NCBI GenBank assembly: GCA_938034385.1
Contig: CALHLC010000012.1
Span: 87,575 to 151,574 of the forward strand
Direction of reading: 5' to 3'
Source of the DNA: an uncultured Bacteriovoracaceae bacterium
Lineage (GTDB): Bacteria > Bdellovibrionota > Bacteriovoracia > Bacteriovoracales > Bacteriovoracaceae
Length of the DNA stretch: 64,000 nucleotides
Below are positions 1 through 64,000 of the stretch, piece after piece. The position numbers and the translations under genes are program-made. Numbering within the stretch: the stretch's first letter is position 1; every line of letters begins with the position of its first letter. Under the pieces are notes generated by a model. The model made no database searches. It had not been told where the DNA came from and was given only the letters and a program-made list of their open reading frames with translations.

Positions 1-1301
1 CGCAAATTGAATTACGATTTCCTGCTCTTTGGTCAAAAGTGATTACAGGGCTTGAAGATATTTCTACAAATAGAGAGGTGTTTCTTTATAGCGCTGCTAA
101 TTATGACGATCTTCTTGATTGTCCTATAGAAATTGGATGTCATGAAAGTGATGGTTTTAAAGTAAGAGGCAAGGACCATCACCTTGCTTTTTATGGAACC
201 ACTTGGCCTCACTCACAAAATTTAAAAAGTGATATGAAAAAAATTGTAGAAACAGTCGCTGATTATATGATTGATATACCATATGAGCATTATAGCTTTA
301 TAACTCACTTCGCTCCTAATCTTTATGGAGGACTAGAACATAAAAACTCTACCGTATTAGCTTTTGATGGAAGGAAATTAAATAATAGAAAAGATTATAT
401 TAAATGGTTAACTCTTACTACTCATGAATATTTTCATACTTGGAATATAAAAAGAATTAGACCAGTAGAGCTTGGACCATTTGATTATCAAAATGAAAAT
501 TATACTTCTATGCTTTGGTTAGCTGAGGGGCTAACTAGCTTTATGGATAATTATCTTACACTTAAAACAGGTTTGATTTCTGAAAAAGAATATTGGGAGT
601 TAATAAAAGATGACCTAAACCTTTATTTAAGTATCCCTGGAAGAAAGTATGATTCCTTAGAAGCAAGCTCATTTGATGCTTGGATAAAGCTTTATAGACC
701 GCATGAAAATAGTCGAAATGCGACTATAAGTTATTATTTAAAAGGTGGATTGGTTTTTTTAGTTCTACATTCAAGACTTATAGAAATTGGAAAATCGATG
801 AAGGATTTAACAGATGCTTTATGGAATCATTATAAGCAAAGGCCAGAGCAAGGAATTAGTAAAACTGAGTTTATGGGATTAGTCAGGGAAATTTCAAATG
901 AGGAGATTGCTCTGGAGTTTGAGAAAATGATAGAAACTACTGAAGAGATCGATTTTACAGGAATTCTTAAAAAACATTCTATTGAGATAAGTTTTAAAAA
1001 CCCTGAATATCAACTTGGTTTAAGACCTGAATTTAAAGGAGAGCAAGTTTTCATTCACTCGATCATTGAAGATGGACTTGCTTATAAGATAGGTCTAAAT
1101 GCAGGAGATGAAATTCTATCTATTAATGATACTAGAATAGATAAAAGCTTTTTTAATTCATTATCAAAGTACTTGGCCCTGGATAAAGATCACTCTATTA
1201 CTATCTCTAGAATGGGGAGAAGTTTTAACTTTGAGTTCAGGCCTGAAACAACAGGGAAACTTGTAAAAAATATTGTCGATAATAAGAAAATTTCCTGGTA
1301 A
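1..1301 (+). CDS. M61 family glycyl aminopeptidase (5' end outside window)
   Basis: The frame is open from the window edge, with no stop upstream of the GTG at 39. HEYFHTWN zinc HExxH motif. C-terminal PDZ-like segment (GLNAGDEILSIND). Confidence 0.75.
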   Translation, partial: QIELRFPALWSKVITGLEDISTNREVFLYSAANYDDLLDCPIEIGCHESDGFKVRGKDHHLAFYGTTWPHSQNLKSDMKKIVETVADYMIDIPYEHYSFITHFAPNLYGGLEHKNSTVLAFDGRKLNNRKDYIKWLTLTTHEYFHTWNIKRIRPVELGPFDYQNENYTSMLWLAEGLTSFMDNYLTLKTGLISEKEYWELIKDDLNLYLSIPGRKYDSLEASSFDAWIKLYRPHENSRNATISYYLKGGLVFLVLHSRLIEIGKSMKDLTDALWNHYKQRPEQGISKTEFMGLVREISNEEIALEFEKMIETTEEIDFTGILKKHSIEISFKNPEYQLGLRPEFKGEQVFIHSIIEDGLAYKIGLNAGDEILSINDTRIDKSFFNSLSKYLALDKDHSITISRMGRSFNFEFRPETTGKLVKNIVDNKKISW

Positions 1302-1491
1302 AAAATGAGCTTCTAGAATTCTTAATATTTCTAATAGAAATTTATTCACACCTTGTTGAGGTATTTTCCTGCTTATTTAAAATCCATTTTTTTGACGCAT
1401 AAATTTATTTTTAGTAATAGCTATCTGATGTTCAAGATAGGGTTCAAGTGTTATCCTGACCCCAATAAGCTTACATAACAAAAGGTTTAAA

Positions 1492-3681
1492 ATGAGTCTT
1501 CAAAACACCCGAGAAATTACGAAATCCCAAGTTTTTCAAAGAAAATCACAACATCAAGAATTACCTAAAAATGCCCAAGGGAAGATGTTGAAGGTTAGCC
1601 AATATTTTGGAGAAAATGTTTTTCAACTAAAAAATAATAGAAACTTCTCAGCTGATACTCAAAAAGAAATTTTAAGTGTTTTGGATGGAACAAAGGCCTT
1701 AGATAAAAAGCTTGCGAAGCAGATTGCAGATGTTGTTTTAGCTTGGGCCTTAGAAAAAGGAGCAACTCATTTTTGTCATTGGTTTCAACCTCTTACAGGT
1801 TCAACTGCCGAAAAACATGATGCGTTCTTAGATCTTAAAGGTGATAGAGCAATAGAGAGATTAAGTGCATCTCAATTAATGCAAGGTGAGCCTGATGCAT
1901 CTTCATTTCCTAACGGAGGTTCAAGAAGTACTTTTGAAGCAAGAGGGTATACTTGTTGGGATTTAACTTCACCTATTTTCATTAAAGAAAATACAAACGG
2001 TAAGACTCTTTGTATTCCTACCGCTTTTATTTCTTATCATGGAGATGCTCTAGATATTAAAACTCCTTTATTAAGATCGATGAACTCTTTAAGTGAAGCT
2101 GCTACAACTTTTTTAAACCTTCTTGGTGTAAAGGAAGCAAAGTCTGTAACTGCAAGTTGCGGATGTGAGCAAGAATATTTTCTTGTTGATAAAGCTTTTT
2201 ATTTTCAAAGAGAAGATCTTGTTATGAGTGGGAGAACATTAGTTGGTAGCCTTACTGCTAAAAATCAACAATTAAGTGATCACTACTTTGGAACGATTCC
2301 TGAGCGAGTTCTGTCTTATATGCAAGAGTGTGAAATAGAATTATACAAATTAGGAATTCCAGCTAAGACAAGACATAACGAGGTTGCACCGGGACAATTT
2401 GAAATTGCTCCAATCTTTAGTGATGCTAATACAGCTGCAGATAATAACCAATTATTAATGGCTACACTAAAGTCAGTTGCTGATAAGCACGACTTTGTTT
2501 GTCTTTTCCACGAAAAGCCTTTTGCAGATATTAATGGGAGTGGGAAGCATTTAAATTGGTCTTTATCAGATAATAACGGAACAAATTTATTAGAACCTGG
2601 ATCAACTCCTCATGAAAATCATAGATTCTTAGCAATGGTATCTATTGTTTGCGAAGCTGTGAAAAGACATGCCGTTTCACTAAGAGCAGCTATTGGGAGT
2701 CACAGTAACGATCATAGATTAGGCGGCCATGAAGCTCCTCCTTCTATTATTTCTGTTTTCTTAGGTTCAACAGTTAAGTCTATTTTAGACAAGTGTATAA
2801 CAGGAGATAATTATTCTCCTGAAGAACAAACAATGATTAATACAGGTGCAGGTCAGCTTGCTCAATTCTTACAGGATAATACTGATAGAAATAGAACATC
2901 ACCTTTTGCATTTACGGGAAATAAGTTTGAATTTAGAGCTGTAGGGTCTTTAGCGAATGTAGGCTTTCCTTTAACTGTTTTAAATGCAGCAATTATAGAT
3001 GTACTAAAAGAAACGAATATTTATTTGAAAGAAAAATTAGATACGGGAGCAGATGTCACTACTGCTTTAAAAGAGATTACAAAAAAATGGTATAAAAGTT
3101 CTCACGATGTTGTTTTTAATGGTGATGGATATAGTGAAGCGTGGGTAAAAGAAGCTAGTTCACGAGGCCTTCCAAACCTTAAGACAACTGTTGATGCATT
3201 AATCGAATTTAATAAAAAAGAACACCATCAACACTTGTTCGATCTAGGTGTTTATAGACCAACAGAGCTCGAGAGTTTATATAATGTAAATTTAGAAAAA
3301 TATAATACGTGTAGAGATATTGAACTTAGAACACAAAAGAAAATGATAGATAGAACTATTAAGCCTTGTGTGTATCAGTATAAAAAAGAACTTGCTGAAC
3401 TTATAAAAGATCTAAAAGATTTGGGAGCAAGTTACTCAAGTGAAGAGAAAACTCTAAATAAAGTGAGTTCATTACTTGATGAGTTAACTTCAGTCTGTGA
3501 AAAACTGAGTCCATTTCTTAACACTGAAAATGAGTCTGAAGAAAAACGAGGGACAAATTATGCTAACGTTGGGCTAGAGTTAAGTGAAAGAGTTATCACT
3601 CTTGCAGGAGAACTAGAGGATATTGTTCCTGATTCAAGTTGGACTATACCGACATATTTTGACCTTCTTTTTATTAGATAG
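1492..3681 (+). CDS. glnN: glutamine synthetase type III
   Basis: 729 aa, the typical GSIII length. Conserved blocks include HFCHWFQPLTG, NEVAPGQFEIAP, GSGKHLNWS and NRTSPFAFTGNKFEFRA. Confidence 0.9.
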   Translation: MSLQNTREITKSQVFQRKSQHQELPKNAQGKMLKVSQYFGENVFQLKNNRNFSADTQKEILSVLDGTKALDKKLAKQIADVVLAWALEKGATHFCHWFQPLTGSTAEKHDAFLDLKGDRAIERLSASQLMQGEPDASSFPNGGSRSTFEARGYTCWDLTSPIFIKENTNGKTLCIPTAFISYHGDALDIKTPLLRSMNSLSEAATTFLNLLGVKEAKSVTASCGCEQEYFLVDKAFYFQREDLVMSGRTLVGSLTAKNQQLSDHYFGTIPERVLSYMQECEIELYKLGIPAKTRHNEVAPGQFEIAPIFSDANTAADNNQLLMATLKSVADKHDFVCLFHEKPFADINGSGKHLNWSLSDNNGTNLLEPGSTPHENHRFLAMVSIVCEAVKRHAVSLRAAIGSHSNDHRLGGHEAPPSIISVFLGSTVKSILDKCITGDNYSPEEQTMINTGAGQLAQFLQDNTDRNRTSPFAFTGNKFEFRAVGSLANVGFPLTVLNAAIIDVLKETNIYLKEKLDTGADVTTALKEITKKWYKSSHDVVFNGDGYSEAWVKEASSRGLPNLKTTVDALIEFNKKEHHQHLFDLGVYRPTELESLYNVNLEKYNTCRDIELRTQKKMIDRTIKPCVYQYKKELAELIKDLKDLGASYSSEEKTLNKVSSLLDELTSVCEKLSPFLNTENESEEKRGTNYANVGLELSERVITLAGELEDIVPDSSWTIPTYFDLLFIR

Positions 3682-3727
3682 TTTTTGGCCTATCCTTAAT
3701 AGGGCAACTTATTTAAGGAATTAGCTT

Positions 3728-4342
3728 ATGAAGTATTTTATAATTTTAGTTTTATCATTTAGTGTTTTGGGAAATGAGTCATCATGTAGATGCTCAGATA
3801 ATCCAAAGTTAGATGAGAGTAAAATAGAGAAGTTAAAGCTTTGGATTGCACCAGGCTTTACATTAAATGCAAGTAAAGAAGGATCAATGGCAGGTATTTC
3901 TGCTATGGCCGGAGGAGCCTATTACTTTAATGGGGTTGTTGGGATTACTAGTGGTGTTTCATTCATGCAAAGAGGAGCACTTGATCAACAAAGAGAACTT
4001 AAAGCAACGTATCTTGATATTCCTTTAGGATTTACTTTTATAAATGCCGGAAGTCTTGCGACAAATAGATTTACTCTTTTTAATATTGGGGCTTTTTATT
4101 CTATTCCATTGTCTGGTTCATCAATGGGAATTCCTAATGTTCCTACTGAGTTTACTCCTGATAGTTCTTTTGGATTTTTTCTAGATGGTATTCTAAGTTT
4201 CCCTATTCCAGGAGATATAACTTATGGACTTTATAGCTCTGTAAAGTTTAGCTTTAGCGATATGTTAAGTGTTGCAGATAATACTATTTTAAGAGCAAAT
4301 AATGCTACAAATTATAGTTTTGGGTTAGCAATAGTTTTTTAA
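3728..4342 (+). CDS. outer-membrane beta-barrel (porin-family) protein
   Basis: Signal peptide, alternating beta-strand pattern and a C-terminal aromatic residue (..GLAIVF). Confidence 0.5.
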   Translation: MKYFIILVLSFSVLGNESSCRCSDNPKLDESKIEKLKLWIAPGFTLNASKEGSMAGISAMAGGAYYFNGVVGITSGVSFMQRGALDQQRELKATYLDIPLGFTFINAGSLATNRFTLFNIGAFYSIPLSGSSMGIPNVPTEFTPDSSFGFFLDGILSFPIPGDITYGLYSSVKFSFSDMLSVADNTILRANNATNYSFGLAIVF

Positions 4343-5508
4343 TGGTTTTTTTGTACACTAGTGAAGTTGTCTCGGTTATGAAATTTATACATTAGATATC
4401 CTGAAATACCTCCAGCAAGGTGAGATAGATGAGATACATTTGTAGCACCAGGAATTTCAAAGAAAATGAACATGATTACTTCTTTAGCAATATAGTAAAT
4501 AAATAAAAATTTTGCACTTATATGTATCCAGGCAATAGGAGAGCGACTGATGATTTTAAAAATCACTAAGGGACCCCAGAATGGTAAAGTCGAAAAACCA
4601 ATTTTCGTATTTGGATTATCAAGAGCGTAAAATACCAAACAAGCAAAAACAAAGCCACTTAAACCAACTAATGGAATTTCGGTATTATTAAAAATAATGT
4701 TAACCATTCCTACAAGCAAACAGGTGAAAATAAAAAAAACTGTATAGTTTTTAGGACCAAGCGTTTCTTCTACATCATCAGAAAAGACATAGAAGAAAAT
4801 AAGGTTACCAAAAAGATGACCTAGGCCGCCATGCATAAAGGCATGAGTAAAAAAATTAAGACCTAAATTATTAAATGGATGTGCACTTACAAAACCTAAG
4901 GTTTCAATAAAAGATTGATAATTTGAATAAGATAAGATTAGGACGAGAATACAAATAAAAGTAATAGAATAAGTTAGAAGTGGCTGCGTAAAGTTATATG
5001 GATCTTCTATCTCTATAGGAAAACCGCAATGACCTAAGATTCTTTCTATATCATTAGCTGGTCCTGCTCCCCACCACGAGCTTTTTTCATTCTTAAGCCT
5101 TTCTTGATCAAGAGCATTTTTAGTCTGCAATGCAACGACTTCACTAACTCTTGAGGTATCTCCAAATTGAGACAAGAAATCATTTACTTTAGGAATATTG
5201 GGAAATGCATTATTTTCAAACCAAAATAAATGGCAAGCACAACAGACATCCATCTCTTTAGTTCCTATCCAAGTAGGAGTTTCTACAAACTTCATATTTT
5301 TTCTACATTGTGGACATTGCTTACTTGAAACTTCCTTTGATAATCGTGCTCTATACCAAATCTCTTGAGTTTCATGAGTTCCAATAAGGTGCCTAGAAAT
5401 TGTTCTTGTCATTAATCGGCCCAGAGAATCACTGGAGAACCAAATAGGTTGGTTTTTTATAGTTGCTCTCTTGAGAGGTAAATTTGTATGTGGACAATAA
5501 AACTTCAT
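4339..5508 (-). CDS. rhomboid family intramembrane serine protease with N-terminal zinc-ribbon
   Basis: Rhomboid motifs HGGLGHLFGN, GLSGFVFA (GxSG) and HLAGGISGY. The N-terminus has CPQC..(n)..CCACHLFWFE, a TFIIB-type zinc ribbon. Confidence 0.8.
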   Translation of the reverse strand: MKFYCPHTNLPLKRATIKNQPIWFSSDSLGRLMTRTISRHLIGTHETQEIWYRARLSKEVSSKQCPQCRKNMKFVETPTWIGTKEMDVCCACHLFWFENNAFPNIPKVNDFLSQFGDTSRVSEVVALQTKNALDQERLKNEKSSWWGAGPANDIERILGHCGFPIEIEDPYNFTQPLLTYSITFICILVLILSYSNYQSFIETLGFVSAHPFNNLGLNFFTHAFMHGGLGHLFGNLIFFYVFSDDVEETLGPKNYTVFFIFTCLLVGMVNIIFNNTEIPLVGLSGFVFACLVFYALDNPNTKIGFSTLPFWGPLVIFKIISRSPIAWIHISAKFLFIYYIAKEVIMFIFFEIPGATNVSHLSHLAGGISGYLMYKFHNRDNFTSVQKNH

Positions 5509-5641
5509 TTATTTGATCTTAGTCAAAAATAAAATTTATTACAAATAAGAGATAAAATATTTATATTTTCTTGACGAAACTTTAAATTTTTCATTTCCTC
5601 TTATTATTATATTTTAACCTTTATCAAAAACGAGTAGAGAA

Positions 5642-8197
5642 ATGAGTACAAAGGGAATCAATTTAGTGATCGTCGAGTCACCAACTAAAGCTAAAACTAT
5701 TAAGAAATTTCTTCCAAAAGACTACACGGTTATTGCAAGTATGGGCCATATTCGTGACCTTCCACAAACTGCAGCAGATGTTCCGGCTAAATATAAAAAG
5801 GAAGATTGGTCTAGATTAGGAATCAATGTAAAGAAAGATTTTGAACCTTTATATGTTGTCCCTAAATCTAAGAAAAAGGTCGTAACGGGTCTAAAGAAAT
5901 TAGTAAAAACTGCCAAAATTATCTATCTCGCAACCGATGAAGATAGAGAGGGAGAGAGTATTTCTTGGCACTTATTACAACTTTTTGACCCTAAAGTTCC
6001 TGTTAAACGAATGGTTTTTCACGAGATTACAAAAAAAGCAATTACTGAAGCTCTTGAGAAGGTCAGAGATGTTGATCTAAATTTAGTTAAAGCTCAAGAA
6101 ACCAGAAGAATTGTTGATAGATTATATGGTTATACATTATCACCACTTGTTTGGAAGAAAATCGCTTATGGATTATCAGCAGGGAGAGTTCAATCTCCAG
6201 GTTTAAAGATGATTGTTGAGCGTGAAAAAGAGAGAATGGTTTTTGTAAAGGCTGGTTATTGGTCTATTAAAGCTGATCTTTTAGTAAAAAAGAAACCACT
6301 AGAAGCTAAATTATCAAAAGTTGATGGTGTAAGAATCGCAATCGGAAAAGATTTTGATCAATTAACTGGGAAATTAATTAAGCCTAAAGATGTCTATTTA
6401 GTTGATGAGAAAAAAGCAAAGGCCATATCTAAAGAATTAGCGGCAGGTGATTGGATAGTAAAAAGTGTTGATGAAAGAGATACACACTCTAATCCGGCAA
6501 AACCTTTTATTACCTCTTCACTTCAACAAGAAGGAAATAGAAAACTTGGAATGAGTGCAAGAGAAACAATGAGAGCAGCCCAGAAATTATATGAAAACGG
6601 TCTTATTACTTATATGAGAACGGATTCTCCAAACTTATCTCAAGAAGCTATTAAAGCAGCTAGAAAAAATATTGAAGATCTTTATGGGAAAGAATTCTTA
6701 AGCGATGAAGTTAGGCAATATAAAGCTAAAACTAAAGGAGCTCAAGAGGCCCATGAAGCGATCAGGCCAGCTGGAAGTGATTTTAAACATCCAGATGATA
6801 TTGGAATGATGGGGAAAGAAAAAGCTCTCTATGATTTGATTTGGAAAAGAACTATGGCCACTCAAATGAAAAAGGCCCATAAGAGATCAATGTCTATTAA
6901 GATTGAAAATGGAAAACATTTATTTACTGCCAATGGCTCAAGAATTATTTTTCCAGGATTTTTAAGAGCTTATGTTGAAGGTAGCGATGATCCAGATAAA
7001 GCATTGGATGATAGAGAAGTAATTTTACCAGAGCTTAAGGCCAAGGATAAATTATCTCACTCTGAAATTTTACCAAATGCTCATGAAACAAAACCTCCAG
7101 CAAGATTTACTGAGGCAAGTATAGTTCAGCGTCTTGAAAAAGAAGGAATAGGTAGACCGTCAACTTACGCTAGTATTATCGGTACAGTTCAAGAAAGAGG
7201 TTACGTTAGAAAAGAAGGTTCTCAATTAGTTCCAACTTATACTGGTATAGCAGTGATTCAATTATTAGAAGATCACTTTGCCGATCTTGTAGACTATGGA
7301 TACACAACTAAACTTGAAGAGTCCCTAGATGAAATAGCTGCGGGAAAGCAAGACTCTAGAAAGTACTTAAGATCTTTCTACCTTGGAAAAAAAGGTTTAA
7401 AAGAGCAGGTTGATAGTAAAGAAAAAGGTATTAAACCAGATGTTTCTAGGACTTTAAGACTTCCACAAATTAAAGATATTATTGATATTAAAGTTGGTCG
7501 TTATGGGCCATATATTATTCAAAAAGTCGGTAAGGAAGAAATACATGCTTCTATCCCTGAAACTGTTGCTCCAGCAGATCTTAGGCCTGAAAACATTGAT
7601 GAATTAATTGAACTTTCAAAAAAAGGTCCAGAGCCAATTGGAGTTCATCCCAAGACTAAAGAGAATATTTATTGTCTCACAGGAAGATATGGGGCCTACG
7701 TTCAGCAAGGTGAAAAAACTGAAGAAGTTCCAAAGCCAAGAAGAGCAAGTATTGTTGCTCCTCTTACTCCTCAGACTATAACTTTAGAGCAAGCTCTAAG
7801 ATTATTAATTTTACCTCGAGACCTAGGAGAGCATCCAGATACAGGAAAGATGATTCAAGCAAACTCAGGAAGATTTGGTCCTTATGTTGTTCATGACGGA
7901 GACTTTAGGAATATTAAAAAAGATACTTTTGATGTTTATAAAATCACTCTTGATGAAGCATTAGCCATTATAAGTGAGCCTAAGGTTTCTTCTCGAGGAG
8001 CGAGTGTCTATAAAGAATATAAACGTCATACTACAACGAATAAAAAAATTACTGTTTATGATGGGAAATATGGTTTATTTGTTAAATATGGAACGAAGAA
8101 TATTGGTATTGCGGATGCGATGAGAAAACCTGAAATCATTGATAAGTGGAAACAAATTGATGTTGAGAAGTTTATTAAAGATTCAGGGAAAGGTTAA
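5642..8197 (+). CDS. topA: DNA topoisomerase I
   Basis: TOPRIM N-terminus (LVIVESPTKAKTI, ATDEDREGE). Active-site region ITYMRTDS. C-terminal repeated GRYGPY/GRFGPY motifs. Confidence 0.95.
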   Translation: MSTKGINLVIVESPTKAKTIKKFLPKDYTVIASMGHIRDLPQTAADVPAKYKKEDWSRLGINVKKDFEPLYVVPKSKKKVVTGLKKLVKTAKIIYLATDEDREGESISWHLLQLFDPKVPVKRMVFHEITKKAITEALEKVRDVDLNLVKAQETRRIVDRLYGYTLSPLVWKKIAYGLSAGRVQSPGLKMIVEREKERMVFVKAGYWSIKADLLVKKKPLEAKLSKVDGVRIAIGKDFDQLTGKLIKPKDVYLVDEKKAKAISKELAAGDWIVKSVDERDTHSNPAKPFITSSLQQEGNRKLGMSARETMRAAQKLYENGLITYMRTDSPNLSQEAIKAARKNIEDLYGKEFLSDEVRQYKAKTKGAQEAHEAIRPAGSDFKHPDDIGMMGKEKALYDLIWKRTMATQMKKAHKRSMSIKIENGKHLFTANGSRIIFPGFLRAYVEGSDDPDKALDDREVILPELKAKDKLSHSEILPNAHETKPPARFTEASIVQRLEKEGIGRPSTYASIIGTVQERGYVRKEGSQLVPTYTGIAVIQLLEDHFADLVDYGYTTKLEESLDEIAAGKQDSRKYLRSFYLGKKGLKEQVDSKEKGIKPDVSRTLRLPQIKDIIDIKVGRYGPYIIQKVGKEEIHASIPETVAPADLRPENIDELIELSKKGPEPIGVHPKTKENIYCLTGRYGAYVQQGEKTEEVPKPRRASIVAPLTPQTITLEQALRLLILPRDLGEHPDTGKMIQANSGRFGPYVVHDGDFRNIKKDTFDVYKITLDEALAIISEPKVSSRGASVYKEYKRHTTTNKKITVYDGKYGLFVKYGTKNIGIADAMRKPEIIDKWKQIDVEKFIKDSGKG

Positions 8198-8201
8198 ATT
8201 T

Positions 8202-9299
8202 ATGAAAAAAATTCTTATATTACTTAGTTGTTTGTTATTAAATGCTCATGCGTTGAACTTTTCAAGTGAAAAATTTTATTTGGGATACCGACATATTCAT
8301 ACTAAAGAAGGTAACAAGGCTTTTAAGTATATGAAGAAAAAAATTGTTCATACTTTTTCTCGAGGAAGAATAAATATTTATGAATTGAAAAAAGGTTATC
8401 AATTTAGAAAGTTACCTGAATTTGTTAAGAAGCATTTTTTTGTCCTTGATAAATCAAGTTTGTCCAACTTACGAGATTATCAAACGGGTTGGAAGAGAAA
8501 TCACAAAAGCTCTTATGTTCGTAAAAAATCAGATGCTATTATTGAGGCCCATCTAAAAAAACTCTCAATTGATAATTATACTGAGACTATTAAATCTATT
8601 GTCACTCATGGACCACGAGGAAATGAAGAAAAGATTAGAGAACATGTGATTTCTGAATTTTTAAAGATGGGTTTAAAGCCAATAAAGGATGAATATAACG
8701 TTGTTACAAAGATTAAAGGGAAGTCTAAAAAGAGTATAGTTATTATCGGTCATATGGATACAGTTTCTGGAACTATAGGAGCAGATGATAATGCTAGTGG
8801 AGCTGCAGGAGTTTTAGAGTTAGCTCGAGTTTCTCAAGAAGCTTTTGCTGATAAAGTACCAGAGCTTACTATATATTTCGTTGTTTCAGCCGATGAAGAA
8901 ATTGGATTAAAGGGAGCTCATCAATTTGTAAAAGAAATGAAAGAGAGTAATCTAAGTGAACATATCAAATTCTCGATTAATATGGATATGATCGCTTATA
9001 ATAAAAATCAGGTTGTTGACTTGGAGACTAATAAGAAAAATAAGTCCCTTGTAGAGTATTTTGCAGTTCTAGTAGGGAAATTTACCTCTTTAAAAGCAAA
9101 CTTAGTTTTACAAGCATGGGGTTCAGACCATATCCCATTTTTAAATAATGATATTCCTGCTCTTTTAACAATTGAGAACTGGAAAACACATACTCCTTGT
9201 TGGCATAAGTCTTGTGATACTTTAGATACTCTCAACTTTGAGTATGCAATGGAAATTCTTAAGTTAAATTTTTCAGCAATATTAGATAGCACTCTTTAG
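8202..9299 (+). CDS. M28 family metallopeptidase (secreted)
   Basis: The ATG at 8202 yields signal peptide MKKILILLSCLLLNAHA. The track start at 8139 overlaps topA. M28 motifs GHMDTV, ADDNASGAAGVLELAR, DEEIGLKGA. Confidence 0.75.
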   Translation: MKKILILLSCLLLNAHALNFSSEKFYLGYRHIHTKEGNKAFKYMKKKIVHTFSRGRINIYELKKGYQFRKLPEFVKKHFFVLDKSSLSNLRDYQTGWKRNHKSSYVRKKSDAIIEAHLKKLSIDNYTETIKSIVTHGPRGNEEKIREHVISEFLKMGLKPIKDEYNVVTKIKGKSKKSIVIIGHMDTVSGTIGADDNASGAAGVLELARVSQEAFADKVPELTIYFVVSADEEIGLKGAHQFVKEMKESNLSEHIKFSINMDMIAYNKNQVVDLETNKKNKSLVEYFAVLVGKFTSLKANLVLQAWGSDHIPFLNNDIPALLTIENWKTHTPCWHKSCDTLDTLNFEYAMEILKLNFSAILDSTL

Positions 9300-9311
9300 G
9301 CTTGTATTAAC

Positions 9312-9830
9312 TTGATATCGTTTGAAAGAATTGATTCTGATAATTTAGAGCAAGCCGAAACTTTCACATCTTGGTATCGTGACCCTGTAATGGTTCGTAA
9401 TTGGGTACTCCAAAGAGAAAGTAAAGTTTCCAGACAACCATATAATGTAGCACAATTTTCCAAAGAATTTTCTAGTCCTGATAAAATAGCATTTATGATT
9501 AAGTCCTTTGAAGACTATATTGGATATGGATCGTTTTATATAAATCATCCTGTAGGGATGTATAAAAGCGGTAAAACTTGTTGGCCAAGTATTGGTATTG
9601 GCAATAACGACTATAGAGGTAAAGGGCTAGGATTACAGCTCTGCCAGGAAGTTTATAGGCTAGCCAAGTCTCTTGATTGTACTCATATAGAGGCGGGTGT
9701 TTTTGAATTTAATCAAAAGATTAAAAGACTATTGTTAAGAAATAGCTTCCAGCATTTCGGAGATATGCCCAAAATGACCTTTGTGGATGGAAGGTGGTGG
9801 AGTTCTGAGCATTACTTACTAGCACTTTAA
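9312..9830 (+). CDS. GNAT family N-acetyltransferase
   Basis: 172 aa with motif A-like RGKGLGLQL. TTG start. Confidence 0.55.
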   Translation: MISFERIDSDNLEQAETFTSWYRDPVMVRNWVLQRESKVSRQPYNVAQFSKEFSSPDKIAFMIKSFEDYIGYGSFYINHPVGMYKSGKTCWPSIGIGNNDYRGKGLGLQLCQEVYRLAKSLDCTHIEAGVFEFNQKIKRLLLRNSFQHFGDMPKMTFVDGRWWSSEHYLLAL

Positions 9831-9977
9831 GAGAATTTTACCTCTAATTATTGGCACAAATTTAGGCTTATCTCATAATTGGAGCTGTTTTTCAGAATTT
9901 GAATGTCTCAACCTATAATTTATATAGATCTGAAATTGGGGAATTTAAGATCATATTTTTAGTATTTGGGGGCAAGT

Positions 9978-10349
9978 ATGAAAGTAGTTATTTTATCAGT
10001 TTTAATCTTTAGTTCAATTCAAAGTTATGCAAATAGTGAACGAATGTGTTTGAGTTTAAGAGGCAAACTTAAGAGAGCATGTCTAATAAAGGCAAAAAGT
10101 AAGCCTATAAGAACTATTGCAAGTACTAAGAAAACAAGTAATCAATGTATAGGGAAAACTTTAAGTTCAGGATATGTTGGGCATTGCAAAAATGGTGCTA
10201 AAAGCTTTTTTATCCTTGAAATCAATAAGAAACTTCATACTTTTAAAGGCGTTAAAAGATCAATTTATAAGAAGTTCTTAAGAGCTAAATCCAAGAAAAG
10301 CTTCTATAAAAAGTATATCCAGAGTCGATATCCAGTGATAAATTCATAG
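9978..10349 (+). CDS. small basic secreted protein, unknown function
   Basis: Signal peptide MKVVILSVLIFSSIQSYA from an internal ATG. Lys-rich. Confidence 0.35.
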   Translation: MKVVILSVLIFSSIQSYANSERMCLSLRGKLKRACLIKAKSKPIRTIASTKKTSNQCIGKTLSSGYVGHCKNGAKSFFILEINKKLHTFKGVKRSIYKKFLRAKSKKSFYKKYIQSRYPVINS

Positions 10350-10383
10350 AAATTACATAAAATTGGCTTAAATTCGTCGAATC

Positions 10384-10412
10384 TTGACAGAATTTAGCAG
10401 GATTTATATGCT
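10384..10412 (+). promoter_or_regulatory. sigma70-like promoter upstream of L31 gene
   Basis: TTGACA (10384-10389), a 17-nt spacer, then TATGCT (10407-10412), about 24 nt before the ATG at 10436. Confidence 0.45.
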
Positions 10413-10435
10413 GTGCTTCCAAACGAGGATTTATT

Positions 10436-10684
10436 ATGAAAAAAGATATTCACCCAAATTATAGAGATGTTGTTTACCAAGATATCTCTGCTGACTTTTC
10501 TATTTTAACAAAGTCTACAGTTGAGACTAAAGAGACTATAACTTGGGAAGATGGTAAAGAATATCCTTTATTTAAAGTAGATATCTCAAGCGCTTCTCAT
10601 CCATTCTACACAGGTAATCAAAAAGTTCTTGATACTGAAGGTAGAGTTGAGAAATTCAAAAACAGATACAAAAAGAAAAAATAG
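10436..10684 (+). CDS. rpmE2: 50S ribosomal protein L31, type B (no CxxC zinc motif)
   Basis: MKKDIHPNY... and HPFYTGNQK signatures. No cysteine pairs. Confidence 0.9.
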
Positions 10685-10805
10685 TTCTTATAAACAAAAT
10701 ATCCGTTACATGACCAATCTATTTAGGATTTATTGTCCCTTGATTGTCACAAACCACCTAAGCACTTAAAATTAGTATATTGAATTCAAATGAAGGACGT
10801 ATGTT

Positions 10806-12962
10806 ATGACTATTTTTAGACTCCTAATTTTAGGGGCCCTATTTTGCTGTAATTCTACTTATAGTGAAAAATCTAAAGCAAAATCTGCAGCTAAAAGTGC
10901 AACGAAATCATTAAGTGATAATAAGTCTGGCAAATTGACTAAAGAAGTACTTCTAGGAACAACATTAAAAGGAATTTTAGAAAATATGCACTTCTCTAAG
11001 AAAGATCTTGGAGATGATGTTTCTAAAAAAGCATTTGCTGAATATATAAAACGAATTGATTATGGAAAGCAGTTCTTACTAAAGAGCGATGTTGATTCTC
11101 TTAAGCAATATGAAAAATATATTGATGATCAAATAGCTGCTGGTGATTTAACTTTAATGAAGCAAGCAGCCAAGATGTTGAAAACAAGACAAGTAAGTGT
11201 TCAAAAATACGTTTTTGAAAGACTTAAGAAACCTTTTAACTTAAAGAATAATCTTAAATACATTATAGATTCTGAAAAAAGAGAATACGCTAAAAACCTT
11301 GGTGAGCTTAATCTTAGATGGGAGAAAATTTTAACACTTGATATTCTTGAAAAATATAGCGAGTTTTTAAATGAGCAAAACCCTGATCCGAGTGATAAGG
11401 ATTACAAAAAATTACTAAAAAAAGTTCCTGCTAAAAAGTTGACTTCACTTCAGCTCGAAAAGAAGGCTAGAGAGTCTACAACAAAAAGTTATACGAGACT
11501 ATTCAATAGGTTGAAAAAAGAGAAGATGTCTGATGAGATGGATAAGTTCTTTAACTCTGTAACGAAAATTTATGATCCACATACTCACTACTTAATCCCT
11601 GATGATAAAGAAGAATTTGATATTGAAATGAGTGGGAAACTTGAAGGAATTGGAGCTCTTTTACGAGAAGAAGGTTCTTACATAAAAGTTGAAAGAATTA
11701 TTCCTGGTTCAGCTTCTTGGAAAGGTAAAGAGTTAAAAGCTGAAGATATTATTTTAAAAGTTGGGCAAGGAGAGCAAGAGCCTGTCGATGTTGTTGATAT
11801 GGGCTTAAAAGAAGCCGTTAAACTTATAAGAGGTAGGAAAGGAACTGAAGTTAGATTAACGGTTAAGAAGCCTTCTGGACTTAAACAAGTTATATCCATT
11901 ATACGAGATGTGGTTGAAGTTTCAGAAAGTTATGTGAAATCGACTGTGATTCAGAAAAAAGGTGACAAGAAAAAATATGGTTATATAAATATTCCGAAGT
12001 TTTATAGAGACTTTCAAGATAGATTTGGAAGAAATTGTACTGATGATACAAGAGCAGCTCTTAAAAAATTAAAAGCTCAAAATGTAGCTGGAGTGGTTCT
12101 AGACCTTAGAAATAATGGTGGTGGAGCTTTAAAAGATTCGCAATACATTACTGGGTTATTTATTAATAAAGGTCCTGTTGTTCAAGTTAAAAATCACGAT
12201 AACAAAGTAGAGGTTTTAAAAGATAAAGATCCGGCAATTGAATTTGAAAAACCACTAATTGTATTAATTAATAGATTTAGTGCTTCAGCATCCGAGATTG
12301 TAGCTGCTGCACTTCAAGATTATAAAAGAGCAATTATAGTCGGAGGAGAATATTCTCACGGGAAAGGGACGGTTCAAGCAGTTGTTGATCTTGATAATTT
12401 TATCCCGCCTGTTGGAAGAAAATTATCACCATTTGGAGCATTAAAAATTACAATTCAGAAATTTTTTAGAGTAAATGGTTCATCTACTCAATATAAAGGA
12501 GTGACTCCAGATGTTATTCTTCCAGATCTTTACGGGCACTTAGAATCAGGTGAGAGACATTTAGATTACTCTCTTCCATGGGCAAAAATTAAAGAGGTTT
12601 CTCATAAGGACTGGGATAAGTACTCTTATAATATAGCAAAACTGAAATCTAATAGTGCTAAAAGAGTTGCTAAGAATAAGAAGTTCTCTAAAATTGATAG
12701 AAGTATAAATTGGTTCAAACAAAGAAAAGAGATTAAAACTAAAGAGTTAAATCTTAAGAAATATCTTGCTGAAAAGAAGATGCTTAAGGCCAAAGCAAAA
12801 GAGCTTGAGATAGACCAAATAGATAATAATATTATTGTTATGGATGTGGATAACTCAACACTTGAAGAAGATAAGGAGAAGTTTAAGGAGTTTAAAGAGT
12901 CTCTTCAAAAAGATCCATATATCGAAGAAACCCTAGCTATCTTTAAAGATATAGCCTTATAA
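10806..12962 (+). CDS. S41 carboxy-terminal processing (tail-specific) protease
   Basis: 718 aa with a signal peptide and a PDZ region. S41 catalytic block NRFSASASEIVAAALQD..GKGTVQ. Confidence 0.85.
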   Translation: MTIFRLLILGALFCCNSTYSEKSKAKSAAKSATKSLSDNKSGKLTKEVLLGTTLKGILENMHFSKKDLGDDVSKKAFAEYIKRIDYGKQFLLKSDVDSLKQYEKYIDDQIAAGDLTLMKQAAKMLKTRQVSVQKYVFERLKKPFNLKNNLKYIIDSEKREYAKNLGELNLRWEKILTLDILEKYSEFLNEQNPDPSDKDYKKLLKKVPAKKLTSLQLEKKARESTTKSYTRLFNRLKKEKMSDEMDKFFNSVTKIYDPHTHYLIPDDKEEFDIEMSGKLEGIGALLREEGSYIKVERIIPGSASWKGKELKAEDIILKVGQGEQEPVDVVDMGLKEAVKLIRGRKGTEVRLTVKKPSGLKQVISIIRDVVEVSESYVKSTVIQKKGDKKKYGYINIPKFYRDFQDRFGRNCTDDTRAALKKLKAQNVAGVVLDLRNNGGGALKDSQYITGLFINKGPVVQVKNHDNKVEVLKDKDPAIEFEKPLIVLINRFSASASEIVAAALQDYKRAIIVGGEYSHGKGTVQAVVDLDNFIPPVGRKLSPFGALKITIQKFFRVNGSSTQYKGVTPDVILPDLYGHLESGERHLDYSLPWAKIKEVSHKDWDKYSYNIAKLKSNSAKRVAKNKKFSKIDRSINWFKQRKEIKTKELNLKKYLAEKKMLKAKAKELEIDQIDNNIIVMDVDNSTLEEDKEKFKEFKESLQKDPYIEETLAIFKDIAL

Positions 12963-13072
12963 GTCTAAGACTTTGAAATCTGGTCCTATGAGGGCCCGAT
13001 TTCCCTCTCTTGAGCTTGAATATTCCTTAAATTGATCTTAGAATACCTCAAATATAAATTCAGAGGTAATCT

Positions 13073-13879
13073 ATGCAATTTGATAAACCAACACGTTTAA
13101 CATTAGATCAAAAATTTAGATATTATGAAGAAGCAGTTCAAAATGCTGAAGGTGAAGTTGAGACTCTTCAAGATCTTTATAAATCTATTAAAAATAAAAA
13201 AGCAAAAGTTCTAAGAGAAGATTTTTGTGGAACAGGATCAGTGATGTGTAATTGGGTAACGCAGGGCCCTGATTTTCATTCTTTTGGAATTGATTTAGAC
13301 CCAGAGCCAGTTGAATGGGGGAAACAAAATCATTTATCAAAATTAACAAAGGAAGAGCAAAGCAGGGTTGATTATATTATGGGAGACGTCTTTGAGACAA
13401 AGACTGAAAAAGCAGACTTAATCATTGCCTTAAATTTTTCATATTTTATTTTCAAGAAAAGAAAACAACTTATTAAATACTTTACAAAGGTGAGAGAACA
13501 TCTAAGTGATGACGGGGTATTTGTTTTAGATTTGTTTGGTGGTCCAGAGAGCATGATGCCATTAGAGGAAAAAACAAAACAAAAAGGCTTCAACTATTAT
13601 TGGGACTGTCATAAGTTTAATCCTATTACCCATGAATGTTTATATAGAATTCACTTTAAGCCAAAAGGTGAAAAGAAAGTAAAGAACGTGTTTACATACG
13701 ATTGGAGAATGTGGGGATTTGCTGAACTTAGGGAAATTCTAGATGATGTAGGTTTTTCTAAAACTATTGCTTATTGGGAAGGTGATGATGGCGATGGTGG
13801 AGGAGATGGTGAATTTAAACCAACTGAAAAAATTGATAATTGTGATGGCTGGGTTGGCTATATAGCAGCTTTAAAATAG
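13073..13879 (+). CDS. class I SAM-dependent methyltransferase
   Basis: Motif I VLREDFCGTGSV, with acidic post-I and motif II regions. Confidence 0.65.
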   Translation: MQFDKPTRLTLDQKFRYYEEAVQNAEGEVETLQDLYKSIKNKKAKVLREDFCGTGSVMCNWVTQGPDFHSFGIDLDPEPVEWGKQNHLSKLTKEEQSRVDYIMGDVFETKTEKADLIIALNFSYFIFKKRKQLIKYFTKVREHLSDDGVFVLDLFGGPESMMPLEEKTKQKGFNYYWDCHKFNPITHECLYRIHFKPKGEKKVKNVFTYDWRMWGFAELREILDDVGFSKTIAYWEGDDGDGGGDGEFKPTEKIDNCDGWVGYIAALK

Positions 13880-13880
13880 A

Positions 13881-14258
13881 TTAATATAAAACTGTTTTAA
13901 AGATCTCATGGTCTTTAGTTAACATTAAGTATCCAGAGTCTAGTTTTTTATCCTTTGAAATCGTTAGTTTAGTATTTTGTAAGACTTCTACAACACAATT
14001 ATGGAAAGCTTCAGACATTTCATAATTATCTGCAAAGACTTCAATATTAGATAGTTTTTGATTTTCAACATTAAACTTATACATTAATGGGACTTCTGAT
14101 AATTCATTGAGATAGGGAGCTTTGCATTCCTTTAATTTTGCTTTTTCTTGGCTAATACTAGATTTTACAGCACTCCAATCATTATAATAGTCTGTCATTT
14201 GATCTGGTTGCTTCTTGGTACAACTAAATACTAATAATGTAAGCAGAATTTTTTTCAT
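13881..14258 (-). CDS. hypothetical lipoprotein
   Basis: Lipobox LLVFSC at the N-terminus. Confidence 0.4.
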   Translation of the reverse strand: MKKILLTLLVFSCTKKQPDQMTDYYNDWSAVKSSISQEKAKLKECKAPYLNELSEVPLMYKFNVENQKLSNIEVFADNYEMSEAFHNCVVEVLQNTKLTISKDKKLDSGYLMLTKDHEIFKTVLY

Positions 14259-14338
14259 CGTTTTTCCCTTCTGTTATAATGAGTTATCGAGATACTTGAT
14301 CTAGGGCCTTAATTGATCCTAAGAGCTAGGCAAAATTT

Positions 14339-15442
14339 ATGAAAAATGTGCAATTTAGAAAATATATCGACACTATGCCTGAGGGATTAGATCCATCTTT
14401 TGTAGGTTTTGGAACTTCAAATTTAAAGGTTTATTCTAGCTTTTCTAAAGAGACAAAACTTAATACCTCAGATGTAGACTTGCCTAGAAGTTACTCGTAT
14501 TTAAGCTCATCTGAAGAGTTATTTCTTTGCCTCAGAAGTGATGATGATAAAATTGTCTGTAAACTCTCATCTCATCTTTTTGAAAATGTTTCAAAGTTTA
14601 AGGCATTAAATTTTTTGATGTATAACCTTGAAATAGATAAAAAAATTTTAGGTATTTCTGATCTAGGAGAGTACTCTATCTATGATCAAAAAAATAATTC
14701 ATTACGGTCTATGATTCACTTATCCTCTGCTTTCTTTGCTGGGATTGATGAGGTGAAAACTTATCCCTATGATCACTTCTTTAACTCTAATGATGAAAAA
14801 GCACAGCGCTTAGTAAAGCTAAGTTTTGATGTCTTAAATCAAGAGTCTCACTTAGGTCTGGTCAATGATCCTTTGAAAGGTTCATATTATGTTGAGTCTA
14901 GAGCTGATCAAATAGCACGTGCAACTTTTTCTCTGCTTAAAAAATATGATGAAGAGAGAGGAGATGATTTTTTAAACTCGGCAACTGTGAAATCTTGGGT
15001 AGCCAAGGGAGCTCAGAAAAGTAGAGACCTTGTTTATAAAATGGAGAAGAATATTCCAGGGATTAATAATTATATTAATTTTGAAGAAATTCTAAATGAA
15101 GCTGAATTTAAGTCTCATCCTGGAACAGTTTTTTCTTTAGAGAAAATTAGAACAAAAATACAAAGCTCAGGTGTAATTACAAATGTTTACTGCTTTGGTG
15201 AGTTAAAAGATTATTTGAAAAATCTTACCTTAATTACAAATATTTATAATAGTTTAGGTATCCAAGTAAAGGTTTTTGAAAATGAAGAAGCAGTGGATGA
15301 AAATGATTTTCATACAACGTTAGGAGAGCATAACCTCTCATTCTCATCTCAAGAAATTTCTAAAGAAGTGCTACTTTCAAAGAATTTAGACTTAGTTTTA
15401 AAAGAGTTAAATAAAAATGAAAGGTTTATAGCTGCATTATGA
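14339..15442 (+). CDS. methylmalonyl-CoA mutase small-subunit-like protein
   Basis: [17 protein letters not shown] block. Its stop overlaps the large-subunit start. Confidence 0.55.
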
Positions 15443-17544
15443 AAAGTATTTCAAAATTAAAATTTGAGGATTTGAAGCATAAATCGATCAAGACGGAAAA
15501 AGTAGTTATTAAAGAGACTTTAGAAAAAATTGCGATACATAAAGAATATGATCACGAGGATCATTCACACTTACACTCTGCTCCAGGGGAATTTCCCTAT
15601 TTAAGAGGACCATACAAAAATATGTATAGAGGAAGACCTTGGACTATACGGCAGTATGCTGGTTTTTCTACAGCTGAAGAAAGTAATGCATTTTATAAAA
15701 ATAACTTAAAGCAAGGGCAAAAAGGTTTATCTGTAGCGTTCGATCTCGCGACTCATAGAGGGTATGACTCAGATCATGAGAGAGTTGAGAGTGATGTAGG
15801 AATGGCAGGTGTAGCTATTGATTCTATCCTAGATATGGATATCTTATTTGATGGGATTCCCTTAGATAAAATGAGTGTCTCTATGACCATGAATGGCGCA
15901 GTTATTCCAATTATGGCCATGTATATCGTTGCGGCGAAGAGACAGGGAGTCAGTTTAGATAAACTCTCAGGGACTATTCAAAATGATATATTAAAAGAAT
16001 TCATGGTTAGAAATACTTATATTTATCCGCCACAACATTCGATGAGAATTATTGGAGATATTTTCGAGTATACTTCGAAAAATATGCCAAAGTTTAATTC
16101 TATCAGTATTTCTGGTTATCATATGCAAGAAGCAGGTGCTAGTGCAGACTTAGAATTAACTTACACTTTAGCTAATGGCTTAGAATATATAAAAGCCGGG
16201 ATTTCTAAGGGATTAAAGATTGATGACTTTGCACCAAGGCTGTCATTCTTCTTTGCTATAGGGATGAACTATTTTATGGAAGTGGCTAAGCTAAGAGCTG
16301 CGAGGTATCTCTGGGCCCAAATTGTTAGTGAATTTAAACCCCAAAATCCAAAATCATCTATGTTAAGAACACATTGCCAAACATCGGGGTGGAGTCTAAC
16401 AGCTCAAGACGTGAATAATAATATAGTACGGACAGGAATTGAAGCAATGGCGGCTGTTCATGGTCATACTCAGTCATTACATACAAATTCTCTGGATGAA
16501 GCAATTGCACTTCCTTCTAAAGAAAGTGCAAGAATTGCAAGAAATACTCAGATTTTTCTTCAAGAGGAAACTCAAACATGTAACTTAATTGATCCATATG
16601 GAGGAAGTTATTATGTTGAGTCTTTAACAAATGAATTAATTAGGACCGTCCAAAAAAACTTTGAAGAAATAGAAGAGCTTGGTGGAATGATTAAATCAAT
16701 TGAGTTAGGAATTCCGAAAAGAAAAATTGAAGAAGTTGCAGCCATTACCCAGGCAAAGATAGATTCAGGAGAACAAGTTATATTTGGCGTAAATTCCAAA
16801 GAACTTGATCAGGCAGAGGACTTAGAGGTTTTAAAAGTTGATAATAAAAAAGTTTATGATAATCAGATAAAAAGGTTACAAGCACTAAAGAAGCAAAGAA
16901 ATAATGAAGATGTTCAAAGCTGTTTAGATGAGATAACTAAAGCCTGCGAAGATAAAAATGGTAACTTACTTGAATTGGCAGTAAGAGCAGTTGAAGCAAG
17001 TGCGACTTTAGGTGAAATTTCATATGCGATGGAGAAGGTATTTGGGAGATATCAATCTCAAATATCTAGCATTAAAGGTGTTTATATGAGTAAAGTAAAA
17101 AACCATCAAGACATAAGTCAACTACGAGAGCTTGTTGAGAAATTTCAAATAAATCATGGTCGTAGACCAAGAATATTACTATCTAAGATAGGTCAAGATG
17201 GACACGATAGAGGTCAAAAGGTCGTTGCTACAAGTTTTGCTGACTTTGGGTTTGATGTTGATATTGGGCCTTTATTTCAAACTGTTCAAGAAGTTGTAAA
17301 GCAAGCCATTGAAAATGATGTGCATGTCTTAGCGATATCTTCTTTAGCAGCTGGACACTTATCTTTTTTTCCTATGCTGCAGAGTGAATTGAAGAGGAGA
17401 AACAAGCAGTTTGTTATTGTTCTTGGTGGAGTGATCCCTCCAGGAGACCATAAGGCTTTATATGATATGGGAGTGGATTTTATTTTTGGGCCAGGAACAA
17501 ATCTAATGGAAGCTGCGAAAACTTTACTTGAGAAAATAAAATGA
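15439..17544 (+). CDS. mutB: methylmalonyl-CoA mutase large subunit (B12-dependent)
   Basis: [37 protein letters not shown], and a C-terminal B12-binding DxHxxG region ([11 protein letters not shown]). Confidence 0.92.
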
Positions 17545-18455
17545 AAATAGATGAAATCAAAAAAGGCTTTCAAGAAAAGGATAGGGGAGCTCTTGCTAAA
17601 GCCATTACACTCATTGAAAGTTCAAAAGCACAAGAGCATCAATTGGCATTTTCTTTGATAGAACACGATTCACAAAAAACATCTAAGGTGATCGGAGTTT
17701 CAGGTCCCCCGGGAGTAGGAAAAAGTACTTTTCTTAATGCTATTACAAAAACTCTTCTAAAAGAAAATGATAAAATTCAAATTGCTATCTTAGCCGTAGA
17801 TCCAAGTAGTGATCTCTCTGGTGGTAGTATTTTGGGAGATAAAACAAGAATGGGAGAAATCTCATCATTGGAGCAAGTGTTTATTAGACCAACGGCTGCT
17901 GGCTCATTCCTTGGAGGAACAGCAACTAGGACTTTTGAGACTATAAAACTTTGTGAGGCCTTTGGATTTGATTATATTTTTGTTGAAACAGTCGGGGTAG
18001 GACAATCAGAAAGCATGATTGCTCATATGGTGGATTATTTTATTTTACTTGCAAATCCTAGTGCTGGAGATGATTTGCAGGGTATGAAAAGAGGAGTGCT
18101 CGAATTTGTAGATCTTTTGTTAATTAATAAGTGTGATGGTGAGTTAGAAAAGATTGCAAAGATTGCTCTTAATTTCTTTGATTCTTCTCAGAAATATGAA
18201 GTGAGGGTTATCTCATCACTAGAAAAGAAAAATATAGAAGATGTTACTAAATCGATAAAAGATTTTTTTAGCTCGTATGATAGTCTCAAACGGCTTGCTC
18301 AGTTTGATATTTTTACTAGCAAATATTTTGATAACTATATTCAGGAACAAGTGAATAACTTTAAAAAAACACAAGGATTTAATGGAGTTGGTTCTGTTTC
18401 ACTGAAAGATCTTCAAAAAATTACTGAACAGAGGTGGCAGAGCTTTAAAAAATAG
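17541..18455 (+). CDS. meaB: methylmalonyl-CoA mutase-associated GTPase MeaB/ArgK
   Basis: P-loop [19 protein letters not shown] and NKCD motifs. Coupled to the mutase gene by an ATGA overlap. Confidence 0.85.
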
Positions 18456-18457
18456 CT

Positions 18458-20266
18458 TTACTCTTCTTTATCAAAGTCTTCTTGTGTGAACTTTACTTTC
18501 CCGTCTTTCATTTTTTTTGAAAACCTTCTGTAATAAGGCTTTCCAGAAGGGCTGTTTTTTTCTTTTTGAACGAAGTGTACTTCAATCTCATCTTCAAAAG
18601 AGGCTAGAGGGATATCTTTTACTACAAGTTCAAAACAATCAACATTTGGTTTATCAGGAGAAGTTGTGACCTCTTTGGTATAATCATAAGGTTTTAAATT
18701 TGAAATTCTAGAGTTATCAAGTCTTAAAGGAGTAAAGTACTTAATTTCAGCTAAATTGAAAATACCATCTTCATCTGTATCTATTTCAGACTGAGGACGA
18801 CTTTTATTATCTCCTCCTCCGATTGCAACACCATCGATATTAAATCTTAATGCTAGCTTATCTGGAACTTGATCAAAGTTTGTATCATAGGGAGTTTGTC
18901 CGTCTCCGACGACTCCAACATTTGTTCCAAGAACTCTTTCTTCACAGTTTGTTAACCCATCACCATCTGAATCTTGTTTCCCTTTCTCTCCTAAACAATC
19001 TTCAGATGCTTCAATCTGAAATTCAGTTGAGCTACATCTTCGTGGATTGTCAGAAGATGGTTTACAAGGAAAGTCGAACTTTTCAAATTCCACTCTATCA
19101 TTTATTCCATTTTCATCACAATCAGCTTTGTCTATACAGCCCTCAAATTCTAGGAAATCATGAAGTCCATCACCGTCTGTATCTCTTAAAACTTTCCAGT
19201 TTAACTGATTAGTCTTTCTAGCTTCTTCTGGGTCCCAACCCCACATTGTATTTAAATTAGCAATGAGTAATTGTTCTTCAGTTGTATGTATTTTCTCTAT
19301 AGGGACATTGAGTAATTTATCAAAATCAATATCCTCTCCATTATTAAATGAAAAGAATTTCCCGTTTCCTGCGATGGCCATTTTTTCTAATAACTCTTCG
19401 GCTACATTGTTAGCGTCAAAGTGATAAAAGCCAGTACTTACATATATTCTTTTAATATAAGGACCAACGATAGAATCGTTTTGTAATTCAAGGATATCAT
19501 CCTTTATAAATTGGATGAGAGCATTGTCATAATTATTTACACCGGTATCTGTTGGTTGACCATCAGATGTAAAGACAACCTTATAATATGCTGGACTTGG
19601 AATAATATCTGTTGAACCATTTTCTATTTCTTCTAAATGTTTTTTTCTTGCAAGCCCTGCATCATCTTTGATTGTGTCTCGGATAAATTCAAGTGCTTTT
19701 CTAAAGTTCGTTCCTCTTCCTGATTGATCAGCTGTATTTCTAAAGTTTAAAACTGGAGCTCTAAATTCGTCGTTTAGATTTTTTTGGAAAAGAGTTGAAT
19801 CATTTTCAGGAGTACTCAATAATACTGAACTCCCAACTCCTGGAATGATAGGTGATGCTTCAGGGTCTTGAGTTCCTGAGTTTCCTGAACTTCCTGTACA
19901 GTTTTGACAGAAAAATTCTCCCAATGCAAAGTATTCAGACTCCTTAAAAGTGTGATCATCTAAGAATTTTATAAGTCCATTGGTTCTTTTGGTTCTATCT
20001 GGGTCGGTTCCGTTTACTCCAGCTCCACAATTTCCAGTTTCATCACAGTTACTTGCTGAACGATCTAGAATGAATAAAGTCTTAACGTCTGTCGCAATAT
20101 CATCTTCGAGTAAGCAATAACTTAATTGTGCTTCTCCAAGAATTGGATTAACGGTCGTCGTCGTTGTTGGAAAAACAATTGCTTTAAGACTCCTAGAGCC
20201 AGAACAAGACTGGAAGAGTGAAATACTCAGAAAGAATGTTAAAGATGTTATTATTAGTTTCCTCAT
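18458..20266 (-). CDS. lipoprotein with vWA-like region and thrombospondin type-3 Ca-binding repeats
   Basis: Lipobox LFQSC. Repeated DTDGDGLHD / DSDGDGLTNCEE / DTDEDGIFN motifs. Confidence 0.55.
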   Translation of the reverse strand: MRKLIITSLTFFLSISLFQSCSGSRSLKAIVFPTTTTTVNPILGEAQLSYCLLEDDIATDVKTLFILDRSASNCDETGNCGAGVNGTDPDRTKRTNGLIKFLDDHTFKESEYFALGEFFCQNCTGSSGNSGTQDPEASPIIPGVGSSVLLSTPENDSTLFQKNLNDEFRAPVLNFRNTADQSGRGTNFRKALEFIRDTIKDDAGLARKKHLEEIENGSTDIIPSPAYYKVVFTSDGQPTDTGVNNYDNALIQFIKDDILELQNDSIVGPYIKRIYVSTGFYHFDANNVAEELLEKMAIAGNGKFFSFNNGEDIDFDKLLNVPIEKIHTTEEQLLIANLNTMWGWDPEEARKTNQLNWKVLRDTDGDGLHDFLEFEGCIDKADCDENGINDRVEFEKFDFPCKPSSDNPRRCSSTEFQIEASEDCLGEKGKQDSDGDGLTNCEERVLGTNVGVVGDGQTPYDTNFDQVPDKLALRFNIDGVAIGGGDNKSRPQSEIDTDEDGIFNLAEIKYFTPLRLDNSRISNLKPYDYTKEVTTSPDKPNVDCFELVVKDIPLASFEDEIEVHFVQKEKNSPSGKPYYRRFSKKMKDGKVKFTQEDFDKEE

Positions 20267-20383
20267 TAATAGTATTATCGATCAGTTTATTGAAATACTT
20301 GAGAGAAAAGTTGAAAAGACATTAGTTATGATTAAAAGTATAAATGTTGCCTCATTTTATAGGCAGTTTAAATAGGATGAGAC

Positions 20384-21979
20384 CTACTTTCTCATTTTCC
20401 AGAGCATCTGGCTTATATAGGGGCGTCTTTGCTCGCCAGTGGCTATCATGAGAAGTTTAGTAATTTTGAGAGTAGTGGCATCTGTATAGAGAACAATTAA
20501 GAGCTCCTTAATATAGTTTGTATCAAGAGTTATATAATTATCAGTACCAATACCTAACTTTACTCCTTTCTTTTCCCACCAAGAAAATGGGTGATCTTTA
20601 TAATCAGAGAGAAAACCGGTAAGTTTCTTATTTGAAGATGGTAGAGAAATAAGAGAAACATTTTTGTGAATCATTCTATTTAAAACATCGTGTTGATAAT
20701 GTTCCACTTCTCTAGCAGTATGAAACTTCACTTTCACAAATTTAGTTTTTTCATCTTCATTTAAAATAGTCCCATCTATAAGCTTTTCAAGAATTTCAGG
20801 ATGTACACTCCAGTCCATCTCAAGGACTTCATTTGAATCCAGAGATCCTTTCGCTAATTTTATACCTTTAGAGTTCTGTTCAACGACCCTTAAGTATAAT
20901 GAGTGGAAGTAAAAATTTGGGTTGATTCCAAGGCTGACACCATGTTCAAGTGTGTTGATATGCCAAATATTCATAGAGTTATCAACTGCTTGAACTCCAA
21001 GTCTAAGAGTTTTCCATGTCTCGCCATGGTGGCTTCTAATAGAAAAACCTTTGTAGTGAAGTCTTCTCAGTCCTTGTTTCATATCTTGGAAATGTGTTTT
21101 TTTATAGAGATCTCTTTCATTTCCTACAGTGTCAACATCTTTTAAATGATTTGTTAGTTCAGGGTGTTTTTCAATGAGTGTTAAAATTGATTCTACTTGA
21201 TGATTGATATGCTCTTTTTTTGAAGAAAATTTCTGAGCATCATAATGATCAGCTTCTTTCCTAAAAGACGGAGAGAGGATGAAGTTAAAATCTGGTACTT
21301 CGGATTGAAACTTTTTATACCCGTTAAATAAACCTAAGACGACATCATCAGGAGTCAATTCACTTAAGCCTGGGATTTGTTCATCACTATTATTAGTGGC
21401 CCTTGAAAGTGTAAATTTAAGTCTTATGAAACCAACATTATATTTCTCATAAAGGTTTTTAGCCATATGGTATGCAGCTTCTTCATGGATCTTTCTGTCG
21501 GTAAGAATAAGCTTGGGAAGAATAAGGATTTCTAGATAACGATCAAATAATTCATTATCCTTTAGAGTCATAAAACTTTCTATGCTTTGAAGAGTTGCTT
21601 CCTTGAAGTCAGGGTATACTGAGTAAATTTTCTTTAAATAAATTTCTTTATTAGGTCCATCTAATAGCTTTTTTAATCTTGGATAAACAAAGTCTGCATC
21701 AAGAGAGCCTGTAAGGTGAATATGTTCTTCTCTGTATGGGATAGGGAAGTTCTTTAGAAAATAAAAAAGAATTTCAGATACTTCATGATTAAGTAAACTG
21801 GTGATTGATAGTTGGTCACTCTGGTACATTCTGAGGATCTCTATAAATTCAATTAAGCTTTTTGAGACAACTGAACCAGGTTTAGCTCCTTGGATAGCAA
21901 GTTCAATAGAATCATAAAGGTTAATTCCATTTGTCTCGCATATTGTCTTAATTAGATGATCTCGTAATTCTTTATTCAT
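20384..21979 (-). CDS. adenosine/AMP deaminase family metallohydrolase
   Basis: EEHIHLTGSL (HxH), SHHGETW (HAGE-like), LEHGVSLG and GIGTDN. Confidence 0.6.
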   Translation of the reverse strand: MNKELRDHLIKTICETNGINLYDSIELAIQGAKPGSVVSKSLIEFIEILRMYQSDQLSITSLLNHEVSEILFYFLKNFPIPYREEHIHLTGSLDADFVYPRLKKLLDGPNKEIYLKKIYSVYPDFKEATLQSIESFMTLKDNELFDRYLEILILPKLILTDRKIHEEAAYHMAKNLYEKYNVGFIRLKFTLSRATNNSDEQIPGLSELTPDDVVLGLFNGYKKFQSEVPDFNFILSPSFRKEADHYDAQKFSSKKEHINHQVESILTLIEKHPELTNHLKDVDTVGNERDLYKKTHFQDMKQGLRRLHYKGFSIRSHHGETWKTLRLGVQAVDNSMNIWHINTLEHGVSLGINPNFYFHSLYLRVVEQNSKGIKLAKGSLDSNEVLEMDWSVHPEILEKLIDGTILNEDEKTKFVKVKFHTAREVEHYQHDVLNRMIHKNVSLISLPSSNKKLTGFLSDYKDHPFSWWEKKGVKLGIGTDNYITLDTNYIKELLIVLYTDATTLKITKLLMIATGEQRRPYISQMLWKMRK

Positions 21980-22560
21980 TCATACACCTCGAAGAAGTCC
22001 TCATGGCTATCAAAGCCCCAGAAAAATTCATTCTTATAAAAAATAGAAGGTACTCCAAAAATTCCTCTTTGTGTTGCTTCTTGAACATTTGCTAGAATGA
22101 TTGTTTTAAATTCTTTCTCATAAGATAAATCAATAAGCTCTTTTGATTTTTTTATACCTCTGTTAAATAATTGCTCGGCTAAAATATCTGGGTCAGCAAC
22201 ATTGATTCTTTCTAACCAAGTAAGATCCCAAATTGTATCAATCAATTCTAATTGGTTAATATTTAGTTTTTCGCAGATTTCTTTACTGGATATCCTTAAA
22301 GTATAAAGAGTGTTGAAAGGATGTTGGAAAGGAAGGTGTATTTGTATATCTTCCTTCTTAGCCATTTTTTTACATTTCTTATAAAGATATGTTTTTTTGC
22401 TCTCTATTTCCGTAATAGGTTTTTGTCCCCAATGTGAAAATACTTTCCCGAGAATCAGAGGTTTAAAGTCAAACATTTCCAAACGATTCGTTTTCTTTAA
22501 CCATTTCCAGGATAAATAAGAATATGGAGAAATATAATCAAAGTACATGAGAGGCGACAT
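21976..22560 (-). CDS. DsbA-like 2-hydroxychromene-2-carboxylate isomerase family protein
   Basis: N-terminal FDYISPYSYL and C-terminal GIFGVPSIFYKNEFFWGFD. ATGA overlap with the downstream gene. Confidence 0.6.
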   Translation of the reverse strand: MSPLMYFDYISPYSYLSWKWLKKTNRLEMFDFKPLILGKVFSHWGQKPITEIESKKTYLYKKCKKMAKKEDIQIHLPFQHPFNTLYTLRISSKEICEKLNINQLELIDTIWDLTWLERINVADPDILAEQLFNRGIKKSKELIDLSYEKEFKTIILANVQEATQRGIFGVPSIFYKNEFFWGFDSHEDFFEVYE

Positions 22561-22686
22561 TTATAAGAACTACCCGAGTTGAGTTGCCTTGTACAGGCAC
22601 AATTTTCCTGCTTGTAAAAGTTATATCAAAATTGTGGCTATTTTGATCGATAGAGAGAATAGATACTTATTTTCAAGGAGGAAAAT

Positions 22687-23433
22687 ATGAAACGTCTTTT
22701 AGCAGTATTTTTGATATTACCATTTTTATCTGGCTGTGGAGAGTTTTCCCAAAGAGTTAAAGATTTAGTTGTAAACACCTTGGCCATTGATAATGACATG
22801 CACCTTGTTGCAACAACTTCTCTTGATCTAGGGGGAATTGTCTTACCTAATATTAAGCACGATGTAATCCATCCAAAGCTTGGGAAATTAGGATTATTAA
22901 GTATTCATGGTGATAATCAAGTGAGTTTTCAATTAAACATTAGTGTTTTAACACCAAATCTAAATGTGTCAGATGCGATTTTACCAAATGGAAAGAAGGT
23001 ACCTTTAATTGGCGATCTTCCAACAGTTGTTCTTCCTGTTAAAGGAACTGGAGCATCATTTTATATCACTCTAGCTAAAGGAGCTGCAGTGGTTGGTTTT
23101 GCCCTACCGTTTAAAAACTTTGGAGGAGAGCTTGGTGAAGACCTTGGTTCATTTAGTGTTATTCCAACATTTCAAGTTAAAGATTTTAAAGTTTCAGGTG
23201 GATTGTTTTATGGTGAAAATCCAGGAGAAAGTGGGCTGGGAGCATTTATCGATATAAGTGATCTATTAGCAAGGGCCTTTCCAAATACTGGAGTTCAACC
23301 ACCAATACTCATTGAAGATGATGGGCTTGAGCTAGATTATGAAGAAAGCATTTATACAAAAGATGAAGAGAAAGCATCTGGAAGATATTTAAGAGACTTA
23401 CATAATGAGGGGAGAGTTTTAGAGCTTTATTAA
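22687..23433 (+). CDS. hypothetical lipoprotein
   Basis: Lipobox FLSGC. Confidence 0.4.
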   Translation: MKRLLAVFLILPFLSGCGEFSQRVKDLVVNTLAIDNDMHLVATTSLDLGGIVLPNIKHDVIHPKLGKLGLLSIHGDNQVSFQLNISVLTPNLNVSDAILPNGKKVPLIGDLPTVVLPVKGTGASFYITLAKGAAVVGFALPFKNFGGELGEDLGSFSVIPTFQVKDFKVSGGLFYGENPGESGLGAFIDISDLLARAFPNTGVQPPILIEDDGLELDYEESIYTKDEEKASGRYLRDLHNEGRVLELY

Positions 23434-23450
23434 ACTCTAGAGAAAATGCC

Positions 23451-23488
23451 AAAAAAAAAGGCCTTACGAATGTAGGGCCTTTTTTTTT
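23451..23488. terminator. bidirectional rho-independent terminator
   Basis: An A9 run, then an 8-bp stem GGCCTTAC/GTAGGGCC (one G-U pair) with loop gaat, then a T9 run. It sits between convergent genes. Confidence 0.65.
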
Positions 23489-23505
23489 ATATATAAAAAT
23501 TAAGA

Positions 23506-23736
23506 TTATATTTTTTTAGAGTATCTATTGTTTTTGATACTATTTTTCTTTCTTCTTTTTTCAGCTGCTTCTAATTTTTCCTTCATTCTAACTGAAGGTT
23601 TCTGATAAGCTTCTCTTCTTCTGTATTCTTTAACGATTCCATAGCTATCACAAAGTCTTTTAAACTTTCTTAATGCTTTTTCTACCGGAAATCCGCTTCC
23701 AATTTCGATTTTAATATTCTCAGGCTTTTTACCCAT
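23506..23736 (-). CDS. rpsU: 30S ribosomal protein S21
   Basis: ALRKFKRLCDSYGIVKEYRRREAYQKPSVRMKEK is the S21 signature. The start was moved to the internal ATG, which has an SD. Confidence 0.85.
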   Translation of the reverse strand: MGKKPENIKIEIGSGFPVEKALRKFKRLCDSYGIVKEYRRREAYQKPSVRMKEKLEAAEKRRKKNSIKNNRYSKKI

Positions 23737-23930
23737 TTTATCCCCTTGATAAACCATATTTCTTAATCCTTATCGTAATGTGATGAGGCAACTTAACACA
23801 TATAGTAATATTTTGCCAAAATAATTTAAGCAAATATTTAATAGTTCTAGAATACATTTATACCACGGCTTTACATCCAATCAAGCTTTAGGCATATTTG
23901 ACTCGTAAGTATTTAAAATTAGGTGTTTTT

Positions 23931-24818
23931 ATGATTAAGCTATTACTCACTTTCTTTACACTTTTCATTCTATCCTGCTCTAGTACCTCTGGTCCGCTAG
24001 GTAAAAGGTCTGGTTCGACTTCGAATATGACTTTCCAAAAGTATGAAGAAGCTATCGCACAAGGGCTGGGTCTTTGGAAGAATAGATATAGAAAATCTTC
24101 GTTATTAAAATTTATTGATAAATTTGAATCTTGTGCTGGAGCCTCTGAAGATTATGATTCTCAAATCTTAAGCAGATATAAGATCTATGAACGTTTAGGA
24201 AGAGCTTATTATTTACTTGGCTATAATCATCAAAAAGATTTAGCTAAAAGTAAGAAGTCATGGCAAATGGGAGCAAGTTGGGCTGAAAAAGCTTTATATA
24301 CGAATCATAACTTTAAAGAAGCTGTCGGAAAATACGGGGAATTTACACCGGCTTTATCAAAAGTTCAGGATCATCAAGTCGGTGCTCTTTATTGGTATTT
24401 AGCAAATATAGGAATGTGGTCTAAGAATTCTGGAGTATCCACTACTTTAAAATATATTAAATTAATTAAATCAATGCTAAGGCGAATTTCTCAAACTGAC
24501 CCTAATTATCATTATGGTGGTTTAGATAGATATCGAGGAGCATATTTTGCTGTCCTGCCTAGTTATGCAGGAGGAAATATAACAAAAAGTAGAGATCACT
24601 TTATTAAGTCCTTAAGAGTTGGACCTGAGTATCTAGGGACGAAAGTTCTTTACGCAATGATTTATGCTCAAAAAACAAAAAATAAACCTTTGTTTAAAAA
24701 ACTGTTAAAGGAAGTCGTAGAAAGTCCCGCAGTACATGATCCTGATATAAGAGCTGAAAATCTTTTAGAGAAGAAAAAAGCGACCGTTTTATTAAAGAAG
24801 ATGAATGATTTATTTTAG
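23931..24818 (+). CDS. helical-repeat lipoprotein (TatT-like family?)
   Basis: Lipobox ILSCSS from the ATG at 23931. The YHYGGLDRYRGAYFAVLPSYAGGN block resembles TRAP-T TatT-family proteins. No TRAP genes are nearby. Confidence 0.35.
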   Translation: MIKLLLTFFTLFILSCSSTSGPLGKRSGSTSNMTFQKYEEAIAQGLGLWKNRYRKSSLLKFIDKFESCAGASEDYDSQILSRYKIYERLGRAYYLLGYNHQKDLAKSKKSWQMGASWAEKALYTNHNFKEAVGKYGEFTPALSKVQDHQVGALYWYLANIGMWSKNSGVSTTLKYIKLIKSMLRRISQTDPNYHYGGLDRYRGAYFAVLPSYAGGNITKSRDHFIKSLRVGPEYLGTKVLYAMIYAQKTKNKPLFKKLLKEVVESPAVHDPDIRAENLLEKKKATVLLKKMNDLF

Positions 24819-25086
24819 TCTATTTTTTGCACTCTTAAGTTTTAGTCAAACATCAACGACTTTAAATGGGTTTGATAATTTTAAAAAAAATTATGAGAAA
24901 AATATCCCACATGATCCAAAAGAGCACACTATTTATTCTCAAGGTGGAGAGACAAGAATCAATAGAATTACAAATAATGAATTTGCACTGAATTATTTAA
25001 AAAAAGAAGTTATTAACTTGAAAAAAGAAATAAAATTTTTAAAAGAAAAACTTATAAAACTTGAAAAGAAAAAAACGAGTAAGTAA
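24805..25086 (+). CDS. small secreted coiled-coil protein
   Basis: Signal-like N-terminus and a K/E-rich heptad tail. Confidence 0.3.
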   Translation: MIYFSLFFALLSFSQTSTTLNGFDNFKKNYEKNIPHDPKEHTIYSQGGETRINRITNNEFALNYLKKEVINLKKEIKFLKEKLIKLEKKKTSK

Positions 25087-25527
25087 ATGAAGCTTTTTTT
25101 TGAAACAAATGTTTTATCTCCACTTGATCATGTTGTAAGCTCATTTAACTTGGAATTATTCCAAAAATTATCCCCTCCTCTTACCAAGATGAAAATTGTT
25201 CAATTCGATGGTTGCTTAAAAGGTGATGAAGTAAAGTTTTATATGTCTTTTTTAGGGGTAGAGCAGTATTGGCATAGTTTAATTCTTGATGATTATAAAT
25301 CACCAAACGAGGTTTATTTCATCGATATCGGTAAAGATCTCCCTTGGCCTTTTAAGGCCTGGCACCATAAACATATAATGAGAAAAATTGACGAAAAACA
25401 AACAGTCATTATTGACGAAATTGAGTTTGAGTGCAATTCGGAATTATTAACCCTTGTTTTCAGGCCTCTATTAATAGGATACTTTTATTATAGGAAAATG
25501 ATTTACAAGAAAGTATTTAATGTTTGA
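25087..25527 (+). CDS. hypothetical protein
   Basis: 146-aa ORF abutting its neighbours, with no recognised motif. Confidence 0.3.
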   Translation: MKLFFETNVLSPLDHVVSSFNLELFQKLSPPLTKMKIVQFDGCLKGDEVKFYMSFLGVEQYWHSLILDDYKSPNEVYFIDIGKDLPWPFKAWHHKHIMRKIDEKQTVIIDEIEFECNSELLTLVFRPLLIGYFYYRKMIYKKVFNV

Positions 25528-26188
25528 ATTTTTAGACCCAACAGTTATAGAAAATTTTTTTCTAAGTTACGCTTACTCACCGATGTATGTATATGTTGGG
25601 GTTGTTGTATTTATGTGTTTAAGCAGTCTAGGCTTTCCTCTTCCAGAAGAAGTTATTTTAGTAAGTGCCGGCTTTATTGCTTTTATGGCCTTGCATCCAG
25701 ACGAATATCCACCTCCAACTCCTGATTCTCAAGGAGTAAATTATATTACTCTCTCTATCGTTTGCTTTGTAGCTGTCCTTGCCAGTGACTTTATAATTTA
25801 TTGTATAGGAAAGTATTTTGGTGAAAAAGTTTTAAAGAGTACATTTTTTTCGAAAATGTTAAGTGAAAAAAACATTGAAAAAATTGATAAGTGGTATGAT
25901 AAATACGGAGCCCTTGTGTGTGGACTCTTTAGGTTTACCCCAGGGATAAGATTTCCAGGACATATGAGTTGTGGAATGATGGGAGTAAAGTGGTGGAAGT
26001 TCTTAGCGGTAGATGGAGTAGCTGCGATGATATCAGTCCCAACTCAAGTAATACTGGTTGCCCTTTATGGTAAAGTAATCTTAGAAAAAGTTAAGCCTTA
26101 TAAAATGGTATTCTTTGGAATCCTTGCTTTAATAGTTTTATTTTATTTATTTAAGCACTTTTTTCTCTCCAAGAGACAATCTTCTTAA
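25520..26188 (+). CDS. DedA/SNARE-associated family membrane protein
   Basis: Polytopic. LASDFIIYCIGKYFG and FRFTPGIRFP motifs. Confidence 0.75.
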   Translation: MFEFLDPTVIENFFLSYAYSPMYVYVGVVVFMCLSSLGFPLPEEVILVSAGFIAFMALHPDEYPPPTPDSQGVNYITLSIVCFVAVLASDFIIYCIGKYFGEKVLKSTFFSKMLSEKNIEKIDKWYDKYGALVCGLFRFTPGIRFPGHMSCGMMGVKWWKFLAVDGVAAMISVPTQVILVALYGKVILEKVKPYKMVFFGILALIVLFYLFKHFFLSKRQSS

Positions 26189-26233
26189 TCTTACTTATAA
26201 TTAATATTAGCATTTTGATGGGAGTTTAGTTTT

Positions 26234-26758
26234 ATGAGATTAATTGATTATGTACACCAAGGTGGATTGATCATGTATATTTTGGTGATATTAAATATCA
26301 TTGGTATTACGATTATTCTATGGAAAATTTTTTCTCTCTATAGCTATAAAAATAGGCTCGACTCAATTGCAAAATTCATTGCAGAAGGATTTGAGAAAAA
26401 AACTTCTAACTCCACTCTTGGTGAAACACTTAAGCACTCTTTAGCAAAAGATGAAGTAGATAATGAAATGAGTAAGCTTGAATCTGGTTTAAATACAGTT
26501 AAAATTATCGCTTCAATTGCTCCACTGCTAGGTTTATTAGGAACGGTGATTGGAATCTTGGGAGCATTTGATGTTATCTCAAAGAAGGGATTAAGTGATC
26601 CTTCCTTATTTGCAGGAGGGATTTCTCTGGCCTTGATCACTACTGTTGGTGGGTTGATCGTGGCAATTCCACATTTGATTGGACATAACTACCTTGTGAG
26701 AGCAATAGATAAGATCCAAGCAAAACTAGAAGATAAAGTTTTTTCTAAGGTATTTTAA
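26234..26758 (+). CDS. MotA/TolQ/ExbB proton-channel family protein
   Basis: APLLGLLGTVIGI...GGISLALITTVGGLIVAIP signature. Confidence 0.8.
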   Translation: MRLIDYVHQGGLIMYILVILNIIGITIILWKIFSLYSYKNRLDSIAKFIAEGFEKKTSNSTLGETLKHSLAKDEVDNEMSKLESGLNTVKIIASIAPLLGLLGTVIGILGAFDVISKKGLSDPSLFAGGISLALITTVGGLIVAIPHLIGHNYLVRAIDKIQAKLEDKVFSKVF

Positions 26759-27153
26759 TGGCCAGAAAAAAAAGAGAATTTATTACTCCTGATTTAACAC
26801 CTTTGATTGATGTAGTCTTTCTATTATTAATATTCTTCCTAGTTTCGAGTGTGTTTAAAAAAGACGAATATGCTTTATTGTTAAACTTACCCGTTACTGA
26901 AGAAGGTGAAGGGGTCAAGAAAAAGGTTGAGGAATTAACTATAGAAATAAATAAAGATTCTTACGCTCTTAATAAAGAGTCAGTCTCCATAACTGAGCTT
27001 ACTGCTAAGCTAAATAGCTATGAAGCGAGTATAGTCGTAAATATTAGAGCTGATCAAGAAAGTCCTTATAAAAGGTTGATAAAAGTCTTAGAAACTCTTC
27101 AAAGTCAGAAAAAAGAAAATATATCATTGATCACCGAAAAAGAGACAAAATAA
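26758..27153 (+). CDS. ExbD/TolR biopolymer transport protein
   Basis: DLTPLIDVVFLLLIFFLV N-terminal signature. Directly abuts the ExbB-like gene. Confidence 0.8.
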   Translation: MARKKREFITPDLTPLIDVVFLLLIFFLVSSVFKKDEYALLLNLPVTEEGEGVKKKVEELTIEINKDSYALNKESVSITELTAKLNSYEASIVVNIRADQESPYKRLIKVLETLQSQKKENISLITEKETK

Positions 27154-27242
27154 ACAATTCCTTACAAAACAGCTCTTTGATTGACCAAAAGAATCCGAAG
27201 CCTCAAAATTTTTAAATAACTTTAACAACAAAGGTTTTCAGG

Positions 27243-28799
27243 ATGAATACTATTAAATTTCTCATTTTATTTTTTACTCTCACAAGCTTTAGTAATGTCT
27301 TAGCAATACTTGACTCAGGTGTAGATTATAAGCATACAGAACTTATAGATAAAATGTGGACGAACCCAAATGAAGTGGAAGGTAACAGAAGAGATGATGA
27401 TAAAAATGGTTATAGAGACGATTTTTACGGTTGGAACTTTGCTAGTTCAACGGGAGAGATTATTAATTATGATTATTTAGGAACATTTTCTAAAGACCCA
27501 CATCGCTTATTTAAGATTCAAGCTGAAATTTTAAGTAATGGTTTTCCATCATCTGCTCTTGGTTGTTATTGCAGTCAGGCAAACCCGAAATGCTCTAGTA
27601 TAGACTATGGAGATATTTATGCTAATTCGAAACTCGTAGAGGATGATTTTAAATGGATCTGTTCTAAAAGATCAGATAAGAAATTTAATGCTGAAATGGG
27701 CAAGTTTGGAAATTTTATTCATGGAACTCATGTTGCTCATATTGCTTCAAGGCTTTCTCCGGAATCAAAAGTCATGGGACTAAAGCTAATTCCTACTGAA
27801 ATAGGGGAAGTCCAATCTTGGATGCTTAATGTTTTTAAACAATCTTATAAAACTAAGAAATATTATACAGGAGAGGCTAAAAACAAGGATGGAGCTAGAG
27901 ATAAAGCATTAAAAACTCTATTATCAAGTCTTGCAGGAATGCAGACAGGAATGTTAGTTGAAGCCTTTAATTATATTAAAGATCAGAAAGTATCTGTAGT
28001 GAACGGATCTTTTGGAACGCCTTTTGAAGGGATCAAAATGTTTTCTGATAACGCTTTCAAAGTTATCTTTTTTAGAAAGCCAACTAAGGAAGAATCTGAT
28101 AAATATGCGAGACATTATTTTTCAGTTCAATTAGAAATCTTATCTAAATCTATTGCTAATGCTAAAGATACTCTTTGGGTTTTTGCTTCAGGAAATAGTG
28201 CGAGTAATAATGATTTATATCCTAGTTCTCCTACCAATATTGACCTTCCAAATGTGATATCTGTTGCTGCAACTCTAAATTACTCATCACTTGCAAGTTT
28301 CTCTAATTATGGAAGTAAAATGGTTGATGTGGGAGCTCCTGGTGTAGTTATTAAAGCTGCAATTCCCTCGCAGACTCATGATGAATTCATTCAAGTGAGC
28401 GGAACTTCACAGGCATCTCCATTTGTAGCAGGAGTGGCGGCAAAGATTAGAATGACTAATAACAAATTAACACCAGCAGAAGTTAAAAAGATTATTGTTA
28501 GCACTATTGATGAAAAAGATTTTATGAATGGTAAAACAAAGCATGCGGGAGTTGTTAATAATGAAAGAGCTGTACATGCTGCAGAGCTTTCTCTTAGCAA
28601 TGAATTAGATAAGGCCATAGGAATGGCTAAATCTAAAATTAATGATAGGCCTAGTACAATGAGTAAGTCTTTGATGAGCAAAGCTATTGATGCAACTGCA
28701 GGGTATATGCCAGACCTTACTCATGACAAGCAAACTCAAGCTGAAATGAATGAGCTTATAAGTAAAATGGCTACTCAAATGGTTCAACGTCTAAAATAA
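27243..28799 (+). CDS. S8 (subtilisin) family serine peptidase
   Basis: Catalytic triad blocks AILDSGVD, HGTHVAHIA and SGTSQASPFVAG. Signal peptide present. Confidence 0.85.
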   Translation: MNTIKFLILFFTLTSFSNVLAILDSGVDYKHTELIDKMWTNPNEVEGNRRDDDKNGYRDDFYGWNFASSTGEIINYDYLGTFSKDPHRLFKIQAEILSNGFPSSALGCYCSQANPKCSSIDYGDIYANSKLVEDDFKWICSKRSDKKFNAEMGKFGNFIHGTHVAHIASRLSPESKVMGLKLIPTEIGEVQSWMLNVFKQSYKTKKYYTGEAKNKDGARDKALKTLLSSLAGMQTGMLVEAFNYIKDQKVSVVNGSFGTPFEGIKMFSDNAFKVIFFRKPTKEESDKYARHYFSVQLEILSKSIANAKDTLWVFASGNSASNNDLYPSSPTNIDLPNVISVAATLNYSSLASFSNYGSKMVDVGAPGVVIKAAIPSQTHDEFIQVSGTSQASPFVAGVAAKIRMTNNKLTPAEVKKIIVSTIDEKDFMNGKTKHAGVVNNERAVHAAELSLSNELDKAIGMAKSKINDRPSTMSKSLMSKAIDATAGYMPDLTHDKQTQAEMNELISKMATQMVQRLK

Positions 28800-28901
28800 C
28801 GCAGAATACACAGGGATGACTACTAGAGTCATTCCTGAATATCTTTCACGCCTCTACATTTATCATCGTCATAAAGATCGATCTTAGCTAAATTCTTTTT
28901 A

Positions 28902-31205
28902 ATGAAGCAATCATTTATTAATTTCATTATTAGCTCGCCTAAGAAATCAATAATATTAAGCCTCGTTTTCATTTTAACGTCTCTAACTGGTTTTTTTTCT
29001 ATTCAGTCAGATTTCACTTATCAAGTTTGGTATGACCAAGATAATCCAGGATTAAACCAATTTAAAGAGTTTGAATCAAAGTTTGGAAATGATGATAATA
29101 TCCTGATCTCTATACATTCTAAAAGTGGAATTTTTAATGCCAAGACTTTAAAAACTATCAAAAAGTTAAGTGAGGAATTAAGCTTAGTTCAAGATGTTTT
29201 AAGAGTTGATTCCATTTTGGATTTCCCTGAGATTAAAAGCTTTAAAGATGATATTAAAATTTCTTCATTTATTGACGAAGATAAGCTTGATGAGCTTAGC
29301 CAGCAGGACTTTGATGAAATAAAGAACAAAGCAGTCAATGATAAGAATTTAAAAAACTGGTTTGTAAGTGAGGATGGAACTTTAAGTGTTTTGACAGCTA
29401 CTATGCGTCCAGGCTTTGATAATCCTCCTCCCTATATAGAGATCGATAAAGACATAGAGAAACTTTTGGAAAAATTTTCAAATGATAACCTTTCTCTTTA
29501 TAGGGCTGGAGCCGTAACTTTAACTAGGTTTTACCATGATGCAACTTTTAGAGATATTTCAGTAGTTGTCCCTACTGTGATAGGTATTTTTATTCTCATT
29601 TTATTTTATCTGTATAGAAGTTATTATTGCGTTCTGCTGACATTTTTTTTATTAGTTCTTAGTGACGTCATGATGCTAGGTTATTCTTTTCTATTAGGGT
29701 TTAAGGTTAATACCCTCTCCAGTGCTTCCCCTACAGTTTTATTAACAGTAGCAATGGCAGATGCCATTCATCTTTTAACAAGTTTCTTTATAGGGCTAGA
29801 AAGATTTAAAGATAAACAAGAAGCTATAAGATATTCACTTGATAAAAACTTTTACCCGACTCTATTAACTACTTTTACGACAGCTGTCGGTTTTTTAAGT
29901 TTTGGTATAGCCGAGATTGTCCCAATAGCCTGGATGGGAATAGGAGTTGCTATTGGTGTTGTATGTGCTTGGGTTTTATCTTTTACTCTTTTCGCTCCAC
30001 TTCTTCTCATAGGTTTTAAAGTAAAAGATCAGGTTAAAACAAAACAGCAATCTTTCAACTTAGTAGGGTTGAGTGAATTTGTGATAGGCAATGCTAAGTT
30101 AATTGTATTATTGGGTTGTATTCTGATGGGGTGGGGGATTTATTTTGGATCGAAGTTAGAGATTAATATGGAGCCTCTTAGTCAATTCAAAGATAGTCAC
30201 TATCTTGTGAAAACATCTAACTTTTTAAAATCCAAACTTGGAGCACTAAATTCTTTTGAGATAATGATAAATACTCCTGAAGAAGATGGAATAAAAGATC
30301 CTATTTTCTTAGAGAGAATTGATAAGTTTCAAGTTTGGTTGGAATCTCAACCAAAAATTACATATTCTACTTCATTTTTAAATATTTTAAAAAATATCAA
30401 TAAATCTTTGAATTCGGATAAGATAGAGTTTCATAAAATTCCTGAAACTAAAGGACAAGTAGCTGAAGAGTTATTACTTTATCAGTTTAGCGTTCCTGAA
30501 GGAAAAGATATGACTAACTTAACGAGTATAAAAAATAACTCATTAAGAATTCAAGGAAGGTGGGATATCGTTAGTTCCAAAGAAGGGCTGGAGATTATTG
30601 ATGATATTAGACTTAAACTCGATCGTCTTGGTTTAGATGGGACAGTTACAGGGAAGTCACCTCTGATCTTTGGTTTAGTTTTAGAAATCGTAAAAACTCT
30701 AGGATCATCATTTTTATTGGCAGTTATTTGTATTGGGATAATGCTAATTATTATTTTAAAGTCACTTCGTCTTGGACTCTTATCACTTATCCCTAATGTT
30801 CTTCCTATTATTATGGGATCGGCTGTTTTTTACTTCATAGGATCTGATATTGACTTAGGAGTTGTATTAGTTGCAAGTGTTTGCCTAGGTATAGCAGTAG
30901 ATGATTCAATACACTTTTTATTTGAGTACAAGAAAAACAAAGAAAGTGGAATGAGCATAGAGGATAACTTTACGAATATTTTTAATTATACTTTGCCGTC
31001 TCTTAGTTTTACGACCTTTCTATTATTTATAGGATTTGGAAGTTTCTTATTGGCTGATTATATACCGAATGTGAAATTTGGTTTAATGACTGCTCTTATT
31101 TTATTGTTGGCCTTAATTTCAGATATGCTTTTTTTACCTGCTGTTTTATATCTAGCAGATAAAGAGAAAAAACCTGTTCTTTCTATAGAAACTAATAAGT
31201 CTTAG
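28902..31205 (+). CDS. RND superfamily (MMPL-type) exporter
   Basis: 767 aa with two blocks of about 6 TM helices separated by large loops. SSD-like region. Confidence 0.7.
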   Translation: MKQSFINFIISSPKKSIILSLVFILTSLTGFFSIQSDFTYQVWYDQDNPGLNQFKEFESKFGNDDNILISIHSKSGIFNAKTLKTIKKLSEELSLVQDVLRVDSILDFPEIKSFKDDIKISSFIDEDKLDELSQQDFDEIKNKAVNDKNLKNWFVSEDGTLSVLTATMRPGFDNPPPYIEIDKDIEKLLEKFSNDNLSLYRAGAVTLTRFYHDATFRDISVVVPTVIGIFILILFYLYRSYYCVLLTFFLLVLSDVMMLGYSFLLGFKVNTLSSASPTVLLTVAMADAIHLLTSFFIGLERFKDKQEAIRYSLDKNFYPTLLTTFTTAVGFLSFGIAEIVPIAWMGIGVAIGVVCAWVLSFTLFAPLLLIGFKVKDQVKTKQQSFNLVGLSEFVIGNAKLIVLLGCILMGWGIYFGSKLEINMEPLSQFKDSHYLVKTSNFLKSKLGALNSFEIMINTPEEDGIKDPIFLERIDKFQVWLESQPKITYSTSFLNILKNINKSLNSDKIEFHKIPETKGQVAEELLLYQFSVPEGKDMTNLTSIKNNSLRIQGRWDIVSSKEGLEIIDDIRLKLDRLGLDGTVTGKSPLIFGLVLEIVKTLGSSFLLAVICIGIMLIIILKSLRLGLLSLIPNVLPIIMGSAVFYFIGSDIDLGVVLVASVCLGIAVDDSIHFLFEYKKNKESGMSIEDNFTNIFNYTLPSLSFTTFLLFIGFGSFLLADYIPNVKFGLMTALILLLALISDMLFLPAVLYLADKEKKPVLSIETNKS

Positions 31206-32374
31206 TATAATAAGATTTCTTTCCTCTTGTTTAGAAAGCTCTCTTTGCCCTCACTTTCTATTTCGTTTAATTGATCAAGGCTTCCGTTGTTTTCAATCCA
31301 TTTTTTTATTTTATCAGTCCCATTGATAAAATTAATTGGATCATCATCATATTGATATTCATAAGGAGGCTTGGTCCATTGGAAATCGTTCCCTAAATGA
31401 TGATAGAGTTCTCTCATCACTATTTGTCCTAATTGCCACGGCTTAAAAGCTTCTCGGTTTGTTACATGAATTTGGAAACCTCCACAATCAACTTTTGCAT
31501 GCTTTTGAAAAGTTGGTTGGAAGATACAAGGTCTAAGTTTAAAACCATCTATGTGGGAAAGCTTAGGAGCGATCTTTTCACAAAATGAATATGGCTCAAT
31601 TGAAGGATGACCGATATTTTCTAAACTAATAGTTGTGCCTCGTCCTTCTGAAACATTTGTCCCTTCATACATAACAGTTGAAACAAATGTTATGGCCGCT
31701 TCTGGGGTTGCAAGGTTTGGTGAAGGTAGAACCCATGGTAGTCCGGTATCTCTAAAATACATTCCTCGCTTCCAACCAGTCATTTCAACAATTGTTAGCT
31801 CACATGGTTTTTGCCAATTCTTATTGGCCATTAAAGCAACTTCTCCCATCGTAAGTCCATGTCTTATGGCAATAGGGTGAAGACCAACAAAAGATTTAAA
31901 TTTTTCCTCTAGAATATTTCCTTCAATTTGAAGTCCACCAATAGGATTTGGTCTATCTAGAATCACAACTTCTATCCCAAGTTCACTGCATTTTTTCATT
32001 AAAAGCGTCATTGTATAAATATAGGTATAAATTCTACATCCAACATCTTGAAGATCTACAAAGATAACATCTATACCACCTAACATTTCATCAGATGGAG
32101 TTCGAGTCTCACTATAGAGACTATAAATGGGAAGTTTGAAGTAAGGATGATCGTAGTGATCACTCTCGATCATATTGTCTTGAACATTTCCAATAAGGCC
32201 GTGCTGAGGGCCAAATACTTTTTTTAGACTATCTCCAAAAACTGACTTGAAAATATTGATAGAATGCTCGAGCTCAAAATTTACGGAAGCGGCATGACAA
32301 AGGAGAGCTATATTTTTAGACTTGTAATCAACAGAAATTGTTTTTAGTCGATCTAGACCAGTTTGAACCGTCAT
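31202..32374 (-). CDS. DUF1343 family protein (NamZ-like exo-muramidase family)
   Basis: TGLDRL...LLCHAASV N-terminus and length typical of DUF1343. Confidence 0.65.
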   Translation of the reverse strand: MTVQTGLDRLKTISVDYKSKNIALLCHAASVNFELEHSINIFKSVFGDSLKKVFGPQHGLIGNVQDNMIESDHYDHPYFKLPIYSLYSETRTPSDEMLGGIDVIFVDLQDVGCRIYTYIYTMTLLMKKCSELGIEVVILDRPNPIGGLQIEGNILEEKFKSFVGLHPIAIRHGLTMGEVALMANKNWQKPCELTIVEMTGWKRGMYFRDTGLPWVLPSPNLATPEAAITFVSTVMYEGTNVSEGRGTTISLENIGHPSIEPYSFCEKIAPKLSHIDGFKLRPCIFQPTFQKHAKVDCGGFQIHVTNREAFKPWQLGQIVMRELYHHLGNDFQWTKPPYEYQYDDDPINFINGTDKIKKWIENNGSLDQLNEIESEGKESFLNKRKEILLY

Positions 32375-32457
32375 AATCTTGCTCCTTAATATTAGAAATC
32401 TTATCTACTAAAATTTTAGGGTAGGTGGCATAATGAATCAACCAAAGGAAAAATCGT

Positions 32458-33252
32458 ATGAAGCAATATTTAGATCTAATGAATCATGTACTAGAAAACG
32501 GCACGGCTAAAGAAGATAGAACTGGTACGGGAACATATTCGGTCTTTGGTCATCAATTACGCTTTGACCTCTCAAAAGGTTTTCCATTGGTGACGACTAA
32601 AAAGATTCATCTTAAGTCAGTTATTTACGAACTATTATGGTTTATTAAAGGTCAGGGAAATATTCAATATCTTAAAGAGCATGGAGTTCGTATTTGGGAT
32701 GAGTGGGCAGATGAGCAAGGTAACCTTGGTCCTGTTTATGGAGTACAATGGAGGTCATGGCCTAAAGATAATGGAAAGTCTGTAGATCAATTAGCAGCAG
32801 TGATAGAGAGTATTAAAAATAATCCAAATTCAAGAAGGCATCTTGTGAACTCTTGGAACGTTGGGCTTATTGATCAAATGGCATTACCGCCATGCCATAC
32901 AATGTTTCAGTTTTATGTGGCAGATAATAAATTATCATGTCAGTTATACCAAAGGTCGGCTGATATCTTTCTAGGTGTTCCATTTAATATCGCGTCTTAT
33001 TCTCTTTTAACAATGATGATTGCTCAGGTATGTGATTTAGAACTTGGTGATTTTGTTCATACTCTTGGAGATGCTCACTTATACTCAAACCATATAGACC
33101 AAGCAAAGTTACAACTCTCTAGAGATACTTTCAAGCTGCCAACAATGAAGATTAATCCTGATATAAAATCAATTGATGATTTTAGGTTTGAAGACTTTGA
33201 AATTCAAAATTATGAATGTCATCCCGGAATCAAAGGTAAAGTAGCCGTATGA
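32458..33252 (+). CDS. thyA: thymidylate synthase
   Basis: MKQYLDL..., DRTGTGT, LPPCH active site and DAHLYSNH. Confidence 0.95.
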
Positions 33253-33746
33253 AGTATTCTCTTATTGTAGCTGTTAGTGAAAATAATGTAATAGGTAAAG
33301 ATAATGATATGCCATGGAGGCTCTCTGCTGACCTTAAGAATTTTAAAGAAATCACAATGGGGCATGCTTTAATAATGGGGAGAAAAACATTTGAATCTAT
33401 TGGTAGTGTTTTACCAGGGAGAAGGTCATGTGTTTTAACATCTCAAGATTTTATTTCAGACCAGGCAGATCTTGGGTTCTATCATTCATTTGATGAAATA
33501 GAGCAAACTCTTCCGGCCCATGATACTAAAGAAGCCTTTATCATAGGGGGAGCTCAAATATACAAAGAGTTTTTTGATAAAGCATCTACGTTTTATAGAA
33601 CAGTTGTGCATACTGAAATTCATGATGGAGACGCATTCTTTCCAGAGATTGACTTAAGTGACTGGACTAAAATAAGGGAAGAAAAACATTTCAAAGACGA
33701 GAAAAACGAGTATGATTATACTTTTGAAGTATATGTAAAAAACTAA
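33249..33746 (+). CDS. folA: dihydrofolate reductase
   Basis: [21 protein letters not shown] and [12 protein letters not shown] overlap with thyA. Confidence 0.9.
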
Positions 33747-33752
33747 AGGTAC

Positions 33753-34658
33753 TTGTTGAAGCCAATTGTATTCAGTGCATTTTTATTTATTCAGGTTTTA
33801 TTTGGAGTAAATATTGTTGCCGTAAAGAAAATTCTTAAAATTATGCCTGCTTCTTCTTTTAATTTATATCGATATATCTTAGCAGGAATTATCTTATTTA
33901 TCGCAGCTTTTATTATCAAGAAAGTTGAGTTTTCTAAACTAAAAAAATACTGGTTACTATTTTTAATAAGTGCATTGTCTGGAACTGTAATTGGTCAAAT
34001 GCTTTTTGCATGGGGAATCAATTACTCTAGTGCTACTAATGCCTCAATCATTTCTATTACTATTCCACTCTTTACGCTTTTGGTTTCCTCTATTCGAGGA
34101 CAAGTTAAAATTACAAAATGGAAAGTTTTTGGGTTATTGGGTGGAGCGATAGGCGTTGGGTTAATAAAACTAGAGAGTATGGGAGAGTTCTTAGGAGCAG
34201 CTTCTATGGGTGATCTTTACTTAATTCTTGGCTGTTTCTTTTTTGGTATTACTATTTCTTATTCAAAAGATTTTTATGCTGAAATAGCCGTTTCATTTGG
34301 AACGGGAGCATGCTTTTTGTTGGGGGCCTTGATATTACTTCCTTTAACTCCTTTAAATGTATCTACAGAACTGTATAACACTGAATACTTACCTTGGTTC
34401 ATTTTTGCTGTCATTGGAGGAACTGTACTTCCATATTTGATTGGGAACTGGGGAATAAAACAGGTCGATCCTTTTACTGCTTCAATCTTTATTTATATTC
34501 AGCCTGTCGTAACAGGGGTTCTTGCTTACTTTTTATTAAACGAAGTAATGACGACCCAAAAAATACTTGCAAGTATTATTATTTTTATATCCGTTTTATT
34601 GACTCAAAAAGATTCTAGAGTTGGCATTGTGGACAATAAAAAGTCCCACGTCCTTTAA
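33753..34658 (+). CDS. DMT (EamA-type) family transporter
   Basis: 10-TM pattern with a duplicated EamA-like organisation. Confidence 0.65.
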   Translation: MLKPIVFSAFLFIQVLFGVNIVAVKKILKIMPASSFNLYRYILAGIILFIAAFIIKKVEFSKLKKYWLLFLISALSGTVIGQMLFAWGINYSSATNASIISITIPLFTLLVSSIRGQVKITKWKVFGLLGGAIGVGLIKLESMGEFLGAASMGDLYLILGCFFFGITISYSKDFYAEIAVSFGTGACFLLGALILLPLTPLNVSTELYNTEYLPWFIFAVIGGTVLPYLIGNWGIKQVDPFTASIFIYIQPVVTGVLAYFLLNEVMTTQKILASIIIFISVLLTQKDSRVGIVDNKKSHVL

Positions 34659-35418
34659 GTATTATTTTTTTTATTTTCCCTTTTTTACACATTCCACAAA
34701 TTTTTTGATGAAAGACAACAAGATTTTGGACGCCCTTACCCTTTTGTCCAAAAGCATCAGAGTATCCACCTTGAAAAGTAACGCCGCTATTTTTAATAGA
34801 TTCTTTTAAAATGGAATCAAAACCTTTTTTGATGTTTTTTGCATCTTTAGTACAAAGAGAAGAGTTTTTACGAGTCGGGAGTAGTTTCGCTCTGGCACAA
34901 ACTTCATTGGCAATATAGTTTCCAGAGCCTGCAAAGAACTTTTGCTCTAATAAAAATGGTTTCAATTCCCGATTTGGATATTTTTGAATTTTTTCCCATA
35001 TAAATTCATGACTCATTTTTTTCGATAGAAGATCTGGACCTAACCTTTTTAGGTATTCTGTAAGCTGATCTGAGTCAAAAAAATACATATGACCAAATCG
35101 CCTGGGATCTACATAACTTAAATAAGATTCTGACCCATGAAAGATATAATGAATGTGTTTTTCTTTTAATTTCTCTTGAGAGATTCTCCAAGATCCAGTC
35201 ATTCCTAGATGGCTAAGTAGGAAGGTCGAATTTGAGAAATGAAAGATAAGGCATTTCCCATGTCTAGAGATTTTTTCAATTCTCGCACCTTTAAGGTTAG
35301 GGTTCTTAGTATGTAGTATCGATTTGATAACTTTAGATTTGCTCGTTTTCTCTATTTTAAAGGGTAGATTTTGATTTAGTTGACCTTGAATAGTTTTTAC
35401 TTCTGGTAATTCAGGCAT
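34615..35418 (-). CDS. mutM: formamidopyrimidine-DNA glycosylase
   Basis: N-terminal MPELPEV, an H2TH region and a C-terminal zinc finger C..C...CPQCQ. Confidence 0.85.
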   Translation of the reverse strand: MPELPEVKTIQGQLNQNLPFKIEKTSKSKVIKSILHTKNPNLKGARIEKISRHGKCLIFHFSNSTFLLSHLGMTGSWRISQEKLKEKHIHYIFHGSESYLSYVDPRRFGHMYFFDSDQLTEYLKRLGPDLLSKKMSHEFIWEKIQKYPNRELKPFLLEQKFFAGSGNYIANEVCARAKLLPTRKNSSLCTKDAKNIKKGFDSILKESIKNSGVTFQGGYSDAFGQKGKGVQNLVVFHQKICGMCKKGKIKKIILKGRGTFYCPQCQL

Positions 35419-35469
35419 TTCGACCTTAACTCCTTTAAATTATTGGTTTGTTTTCGGTGCGTTACCATC

Positions 35470-35514
35470 AATTCCGCCCAATTCCGCCCAAATTCCGCCC
35501 CGAAGGGCAGAATT
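35470..35514. repeat. 3 tandem AATTCCGCCC repeats plus inverted copy at island/integrase junction (att/arm-site candidate)
   Basis: Direct copies at 35470-35479, 35480-35489 and 35491-35500. Inverted GGGCAGAATT at 35505-35514. The whole block lies 10 nt from the integrase stop. Confidence 0.6.
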
Positions 35515-35523
35515 TGAACAAAA

Positions 35524-36831
35524 TTAGCAAACTCGATGTCGCTTAAACTCCTCAAAAGATACTACGTTGCCTTCAGCTTGTGAATTTTCTGAATGCTCAT
35601 GAGTTTCTTTTTGTACTTGTTTAAGCTTTTTTCTTTCACTTTTCTTTGGCGTAACTGGTGATCTTTTAAGTTGCTCACTAATATGCTCCATAACTTTTTG
35701 AGAGATCTCTTTTTGATCGGTCTCATCACATTTAGAGTAATGATCTGCTAACTTAATATCTTTATGACCAGTCATTGCTACAACAGCATCAAGACCTCCT
35801 CCTACTTTACGGGCCAGTTTTGCCATACCATGTCTGAGAATGTGGGTCCCTGTATAAGGGATACCACTTTTTCTCTGTGCACCACGATAATTGACTTGTA
35901 TCGTTCCGTAGTTCAAAGGTTTACCTTCAACATGAAAAACAAAACCACAGTTATCTCTTTTAAATGCTTCCATTCTTTTTAAGATTTCGAGAATTTCATC
36001 TGTAATATATACGACTCTCGGTTCTCTATTTTTAGGAAATGGTTTTAATTCTTGAAACATTTTTGATGAACCACCAAAGATGGAGGTAAATTTTATCAAC
36101 ATTCTTCTATTTTCAAAATCAACACACTCCCATTGAAGCCCTGCTATTTCACTAATCCTTGCTGCTGCAAAAAACTGTAGTTTTGCAAGATCTCTATAAA
36201 GTGGTCTTAAGAAATTAAAAAATAAAAAAGCATGCTCTAAGTCGATTTGTTTTTTCTTAACAGGTACAGGCTTTATGAAACCAAGCTTTTTATGCTTTTT
36301 CTTAATAGGACAAGTTAAGTAAAGAGCCTCTTTTTCAAATTCTTCACTTTCTTTATACCAATTAAAAATTGTCACAAAAATATTCAGTTCATTGTTAAGA
36401 TTACATCTTCCAGCCTTGCCCCTTTTTCTTTGATATTCCTCATCTTTAAATTTTTCAACCCAATAAGAAATCCATTTTGTAACTTTAGATGGAGTGATTT
36501 TATCCATAGGAAGGTGTTCAATGTTTTCCCAAAGACGATATCTTCTCTTCCAAATTGTTTTGGTACTTGTTGCAAGAAGGGGGAAATGTATCTCTTGCAT
36601 TTTTTGCCATACTTGCTTTAATGTTGAGTGTTGAGAAATTTTTTCATCCTCGGGAGTATAACTTATTCCATCAAAGTCTTTTCTCCAAACCTTTGCCTCA
36701 TATAAAGAATTAAAAGTTGCACTGTGAGTTTTTCTTTTTATCTTTTTTTCAGCGTAGTACTTTTTCGTTCCGATGTGTTGCCAAATTGCACTTACACCTG
36801 GAATTTTTTTGTAATTTTTCTTTCTGCTCAT
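35524..36831 (-). CDS. tyrosine-type site-specific integrase
   Basis: C-terminal catalytic domain with AARISEI (R), HILRHGMA (HxxR) and GHKDIKLADHY (Y). Confidence 0.9.
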   Translation of the reverse strand: MSRKKNYKKIPGVSAIWQHIGTKKYYAEKKIKRKTHSATFNSLYEAKVWRKDFDGISYTPEDEKISQHSTLKQVWQKMQEIHFPLLATSTKTIWKRRYRLWENIEHLPMDKITPSKVTKWISYWVEKFKDEEYQRKRGKAGRCNLNNELNIFVTIFNWYKESEEFEKEALYLTCPIKKKHKKLGFIKPVPVKKKQIDLEHAFLFFNFLRPLYRDLAKLQFFAAARISEIAGLQWECVDFENRRMLIKFTSIFGGSSKMFQELKPFPKNREPRVVYITDEILEILKRMEAFKRDNCGFVFHVEGKPLNYGTIQVNYRGAQRKSGIPYTGTHILRHGMAKLARKVGGGLDAVVAMTGHKDIKLADHYSKCDETDQKEISQKVMEHISEQLKRSPVTPKKSERKKLKQVQKETHEHSENSQAEGNVVSFEEFKRHRVC

Positions 36832-36832
36832 T

Positions 36833-37048
36833 TCAAGATCCTTTCATCCATTGGATGATTTCTTTTGGAACGAAAATGAGTTTCTTTCGTCTTCCTCTTC
36901 TTCTGTATGGTATTTCACCCTTTGAAACCAAGTTATAAATAGTTCCCTTGGCATATCCAGTAAACCTACAGACTTCGTCTATATCCCATATTAAATTGTC
37001 AAAGAGCTTTTGGGAAAAAGGGGGCTGAGCCCCCTGATTCTTATTCAA
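36833..37048 (-). CDS. excisionase/AlpA-type helix-turn-helix DNA-binding protein
   Basis: 71 aa. DEVCRFTGYAKGTIYNLVSKGEIPYRR is an HTH_17-like motif. Immediately upstream of the integrase. Confidence 0.65.
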   Translation of the reverse strand: MNKNQGAQPPFSQKLFDNLIWDIDEVCRFTGYAKGTIYNLVSKGEIPYRRRGRRKKLIFVPKEIIQWMKGS

Positions 37049-37427
37049 ATCCTACCTTCCTTTGCTCTGAAGTTGAAGTTTGAGGTTGGACTTTTTGAAC
37101 TTGTTTTTTTGGGCGTTTAGAACGCTCTTTAAGAGCATTCTTACGCTTTCTGATCATTTCTTTGATTTGTTTATTGGCTTCAATCAAAGGAATATTTGAT
37201 TTGAAGAGGCTTTGGCTAAAGAGGTTTTCATCAAGAAATCTGTAGTAAATCTCTTCAATTTTTCTTTTGCTTATAGATTTTTGGTAGTCAGTAATAATCC
37301 AGCTAACGAGTAAGTTATCATCAACTTTACAATGATTACCTGTTTTCTTTATCTCTATGAGTAGATTTTCAAGCCTTTCAACTGAATCTGAATTTAGTGT
37401 GATTTTTTTTGATTTTAAAGCACTCAT
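37041..37427 (-). CDS. hypothetical basic protein (relaxosome accessory?)
   Basis: 128-aa ORF in the operon with a K/R-rich tail. No motif recognised. Confidence 0.3.
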   Translation of the reverse strand: MSALKSKKITLNSDSVERLENLLIEIKKTGNHCKVDDNLLVSWIITDYQKSISKRKIEEIYYRFLDENLFSQSLFKSNIPLIEANKQIKEMIRKRKNALKERSKRPKKQVQKVQPQTSTSEQRKVGFE

Positions 37428-37798
37428 CGTACCCCCTTTTTATGATTCTTGAGATAATCTTGTTTTGGAAAGAAAAAGTTTTGAGAGCTTTCTTCTCCTG
37501 AAACTGGTTGAGATACACCAAAGTTTTCAAGATTAAAAAGAGTTTTTTTGCGGACATTTGCATCTCTTTTCTGAAGAGAGTTGTGAATAATGTAACTCGC
37601 AATCCCTCCAAGAATAGCACCACTTGCAGCAGCAATTTGTGCTTTCTTGTCTCGATCGGTGTGAGAAAATGCCTTGCCTCCAGCTCCTCCTGCAACTGCT
37701 CCTGAAATAACTCCAATCGTAGCGGAGTCTTTAAGAGTACTGCAGGAAGTGGTAGAGAGCATCAAAGTTAAAGTAAGTATTTTAATATTATTGTGCAT
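37424..37798 (-). CDS. glycine-zipper lipoprotein
   Basis: Lipobox LSTTSC. GVISGAVAGGAGG and AAASGAILGGIASYI glycine zippers. Chosen over the overlapping ORF 37378..37716. Confidence 0.5.
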   Translation of the reverse strand: MHNNIKILTLTLMLSTTSCSTLKDSATIGVISGAVAGGAGGKAFSHTDRDKKAQIAAASGAILGGIASYIIHNSLQKRDANVRKKTLFNLENFGVSQPVSGEESSQNFFFPKQDYLKNHKKGVR

Positions 37799-37988
37799 AA
37801 TAACCTCCTAGTGTGATGTCGATGGATATTGATTAAAAATTGTAAATATCGACATATAGTAAAAAGACATAAGACTTTTAGTTTTTTCTAAAATTAGGTA
37901 TTTAGATTGGCTTTTTATTCCAGAAAACTGGCCATTACTGGTGAGAAAGTGGGTATGAAGATGGCTGCTTTCTGGGCTTTTGACTTTG

Positions 37989-38738
37989 CTATGAAAAAAC
38001 GGCAAGTTCTTTTCCTAAACGATTTTCAAAAACTAAATTTTTAGATTCTTGTAAAAAATCATCGAGAGTAATGAAGTAAATTTTCCCTCTTTTGGAATCG
38101 TTATACTTATTCTCTGTATTAACGAGAAAACTTAAGATAGAATTGTTCTTACAGACATAGATGACACCGTTGATTTCCTTTTTTTGGTAGTAATCAATAA
38201 ATTTATTCTTTACCCGTTCTTGCTTTTTCTGACTTGCTTCATATTCAACTGCAAAATAATGATTTGAATTATTCCAATTGATGAGTAATGCTGAGTCGCT
38301 TCTCAATCCTTTGAGTTGGTCTAAAGATTCATTGAACTCAAACTCTGAAGCAATGAGAATTTCATTTTCACTCCATACTTTTTGAACATTCTTAAGCTGA
38401 TTAAATCGTTGTCTGATTTTTGTAAGCATGAAATCATGTTCGATTTTGTCACTTTGCAACTTGATTGATTTTACATCTCTCAAATAGGGAAAGGAAAAAC
38501 TTAGCCCTTTTTTGGTTAAGTGATAAGCTGTTGTTGACCTTGAATTTTCGTTAGGAATGAATTTTCTTTCAATAAATCCACCCGCAATAAGATTACTTAG
38601 AACCTTGTTTATTGCTCTAATTCCTTTTGAAGGATAAACGTTAGAATTGATATTCTTACTTGTTGTGATTTTGTTTTTGAGAATGAATTCAAGAATCTTT
38701 TTTTCTTTAGCCCCGAGTCTAATGTTTTGGTTTTTCAT
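37989..38738 (-). CDS. Replic_Relax (replication-relaxation)-like protein
   Basis: N-terminal winged-HTH-like region (KKILEFILKN...AYHLTKKGL). Then IEHDFMLTKIR and a DSALLI...FAVEYEASQKKQERVKNKFIDYY block resembling PF13814. The start was set at the ATG at 38738, which has a GAGGAAG SD. Confidence 0.45.
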   Translation of the reverse strand: MKNQNIRLGAKEKKILEFILKNKITTSKNINSNVYPSKGIRAINKVLSNLIAGGFIERKFIPNENSRSTTAYHLTKKGLSFSFPYLRDVKSIKLQSDKIEHDFMLTKIRQRFNQLKNVQKVWSENEILIASEFEFNESLDQLKGLRSDSALLINWNNSNHYFAVEYEASQKKQERVKNKFIDYYQKKEINGVIYVCKNNSILSFLVNTENKYNDSKRGKIYFITLDDFLQESKNLVFENRLGKELAVFS

Positions 38739-40221
38739 AATCTTCCTCTGGGTTTTTATCTCCATCTTTGAAAGATGAATTACTGATTAACTCTGGTTGA
38801 AAAACTTCTCTGTGCTCTTCGATATATTCTGAGCGAAGCTCTGAGACTGACTTCTCAAGGTCTTTGTCAGAAAGTAGAGGAGCTTGAAACTCTTCATAGT
38901 CACTCCCAAAATGGAAGATTGCTCGGCCTGGAATTGCAGGAAGGTCTGTCGCCATTGTGTTTCCAATGATCGTCATTGATGCTGCATTGTCGTTGGCCTT
39001 AAAGCTGACACGCCCAGACATGTTTTCTCTAATGTGAGTATCAAGAGTCTCTTTAGTAACCTTCTGAGTTGCGATGACAATATTGATTCCTGCTGCTCTT
39101 GCAAGCTTTGCTAGTTCATCAGTGATTTTTCTGGCCTCTAGGGTCTTCTTTCCATCATCAGTTTTGGCGTAACTTTTCATATAAAGAACACTGGCTTCAT
39201 CAATCGCGAGAATGATTCGGTCTTTCTTATCTCTCTTTGGATCGATGCTTGTGTGTCCAACCTTATAGAGATAATCAAAACGGTCATCCATTTCTTCTTT
39301 GATATTTCTAAGAGTGGTCAATGCTCCGTCAATACTACTGACAAAATTAACGTTTGGAAGATCCTTAAAAGCTTTCATCTCAAGACCTCCTTTCAAATCA
39401 ATCAAATGCATTTGAATATGATTGGTGTTTTGAAGAAGATTAAGAAGAACTTGTTTGAAGAAATTGGATTTTCCAAAGTTCGTTGTCCCAGCAATCAACA
39501 TGTGAGGAAGCTTTCTAATATCCTGAGTAAGGAGTCCACTTCTGGATTCACCAAGGATAAAGTGACAAGGTTTTGTGCAATCCTCTCTAACTTCAGAGTA
39601 ATCAAATTTCTTTGGAAGACTCTTCGTGTTAAGAATGATTTGAATATACTTTGGAGATCTCCCTCTACTAATACTTTCAATTTGTTGATTAAACCCTGAC
39701 TCTAAATCATCGTGAGAACTTTTAAACTTATCAAGTCCAGCAAAGGGAGAATCAACAAGCACTTTTGTCTTATGTTCATTTAGCTTCTCAATTTTGATGA
39801 CTTTTGGATAAGTTTTGTCATTTCCTTTACTCAAAATTTTCACAGCTTTTTTAATGCGATCGGTTCTATCAACTTCATTTTTTCCTGTGACTGCGTAGTA
39901 AAGAAAAACAAAAGCACCAAAGAACGTTACATCATAGATGACCGGACCAATAAAGGATTTATACCAAAAAAGAATATTCTCCATAACTTCTGGTATCCAG
40001 TAGGGCCAATGAGCATGAAAGAAATCAATATTAGCCAACACTAAAGATGTCACAAGTGCGGTTGCAAAAAGTGGAACATCCCTTGAAAGGGATACTTTTT
40101 TCTTCTTTAATCCATTCATAAAGTACCAGAGAATAAGTGCTCCAAACTTTGTAAATTCGATTAGCATTTTTGCGATGCCATCAAGGGCACCGCCGGAATT
40201 AGATTGTGTTTTAGTCGTCAT
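38719..40221 (-). CDS. FtsK/SpoIIIE-family ATPase (type IV coupling protein candidate)
   Basis: N-terminal TM helices. Walker A GTTNFGKS and Walker B ILAIDEASVL. ARAAGINIVIATQK...GRVSFKANDNAAS is an FtsK-type signature. Confidence 0.8.
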   Translation of the reverse strand: MTTKTQSNSGGALDGIAKMLIEFTKFGALILWYFMNGLKKKKVSLSRDVPLFATALVTSLVLANIDFFHAHWPYWIPEVMENILFWYKSFIGPVIYDVTFFGAFVFLYYAVTGKNEVDRTDRIKKAVKILSKGNDKTYPKVIKIEKLNEHKTKVLVDSPFAGLDKFKSSHDDLESGFNQQIESISRGRSPKYIQIILNTKSLPKKFDYSEVREDCTKPCHFILGESRSGLLTQDIRKLPHMLIAGTTNFGKSNFFKQVLLNLLQNTNHIQMHLIDLKGGLEMKAFKDLPNVNFVSSIDGALTTLRNIKEEMDDRFDYLYKVGHTSIDPKRDKKDRIILAIDEASVLYMKSYAKTDDGKKTLEARKITDELAKLARAAGINIVIATQKVTKETLDTHIRENMSGRVSFKANDNAASMTIIGNTMATDLPAIPGRAIFHFGSDYEEFQAPLLSDKDLEKSVSELRSEYIEEHREVFQPELISNSSFKDGDKNPEEDYEKPKH

Positions 40222-40225
40222 TAAA

Positions 40226-41122
40226 TTACCTCCTGATTGATTTTGTTAATATGACAATAAGATCCTTTCCGGCATCGACAGTGATATAGTCTTGCTCGGA
40301 TTTGAGTTCTCCTAGGGTGGAGTTTGCTTCATCTCTAGCAACACCACTTGCTCCTGCAAGTAGGGCGTTTTCAGCATTAAAGTCTGGAACTTGAACACCA
40401 GCACTATTCATTGACCTTTGCTGAGCAAATCCAGCAGCAGCCGAAATGACATTTAGTGCAACTGATCCAGCGACTTTAATCGCTTTATCTGAGTGAACAT
40501 GTCCGACTAATCCAGTTGAAAAATCCTTAGAATCGAGGGCCTGCGCATTAACGGGTTCTTCACTTCCATCAGGGTTGATGATAGTGAAAAAACTCACGTA
40601 TACGCGGTCATTTCCTTGATTGTAAGTTGCTTTCCCAAGAGCGATTGATCCTGGTTTAAAATGAACTCCAGACCTTGTTTTAAGTCCGTAGAGAAGTCTA
40701 ACTCTTACCAATTGACTCGGATCTCGTGAGTCAATGGTATTTAAAAGCTCGGCCACTGCACTTGTTCCTTGAGGTAGGTTTCCTAGTGTACTTCCATCTT
40801 CATTAACTAGTACTTGCTTGGCCTTGAGCTTTAATTTTTTCTTGGTTTTTTTACCTTTTTTTGATGATGAGGATGAACCTTCATTTAAAGGTTCACCCGA
40901 ACCATACATCTTTCTTTTTGTAACAATCGTTACAGTCCCATCTCTACTGATTGTCTTAACTTTAACTTCAACACTACTGTTATCTGGTTTTTCTTTTAGA
41001 TGCCAGCTAATGAGTCCAATAAAACAAACAAGACTGAGAAAGACGATCATTACTTTTTGAGATTTTAAAACGTACTTTTCTCCACTTTTTTCAAAAAAGT
41101 GCTTTCTAAAAAATTTCTTCAA
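40226..41122 (-). CDS. VirB10/TrbI-like T4SS protein
   Basis: N-terminal TM helix, a Ser/Lys-rich linker and a C-terminal block (RVYVSFFTIINPDGSEEPVNAQALD..GLVGHV) typical of TrbI/VirB10. Confidence 0.65.
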   Translation of the reverse strand: MKKFFRKHFFEKSGEKYVLKSQKVMIVFLSLVCFIGLISWHLKEKPDNSSVEVKVKTISRDGTVTIVTKRKMYGSGEPLNEGSSSSSKKGKKTKKKLKLKAKQVLVNEDGSTLGNLPQGTSAVAELLNTIDSRDPSQLVRVRLLYGLKTRSGVHFKPGSIALGKATYNQGNDRVYVSFFTIINPDGSEEPVNAQALDSKDFSTGLVGHVHSDKAIKVAGSVALNVISAAAGFAQQRSMNSAGVQVPDFNAENALLAGASGVARDEANSTLGELKSEQDYITVDAGKDLIVILTKSIRR

Positions 41123-41817
41123 AGCATTCTCCTTGGTACGATAAGTTTTACTTTTGTTTTTCTTGATCTTAGGTGAGTGGTAAATCCCTTCTTTAACTTC
41201 AATCGAACAATCAATCGAATCCTTGTGGATTCACCTGCTGTTAAAGATTCTTTGGTAAGGACTTTTTCTAGAATAGGAAGTAATTTATTGTTTCTCGTTA
41301 TCCAGATTTTTGAGGATTTTAAATTTAATTTTTTCATGCTCAAGTTTTGGATGGAGTAATCAATAAGGTGAACTCCTGTTCTAGAGTTAAAATTCGTATT
41401 GGTTAACACGAGTCTTAAGTTTTTTCTTTGTGAGCTAAGATACTCACGAGGTTTCTTTTTCTTTACTTTTTTTGGTGCTTTCCATTTAAGATAAACAAGA
41501 TCGTCATATTTCTTTGGATTTCCTGGTTTTAAAATGACTCCATATCTTAATTTATCGGTATAAATGAAAATATTGCTTTCAATATTACTTAAGGGCTGGA
41601 TGGTAACGTCGATTCCTGTAAACTCAATGTTAAAGTAATTTGAGTTACCAACAATTATCTTCTTTGGTGGTCTTTCAAAAGTCAGTACAGTGGATCTTCC
41701 TGTTGAAAGATAAACTGTTCCCATTTTGTAAGGGCCAACAGTAATTGTTTTAATTTTTCCAGCAAAAGAATTTATCGAAAGAAGTGCACCTAATAAACAA
41801 TACCTATATCGCTTCAT
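41119..41817 (-). CDS. VirB9/TrbG-like T4SS protein
   Basis: Signal peptide. STVLTFERPPKKIIVGNSNYFNIEFTG..VTIQP...NIFIYTDKLRYGVILKP matches the VirB9/CagX N-domain pattern. Confidence 0.6.
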   Translation of the reverse strand: MKRYRYCLLGALLSINSFAGKIKTITVGPYKMGTVYLSTGRSTVLTFERPPKKIIVGNSNYFNIEFTGIDVTIQPLSNIESNIFIYTDKLRYGVILKPGNPKKYDDLVYLKWKAPKKVKKKKPREYLSSQRKNLRLVLTNTNFNSRTGVHLIDYSIQNLSMKKLNLKSSKIWITRNNKLLPILEKVLTKESLTAGESTRIRLIVRLKLKKGFTTHLRSRKTKVKLIVPRRML

Positions 41818-42385
41818 ATTGAATGATATTGTTTATATAGATTCCAAGAGGATTGAGTTGATTGGAGTTTCCCTCCATCATTAAAAACTCAACTTCAATT
41901 GGTGTAACGAGCGGCAGCCCATCAACTTTTAGAATCCGATCAAATGAGACTTTTATCTTCTCCATTGTGACTTCGGATTGAATGTTGGCTACACTTTGAG
42001 AAATGAGTTTATCCTTCGGAAATTGTTTAGCTAACTTTGTTAGCTCTTTTTTGATCTTGCCTGTGAGTTTATTTGTAATAAAGGGAGTAATTCCTTTTAC
42101 AATAGAAGTTCTATCAAATTGATCCCACTGATAGCGTGCCAGTATGAACTGACTTGCGACATCTTCGAGATCTCTTGAAGTAACTTCTACATTGACTCTT
42201 CTGGCAATGGAGTAATCTTTTTTTCCTCTGTCTTCAGTGATGACGAGAGGGGGGCTTAAGACTAAATAAGTGATAACGATAACCAGTATTGCGTTAATGG
42301 CACTTAAAATTAGGCTTAAGAGTTTTTGTCGATCTAGTTCTCTATTGAGACCTAGCCAACTAGGTAGTGGATTTTTTCTTTTCAT
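41804..42385 (-). CDS. VirB8-like T4SS protein
   Basis: Single N-terminal TM helix plus a periplasmic domain of about 150 aa. Lies between the B6- and B9-like genes. Confidence 0.45.
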   Translation of the reverse strand: MKRKNPLPSWLGLNRELDRQKLLSLILSAINAILVIVITYLVLSPPLVITEDRGKKDYSIARRVNVEVTSRDLEDVASQFILARYQWDQFDRTSIVKGITPFITNKLTGKIKKELTKLAKQFPKDKLISQSVANIQSEVTMEKIKVSFDRILKVDGLPLVTPIEVEFLMMEGNSNQLNPLGIYINNIIQYEAI

Positions 42386-43310
42386 CCATTTTCTCCTTCG
42401 GAGGGACTATTCCTCCTGTGTATGAAATCTGTCTTCTTGCTTCACGCTTTTTATGAATATGCTCTCTAGTTTTATTAAAAGCATATTTAGGTGGTTCAAA
42501 TGCTGCTCTTTTTGCATAGTGAGTGGACTTCTTTGCTGCACTCCCGCTTAATCTTCTTGCTTGAGATTTAATCACGTTGGCTATTGGGTAGGTCGTTGCC
42601 ATGGCAAGGCCAGTGGTAAAACTCCCTAGAGCATTTCCAAAAAGTGAATTAGCAAAAAGTGGAATAAAGAGCATTGAAACACCAACGCAAAGATTGATGA
42701 CAATGGTTGTGATGATGTTATCATCACCAAAGTTTAGATCATCGACTTCAATAAACTTAATCAGCAGTACTCCAAGAAGTGAAAATAGTACCTTCCAACT
42801 CATGACTTTTATGAGGTTGGAAAATAGGTTTCTTGTCACTCCCATGGTTTCTCTAAAAATAACCATTAAAATCATTAAGGGGCTTAAAACAAAAAGTATC
42901 GCCCAAATAAAATGAATAATAGCATTGGTGAAAAAGAAACCGATGTAGCTAATCAAATAGGCGAGCATATTTAATATAAATATGATTCCTGATTTGAGAT
43001 TAAGCCAATCAAAGTTTAGATCCATTGTTTTTGTTTTCAGATCTTCAAGAACTTTCCATACATCAGTATCTCCAATAATCCTTTCACTTAATCCATCCCC
43101 GATTGATGCGATGGCATCAAAGACAAAAGGAAAGATTAAAAGTAAAATGACTGAGATGACTGATCGTTGCAGAACTCCTTTCACATCTGGCATTTGTTTT
43201 AAGGTTTCTATGCCACAGGCAGTAACGACTAAAAGGGGGAAGAGTATCCAGTAGATACTCACCATCTCTAATCGTAGTGAGCGGCATATTTCTGGAAGAT
43301 AAGAGTACAT
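42360..43310 (-). CDS. VirB6/TrbL-like polytopic T4SS membrane protein
   Basis: Multiple TM helices and a basic C-terminal tail, supported by gene order. Confidence 0.5.
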   Translation of the reverse strand: MYSYLPEICRSLRLEMVSIYWILFPLLVVTACGIETLKQMPDVKGVLQRSVISVILLLIFPFVFDAIASIGDGLSERIIGDTDVWKVLEDLKTKTMDLNFDWLNLKSGIIFILNMLAYLISYIGFFFTNAIIHFIWAILFVLSPLMILMVIFRETMGVTRNLFSNLIKVMSWKVLFSLLGVLLIKFIEVDDLNFGDDNIITTIVINLCVGVSMLFIPLFANSLFGNALGSFTTGLAMATTYPIANVIKSQARRLSGSAAKKSTHYAKRAAFEPPKYAFNKTREHIHKKREARRQISYTGGIVPPKEKMDEKKKSTT

Positions 43311-43855
43311 TACTCAAACCTCGGCATTTTAAAGTCTTCTTTACTCATGACCTTAACTCCTTTTTTGAAATCTCCTCCAATTTTTCTTAAATAGTTCACG
43401 TGTTCTTTTTCACCTTTGTTATTGGTGGCAAGAACTTCAGCTTGAACTTTAAGCATTTGTCCATTTATCTTAATAAGCTGATTGAGACTATGAAGAATGG
43501 CAGAGTTGACCTCAACGTTCATTTTGGCCGCACCTTTTGGAGATGCTGCCTGTGCTCTTTTGGATAGTCTTTTTGCATTTAACTCTTGAGTCTTTGTGTA
43601 ATTGAGAGCTTGTGAAATCATCTTAATGGACTCGCTGACCGTTCGGTCGTGAAGTCTGTGAATAAGCTCTTCTTTTGACTTTGGAACCACTCCATAAAGA
43701 TGTTCGATTCTTCTAAGAGCATCACGGTAACGAGTGAGATCTCCTAGAATTTTTTCATCTTTAATAGGCATTTCAATTAAAACTCCCAAAACTCCATCAA
43801 GACCAGCATTAACCTTTCTTAAAAGATTATGAGAACCTCTCACATCTCTAAGCAT
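43310..43855 (-). CDS. coiled-coil protein in VirB5 position (start uncertain, see findings)
   Basis: ORF from the ATG at 43855. The in-frame upstream extension encodes a signal-peptide-like segment but has no canonical start. Confidence 0.3.
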   Translation of the reverse strand: MLRDVRGSHNLLRKVNAGLDGVLGVLIEMPIKDEKILGDLTRYRDALRRIEHLYGVVPKSKEELIHRLHDRTVSESIKMISQALNYTKTQELNAKRLSKRAQAASPKGAAKMNVEVNSAILHSLNQLIKINGQMLKVQAEVLATNNKGEKEHVNYLRKIGGDFKKGVKVMSKEDFKMPRFE

Positions 43856-43983
43856 GGTTTTAAGCTGGTAATACCTTCTTAAGTTTTCTTGGAAAATTTT
43901 AATTAAATAAAGAACCTGTGTTGGTCCAGTAGGGTCAATGAAAGAATAAGAGTTAATTGATAGAAAAAGACTTAATACTATTA

Positions 43984-45087
43984 CTAAGCAGCGTCTTTTA
44001 AAGTTAACCTCCTTTTGGCTATTTCAAAATAATCTTCTCTTTTTTCTATTCCAATAAATCGTCGATCATTAAATAAACTTGCAAGTCCTGTGGTTCCTGA
44101 ACCCATAAATGGATCAAGAACGATTCCTCCTTTAGGAGTGAAAAGCTTAATTAAATGCTCAAAGAGCTTTATTGGTTTTACAGTTGGATGAGTGTTAAAC
44201 TCATCTTTTTTTGCTTTCTTGCAGTAAATAACTTGAGAGTTGTCCATTGAAGTTCGACTAAGTGATTCAAAGTATTCTCCACCTGATCTTAAGCATCTTT
44301 TTACAGTTTCACTGCCATCTGTGATGAAGTTTGCAGGATACCCTTTTTTCTTCACATCATTAATATTATAAGCACCAAGCTTATATTTAAGCATGTTGTG
44401 AATATAAGACTTTTCACAAGGTTTTTGACCAATGAAGATTGGCTCAATGGCCGGTTTTAATGTTTGAAGTCCGTAGTAGAAACTTTCAAATTTCTCTGTA
44501 GCAATGTCCTCATTGAACTTAACACTTTCGCCCATCTTCTCTATAACTTCAGAGTGACTGAGTTTTAAGTCAAGAATAAATTGAAGTCTTTTCCAAACTT
44601 TCTCACTTGGAAATTGTGGTTGAGATTTTCCAAGATAATGAGAAAACATTCCCTTGATTTCAAGCATCCGCTCAACTCTTGAAGCAGAAAGGTTCTTTCT
44701 ATCAAGTGCAGTTCTTAAATACTTTCTAAATTTATCAGTCGGAACACTTCTTGATTCATGCTTTTTTATTGCTGCTCCAAGGTTCATTCCTTTAGGCATT
44801 CCACTAGCGTAGGCCCAAACCATCATTTGATGGCTGATAAAACCAGATTTCTCAATCTGTGTGGCCATACGGTGATAAAGTCTTGAGCCACTTGTTGCTA
44901 CGATAAATCCTCCAGGTTTTAAGACTCGAAAGCATTGGCTCCAAATTTGATTTGAAGGAAGTGCCTTATCCCATTCTTCTCCATTTATTCCTATCCCGTA
45001 GGGTGGATCACAGATGATCGCATCAATAGATCTTTCTTTTAATTTTCTTAACTCAAAAACTGAGTTTCCGTTAATTAGACTAAGCAT
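43984..45087 (-). CDS. beta-class N6-adenine/N4-cytosine DNA methyltransferase (orphan)
   Basis: DPPY motif (ICDPPYGIG) near the N-terminus and an AdoMet motif LDPFMGSGTTGLAS near the C-terminus. No adjacent restriction endonuclease. Confidence 0.85.
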   Translation of the reverse strand: MLSLINGNSVFELRKLKERSIDAIICDPPYGIGINGEEWDKALPSNQIWSQCFRVLKPGGFIVATSGSRLYHRMATQIEKSGFISHQMMVWAYASGMPKGMNLGAAIKKHESRSVPTDKFRKYLRTALDRKNLSASRVERMLEIKGMFSHYLGKSQPQFPSEKVWKRLQFILDLKLSHSEVIEKMGESVKFNEDIATEKFESFYYGLQTLKPAIEPIFIGQKPCEKSYIHNMLKYKLGAYNINDVKKKGYPANFITDGSETVKRCLRSGGEYFESLSRTSMDNSQVIYCKKAKKDEFNTHPTVKPIKLFEHLIKLFTPKGGIVLDPFMGSGTTGLASLFNDRRFIGIEKREDYFEIAKRRLTLKDAA

Positions 45088-45090
45088 TAT

Positions 45091-47469
45091 TTATTCTCCT
45101 TTTGATATGATTTTTAAAATTTCGATTATTGACTTGTCTGGGTATTTTTCTTTAAATTCATCAATCTGTTTTTGATCAGCTGGATCAGTGGTGCAAATCC
45201 AGTAACTAAGTGGACTTGGTTCTAATCTTAAGACCGTTTTATTTTCTTCTTGAATGAAAAGTAGCTCTGAAAATTTACCCTTATCTTTTCTTAGTGACTG
45301 AATGACCTCTAACTCTCGATCATTTAGGCTTAAGGTTTTTTGAAAGTCTTCCCAGTTTGCTCCACTTTGTCTTAAAATAATTCTGTTAGGAGTATTCTGT
45401 AAGATAGCGTTGGCAATCTCTGGACGAGCTTTAAAGTCATTGATATTTTGAGAAATGGCCCAAATCCCAGCACGAAACTTCCGAAAAGTTCTAAAGGCCT
45501 CAATCGCAAAATTTGCTCCGCACGGCGTATCGAATAATTTCCAAGCTTCATCAACAATTAACAAACTTCTTTTTGTTCGATCTTCCATCATTTTATTTCT
45601 GATAAAATCAGTGAAGATAAGAAGCATGACATTTTGAAGTTCTGGATAACTATCAAGTCCCTTAAGCTCAATGGTGGTTAAGTCCTTATCCAGTGAAATT
45701 GTCGTTTCACCATCAAGCATTCTTCCAAAAGCGGTATTCCCACACCAAGAGTAGAGGATACTTGAAAAGTCTTTGACTCGATGATCCCCTAAGTTTTCAA
45801 GCTCAGATCTAAAATCACTCAAAGTAGGTATCTTTGGAGCTTTCTTTCTATAAGTTTCAAAAATAACCCTTTCAAGTAAGGCTTTTTGAAGTTTGGGAAG
45901 TCCAAGAGAATCATCTTCTTTAAAAATACTTTCAAGTACAGCCAGAATGAACTTTACTTTTGATGGGCTTGGTTTTGTATCTCCATTTGGCAGATCAAAT
46001 AGATTAACTCTTATCCCTGAATCAACTCCAAGATCAATAAATGACCCACTAAGAACTTCAAGCAGTCTCTTTGAAGATGCACCATTATCAATCCAGACAA
46101 TTTGGGGTCTTTCAGTTTGTCCGTAGTATTGAAGGATAATTTGATTGAGCCCGAAGCTTTTTCCACTTCCTGATGAACCAATGACAATACCGTTCCAGGA
46201 ACTAAGAGAATTATCAAAGATGTCTAATCCTACTAAGTTTGATTCTCTATTAGTATAAAGACAAATAGGATCAGGGTTTCCTTGCCAGCTACTTAGGATC
46301 GGTAAGAGGTGAGATAGGTTTGAGCTTTTAAGCTTCTTTTCTCTAAAAGAGATACATCTCCCAGGAAGGTTAGCGATAAAGCTATCCATATTAGTAAGGG
46401 TTTCTCTTACTCCTTGACTCATTTCAAGATCATTAAAGGCCTTTAGGACTAAGTCGACTTTTGTTTCAAGCTCTTCCTCATTTTCTGCTATGATCATGAC
46501 ATTAAAGTCAAAACTCATCAATTTTTCAGCTCCAACTAAATCTCTAAGAAGTGATTCCATATCATCAAGTTTTGCCTCTTGATCGATGTCGGAGATGTTG
46601 TATTCATTTGAAGAAAATGAGTGGGTGACTTTTCTTTTAAGCTTTAGTCCTTCTATCTCTTTTTTCTGAATACCAAGCTTAAAGTTTTGAACGACCTCAA
46701 AGTCAATTGGGAGATTTAGAAACTGATTAATCATCGAAGCATATGTATGAGTATCGGGAAGATCTTTTAAGTTGATGAAGCATACTTTTATGCCATCGAG
46801 GTCAAGATAGTTCTTTCCTACGATCAAATCAGAAAGAGTAAGCGAGTTTGAAAAATTTCCTTTTTTAGGTAAATCTAAAAAATCACTCCTACTTGGATTG
46901 AGGTATTCATAAACCAGTTTTCTCCAGTCACTTTTCTTAAGCTTTTTAGGGTAGAGTTTACAGCTGACAAGGCTTGATTCAATTGCTTCAATGGATCTCT
47001 TAAATTTATCCTTATGAGCTCTAAATTTCTTTTCTTCAATCTCTTGGAATCTTCTAGTTTTTTCAAAGAATTTCTTTTTCTTTAAATCAGGTGTATTTGA
47101 CCTAAAGAAGAGGTAGATTTGAGTATTAAAGAAAACTCCATTTTTTAACCTTAAGTTGAGATAATCTTCTCGATCCTTAACAATGTCTTTGTAGGTTTCT
47201 CCACTATTTCGACCAATATCAAGATGACTTTCAATTTTATTTTCGCAGTCAGTAGACTTTTTGAATCGAACTTGAGCTTTAATATGATCAGGCAGTGAAT
47301 TTAAAAGGACATGTAGATTTTTATAAAAACTGTTTAGACTTTCATCATCTTTTAGTGAGAGATCAATGCCTTGAAGTTCATACCCAATGCCAAGAGAGAG
47401 GTCATCAAAGACCATCAAATCATCATTGATCATCCAGTAAGGTAGTTTATTTGCTAGAGCGTTTTGCAT
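45091..47469 (-). CDS. VirB4/TrbE-family T4SS ATPase
   Basis: 792 aa with Walker A GSSGSGKSF and Walker B LLIVDEAWKLF. Confidence 0.9.
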   Translation of the reverse strand: MQNALANKLPYWMINDDLMVFDDLSLGIGYELQGIDLSLKDDESLNSFYKNLHVLLNSLPDHIKAQVRFKKSTDCENKIESHLDIGRNSGETYKDIVKDREDYLNLRLKNGVFFNTQIYLFFRSNTPDLKKKKFFEKTRRFQEIEEKKFRAHKDKFKRSIEAIESSLVSCKLYPKKLKKSDWRKLVYEYLNPSRSDFLDLPKKGNFSNSLTLSDLIVGKNYLDLDGIKVCFINLKDLPDTHTYASMINQFLNLPIDFEVVQNFKLGIQKKEIEGLKLKRKVTHSFSSNEYNISDIDQEAKLDDMESLLRDLVGAEKLMSFDFNVMIIAENEEELETKVDLVLKAFNDLEMSQGVRETLTNMDSFIANLPGRCISFREKKLKSSNLSHLLPILSSWQGNPDPICLYTNRESNLVGLDIFDNSLSSWNGIVIGSSGSGKSFGLNQIILQYYGQTERPQIVWIDNGASSKRLLEVLSGSFIDLGVDSGIRVNLFDLPNGDTKPSPSKVKFILAVLESIFKEDDSLGLPKLQKALLERVIFETYRKKAPKIPTLSDFRSELENLGDHRVKDFSSILYSWCGNTAFGRMLDGETTISLDKDLTTIELKGLDSYPELQNVMLLIFTDFIRNKMMEDRTKRSLLIVDEAWKLFDTPCGANFAIEAFRTFRKFRAGIWAISQNINDFKARPEIANAILQNTPNRIILRQSGANWEDFQKTLSLNDRELEVIQSLRKDKGKFSELLFIQEENKTVLRLEPSPLSYWICTTDPADQKQIDEFKEKYPDKSIIEILKIISKGE

Positions 47470-47764
47470 AAAAGCTACTCCTTATTGTTACTTTCTCAGC
47501 AGCACTGTAATGTCCTGGAGTCAGGTAGAATCTAAAAAGATCAAAAAGGTACCCTTTAGGCTTTCCTTTCTTTCCAAAATAGAGTCCCATCGACAAAATT
47601 CCAGGAATTCCAAAAACAATGAACTCAGTAAAAGGGAGTCCACTGAATAAGAAATTTAAAACCATGCTGACTAAGAGGATAAAGAGAAGATCTTGGGCAT
47701 CAAGCCCAAAGATCTTCACGTCAGTATCCAAGTTTTTGTGTACGGTTGATGTTTCTAAACTCAT
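47447..47764 (-). CDS. VirB3/TrbD-like protein
   Basis: Small two-TM protein. The ATG at 47764 overlaps the upstream stop (ATGA), and its stop overlaps the VirB4 start. Confidence 0.5.
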   Translation of the reverse strand: MSLETSTVHKNLDTDVKIFGLDAQDLLFILLVSMVLNFLFSGLPFTEFIVFGIPGILSMGLYFGKKGKPKGYLFDLFRFYLTPGHYSAAEKVTIRSSFYAKRSSK

Positions 47765-48066
47765 GCTGCAAACGACTTTAGCCAGTTGATAATGTAGGGA
47801 GCGAGAAATCCAACCACTGAACAAGCAATGATCGTTGTGATTTTTCCCTTGGCCTCTGGTGATCCATTCATCGCGAGAGCTGAAGCGTAGAAAAGACCAA
47901 TAATTGAAAGAAGTGGAAGAATTTGAGTGATCAAGGCATTTGATAATCCTGAGACCTTGGATTCAAAACTTCCCCCGACATATTGAGCACTTGCTTCAGG
48001 GATAGTGAAAATACACAAAACGATAATTGTAATACTTACGATTGAAATTAATTTATTTATTTTCAT
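47761..48066 (-). CDS. VirB2/TrbC-like pilin
   Basis: 101 aa with a long signal peptide ending ..EASA followed by two hydrophobic helices. Confidence 0.55.
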   Translation of the reverse strand: MKINKLISIVSITIIVLCIFTIPEASAQYVGGSFESKVSGLSNALITQILPLLSIIGLFYASALAMNGSPEAKGKITTIIACSVVGFLAPYIINWLKSFAA

Positions 48067-48391
48067 TGAAAAACCTCATTGTTAGTTTGTATCCAGAAAA
48101 CGGAGGGATAGTTATTTCCACAAACTTTGATCCCACACATTCACTGACTTTAAATTTTTTAACGACTCCACCATTTGAGTTGGTGATGACTTTTTCTAAC
48201 TCAAAATAGGTTTGGCTATTTTGAGCTGCTTTGGGGGTTAAGTAATAAATCTCTTTACTTGAAAAGGTACTGACCTTCAGGCGGTAAGTTCCTTTTTCTG
48301 GGTTAAAGAAAGCGACACCTGCGAAGGTATGCTCTTTAGTTTTTAAGCATTTCCAAAAAACTGGGATTGCATCTGGTTTGTATTCATTCAT
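48053..48391 (-). CDS. hypothetical protein
   Basis: 112-aa ORF in the operon with no motif. Confidence 0.3.
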   Translation of the reverse strand: MNEYKPDAIPVFWKCLKTKEHTFAGVAFFNPEKGTYRLKVSTFSSKEIYYLTPKAAQNSQTYFELEKVITNSNGGVVKKFKVSECVGSKFVEITIPPFSGYKLTMRFFNENK

Positions 48392-48403
48392 AATCTTTCT
48401 CCT

Positions 48404-48799
48404 TTAAAGTTGAAGCATTCTTGCTTTTAAGTTTTCTTTCCACTTAGAAAAACTGCTTGAGTACATTTTTTGAAGATTCGTCATCCCATCTTCTAGGTAC
48501 TCTTTAATTTTTTGTTCATTTAGATTTAAGAGTTTTGCAATGTCTTGAGTGTTAAAGTCTCTCCAGTATCTTAGATATAAGACGAGAAATTCTTCTTGGT
48601 TAAGATCGAACATCATCTCTTGGATGAACTCCCTTTGCTCCAAGCTGAAATTTGCGATGGATTGAGCTTCAGGTGCACTTTGTTTTTTTGCGATTTCTCT
48701 TTCTTTTCTCTGCTTAAGCTTTTTGGCTTCAATTAGGTCAATAGTGTAATTTAATGCACTTGCCATAATTAACCTCAAAGCCCTTTTTGGTTTAAACAT
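48404..48799 (-). CDS. small sigma-70 region-4-like HTH protein
   Basis: LVLYLRYWRDFNTQDIAKLLNLNEQKIKEYLEDGMTNL resembles a sigma70 r4 HTH. At 131 aa it is too short for a full sigma factor. Confidence 0.4.
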   Translation of the reverse strand: MFKPKRALRLIMASALNYTIDLIEAKKLKQRKEREIAKKQSAPEAQSIANFSLEQREFIQEMMFDLNQEEFLVLYLRYWRDFNTQDIAKLLNLNEQKIKEYLEDGMTNLQKMYSSSFSKWKENLKARMLQL

Positions 48800-48978
48800 T
48801 CAATCGCGAGGGACAGATGTTTCTCATAATCGGTGATAAGCTTCTGTACTTGCCGATCTCCTGCTAAAACACTAACTGGAAGGTGAGCACACCAAGTTCT
48901 GAAGCGATCCCTTAAGGTCGTAAGGTTCTCGGCCGTCATTTCCAATTTTTTAGTTAGCTGTTGGTTGTTTAGATTCAA
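48775..48978 (-). CDS. hypothetical 67-aa protein, first gene of transfer operon
   Basis: TTG start preceded by an AAGGAGG SD. Confidence 0.35.
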   Translation of the reverse strand: MNLNNQQLTKKLEMTAENLTTLRDRFRTWCAHLPVSVLAGDRQVQKLITDYEKHLSLAIECLNQKGL

Positions 48979-48997
48979 AATTCCTCCTTATGATTAT

Positions 48998-49018
48998 GGA
49001 ATTAAAAAATTTAATTCC
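48998..49018. promoter_or_regulatory. operator-like palindrome GGAATTAAA-N3-TTTAATTCC
   Basis: Perfect 9-bp inverted arms, 20 nt upstream of the TTG start at 48978. Confidence 0.4.
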
Positions 49019-49035
49019 TTCATAAAGTGTATTTT

Positions 49036-49075
49036 TGGAAACCTTGGTGGAAACGGTTTACACTGGTTTCCACTC
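49036..49075. repeat. GGAAAC/GTTTCC four-half-site dyad, copy A
   Basis: TGGAAACCTTGGTGGAAACGGTTTACACTGGTTTCCACTC. A second copy is at 54432-54470. Confidence 0.7.
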
Positions 49076-49174
49076 TAGGGAGCGCCAGAAATAAAAAAGA
49101 ACAGAGCTAAGATTAATTTCGAGGAAATACTGATATTTTTAGACCTATTAAAATGACAGGGGAATTTTGGACAC

Positions 49175-49199
49175 AAAAAAGCCCGAAATTTTTTCGGGC
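49175..49199 (-). terminator. rho-independent terminator of 49244..49588 gene
   Basis: Stem GCCCGAAA/TTTCGGGC followed on the minus strand by TTTTTT. Confidence 0.65.
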
Positions 49200-49243
49200 G
49201 ATCATGTTAAATTAATTTGAACGAGATATTAGTGATTTGTGAA

Positions 49244-49588
49244 TTAAACTTCGTCTTTTATAAGGCTAAAGTCATTAACTTCAGTCAATGTACAATCGCT
49301 TTCGACTGTAAAAGTAAATACATGAGTTATAATTGCTCCACTATCTGCAACAGAGTCAACAGATGTTGCAGCACTTTTAAAGTTTCCGTTAGTGATATTA
49401 GTTGAAACACGTGGGTTATATACTTGGGTAGTAGGGACTCCCATCCCATTCTTAATATAATCAGCTGTTACTTGCTCAAGTTGATTGTAGACTTTTTTAG
49501 TATTAGTGCTATTAGGTTTGCAGGCTGAAAAGCCTGAAAGACTTTTTAAAATTAAAGAAATAATAAATAAATTTCTCGCAATTCTCAT
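49244..49588 (-). CDS. hypothetical lipoprotein
   Basis: The ATG at 49588 has a GGGAGGAA SD. Lipobox LSGFSAC. Confidence 0.45.
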   Translation of the reverse strand: MRIARNLFIISLILKSLSGFSACKPNSTNTKKVYNQLEQVTADYIKNGMGVPTTQVYNPRVSTNITNGNFKSAATSVDSVADSGAIITHVFTFTVESDCTLTEVNDFSLIKDEV

Positions 49589-49919
49589 GATTTTCCTCCC
49601 TCGTTGATTACCACGAGGTATTAATAGCACAAGATAAAGCGTAATTCACGAGAAAATGAAAAAAGCTTTCTGTATAGCGTAGTTTTTATACTAATATATC
49701 GCTGGGGCCTTTTGCCCTAAAACTGCTTAAATTTGATGGATTTACGAAATTTCAACCACTTGTGCGATCGCTCGGACTTTCTGTACATCCAAGTGCCCTA
49801 GAAAAATTTGATTAAATGCCATTCCCCAGCTTGGGTTTCTTAACGCAACCTTAACTTGAAGAAGACTATTGATATGCTAAAAAACTTTTAAGAATTTTTG
49901 TTTTATATAAAGGGGCAAC

Positions 49920-50237
49920 ATGAAAAAAATCATTATTTTAATTCTACTTACTAGTTCAATTTCATTATTAGCAAATGCTATAAAAATCACTAAAAAAGCA
50001 ACTAGTGTTCAAGTAATTGAAGTCGAGACAAAGACAACTTGCAAGGAAATAGATACCTTCATTGATGATATTGATTTTGACTGCAATATAGCACAACTTA
50101 AAAAAAGTATTTCTACAAAAATTGGAAATATTATCAAAATTGAAGGAATGGATAAGAATTCTAATTATGTTTTAAGTAATAGTGTTGATGATGTGGGTAC
50201 TTATAATATTAAGGTTAGGATTTTATACTATAAATAA
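49920..50237 (+). CDS. small secreted protein
   Basis: Signal peptide MKKIIILILLTSSISLLANA. Confidence 0.4.
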   Translation: MKKIIILILLTSSISLLANAIKITKKATSVQVIEVETKTTCKEIDTFIDDIDFDCNIAQLKKSISTKIGNIIKIEGMDKNSNYVLSNSVDDVGTYNIKVRILYYK

Positions 50238-50280
50238 TAACTGAACGATAATCACTCGATTTCTGAATAATTAAATATTT

Positions 50281-50313
50281 CAAGAACCACTGACTAAATA
50301 GCAGTGGTTCTTG
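50281..50313. terminator. hairpin between convergent genes
   Basis: Perfect 12-bp stem CAAGAACCACTG/CAGTGGTTCTTG with a 9-nt loop. The T tract is weak. Confidence 0.5.
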
Positions 50314-50359
50314 TGTTATAAAAAGTTTGGTTCACAATACACCTCTTTGAAATTCATTT

Positions 50360-51165
50360 TTAAGTGATTATTTCAATCATGCGATTTTCTTGACCATTAT
50401 CTCCGGAATATTCAACAACTTTAGCTTGATTTGTTTGTGGGATAGGTGGTGGCTCAATTTTAAGTGATTTTTCTTGTTCTTTCTTTTCTCTTGAGATTTT
50501 TTTCTGAATTTTAAAAGGGTCATCAAGAAAATATTCTCTTACAGTATCAATTTTTATACTGTTTGCTTTCGTCATCGGAATTCCTTCTGCTTTTGCCATC
50601 TCTTTTTTCATTTCCAAAATTTCTTTTGAGATACTTCCAGTAGAAGTATTGGCAATCCTTGCACTTTCCCGGGAACTAATTCCTTTTATAAAAAGTTGCC
50701 TTATGAGTGTACTTGGACGAGTCTTTTTCCTTCCTAAAACACGACCTTCAGCTTTTACTCTTGCAAGGCCGGCAATTACTCGCTCTCTTATTAAATCGCG
50801 TTCTAACTGCGATAAAGCCCCAACTACAGCAACAAGAGCTTGCCCGATTGCTGTGTTTGTATCAATCTGCTCAGATAAGCTAACAAGAGAGCACTTATTT
50901 GACCTCATTGTTTCAAGGCATCTGAGGAGATGGGAACAAGATCTTGAAATTCTAGAAAAAGAGAATGTGGTTACTTGAATTATTCTCCCGTTCCTTATTT
51001 CGTCCATCATTTGATCTAGTGCTGGCCTCGAATCTTTTGCTCCGGATATTGCTGTATCTTTGAAAACTTTGTAGTTACTAATTTCGTTGTCACGATAATA
51101 TTTTTCAATAGACCTAATCTGACTTTCCATACCCCCTTGCTGAAAATTAGTACTCACTCTTACGT
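50360..51165 (-). pseudogene. resolvase/invertase-type serine recombinase, 5' end severed by RIT insertion
   Basis: The body has resolvase blocks (..SGAKDSRPALDQMM.., SRISRS, ALSQLERDLIRERV) and a C-terminal HTH. The frame reads stop-AQHNVRVSTNFQQ, so the first beta-strand and the start codon are missing here. They are found at 54343-54364. Confidence 0.8.
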
Positions 51166-51183
51166 TATGTTGAGCTCAACATA

Positions 51184-51215
51184 ACGTCAGTTATGTGAAG
51201 TCGTTGGATATGTTG
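51184..51215. repeat. RIT left terminal inverted repeat
   Basis: acgtcaGTTATGTGAAGTCGttggatatgttg matches the reverse complement of 54311-54342 at 29 of 32 positions. Confidence 0.8.
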
Positions 51216-51307
51216 TCAATATGTAAATAATGGACGAATTTTTTGCTGGCTCTCCATTTTAACTAAAAATCGCTCTACATATCATTTACTTAAGAAAGGA
51301 GTAAGTG

Positions 51308-52291
51308 ATGATAAGAGAGGTTGTTACAGATCAGGAAAGGGAGTTTTTCTATGCTAGAAAAAAGCTCCCAAAGCTTTACACTGATTATTTAGATTATTGC
51401 AGGAAAATAAAAAACCTAGCAATAGGTACTATCCAAAATAGAAAGAGACATGTTCTTTCATTTATTTTAGAACACCCAAATAAAGCTTCAGCTTCTAAGG
51501 TTAATAAAATAACACAAGAAGAAATCCAAGAGTATGTCGTAAAAGCGGCGACAAATCTCTCAAGAGAAATGAAAAGAAGTCTTGTCGTTTCCCTTAGAGA
51601 TTTTTTTAGGTTTCTTCACTTAAAAGAGTACACTGAGCTTGATTTGTCTCATTCAGTACCTACGATTACAACTTATAGAATGTCTCGAATCCCACGAACA
51701 ATGCCCTGGGAAACGGTTGAGTTAATTTTAAAAACCATTAATAAAAAAACGTTATCTGGAAAAAGAGATTACGCTATCATTCTTGTATTTGCTCGATACG
51801 GTATAAGAGCATGCCAACTTAGAGAGCTTCGATTGAAAGATATTGATTGGGATAAAAAAACAATAAGATTTTTAGCAATCAAAGGTGGAAATGAAATTAC
51901 TTCACCTCTATTTGATGATGTTGCAAAAGCAATTCTTGCTTATTTTAAAGCTGGGAGAATGAAAGCTTCTGATAAATATGATCATGTGTTTTTAACTTCA
52001 GGGGAATGGGGAAGCAAAGTTATGGGGCAAGTGCCCTTAAGAGAGTCAACCTGGAATATTGTGAGCAGGGCCCTGAAAAAAGCGAAACAACAAGGCTTAA
52101 TTAATCATGCTCAGGGACCTCATGCGATTAGACATGCTTTTGCAACAAAGCTTCTGGATAAAGATACTCCTCTCAAAAATATCTCAGATATGCTTGGCCA
52201 TCGATCTTTAGAGACAACTTTTATTTATACAAAGACCAGCTTAAAGCAAATGAGAAAGTTAACACTAAGATGGCCAGGAAGTTCTCTATGA
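51308..52291 (+). CDS. tyrosine recombinase, RIT subunit A
   Basis: AIRHAFATKLL (HxxR) and GHRSLETTFIYT (Y). An SD precedes the ATG at 51308. Confidence 0.85.
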   Translation: MIREVVTDQEREFFYARKKLPKLYTDYLDYCRKIKNLAIGTIQNRKRHVLSFILEHPNKASASKVNKITQEEIQEYVVKAATNLSREMKRSLVVSLRDFFRFLHLKEYTELDLSHSVPTITTYRMSRIPRTMPWETVELILKTINKKTLSGKRDYAIILVFARYGIRACQLRELRLKDIDWDKKTIRFLAIKGGNEITSPLFDDVAKAILAYFKAGRMKASDKYDHVFLTSGEWGSKVMGQVPLRESTWNIVSRALKKAKQQGLINHAQGPHAIRHAFATKLLDKDTPLKNISDMLGHRSLETTFIYTKTSLKQMRKLTLRWPGSSL

Positions 52292-53262
52292 AAAAGATAG
52301 ATCAAAAGTGGCCTGGGCACCTCGGTGAGCTTATGAAAAAGCATATGGATATGAGAAGAGCTATTGGAAGGGTTGGAACAGCTGATGCTTATACTCTTTA
52401 TAACTTTAATAATTTTTTAATCGAAAATTATCCAAAAATTAAAGTTCCAAATAGAATGGCTATTCTTCACTACATGAAAACTTACTCACACTTAAGTGTT
52501 GGAGGACGTAGAAATAAACTCATTTATATTCGCCAGTTTTGTTTATTCTTAAACCAGCGAGGGATAGAGTGTTATGTTCCTGATAAAACTTTAATTCCAA
52601 AGTATACTTATGAACCTCGATATTATCCTCTTAATGAAAAACAAATCATTCAAATAATGAATCTCATTGAAAATTATAAGAATCACCATAACAAAAAATA
52701 TACAGGGAGAATGTACTCAACCTTTATTGGACTTCTCTGGGCCACGGGACTACGCTCAGGTGAAGCATGCAGGCTAAAGCATGAAGACATTGACCTTGAA
52801 GAAGGATTGATCTTAGTTAAGCAAACCAAGTTCTTTAAAGACAGAATTATTCCAATTTCTAAGACATCAATAGAGGCACTAAAGGATCATTTATCCCTAA
52901 AAGAATCTTTAGGTTTGAATACATCTTCAGATTCATCTTTTTTTCTAAACTCTCAAGGAAGACCACTTTCCGCTCATACTGTTGGCTCAATGTTTGGAAG
53001 GTTTGTGAGAAGAATGAAGATAAAAAAGATCAATGGAAGATATCCTGTTTTACATGACTTGAGACATAACTTTGCAACTCAGTGGATTCATCGTTTTTAC
53101 AAAGATACTGCCAAATATCCTCCCCAATCTTATGTCCCAAAGTTATCGACATATTTAGGTCATACAACGTTATTTTCTAGCCAGTATTATATTCATCCAG
53201 ATTTTGACCTTCTTCAAAGTGCATCTAAAAATTTTAACTTAGAGGATTTATATGAAAAATAA
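52270..53262 (+). CDS. tyrosine recombinase, RIT subunit B
   Basis: GLRSGEACRL (R), LHDLRHNFATQ and GHTTLFSSQYYIH. Overlaps the previous gene by 22 nt. Confidence 0.85.
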   Translation: MARKFSMKKIDQKWPGHLGELMKKHMDMRRAIGRVGTADAYTLYNFNNFLIENYPKIKVPNRMAILHYMKTYSHLSVGGRRNKLIYIRQFCLFLNQRGIECYVPDKTLIPKYTYEPRYYPLNEKQIIQIMNLIENYKNHHNKKYTGRMYSTFIGLLWATGLRSGEACRLKHEDIDLEEGLILVKQTKFFKDRIIPISKTSIEALKDHLSLKESLGLNTSSDSSFFLNSQGRPLSAHTVGSMFGRFVRRMKIKKINGRYPVLHDLRHNFATQWIHRFYKDTAKYPPQSYVPKLSTYLGHTTLFSSQYYIHPDFDLLQSASKNFNLEDLYEK

Positions 53263-54232
53263 TTTAATGCTTCTAACTCAAAACTTTTTCCAAAAATACT
53301 TACCAAACGAAAGAGGCTTTAGTCAGCATACTGTTTACTCTTATCGAGATACACTTAAGGTTTATTTTAGTTTTTTATCTCAAAAAAACAAAAAGCCTAA
53401 GCTTGACGATATGACGGCCCAAAATGTTATCAATTTTTTAGATTTTTTAAAAAGCACTAGAAATAACTCAGTTAAGACACAAAACCAAAGACTGGCTGTT
53501 CTAAAATGCTTCTATGAGTATTTACGTGCTCACGACCCGATAAGATCTAATCAATATAGTCGAATTGAACATATAAAAATGAAGAGAGCTCCTAGAAGGC
53601 CGATTGAGTACTTTGACAAAGAAGAGGTTAAAGCAATATTAGATTCAGTCGATCGAGGTAGTCGCAATGGTGATAGAGACTATGCTTTGTTAAAGCTTCT
53701 TTATAATAGTGGTGCTCGTGTTCAAGAGCTTTGTGACTTACGAGTTAGAGATATCAGAGCATATCCACCTTACCTTGTTGAGCTAACAGGAAAAGGAAGG
53801 AAAACGAGAAAGGTCCCATTATGGAAAGATACTGTTCTTTCGCTCGAGTCACTAATAAAGGGGCGAGATAGTTTAGCCCCTGTTTTTTGTTATCAGGAAA
53901 AGCCACTTGGCAGGTTTGGAGTTCGATACATCGTCAAAAAGCATTGCAAGAAAGCATCACAACAACAGATCAGTTTGCAAGGCAAGAAGATTGGTCCTCA
54001 TACTTTTAGGCATACAACGGCAATGCACCTTCTTCAAAGCGGAACAGACATCAGTGTTATAAAAACTTGGTTAGGGCATGTCGATCTTAATACGACTCAT
54101 GGATACATTGAAATTGACCTTGAGATGAAAAGAAAGGCAATGAATAAGATAAGTAAAGTTGCTTCTAAAAACACAGAAAATCTTTTAAAGAAAAATAAAG
54201 ATATTGTCAGTTGGTTATCTAATTTTAAATAA
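53252..54232 (+). CDS. tyrosine recombinase, RIT subunit C
   Basis: GARVQELCDL (R), PHTFRHTTAMHLL and GHVDLNTTHGYIE. Overlaps the previous gene by 11 nt. Confidence 0.85.
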   Translation: MKNNLMLLTQNFFQKYLPNERGFSQHTVYSYRDTLKVYFSFLSQKNKKPKLDDMTAQNVINFLDFLKSTRNNSVKTQNQRLAVLKCFYEYLRAHDPIRSNQYSRIEHIKMKRAPRRPIEYFDKEEVKAILDSVDRGSRNGDRDYALLKLLYNSGARVQELCDLRVRDIRAYPPYLVELTGKGRKTRKVPLWKDTVLSLESLIKGRDSLAPVFCYQEKPLGRFGVRYIVKKHCKKASQQQISLQGKKIGPHTFRHTTAMHLLQSGTDISVIKTWLGHVDLNTTHGYIEIDLEMKRKAMNKISKVASKNTENLLKKNKDIVSWLSNFK

Positions 54233-54310
54233 AAAACAAAAAGATATGTGAAGTAATTTTCTGTGTTAAGAGTTTTTTTACGCTGACTGGTTGTATTTAT
54301 TAAAAGTTTG

Positions 54311-54342
54311 CAACATATCAAGCGACTTCACATAACTTACGT
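54311..54342. repeat. RIT right terminal inverted repeat
   Basis: caacatatcaagCGACTTCACATAACttacgt, the partner of 51184-51215. Confidence 0.8.
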
Positions 54343-54364
54343 AGCTTGCATGATATCTGTTCAT
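54343..54364 (-). pseudogene. orphaned 5' fragment (MNRYHAS..) of the serine recombinase gene
   Basis: The ATG at 54364 overlaps the stop of the upstream HTH gene (TAATG). Joining it across the 7-bp repeat gives MNRYHASYVRVSTNFQQ in frame. Confidence 0.75.
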
Positions 54365-54912
54365 TAATCCTCCGTTTTTGTGGGATTAAGTTTTGTTATT
54401 AGTTTTATAATCCCTTCATAGAGTGGTGAAATGGAAACCTGAGTGGAAACCGTTTCCACTTGGTTTCCATTTTTACACTTATTAGAGAGGTAGTTTTTTT
54501 CAATGAAAAATTTTAAATTTTCTATCGCTCTGTTTCTTATCTTGGAGACAGCTGTGTGTGAAATTTTTAATTCCTTAGCAAGCTGTCTCATTGAAAGATT
54601 CCCGAAGTATAAACCGGTAATAACAGTTTTTTGCTTAGGACAAAGACTTTGAATACTTTTATCTAAAATTTCTTTGAAGTGAATATACTCTTTGTCTGTT
54701 TCGATATTTTGAAATAGAGTTGAAATTTGTATCTTCTCAGCTCTATCATCGAAGTATTCTTCATTATGAATTTGTCGCTCTTTTTGGTTGATCTCAATAG
54801 TTTTTAAATACCGTTCCCAAGTTTCTGGGTTCCAAGTTTTTACGGCTTCTTTTAGATCTGTATCTGAAAGTGCTTGCCCTTTTTCATCTAACCACGGAAA
54901 TTCTTTGTTCAT
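54364..54912 (-). CDS. sigma-70 region-4-like HTH protein
   Basis: The ATG at 54912 has an AAGGAG SD. QKTVITGLYFGNLSMRQLAKELKISHTAVSKIRNRAIENL is an r4-type HTH. Confidence 0.5.
   Translation of the reverse strand: MNKEFPWLDEKGQALSDTDLKEAVKTWNPETWERYLKTIEINQKERQIHNEEYFDDRAEKIQISTLFQNIETDKEYIHFKEILDKSIQSLCPKQKTVITGLYFGNLSMRQLAKELKISHTAVSKIRNRAIENLKFFIEKNYLSNKCKNGNQVETVSTQVSISPLYEGIIKLITKLNPTKTED
54432..54470. repeat. GGAAAC/GTTTCC four-half-site dyad, copy B
   Basis: TGGAAACCTGAGTGGAAACCGTTTCCACTTGGTTTCCAT, a near-perfect palindrome inside the 3' end of the HTH gene and about 70 bp upstream of the recombinase ATG. Confidence 0.7.
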
Positions 54913-55048
54913 TGCATTGCTCCTTATGTTGCGCCGAGTAATTCGACTGTTGTTAAGTGCAAACACTAAGTACAAATCTGGCACCAAGAATTTTTAAAAC
55001 CCGGCCTTTTAAAAACAGTTAGTTAGAAGTTTGAAGAAAAATATCCAT

Positions 55049-55082
55049 ATCAATATTGATTTGACTTCGTATCAAAATTGAT
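55049..55082. promoter_or_regulatory. twin palindromic operator-like sites ATCAA-NN-TTGAT
   Basis: ATCAATATTGAT (55049-55060) and ATCAAAATTGAT (55071-55082). Their centres are 22 bp apart, and they lie 32 bp upstream of the operon start. Confidence 0.45.
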
Positions 55083-55113
55083 ATAGAAGTGATCAACTTC
55101 GGAGATCAAAGGT

Positions 55114-56475
55114 ATGTCGTTAGACGTTTTGTTAATTGAAGACAATCCTCATACTGCTCTTAATTTTCAAGAGATGTTTGAGGATGAGGACTATGGACAC
55201 AGAGTTTCAGTGGCAAAATCCACGACAGTGGCAAAGTCACTTATTCAAAAAAGAAACTTTGATATTGCTTTTGTTGATCTTGATCTCGAAAAGAAAAGAG
55301 CAGGCTTTGATGTTGTACCACTTTTAAAAGATAAAAAAGTTTATACAGTTATCCTTTCTGGTCATGATGAAGATGAGTATGTTGAAAAAGGCTATGGACT
55401 CAATTGTAACGCTTATTTAACTAAACCTTATGATTTAGAGCAAATCGAAAATATTTTCACGACTCTGGATCGCCATAATGAATTTATTCTTTCTTACAGA
55501 GAGTTATTGAAGACAGATTATTTAACTCGAAATGAATTTACTCTCAAAGAGCTGAAGAAAGCAGAAAACTATTTATTAAGAGATGATATTAAGTTGTTTA
55601 TCTCAGGTGAAACGGGTGTCGGAAAAACGGCATTATCGAAAGTTCTTCACTTGGCTCAGTTCAAAAACTTTAATAACTATGTTCATGTAAACTGTGCCCA
55701 AATAGAAAGTACTCTTCTCAAGTCTGAATTATTTGGAGCTAAAAAAGGATCACACTCTGAGGCAAAAACTGATAAAGCAGGGCTGATTGTTGGAGCTAAT
55801 GGAGGAACTCTTCATTTGGATGAAATCGCCTGTTTAGACCTTGAAGCTCAGGCAATGCTTCTAACTTTTCTCGATACAGGAATCGTTCAACCCCTTGGTG
55901 GTGAAAAGAAAGATGAAGTAAAGATCAAGACTAAGATTATTTGTTCGACGAACGAAAGCTTAGAAAAAATGATTCAAGAGAAGAAGTTTAGAGAAGATCT
56001 TTATCATCGAATTATGGGAAAAGTGCTAGAAGTACCATCTTTAAAAGAAAGACCTGAAGATGTGAAGCTTTTTGTTGATCTTGAGATTGAAAAATTAAAT
56101 AGGAAAAAAGTATTTCGATTCAGTAAAGCTGCAAGAGAAAAACTCTATGCATATAACTGGTATGGAAACATTAGAGAGCTAAAAGAATACTTTAAAGGAA
56201 TTTCTGATGGGAAGGGATTTCTTAATGTCTCTGATTTACCTGCTTGGATTGTTAATAACTTTAATAAAAATAATATTCCAACAAGGTCTGTCCTAACTGA
56301 TGAGCAGATCGCTTATGTCCAAGATAATGGACTAAATAAATTTTTAGAAAAAATCTCATCTGAGGTGATTGAGCACTTTTATCACAAGAATGGACGCAAG
56401 TTTAATAGAACTAAGAATGAACTGGGAATAACTCAGTACAATTTAAAAAAGTATCTTGAGGGTCATTCAAAATGA
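55114..56475 (+). CDS. NtrC-family response regulator (REC + AAA+ + Fis-type HTH) with degenerate GAFTGA
   Basis: REC (FVDLDL, LTKP). Walker A GETGVGKT and Walker B GGTLHLDEI. ELFGAKKGSHSEA replaces ELFGHEKGAFTGA. C-terminal HTH NELGITQYNLKKYL. Confidence 0.8.
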   Translation: MSLDVLLIEDNPHTALNFQEMFEDEDYGHRVSVAKSTTVAKSLIQKRNFDIAFVDLDLEKKRAGFDVVPLLKDKKVYTVILSGHDEDEYVEKGYGLNCNAYLTKPYDLEQIENIFTTLDRHNEFILSYRELLKTDYLTRNEFTLKELKKAENYLLRDDIKLFISGETGVGKTALSKVLHLAQFKNFNNYVHVNCAQIESTLLKSELFGAKKGSHSEAKTDKAGLIVGANGGTLHLDEIACLDLEAQAMLLTFLDTGIVQPLGGEKKDEVKIKTKIICSTNESLEKMIQEKKFREDLYHRIMGKVLEVPSLKERPEDVKLFVDLEIEKLNRKKVFRFSKAAREKLYAYNWYGNIRELKEYFKGISDGKGFLNVSDLPAWIVNNFNKNNIPTRSVLTDEQIAYVQDNGLNKFLEKISSEVIEHFYHKNGRKFNRTKNELGITQYNLKKYLEGHSK

Positions 56476-56720
56476 GTAAAAATTTGTATGAATCACAAGA
56501 TATCAAAGAGATTAGAGAAAGTTTACATTGGCTTTCGACTAGAATTCAAGATTTGAATACAACGAACTTACTGGTTAGAAAATATTTAGGGCGTGAGGAT
56601 AAAGAAGATTTTTGTAAGAAAAGCTTGGATGCCTCTTTAGAGGCCAGAGAACGAATGACTAAAGAGTTAAAAAATATAAGATCAAAATTGAAGGTATTAA
56701 GAGAGTACAAAGATGTTTAA
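56472..56720 (+). CDS. small coiled-coil protein
   Basis: 82 aa with an ATGA overlap upstream and an 8-nt overlap downstream. Confidence 0.4.
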   Translation: MSKNLYESQDIKEIRESLHWLSTRIQDLNTTNLLVRKYLGREDKEDFCKKSLDASLEARERMTKELKNIRSKLKVLREYKDV

Positions 56721-58191
56721 GTTTTTTGTCACTCTCATGTTCACTCTTTCTTCTCTACATGTTTTTGGAAACAGCGATATTATGCTAATTCCTGTTAAAG
56801 AGATTCCTAAGAAAATCGACTCTTTTTACGGAAATGATTTAACTCTTAATAAAATTATCAATCAATTAGCAGAAGGGCTTGTTAAACTTGATGATTCGCT
56901 TTATCCAAGGCCTGCAGTAGCAAAATCTTGGAAAATTGATGAAAGAAATAAGAGTATCGAATTTAGTTTAGATACAGGCAAAAAGTTTCACGATGGTTCA
57001 ACAGTTAAAAGCATTGATGTTTTTAATGTGCTCCAACAAAGCTTGGCTAAGAAAAGTGATTTAACTAGCCAGATATCAGAATTTGAAAGCTGTAAAACAA
57101 TGAGAAAATGCGAAGGTTTTAGTGAGATTGATCAAAAAAGCTTCAAACTAAAATTAAATGATACAAACTTTATTGGTTTTTTGAGAAAGCTCTCAAATAT
57201 AGAGGGAGTCATATTCAAGAGAGATAGTTCTCGATTCATTGGAACTGGGCCTTATAAGCTAGAGAAATTAACAAAATCTCAGGTTGTCTTGAATCGAGTA
57301 AGTAAATCATATTTCAAAAAAATTATATTCAAGAAAATGAACGATAAGGATGCTCTAAAGTCTTTTTTAGCTGGGAAGGTCGATTTTATAAGTGATAGCG
57401 ATTTTAAGGTTTCAAAATCTGACTTAAACAATCCTTTAGTTAAGGAAGAAAATACGGTTCTTACTTTTGGGTTAGTCTTTAACTTAAAGAAAGGAGTTTT
57501 CAAATCGAAGCATAATAGAAAAGTGCTATCAGTGGCAATTGATAAAGAAAAACTCGTTAAGCTCTATTCTCACCCTGCGATTGTCGCTAATGGATTAATA
57601 CCAAAAGGTTTTCAAGGACATGTTCGTAATACTGAAAAGAGTAAAGGTTTTGGAAGATTAAAGCTCTATGGATCAAAGAAAGTTATCTTTGGATTAAGGC
57701 ACAAGTACAAAGGGAATAAAGCAATTACAGATTATCTCCCGAGAGTCATGAAGTCTTTGGGCTTAGATGTGAAAGTTGTCTTTGATGATTTTGGAGCAAT
57801 TTTAAAAGATTTAAAGAAGCCTAGTGGGAAGTATCATCTTACGATCAAGGGTGAGGCCCCTCGATACTTTGATTCCGCTTCTGTATTTCGTCCTTACGTT
57901 TATGGTCAATTTCCAAACGTAACTAATTATAAGAACGATGAGTTCACTAAGCTTTATTTTGATTCTGAAAGCTTGCTCGGAAAAAAGAAACTTATGGCCC
58001 TTGGTAGAATGGAAGAAATTCTTAGAGAAGAGGTTCCAGTTATCCCTCTTTTTCATCCTGTTTTTACGAAGTGGTATCAAAGTTCAATGAATATCAATAA
58101 AGATTTGAAATCCTCAATAAAGTTTTGGGATTTTCCGTTTTATTCCTACTCAAGGAATAAAATTAACACTGAAAAAGGAGGTCGACTATGA
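56713..58191 (+). CDS. family-5 (peptide/nickel) ABC substrate-binding protein, orphan
   Basis: Signal peptide and the GTGPYKLEK signature of SBP_bac_5. No ABC permease or ATPase genes are in the operon. Confidence 0.75.
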   Translation: MFKFFVTLMFTLSSLHVFGNSDIMLIPVKEIPKKIDSFYGNDLTLNKIINQLAEGLVKLDDSLYPRPAVAKSWKIDERNKSIEFSLDTGKKFHDGSTVKSIDVFNVLQQSLAKKSDLTSQISEFESCKTMRKCEGFSEIDQKSFKLKLNDTNFIGFLRKLSNIEGVIFKRDSSRFIGTGPYKLEKLTKSQVVLNRVSKSYFKKIIFKKMNDKDALKSFLAGKVDFISDSDFKVSKSDLNNPLVKEENTVLTFGLVFNLKKGVFKSKHNRKVLSVAIDKEKLVKLYSHPAIVANGLIPKGFQGHVRNTEKSKGFGRLKLYGSKKVIFGLRHKYKGNKAITDYLPRVMKSLGLDVKVVFDDFGAILKDLKKPSGKYHLTIKGEAPRYFDSASVFRPYVYGQFPNVTNYKNDEFTKLYFDSESLLGKKKLMALGRMEEILREEVPVIPLFHPVFTKWYQSSMNINKDLKSSIKFWDFPFYSYSRNKINTEKGGRL

Positions 58192-58286
58192 CTACACTTG
58201 AGCAGAATGAACAGTTGGAAGATGTGATTATTAATCTGGACATCTTCGATGATGAAATTATGTCTGAGGCTAGAGTCAGCGCATAA
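58188..58286 (+). CDS. 32-aa acidic peptide (candidate precursor/signal peptide): MTTLEQNEQLEDVIINLDIFDDEIMSEARVSA
   Basis: Below the ORF-track size cutoff. AAAGGAGG SD 6 nt upstream of the ATG. ATGA overlap with the SBP stop. Ends 8 nt before the HExxH gene. Confidence 0.55.
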   Translation: MTTLEQNEQLEDVIINLDIFDDEIMSEARVSA

Positions 58287-58294
58287 TTGAGGCA

Positions 58295-59149
58295 ATGATG
58301 AAAATGGAAGCAATGTTTAATATTGTACTTGTAGAACGTTTTATCGCTTCTATACGGAAGAGGGGGGAGATTTCTCTCCCTTCTTCTCTTTCATCCAAAA
58401 ATGTAGAAACAATGAGTACTCCTTTCTTGGCTTGGATTTTTTCGCAGAGAAAAAACGATATTGATCTTAAAATCATTCAAAAAACCTATGAACTTGATCA
58501 AAAAAGATCTAATTTTGTTGTTGGACATAGTATTTTTGAAGATCAAAATACTTCGAATTACCCAGAGCTTGAAGAAAAGTATCTTAAGGCAAGAAAAATC
58601 ATCAAATCCTATTGGCCTGAGTTAGACTGTTTGATCGAAGCAATTGGTCCAAGAGTATCCTTTCTGCCAAATGATAGTTTAACGTATGAGTCTTCGTCTG
58701 ATCCTAAAACATTTGGAGAGATTATCTTCAATATGGAGCATCCTTGTGTTTTAAGATGGGTTGAAATTCTTACCCATGAAATTGGGCACATGTACCTTAA
58801 TATTCTATTGGCCACAAGCCATATGACTCCTGAAAACAAATCTAAATTAGCAAAGAGGAAATTCTCTAATATTAGACAAGAGGAAAGACCTCTTATTGGT
58901 ATTGTCCATGGTGTTTTTGTTCAGGCATGGATGATGATAATGGCTGCAAAAGTTATTCAAGGAAGTAATTACAACGATGATCATATTGGAGCCGTTAGAA
59001 CTATTGATCGTTTTAAGAAATCTTTCTTAGAAGATTATAGGACAATATACGATGAAGGTCTGAGCGATATTGTAACGGGGTTTTCTAGCTTTGTTGACCA
59101 AGGATTCAATTTTTTGAAAGAGACAGAGGAGGTACTTTGTGAAGTCTAA
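58295..59149 (+). CDS. HExxH-motif peptide-modification-type protein
   Basis: The THEIGHMYLN HExxH motif is followed by ..RQEERPLIGIVHGVFVQAW... This resembles the TIGR04267 / alpha-KG-HExxH family pattern (HExxH ... RP..G..H). No signal peptide. Confidence 0.55.
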   Translation: MMKMEAMFNIVLVERFIASIRKRGEISLPSSLSSKNVETMSTPFLAWIFSQRKNDIDLKIIQKTYELDQKRSNFVVGHSIFEDQNTSNYPELEEKYLKARKIIKSYWPELDCLIEAIGPRVSFLPNDSLTYESSSDPKTFGEIIFNMEHPCVLRWVEILTHEIGHMYLNILLATSHMTPENKSKLAKRKFSNIRQEERPLIGIVHGVFVQAWMMIMAAKVIQGSNYNDDHIGAVRTIDRFKKSFLEDYRTIYDEGLSDIVTGFSSFVDQGFNFLKETEEVLCEV

Positions 59150-60404
59150 CTCTGTCATAAAAAGTCTTGGTATCTATTATGCTCTAAACGCATCGGCTGT
59201 TCAGTTTAACTCGATTGTTTTTCGAGTGGTTGTTGGTTTTTTAGTTGGGGCTCCGCTTAAAGCAGTAGCTTATATCACCTGTATTGAATATCTCCTGAAC
59301 TTTATTTTAGAAGTACCTACTGGGAGAATTGCTGACAAGTATGGTCGAATTCCTATGGCCATTATAGGTCATGTTTCGGTGATTCTTGGCTTGAGTTGTG
59401 GTTACGTTGCTGCCAGCGGTTTTATTAACGATGAAAATACAATACACATTTTTTATATGTTGCATGGAGTTTTTATCGGATTTTGTCGCCCTTTGATCTC
59501 TGGATCTATTGATGGGTTTTATAAAGATGCGATGAAGAGAAAAGGTGAAAGTGAAGCTGACCTCGGTTTTTCCATTAGTAGCAAATATGGAAGGTATCTT
59601 ACAACGATCTATATCACTTTGGCTTTTATTGTTTTGATTGTTTTTGATCAAACGCTTGGGGCTCAACATGCTTTTGTTCCAGGGATATTACTTTGGGTAA
59701 TGACAACTCATCGCTTATATAAGGATTACTTGAGCTTTGGGGATTCCTCTATAAAAACGGAAACACCTATTAAGAAAATCTTTCAAGTTTTTAAGCAGAA
59801 TAGAAATATTCTAGTTTCGACTTATTATAATTTTGCTCAGTGGGTAATTAAGTATCTTGTCTTTGGGTATTTTTTGGTAACTTTTGGACGAGAGTTTGCT
59901 GGACAATCAAAAAGTTTACAGTGGATGACGATGATTGCCTTTATGCTTGGTTCACAAGGTTTTGGGTGGATTTTAAAATCGGTAGTTATCCCTAAAATGA
60001 TTTATAAAATGAGCGAAAAACAATATTTAACTACTTTTTTAGCGGCAAGCTTTTTCGCTGGGTTGCTAGGCCTTAGTACACTTGATACTTCTAATCTTTC
60101 GGTGAACTTTACTGTAGCTGTTTTTATTTTTGGAATGTTCACTTTTGCAGCAATGTCTGCTGTAGAAAGATATTCTAAGGATAAATTAACAAAAGAGGTC
60201 GCTTCGACTGATTATGCGATGTTTTTAAGTATCCAAAATATGCCAGGTTATACTTTCGTTGTGCTTCATGGGTTGTATTATATTTTCTTGGGAACGGGGA
60301 CACCGAGCTTGAATGAAATATTTTCTCAGGTCGCTATCACTTCGATTATGTTCATTATTGGGGTTTATATTCTTGATAAGAGTAAAGAGAGAGGTGCAGT
60401 ATGA
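59139..60404 (+). CDS. MFS transporter
   Basis: About 12 TM helices, MFS motif A-like PTGRIADKYGR and a GTG start overlapping the upstream gene. Confidence 0.75.
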   Translation: MKSNSVIKSLGIYYALNASAVQFNSIVFRVVVGFLVGAPLKAVAYITCIEYLLNFILEVPTGRIADKYGRIPMAIIGHVSVILGLSCGYVAASGFINDENTIHIFYMLHGVFIGFCRPLISGSIDGFYKDAMKRKGESEADLGFSISSKYGRYLTTIYITLAFIVLIVFDQTLGAQHAFVPGILLWVMTTHRLYKDYLSFGDSSIKTETPIKKIFQVFKQNRNILVSTYYNFAQWVIKYLVFGYFLVTFGREFAGQSKSLQWMTMIAFMLGSQGFGWILKSVVIPKMIYKMSEKQYLTTFLAASFFAGLLGLSTLDTSNLSVNFTVAVFIFGMFTFAAMSAVERYSKDKLTKEVASTDYAMFLSIQNMPGYTFVVLHGLYYIFLGTGTPSLNEIFSQVAITSIMFIIGVYILDKSKERGAV

Positions 60405-61939
60405 AAAAGCATTTCTCAAAACAGGTTCTTTTTTATTCATTAGTTTTATTTACTGTTGTCTTGGTAATTAACTTCTCATTTTTATTCTGGATGCACCAAA
60501 AGGCAGAATCTAATAAGTTTGATCTTTTGACCAAGCAGCTTGGAGCAGGAATTAGGCCCCATGTTGCCTCACAGGTAGAAATAGCAGTGAGATCACAACT
60601 AAAAAACATTCTGAATGAGCCTACAGTGCTTGCGATTCAGGTAGATTCAGATAACTTTCAAATTCTTGAAGAAAAAGAACATTTCAACGAAAAAAGTAGT
60701 GGGATTTTATCTGACTACCTTTGGGCCAGTGGTACATTTCCTACGTATGAAAACTCTAACGAAAAATTCTCTGTAAAAGTTGCTTATGAGAATAGTTTAG
60801 CTAGAAAAACTCTCTTTGATGCACTTGGATTATCAGGTTTGCTCTTATTTTTAATAGGGTTCGTTTATTGGCTATTTGTTTCTAGGGTTGTAACAAAGGA
60901 AACTTTGGAGATTGAAAAAAGTAACATGGCGAAGAGAATTTTTCATGTACTCAAGTCTGAATTTATTCCTTTGATCAATCTTGAGGATGAGAAGCACTTC
61001 CAAAGGTTTTCAAATAAGAAGAAGAGGTTAATGCGACTTAGCTTTTATCAGAGAATTTTGGGCAGTATAAGCAAGTTTGTTACTTTTGATGGAGCTGAAT
61101 ATCACTCCCTTGAAAAATATGAAATTATTAAGCTTGAGAAATTTCTCAAAGAATTTGTAGAAGCTAAAAGAATTGAGCATGTGAAGAGGAATATCAAGAT
61201 TACTGTTTCTAAAATGGTTAAAGATTACTCAGTAAAAACCGTTTCAAGTGAGCTATGGCAAGCGTTATCAAATTTGGTCAATAATTCTTATGAAGCAATT
61301 AAAGAGAGTGGAAGTATTGAAATCTCTGTAAGTGAAGTCGATAAAGATTTAATCGAAATCATTGTCAAAGATGATGGTAAGGGAATTCCTAAAGACCAGT
61401 TAGACCAAATATTAACTGAAGGTTATTCTTATGAAAAAAGTAATGGAAATGGAATTGGCTTACCTCAATCCATAAATAAAATAAGAAGCTTGGGAGGAGA
61501 GTTAATAATTGATTCTGAAGAAGGTGTAGGAACAAAAGTTTCAATCACTTTGATTAAAGAAAATGATAATAATCTAAGCAAAGACAGGGTTGATCTTATT
61601 TTGATCGACGATGCTTTAAATAGAAGAATTAACGCTGAAGAGATGGCAGAGGAAAGTGGGTATTCGATGCTGTCTTTCGAGAGTTATGACTCTTGTCTTG
61701 AGTACCTCAAGAGTAATCCCTTAGACTCATCAACACCCATCTTTGGTGACTCTGAAATGTGTGATGGAAAAGCTAAAGGAGAAATGAGATCAAAGGATCT
61801 CTACGATATGGGATATAAAAATATAGCTATAGTTACTGGTGCCGAATCGGTTGAAATTAGTAAGATGGGTGAGTTACCTTGGATATCCAGAGTGATTTCT
61901 AAGAACAGCATTGGCTCTGACTACACGGAGTTGATGTGA
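60401..61939 (+). CDS. hybrid sensor histidine kinase (2 TM + HATPase + C-terminal REC-like)
   Basis: Two TM helices flank a periplasmic loop of about 120 aa. H-box-like FHVLKSEFIPL, N-box NLVNNSYEAI, G1 DDGKGIP and G2 GNGIGL. The C-terminus DLILIDD...GDSEM...VTGA...ISK is REC-like. Confidence 0.75.
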   Translation: MKKHFSKQVLFYSLVLFTVVLVINFSFLFWMHQKAESNKFDLLTKQLGAGIRPHVASQVEIAVRSQLKNILNEPTVLAIQVDSDNFQILEEKEHFNEKSSGILSDYLWASGTFPTYENSNEKFSVKVAYENSLARKTLFDALGLSGLLLFLIGFVYWLFVSRVVTKETLEIEKSNMAKRIFHVLKSEFIPLINLEDEKHFQRFSNKKKRLMRLSFYQRILGSISKFVTFDGAEYHSLEKYEIIKLEKFLKEFVEAKRIEHVKRNIKITVSKMVKDYSVKTVSSELWQALSNLVNNSYEAIKESGSIEISVSEVDKDLIEIIVKDDGKGIPKDQLDQILTEGYSYEKSNGNGIGLPQSINKIRSLGGELIIDSEEGVGTKVSITLIKENDNNLSKDRVDLILIDDALNRRINAEEMAEESGYSMLSFESYDSCLEYLKSNPLDSSTPIFGDSEMCDGKAKGEMRSKDLYDMGYKNIAIVTGAESVEISKMGELPWISRVISKNSIGSDYTELM

Positions 61940-62529
61940 GAGTTGAGCTTAGAGACTGGAAAAAAAAAGATCTCAATTTATATACGGAATGGTCTAAGCC
62001 GGGGCATAAATGGCAAGAGTTTGATGGACCTTATTATAAAAGGTCTTTTGAAAAGTTAGAAAGCAATATTGCCAAGTTAGAAGAAAAAATAATAAATCAA
62101 GGGTTCTCTTATCCTAGAGCTAGACAAGTTATTTCTTTGAAGGAAACCGATGATTTTATTGGAACTGTGAGCTGTTATTGGGAATCAATTGAAACAAATT
62201 GGTTGTGTGCAGGCATAAGTTTATATGATGAAAAATATTGGGGTAAAGGGCTTGGTTATGAAGCCTTGGGTTTATGGGTTGACTATCTCTTTGAAAGCTA
62301 TCCTGACATTATCAGACTCGACCTAAGAACTTGGTCTGGAAATATGGGGATGATTAAACTTGCAGAGAAACTTGGTTTTAAATTGGAAGCGAGGTTCAGA
62401 AAAGCAAGGATAGTCAATGGCGAGTACTTTGACAGCCTTGGGTACGGAGTACTTAAAGATGAATGGTTAGATAGTTTCCCTGAAGGGTTCGCTGGTTTAA
62501 TTTCAGACAAAGGAAGATTAAAAAAATGA
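61936..62529 (+). CDS. RimJ/RimL-type GNAT N-acetyltransferase
   Basis: Acetyltransf_3-like layout with WGKGLGYEAL. GTGA overlap with the kinase gene. Confidence 0.65.
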   Translation: MRVELRDWKKKDLNLYTEWSKPGHKWQEFDGPYYKRSFEKLESNIAKLEEKIINQGFSYPRARQVISLKETDDFIGTVSCYWESIETNWLCAGISLYDEKYWGKGLGYEALGLWVDYLFESYPDIIRLDLRTWSGNMGMIKLAEKLGFKLEARFRKARIVNGEYFDSLGYGVLKDEWLDSFPEGFAGLISDKGRLKK

Positions 62530-62918
62530 TTAAATACTCTTTTTCAAAACCAGATACAGATGAAACTTTACAGCTTTATAAAGAGTCAGGTATCTACAAT
62601 GAACAGTGGAATAGAGACAGGATGGATAAAACTCTTGAAAACTCCGATATCCTTCTTTGTTGTTATGATGATAAAAAGCTTATTGGAATTGCTAGAGGCA
62701 TAACAGATTTTCACTGGATTGCTCATTTATCACACCTTGCAGTTCATCCTGATTATCAAAGACAGGGATTTGGTAAAAAGCTTGTTCAGATGGTGAATGA
62801 AAAACTTGGAGATGGGGTTGCCCTGATGGTTCATTCCGTGCCTGAAGCAAAAAATTTTTATCAAGGCTTAGGTTTCGAGCCTTATGATGATGTTTATCGA
62901 ATACCTAGGAAGATATGA
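62526..62918 (+). CDS. GNAT N-acetyltransferase
   Basis: Motif A VHPDYQRQGFGKKLV. ATGA overlap. Confidence 0.7.
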   Translation: MIKYSFSKPDTDETLQLYKESGIYNEQWNRDRMDKTLENSDILLCCYDDKKLIGIARGITDFHWIAHLSHLAVHPDYQRQGFGKKLVQMVNEKLGDGVALMVHSVPEAKNFYQGLGFEPYDDVYRIPRKI

Positions 62919-62948
62919 TTGAATACTTAGCTTTAGGAGTTCTTATTG

Positions 62949-63644
62949 ATGGATAAACATATATTAGCAATGGGCGGCGGTGGATTTTCAATGGAGCCAG
63001 ACAACTTAAAGCTCGATAAGTATTTATTGTCTTTAGTAAAAAAAGATAAGCCTAAAGTATGTTTTGTTAGTACTGCTAGTGGAGATTCAAAAGAGTACAT
63101 TGAAAGGTTTTATAATTCCTTTTCTAATCTTCTATGCGAACCCAGTAATTTGGCTTTATACAGACCTCCAGAAGAAGATCTTCGAGAGTTTGTTATGGAT
63201 AAAGATATATTTTATGTTGGTGGTGGAAATACTCGAAACCTTCTTGTCCTATGGAAAGAATGGGGCTTGGATTTATTATTAAAAGAGGCTTTGGAAAAAG
63301 GAGCAGTCCTCGCAGGAATTAGTGCTGGGTCTATTTGCTGGTTTGATCAAGGATTAACTGATTCGGTAACAGGAAAGCTACTTCCTTTAAGCTGTCTAGG
63401 TATTTTAAAAGGTAGTAATTGCCCACATTACCATGGAGAAGAAAAAAGAAGACCGTCATATCAGAAATCGATTTTAAATGGCTCGATGAAAGATGGTATA
63501 GCCTGTGATGATGGAGTTGCTGCACACTTTATAAATGGAGAGCTAAGTAAGTTTGTATCGTCCAGAAAGGGTGCAAATGCGTACAAAGTGGAATTAACGG
63601 AAATCGGCATATTAGAGACTAGAATAAAGCCTGAACTTCTGTAA
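62949..63644 (+). CDS. S51 family peptidase (PepE/cyanophycinase-like)
   Basis: ILAMGGGGF N-terminus, nucleophile block LAGISAGSICWF and a His near CPHYH. Confidence 0.65.
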   Translation: MDKHILAMGGGGFSMEPDNLKLDKYLLSLVKKDKPKVCFVSTASGDSKEYIERFYNSFSNLLCEPSNLALYRPPEEDLREFVMDKDIFYVGGGNTRNLLVLWKEWGLDLLLKEALEKGAVLAGISAGSICWFDQGLTDSVTGKLLPLSCLGILKGSNCPHYHGEEKRRPSYQKSILNGSMKDGIACDDGVAAHFINGELSKFVSSRKGANAYKVELTEIGILETRIKPELL

Positions 63645-63668
63645 AGTCTGTCCAAAGGTGAGTGCTTG

Positions 63669-64000
63669 ATGTCTATGCTTGAGATAATAAGAAAAAAAGT
63701 AGATTTTAAAATCAATGGTTTTGAAAAGTTACATTTCGGTGAAAATAAATCGTATTTTTTAAGAGGTGACTCAGAGAATTATCTCTTAAAGATTTACAGA
63801 GACAACAGAGGTTTTAAACAATCACCGGAAGGAGAGATAGACTTTACCCAAACGCTCATTAGCCTTGGTGTAAAAACCAGTGATTACCTTAAATTCAATA
63901 ATGACCAATACGTTGAAAAGATTGACGGGAAAAAGATAAGTATCCAGAAAGTAATTCAGGGTTATATGATTCTGAATACAGATGAAGATTATTATTTCAA
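63669..64000 (+). CDS. phosphotransferase (APH/CotS-like kinase) family protein, 3' end outside window
   Basis: Open frame from the ATG at 63669 to the window end. It is not in the ORF track. The N-terminal pattern GENKSYFLRGDSENYLLKIY is typical of the APH-fold nucleotide-binding lobe. Confidence 0.4.
   Translation, partial: MSMLEIIRKKVDFKINGFEKLHFGENKSYFLRGDSENYLLKIYRDNRGFKQSPEGEIDFTQTLISLGVKTSDYLKFNNDQYVEKIDGKKISIQKVIQGYMILNTDEDYYF

Follow-up and report, generated by a model that had tools for sequence, protein, structure and literature searches.

Enzymes of the aKG-HExxH family have been known as oxygenases only since 2024, the founding paper being that of Morishita et al. from 2024. To our knowledge, all characterised members act together with other tailoring enzymes and on substrates that are long or pre-cyclised. 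Their known chemistry comprises the beta-hydroxylation of Asp, His, Phe, Gln and Pro and includes action on C-terminal motifs (PMC12636437, PMC13060819). The locus described here is closest to the RiPP systems of ChlBH (triceptide), BpmH (biphenomycin), PflC/PosC and PesO (nitrilobacillin), with which it has the enzyme family (TIGR04267/IPR026337) and the 8s5f fold, here a predicted one, in common. As in these systems, the enzyme gene lies beside the gene of a short ribosomal peptide.

In the window (the whole 64 kb stretch of DNA that was analysed) the locus comprises the following features:

54364..54912, minus strand: sigma70-region-4-like HTH protein, divergently encoded (public call of 182 aa, Sigma70_r4)
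55114..56475, plus strand: response regulator with a sigma54-interaction AAA+ domain (Pfam Response_reg and Sigma54_activat)
56472..56720, plus strand: small conserved protein of 82 aa (65-74 aa elsewhere), between the response regulator and SBP genes
56713..58191, plus strand: periplasmic solute-binding protein (SBP), family 5, peptide/nickel type (Pfam SBP_bac_5, E 7e-35)
58174..58181, plus strand: Shine-Dalgarno sequence AAAGGAGG, followed by the 6-nt spacer TCGACT and the ATG of the peptide gene
58188..58286, plus strand: putative precursor-peptide gene, ATG at 58188, TAA at 58284-58286, product of 32 aa, MTTLEQNEQLEDVIINLDIFDDEIMSEARVSA
58230..58283, plus strand: conserved C-terminal block, peptide residues 15-32, INLDIFDDEIMSEARVSA (alignments A4 and A7)
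58298..59149, plus strand: predicted aKG-HExxH-type peptide hydroxylase of 283 aa, alternative start at 58295, HExxH formed by H160-E161-x-x-H164
58356..58387, plus strand: RNA hairpin with a 14-bp stem (-23.3 kcal/mol), within the 5' end of the enzyme ORF
59139..60404, plus strand: MFS transporter (Pfam MFS_1), presumed exporter
60401..61939, plus strand: membrane sensor histidine kinase (HATPase_c)

The peptide gene and its conserved block

A sequence-only reading of this stretch had pointed to a 32-aa ORF with a near-ideal ribosome-binding site as the gene of a candidate precursor peptide. Indeed, AAAGGAGG lies 6 nt upstream of the ATG at 58188, and the start codon overlaps the stop codon of the SBP ORF (56713-58191) as ATGA. 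In the whole 64 kb AAGGAGG occurs eight times, both strands counted. Translation gives the described 32-aa product, which lacks Cys and contains the DIFDDE cluster. However, the peptide holds nine acidic residues (four Asp and five Glu) and not ten, and the tail, which was called neutral, reads ARVSA and with its Arg is not strictly so. The reported distance of 8 nt to the HExxH gene holds for a start at ATG 58295, whereas it becomes 11 nt with ATG 58298, the start of the public call. Nor is the ORF untracked, since gene calls for exactly this 32-aa product exist in NCBI, Logan and ENA sources. In several loci the peptide gene has no gene call.

Homologues of the peptide were found on 16 of 16 non-redundant contigs, which are all those that cover the region upstream of the HExxH gene. 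Loss of the short ORF in syntenic loci, named earlier as evidence against it, was thus not observed. The 16 contigs carry 12 distinct peptide versions, each directly 5' of the HExxH gene; P0033, which has no contig on record, and L018, which has no sequence 5' of the enzyme gene, stand outside this count. The peptide-bearing loci span a GC content of 32-64% and an enzyme identity down to 27%, and every homologue has a GGAG/AGGA-type site 3-12 nt before its ATG. In the nearest locus, L002, neither the peptide ORF nor the DNA upstream of it differs from the window (100% identity), which makes a comparison of synonymous and non-synonymous changes uninformative. Across the peptide block, 43, 28 and 63 substitutions fall on codon positions 1, 2 and 3, respectively, position 2 being the most constrained. 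Mismatches in the sense frame are conservative (+0.32 in BLOSUM62), whereas those in the antisense frame are not (-0.75). An antisense ORF in the frame that shares the wobble position was considered and rejected: its raw identity is alike (48% against 47% for the sense frame), but it has no start over the block in three of four loci and its substitutions are non-conservative. Because the ORF is conserved across loci, we take the evidence against a chance ORF to be decisive, and by its pattern of conservation the 32-codon ORF is almost certainly a genuine protein-coding gene.

The family is rare. A scan of reference genomes returned a single locus, in a Bacteriovoracaceae MAG, and of 1.84 billion proteins only about 34 represent the clade of the enzyme, which would therefore surface only by a targeted look. 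For 11 peptide members no meaningful match was obtained with the HMMs of Pfam-A and NCBIfam, even at E-values up to 10. The peptide family and the cassette are previously undescribed, being covered by neither a curated family nor a paper.

Conservation is concentrated at the C-terminus. The full block can be written as h-[N/S/Q]-x-x-h-x-x-[D/N]-x-h-h-[S/G/A]-E-x-R-x-S-h and reaches to or near the stop codon; its short form, [D/N]-x-h-h-[S/G/A]-E-x-R-x-S, ends 1-3 codons short of it. E27, R29 and S31 are invariant across the peptide members (alignments A4 and A7). Apart from these, position 22 is the sole acidic position kept throughout, being Asp in nine members and Asn in three. The strict motif occurs once per locus and always in the peptide ORF; for a loose motif, about 0.7 occurrences are expected per shuffled 64 kb. 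The peptides are 19-49 aa long, and their N-terminal part has between 1 and 31 residues and may be acidic or basic, one member having a single residue ahead of the block. Most members are acidic, while those of L016 and L019 are basic outside the block. No conserved leader or follower apart from the core is seen across the peptide alignment, in which only the C-terminal block is conserved. An RRE-type domain was not detected in the enzyme by Pfam and NCBIfam searches, and the cross-locus gene comparison revealed no peptidase in the conserved cassette. For a RiPP precursor the architecture is atypical, as it lacks a conserved leader, an RRE and a cassette protease.

About 70 nt behind the peptide stop codon the transcript can form a hairpin. 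Its stability exceeds that of all 40 codon-resampled controls for the same protein, both in the window and in L004, L012, L013, L014, L015 and L016, and in L005 an equivalent hairpin with a U-run lies in the intergenic spacer. Altogether a hairpin follows the peptide gene in eight of 11 loci, a significant one not being found in L010, L017 and L019. In most loci the hairpin is under RNA-level selection. It is a candidate attenuator or 3'-end stabiliser and would let the transcript of the peptide, as the substrate, outnumber that of the enzyme.

The adjacent HExxH enzyme

The gene behind the peptide gene had been read as that of a putative modification enzyme, and both HMM and predicted fold now place it in the aKG-HExxH peptide beta-hydroxylase family. 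All nine clade members tested match TIGR04267 (IPR026337), at best with an E-value of 2e-14; the window enzyme does so by a narrow margin, with 43.5 bits against a cut-off of 40. HExxH is present in all full-length clade representatives, and H160, E161 and H164 are invariant (alignments A3 and A5), as are R197 and H204 in the alignments. The AF2 model of the enzyme reached a pLDDT of 88.3 and a pTM of 0.88. In a Foldseek search with this model the best four matches were chains of 8s5f, the HExxH domain of ChlB (E 3e-7 to 1e-6, probability 1.0, TMq 0.66-0.68; TM 0.67 for the top match), followed by SjiH at E 4e-3 and then noise. The predicted fold is thus the zincin-like fold of the ChlB HExxH domain. 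A search of PDB sequences with the enzyme profile gave no match. Judged by HMM and model, the enzyme belongs to the aKG-HExxH peptide hydroxylase family, and Fe(II)/aKG oxidation is predicted for it.

The sequence-only reading had further suggested that the peptide is a RiPP precursor or signalling pro-peptide and the substrate of the HExxH enzyme. This is now supported by the 12 homologues and by the enzyme family, and the peptide is quite likely to be a RiPP-type precursor that serves as substrate of the adjacent stand-alone Fe(II)/alpha-ketoglutarate HExxH enzyme. The enzyme would beta-hydroxylate the peptide, most likely at the Asp/Asn position (Asp22 in the window), because Asp is an established target of the family and the position tolerates only Asp and Asn. 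Taken by itself, the assignment of residue 22 as modification site comes close to an even call without quite reaching it. The kept Asp/Asn position would fit the earlier remark that Asp residues are hydroxylated by such enzymes.

The cassette and its possible function

The invariant gene set consists of SBP, peptide, HExxH enzyme, MFS transporter and histidine kinase, to which a sigma54-type response regulator is usually added; response regulator, SBP, enzyme, transporter and kinase are orthologous between loci. The SBP has a signal-like N-terminus, and its orthologues adjoin the peptide gene in all loci, as a degraded copy in L016 and in divergent orientation in L017. An ABC permease or ATPase beside the SBP was not present in the cassette of any locus. 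Wherever the sequence extends beyond the enzyme gene, the MFS orthologue directly follows it, and the kinase follows the MFS gene in nine of nine loci with enough downstream sequence. Orthologues of the response regulator occur in L004, L010, L011, L012 and L014; in the window regulator the GAFTGA loop is degenerate (GSHSEA).

The small 82-aa protein is kept in position and sequence in five loci, with His19 and Cys48 invariant, and had no match in Pfam or NCBIfam; a CsoR-like identity was rejected as non-significant (E 0.04). Homologues of the Sigma70_r4 protein are found at the equivalent position in L004, L010, L011 and L012. Two GNAT genes and an S51 peptidase gene (62946-63644) are confined to the window, and beyond the HExxH enzyme the conserved cassette has no modifying enzyme. 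Promoter scans of the window cassette returned no sigma54 -24/-12 site with two or fewer mismatches; a candidate sigma54 site, TGGCAT-N5-ATGCT, is seen in L010 and L011 on the opposite strand only. A promoter with signs of autoregulation was not identified. Two near-palindromes 5' of the regulator gene were dismissed as they are not conserved in other loci, and sigma70 promoter hits as they are no commoner than in shuffled sequence.

The gene content of an autoinducing circuit, i.e., precursor, maturation enzyme, exporter, sensor kinase and regulator, is co-encoded across loci. In the mechanism that we propose, the product, either full-length or trimmed by housekeeping peptidases, would leave the cell via the MFS transporter. 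MFS transporters usually carry small molecules and not peptides of 2-5 kDa, which counts against the export of a peptide. Outside the cell the product would be bound by the orphan periplasmic SBP, which would pass the signal to the adjacent kinase and on to the sigma54-type regulator, closing an autoinducer-like loop. A precedent for the chain from SBP over kinase to regulator is given by AioX, AioS and AioR (PMC5908839, PMC7565993), and by this analogy the sensing loop through SBP and kinase is put forward tentatively, as something that may well not hold. With the degenerate GAFTGA loop of its regulator, the proposed loop may not work as drawn in the window genome. Taken as a whole, the cassette may by itself form a complete signalling module built on a modified peptide, which would belong to Gram-negative (predatory) bacteria of the Bacteriovoracaceae type and be carried on mobile islands: a leaderless or minimal-leader peptide would be beta-hydroxylated at one Asp/Asn by the stand-alone HExxH enzyme, exported by the MFS transporter and read back by an Opp-like orphan SBP coupled to a histidine kinase and a sigma54-type activator. 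It is rather unlikely that all these parts hold together.

The alternative that survives best takes the peptide as precursor of an exported bioactive or metal-binding product, such as an antibiotic or a beta-hydroxy-Asp metallophore. The two-component system would then regulate production or immunity only, and the NikA/Opp-like SBP would recapture the product or its metal complex. Indeed, the best NCBIfam matches of the SBP, weak as they are, are NikA and CntA (nickel and opine-metal binding), but recapture sits poorly with an SBP that has neither ABC permease nor ATPase in any locus. The acidic character of most peptides speaks for such a product, that of the two members that are basic outside the block against it; likewise the small protein with its invariant His and Cys is a point in favour, while its faint CsoR-like match is not significant. 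An MFS exporter suits a small final product, whereas the strict retention of the kinase in the core is not what this explanation would lead one to expect. Pantocin A is likewise made from a precursor of 30 aa, conserved in its central region, with an Fe/2OG oxygenase and an exporter in the membrane (PMC12250964), yet a core as strongly conserved as that of the present peptides is more often seen in signals or cofactors than in antibiotics shaped by an arms race. We regard this explanation as possible, though on balance unlikely.

Less probable still is that the HExxH protein acts as a peptidase or an oxidative backbone-cleaving enzyme, which would trim the C-terminal E-x-R-x-S-x tail, leaving for instance a C-terminal amide, or the variable N-terminus. 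The stand-alone enzymes PflC and PosC oxidatively remove a C-terminal ARMD tetrapeptide, and PflC, which can also hydrolyse peptides, acts solely on motifs close to the C-terminus (PMC12636437). In the present peptides, too, the extreme C-terminus is taken by the conserved block with its invariant x-R-x-S, and the cassette has no conserved separate protease. However, the peptides have neither ARMD nor a Gln run, and ahead of the invariant Arg they carry A, S, T, I, V or R, hence not consistently the small residue that cleavage by PflC/PosC needs. Moreover, hydroxylation is documented for every characterised member of the family.

An ORF without function as a peptide gene, be it a chance ORF or a regulatory uORF that merely couples the expression of SBP and enzyme, is hardly credible. 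In its favour, the ORF is very short, with its start overlapping the SBP stop codon and its end 8-11 nt away from the following gene, and an antisense frame matches it in raw identity. That frame lacks usable starts, however, and the peptide keeps its invariant E, R and S, its conservative substitutions over wide ranges of GC content and enzyme identity and a stop codon fixed relative to the motif. It does so even though the coupling geometry changes between loci, the distance to the SBP gene ranging from an overlap to 26 nt and the two genes lying on opposite strands in L017.

Comparison with known systems

In comparison to the described aKG-HExxH RiPP systems, the sole conserved modifier of the cassette is the HExxH enzyme itself, without a radical-SAM, MNIO, nitroreductase or Asn-synthetase partner, and an orphan SBP, an MFS transporter and a histidine kinase are fixed parts of the cassette. 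Its peptides have no cyclophane motif, and their N-terminal region is variable or nearly absent. The modified region of PflA/PosA lies near the C-terminus, as proposed for the cassette peptide, and the pfl cluster also has no dedicated protease. In contrast to the PflA/PosA substrates (PMC12636437), however, the cassette peptides are only 19-49 aa long and have neither a C-terminal Gln run with ARMD nor a long NHLP-like leader. With one modifier, a peptide of this length and a clearly delimited block of 18 residues for its putative recognition and modification, the cassette offers a minimal, tractable system for substrate recognition by the aKG-HExxH family. Genome-mining tools would moreover gain a new precursor family, one that they now overlook: in several loci the peptide gene is not called.

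Pantocin A (PaaP/PaaA/PaaB/PaaC) resembles the cassette in its precursor, which is about 30 aa long and combines a conserved acidic core with more variable flanks, in its Fe/2OG oxygenase and small-molecule-type exporter and in the lack of a dedicated protease (PMC12250964). In contrast to Pantocin A, the cassette has no ThiF-like enzyme, an HExxH fold instead of a cupin-type 2OG oxygenase, an MFS exporter instead of EamA and a conserved block that is C-terminal and not central, and it adds the SBP and the kinase.

That the peptide is so strictly tied to an exporter, a sensor kinase and an orphan SBP suggests that a peptide signal is used by a group of bacteria, the Bacteriovoracaceae MAG among them, in which such signalling is essentially unexplored. 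If the signalling reading is true, the cassette would represent a hitherto undescribed type of RiPP autoinducer circuit. SBP-dependent two-component sensing as such is represented by LuxP-LuxQ-LuxO. In AioXSR, as in the cassette, an SBP without cognate ABC transporter stands beside a kinase and a sigma54-type regulator (PMC5908839, PMC7565993). With Agr (AgrD/B/C/A) and ComQXPA the cassette has in common that small precursor, modifying enzyme, exporter, histidine kinase and response regulator are found in one locus, although no cassette protein is homologous to the components of Agr or ComQX. In difference to both, the modification in the cassette would be an Fe/aKG oxidation, and the host lineage includes the Gram-negative Bacteriovoracaceae.

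A conserved short gene ahead of the HExxH gene

The 32-codon ORF runs from an ATG at 58188 to a TAA at 58284-58286 and encodes MTTLEQNEQLEDVIINLDIFDDEIMSEARVSA. Its ATG shares bases with the TGA of the preceding 492-aa gene (56713-58191) as ATGA, and the Shine-Dalgarno sequence AAAGGAGG (58174-58181) lies in front of it with a 6-nt spacer; on both strands together the 64 kb contain just 8 copies of AAGGAGG. The enzyme gene starts 8 nt (ATG 58295) or 11 nt (ATG 58298, the start in public gene calls) after the peptide stop. The ORF, its ribosome-binding site and spacing, the overlap and the 8-nt gap are thus as the sequence-only reading had described them. However, the peptide has nine acidic residues (4 Asp, 5 Glu) and not ten, and the ORF is not untracked, as it is known to gene callers and the public protein collection lists its exact product, with NCBI, Logan and ENA as sources.

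Relatives were gathered by homology searches with the enzyme and by metagenome and genome scans, and the DNA upstream of each was inspected. The sequence-only reading had made itself dependent on conservation of the short ORF in syntenic loci, and this is what was found: all 16 non-redundant contigs that extend upstream of the HExxH gene have a short ORF there, preceded by a Shine-Dalgarno sequence, giving 12 distinct peptides, in loci with a GC content of 32 to 64% and an enzyme identity to the window as low as 27%.

Peptides encoded ahead of the HExxH gene (L numbers are contigs or loci with a related enzyme or cassette)
Window: MTTLEQNEQLEDVIINLDIFDDEIMSEARVSA
L010: MTDTKQIECEVLVSLEIFDDEIISESRASM
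L011 / L009: MTDSEQIECEVLVSLEIFDDEIISESRASM
L012: MAQSNENVLVNTEIFDDEVIAESRASM
L013: MNASNQSVLINTDIFDDVIIAESRASM
L004 (Bacteriovoracaceae MAG): MNGENVDVLVNLDVLTDEVIGETRGSADW
L014: MENKDVQLKQETETQVRSFNLSILKDELMGEARASFHG
L015: MENQNVQLNEETGSAEVQTFNLSILKDELMGEARASFSG
L016: MKKSKKIGVKRRSFNLSILKNKVIGEIRGSFP
L017 (C-terminal part): ...PFQLDAHLNRLLGEVRSSH
L019: MKTEQIKKVVKKQKKTKINMTVFTNKNLSERRASF
L005 (GC 64%): MFNLDVHEDVVFGEIRASF

In the alignment of these homologues (A7, window numbering) Glu27, Arg29 and Ser31 do not vary, 9 members have Asp and 3 have Asn at position 22, and the spacing of hydrophobic residues is kept. Each locus contains a single copy of the strict motif [DN]-x-h-h-[SGA]-E-x-R-x-S, always on the operon strand just 5' of the enzyme gene and 1-3 codons ahead of the stop; for a looser version about 0.7 occurrences are expected per shuffled 64 kb. 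Pfam and NCBIfam models gave no match to any peptide searched, and judged by its sequence the peptide belongs to no curated precursor family.

Substitutions at codon positions 1, 2 and 3 of the peptide ORF number 43, 28 and 63, a profile that reads as a coding-frame pattern. The antisense frame sharing the wobble position has a raw identity of 48% versus 47% for sense. It was rejected, as in three of four loci it has no start codon from which the block would be covered and its mismatches are non-conservative (mean BLOSUM62 -0.75 versus +0.32 for sense). The comparison with L002, the nearest locus, is uninformative either way on coding because the DNA is identical across the ORF. The peptide gene is real, and its linkage to the enzyme, the enzyme family and the composition of the cassette are established.

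In L002 (2782-2972, against window 58140-58330) the peptide ORF and 48 nt upstream are 100% identical to the window, whereas the enzyme downstream shares only 88% protein identity, which suggests that a mosaic or recombination boundary lies close to where the peptide and enzyme genes meet.

The enzyme and its cassette

The gene set around the peptide (55114-63644), identified with Pfam and NCBIfam, is tightly packed on one strand.

Genes of the cassette and its surroundings
51305-52291, 52270-53262, 53252-54232: tyrosine-recombinase (Phage_integrase) genes
54364-54912 (-): sigma70-region-4-like gene, divergently transcribed, conserved in L004, L010, L011 and L012
55114-56475 (+): response regulator with sigma54-interaction AAA+ domain
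56472-56720 (+): small protein, 82 aa, no family match in Pfam or NCBIfam
56713-58191 (+): family-5 periplasmic solute-binding protein, 492 aa
58188-58286 (+): peptide
58295/58298-59149 (+): enzyme, 283/284 aa
59139-60404 (+): MFS transporter
60401-61939 (+): histidine kinase
61936-63644 (+): two GNAT acetyltransferases and an S51 peptidase

The only family match of the enzyme is TIGR04267, "aKG-HExxH-type peptide beta-hydroxylase" (43.5 bits, cut-off 40), which is matched by all nine clade members tested. H160, E161 and H164 of the HExxH motif as well as R197 and H204 are invariant in the alignments. A PDB sequence search with the enzyme gave no match. AlphaFold2, run on the clade alignment, gave a confident model (pLDDT 88.3, pTM 0.88), whose best Foldseek matches are four chains of 8s5f, the ChlB HExxH domain (E 3e-7 to 1e-6, probability 1.0, TM 0.66-0.68), followed by SjiH (E 4e-3) and noise. 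When 1.84 billion representatives were searched exhaustively with HMMER, 34 proteins reached E <= 1e-30, nearly all full-length (260-285 aa), out of 481 at E <= 1e-3; below the 34 the scores fall and the matches, members of other aKG-HExxH subfamilies, span only the catalytic core. By these scores the clade is small and clearly delimited.

Response regulator, binding protein, HExxH enzyme, transporter and kinase are orthologous between loci (25-46% identity, tblastn). The kinase gene follows the MFS gene in 9/9 loci with enough sequence, and the binding-protein gene adjoins in all loci, although in L016 only a degraded stretch of it is left and in L017 it is encoded on the other strand. Neither an ABC permease/ATPase nor a protease or second modifying enzyme is conserved among the cassette loci. 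From the genes kept, the invariant core consists of binding protein, peptide, HExxH enzyme, MFS transporter and kinase. Two relatives show signs of decay: the HExxH gene of L014 has an in-frame stop (~3705-3710; the contig has low coverage and an assembly error is possible), and L016 (4928-5608) still has genes for peptide, enzyme, MFS transporter and kinase but only a C-terminal remnant of the binding protein.

The GNAT and S51 (PepE/cyanophycinase-type) genes are window-specific, absent from the other loci, and come after the kinase gene, their ends overlapping or nearly so. In the public record L001 they are followed by an APH-type kinase gene that the other loci do not have. These genes could serve genome-specific extra tailoring or resistance, or be unrelated.

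The small protein between regulator and binding protein is conserved in position (65-74 aa in other loci), with invariant His19 and Cys48 in helical context; its only similarity, to the CsoR-type copper regulator 3aai, is non-significant (E 0.04). In the sigma54-contact loop of the regulator (residues ~208-218) the window has GSHSEA where GAFTGA is expected, and orthologues have GAFTGA (L010, L012), GSFTGA (L014) or GSYTGS (L004). The window regulator may therefore no longer activate sigma54, and the signalling loop is perhaps impaired or rewired in this genome. A scan of the window found no sigma54 promoter. In L010 and L011 (~2661-2677, -) a sigma54-like -24/-12 element, TGGCAT-N5-ATGCT, faces the divergent sigma70-region-4-like gene, away from the cassette, so that this gene may be the regulator's target. 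Just 5' of the regulator gene two near-palindromes, ATCAATATTGAT (55049) and ATCAAAATTGAT (55071), lie 22 bp apart (55049-55082) and could form an operator; other loci show no conserved counterpart at the corresponding position.

Immediately upstream of the window cassette a serine resolvase gene (50360-51157, -) is followed by the three consecutive overlapping tyrosine-recombinase genes, a recombinase-in-trio arrangement (within 50360-54232). The L012 cassette has TrbC and SNF2-helicase/DUF1156 genes at its flanks. Mobile islands may carry the cassette.

A hairpin behind the peptide gene

Where present, an RNA hairpin lies 40-100 nt 3' of the peptide stop codon. In the window (58356-58387, +) it has a 14-bp stem with -23.3 kcal/mol and is the top terminator-like site of the region. 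In seven loci (window, L004, L012, L013, L014, L015, L016) it falls within the first ~30 enzyme codons, and in every one of them its stability exceeds that of 40/40 controls encoding the same protein with resampled synonymous codons. In L005 the hairpin is stronger still (-31.4 kcal/mol, z -5.1), precedes UUGUUUUU and sits in the peptide-enzyme spacer; none was found in L010, L017 and L019. The hairpin may work by attenuation or by stabilising the 3' end, and so favour expression of the peptide over that of the enzyme, a familiar arrangement in RiPP operons. Such an excess would fit a substrate-catalyst relationship.

The peptide as probable substrate

The homologues upstream of the HExxH gene across loci support the sequence-only reading of the peptide as precursor for the enzyme. 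According to the founding work (Morishita et al., 2024, as cited in PMC12636437), the "metalloprotease-like" aKG-HExxH proteins are in fact Fe/aKG oxygenases and carry out beta-hydroxylation of Asp and His residues of a RiPP. The enzyme would oxidise the peptide, with the beta-carbon of Asp/Asn22 as the likeliest site, since the family is known to act on Asp and the column admits only Asp or Asn. The modified product would exit via the MFS transporter, and the orphan binding protein would bind it in the periplasm and modulate the adjoining kinase, by analogy with AioX, AioS and AioR (PMC5908839, PMC7565993). This scheme has weak points: there is no conserved leader, the L005 peptide having one residue before the block, and an MFS pump is unusual for a 2-5 kDa peptide; the window's altered GAFTGA loop and the negative sigma54 promoter scan also count among them.

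Weak NikA/CntA-like matches of the binding protein (NCBIfam) and the analogy with pantocin A (PMC12250964) would instead suit an antibiotic or metallophore as product, which we consider possible but rather unlikely. The family members PflC and PosC hydroxylate several Gln, take off a C-terminal ARMD tail oxidatively and are also capable of peptidase activity; their action is confined to the vicinity of the C-terminus (PMC12636437). A comparable trimming of the present peptide's tail is improbable. That the ORF is non-functional or merely regulatory is very unlikely.

A literature search found no paper on the present cassette or peptide. Other family members are BpmH of the biphenomycin pathway (PMC12257519) and PesO, which hydroxylates Pro (PMC13060819), and the characterised cases all have other tailoring enzymes alongside. 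In difference to these systems the present one has a single-enzyme architecture, a C-terminal conserved block with a minimal leader, and an obligate linkage to binding-protein, exporter and sensor-kinase genes.
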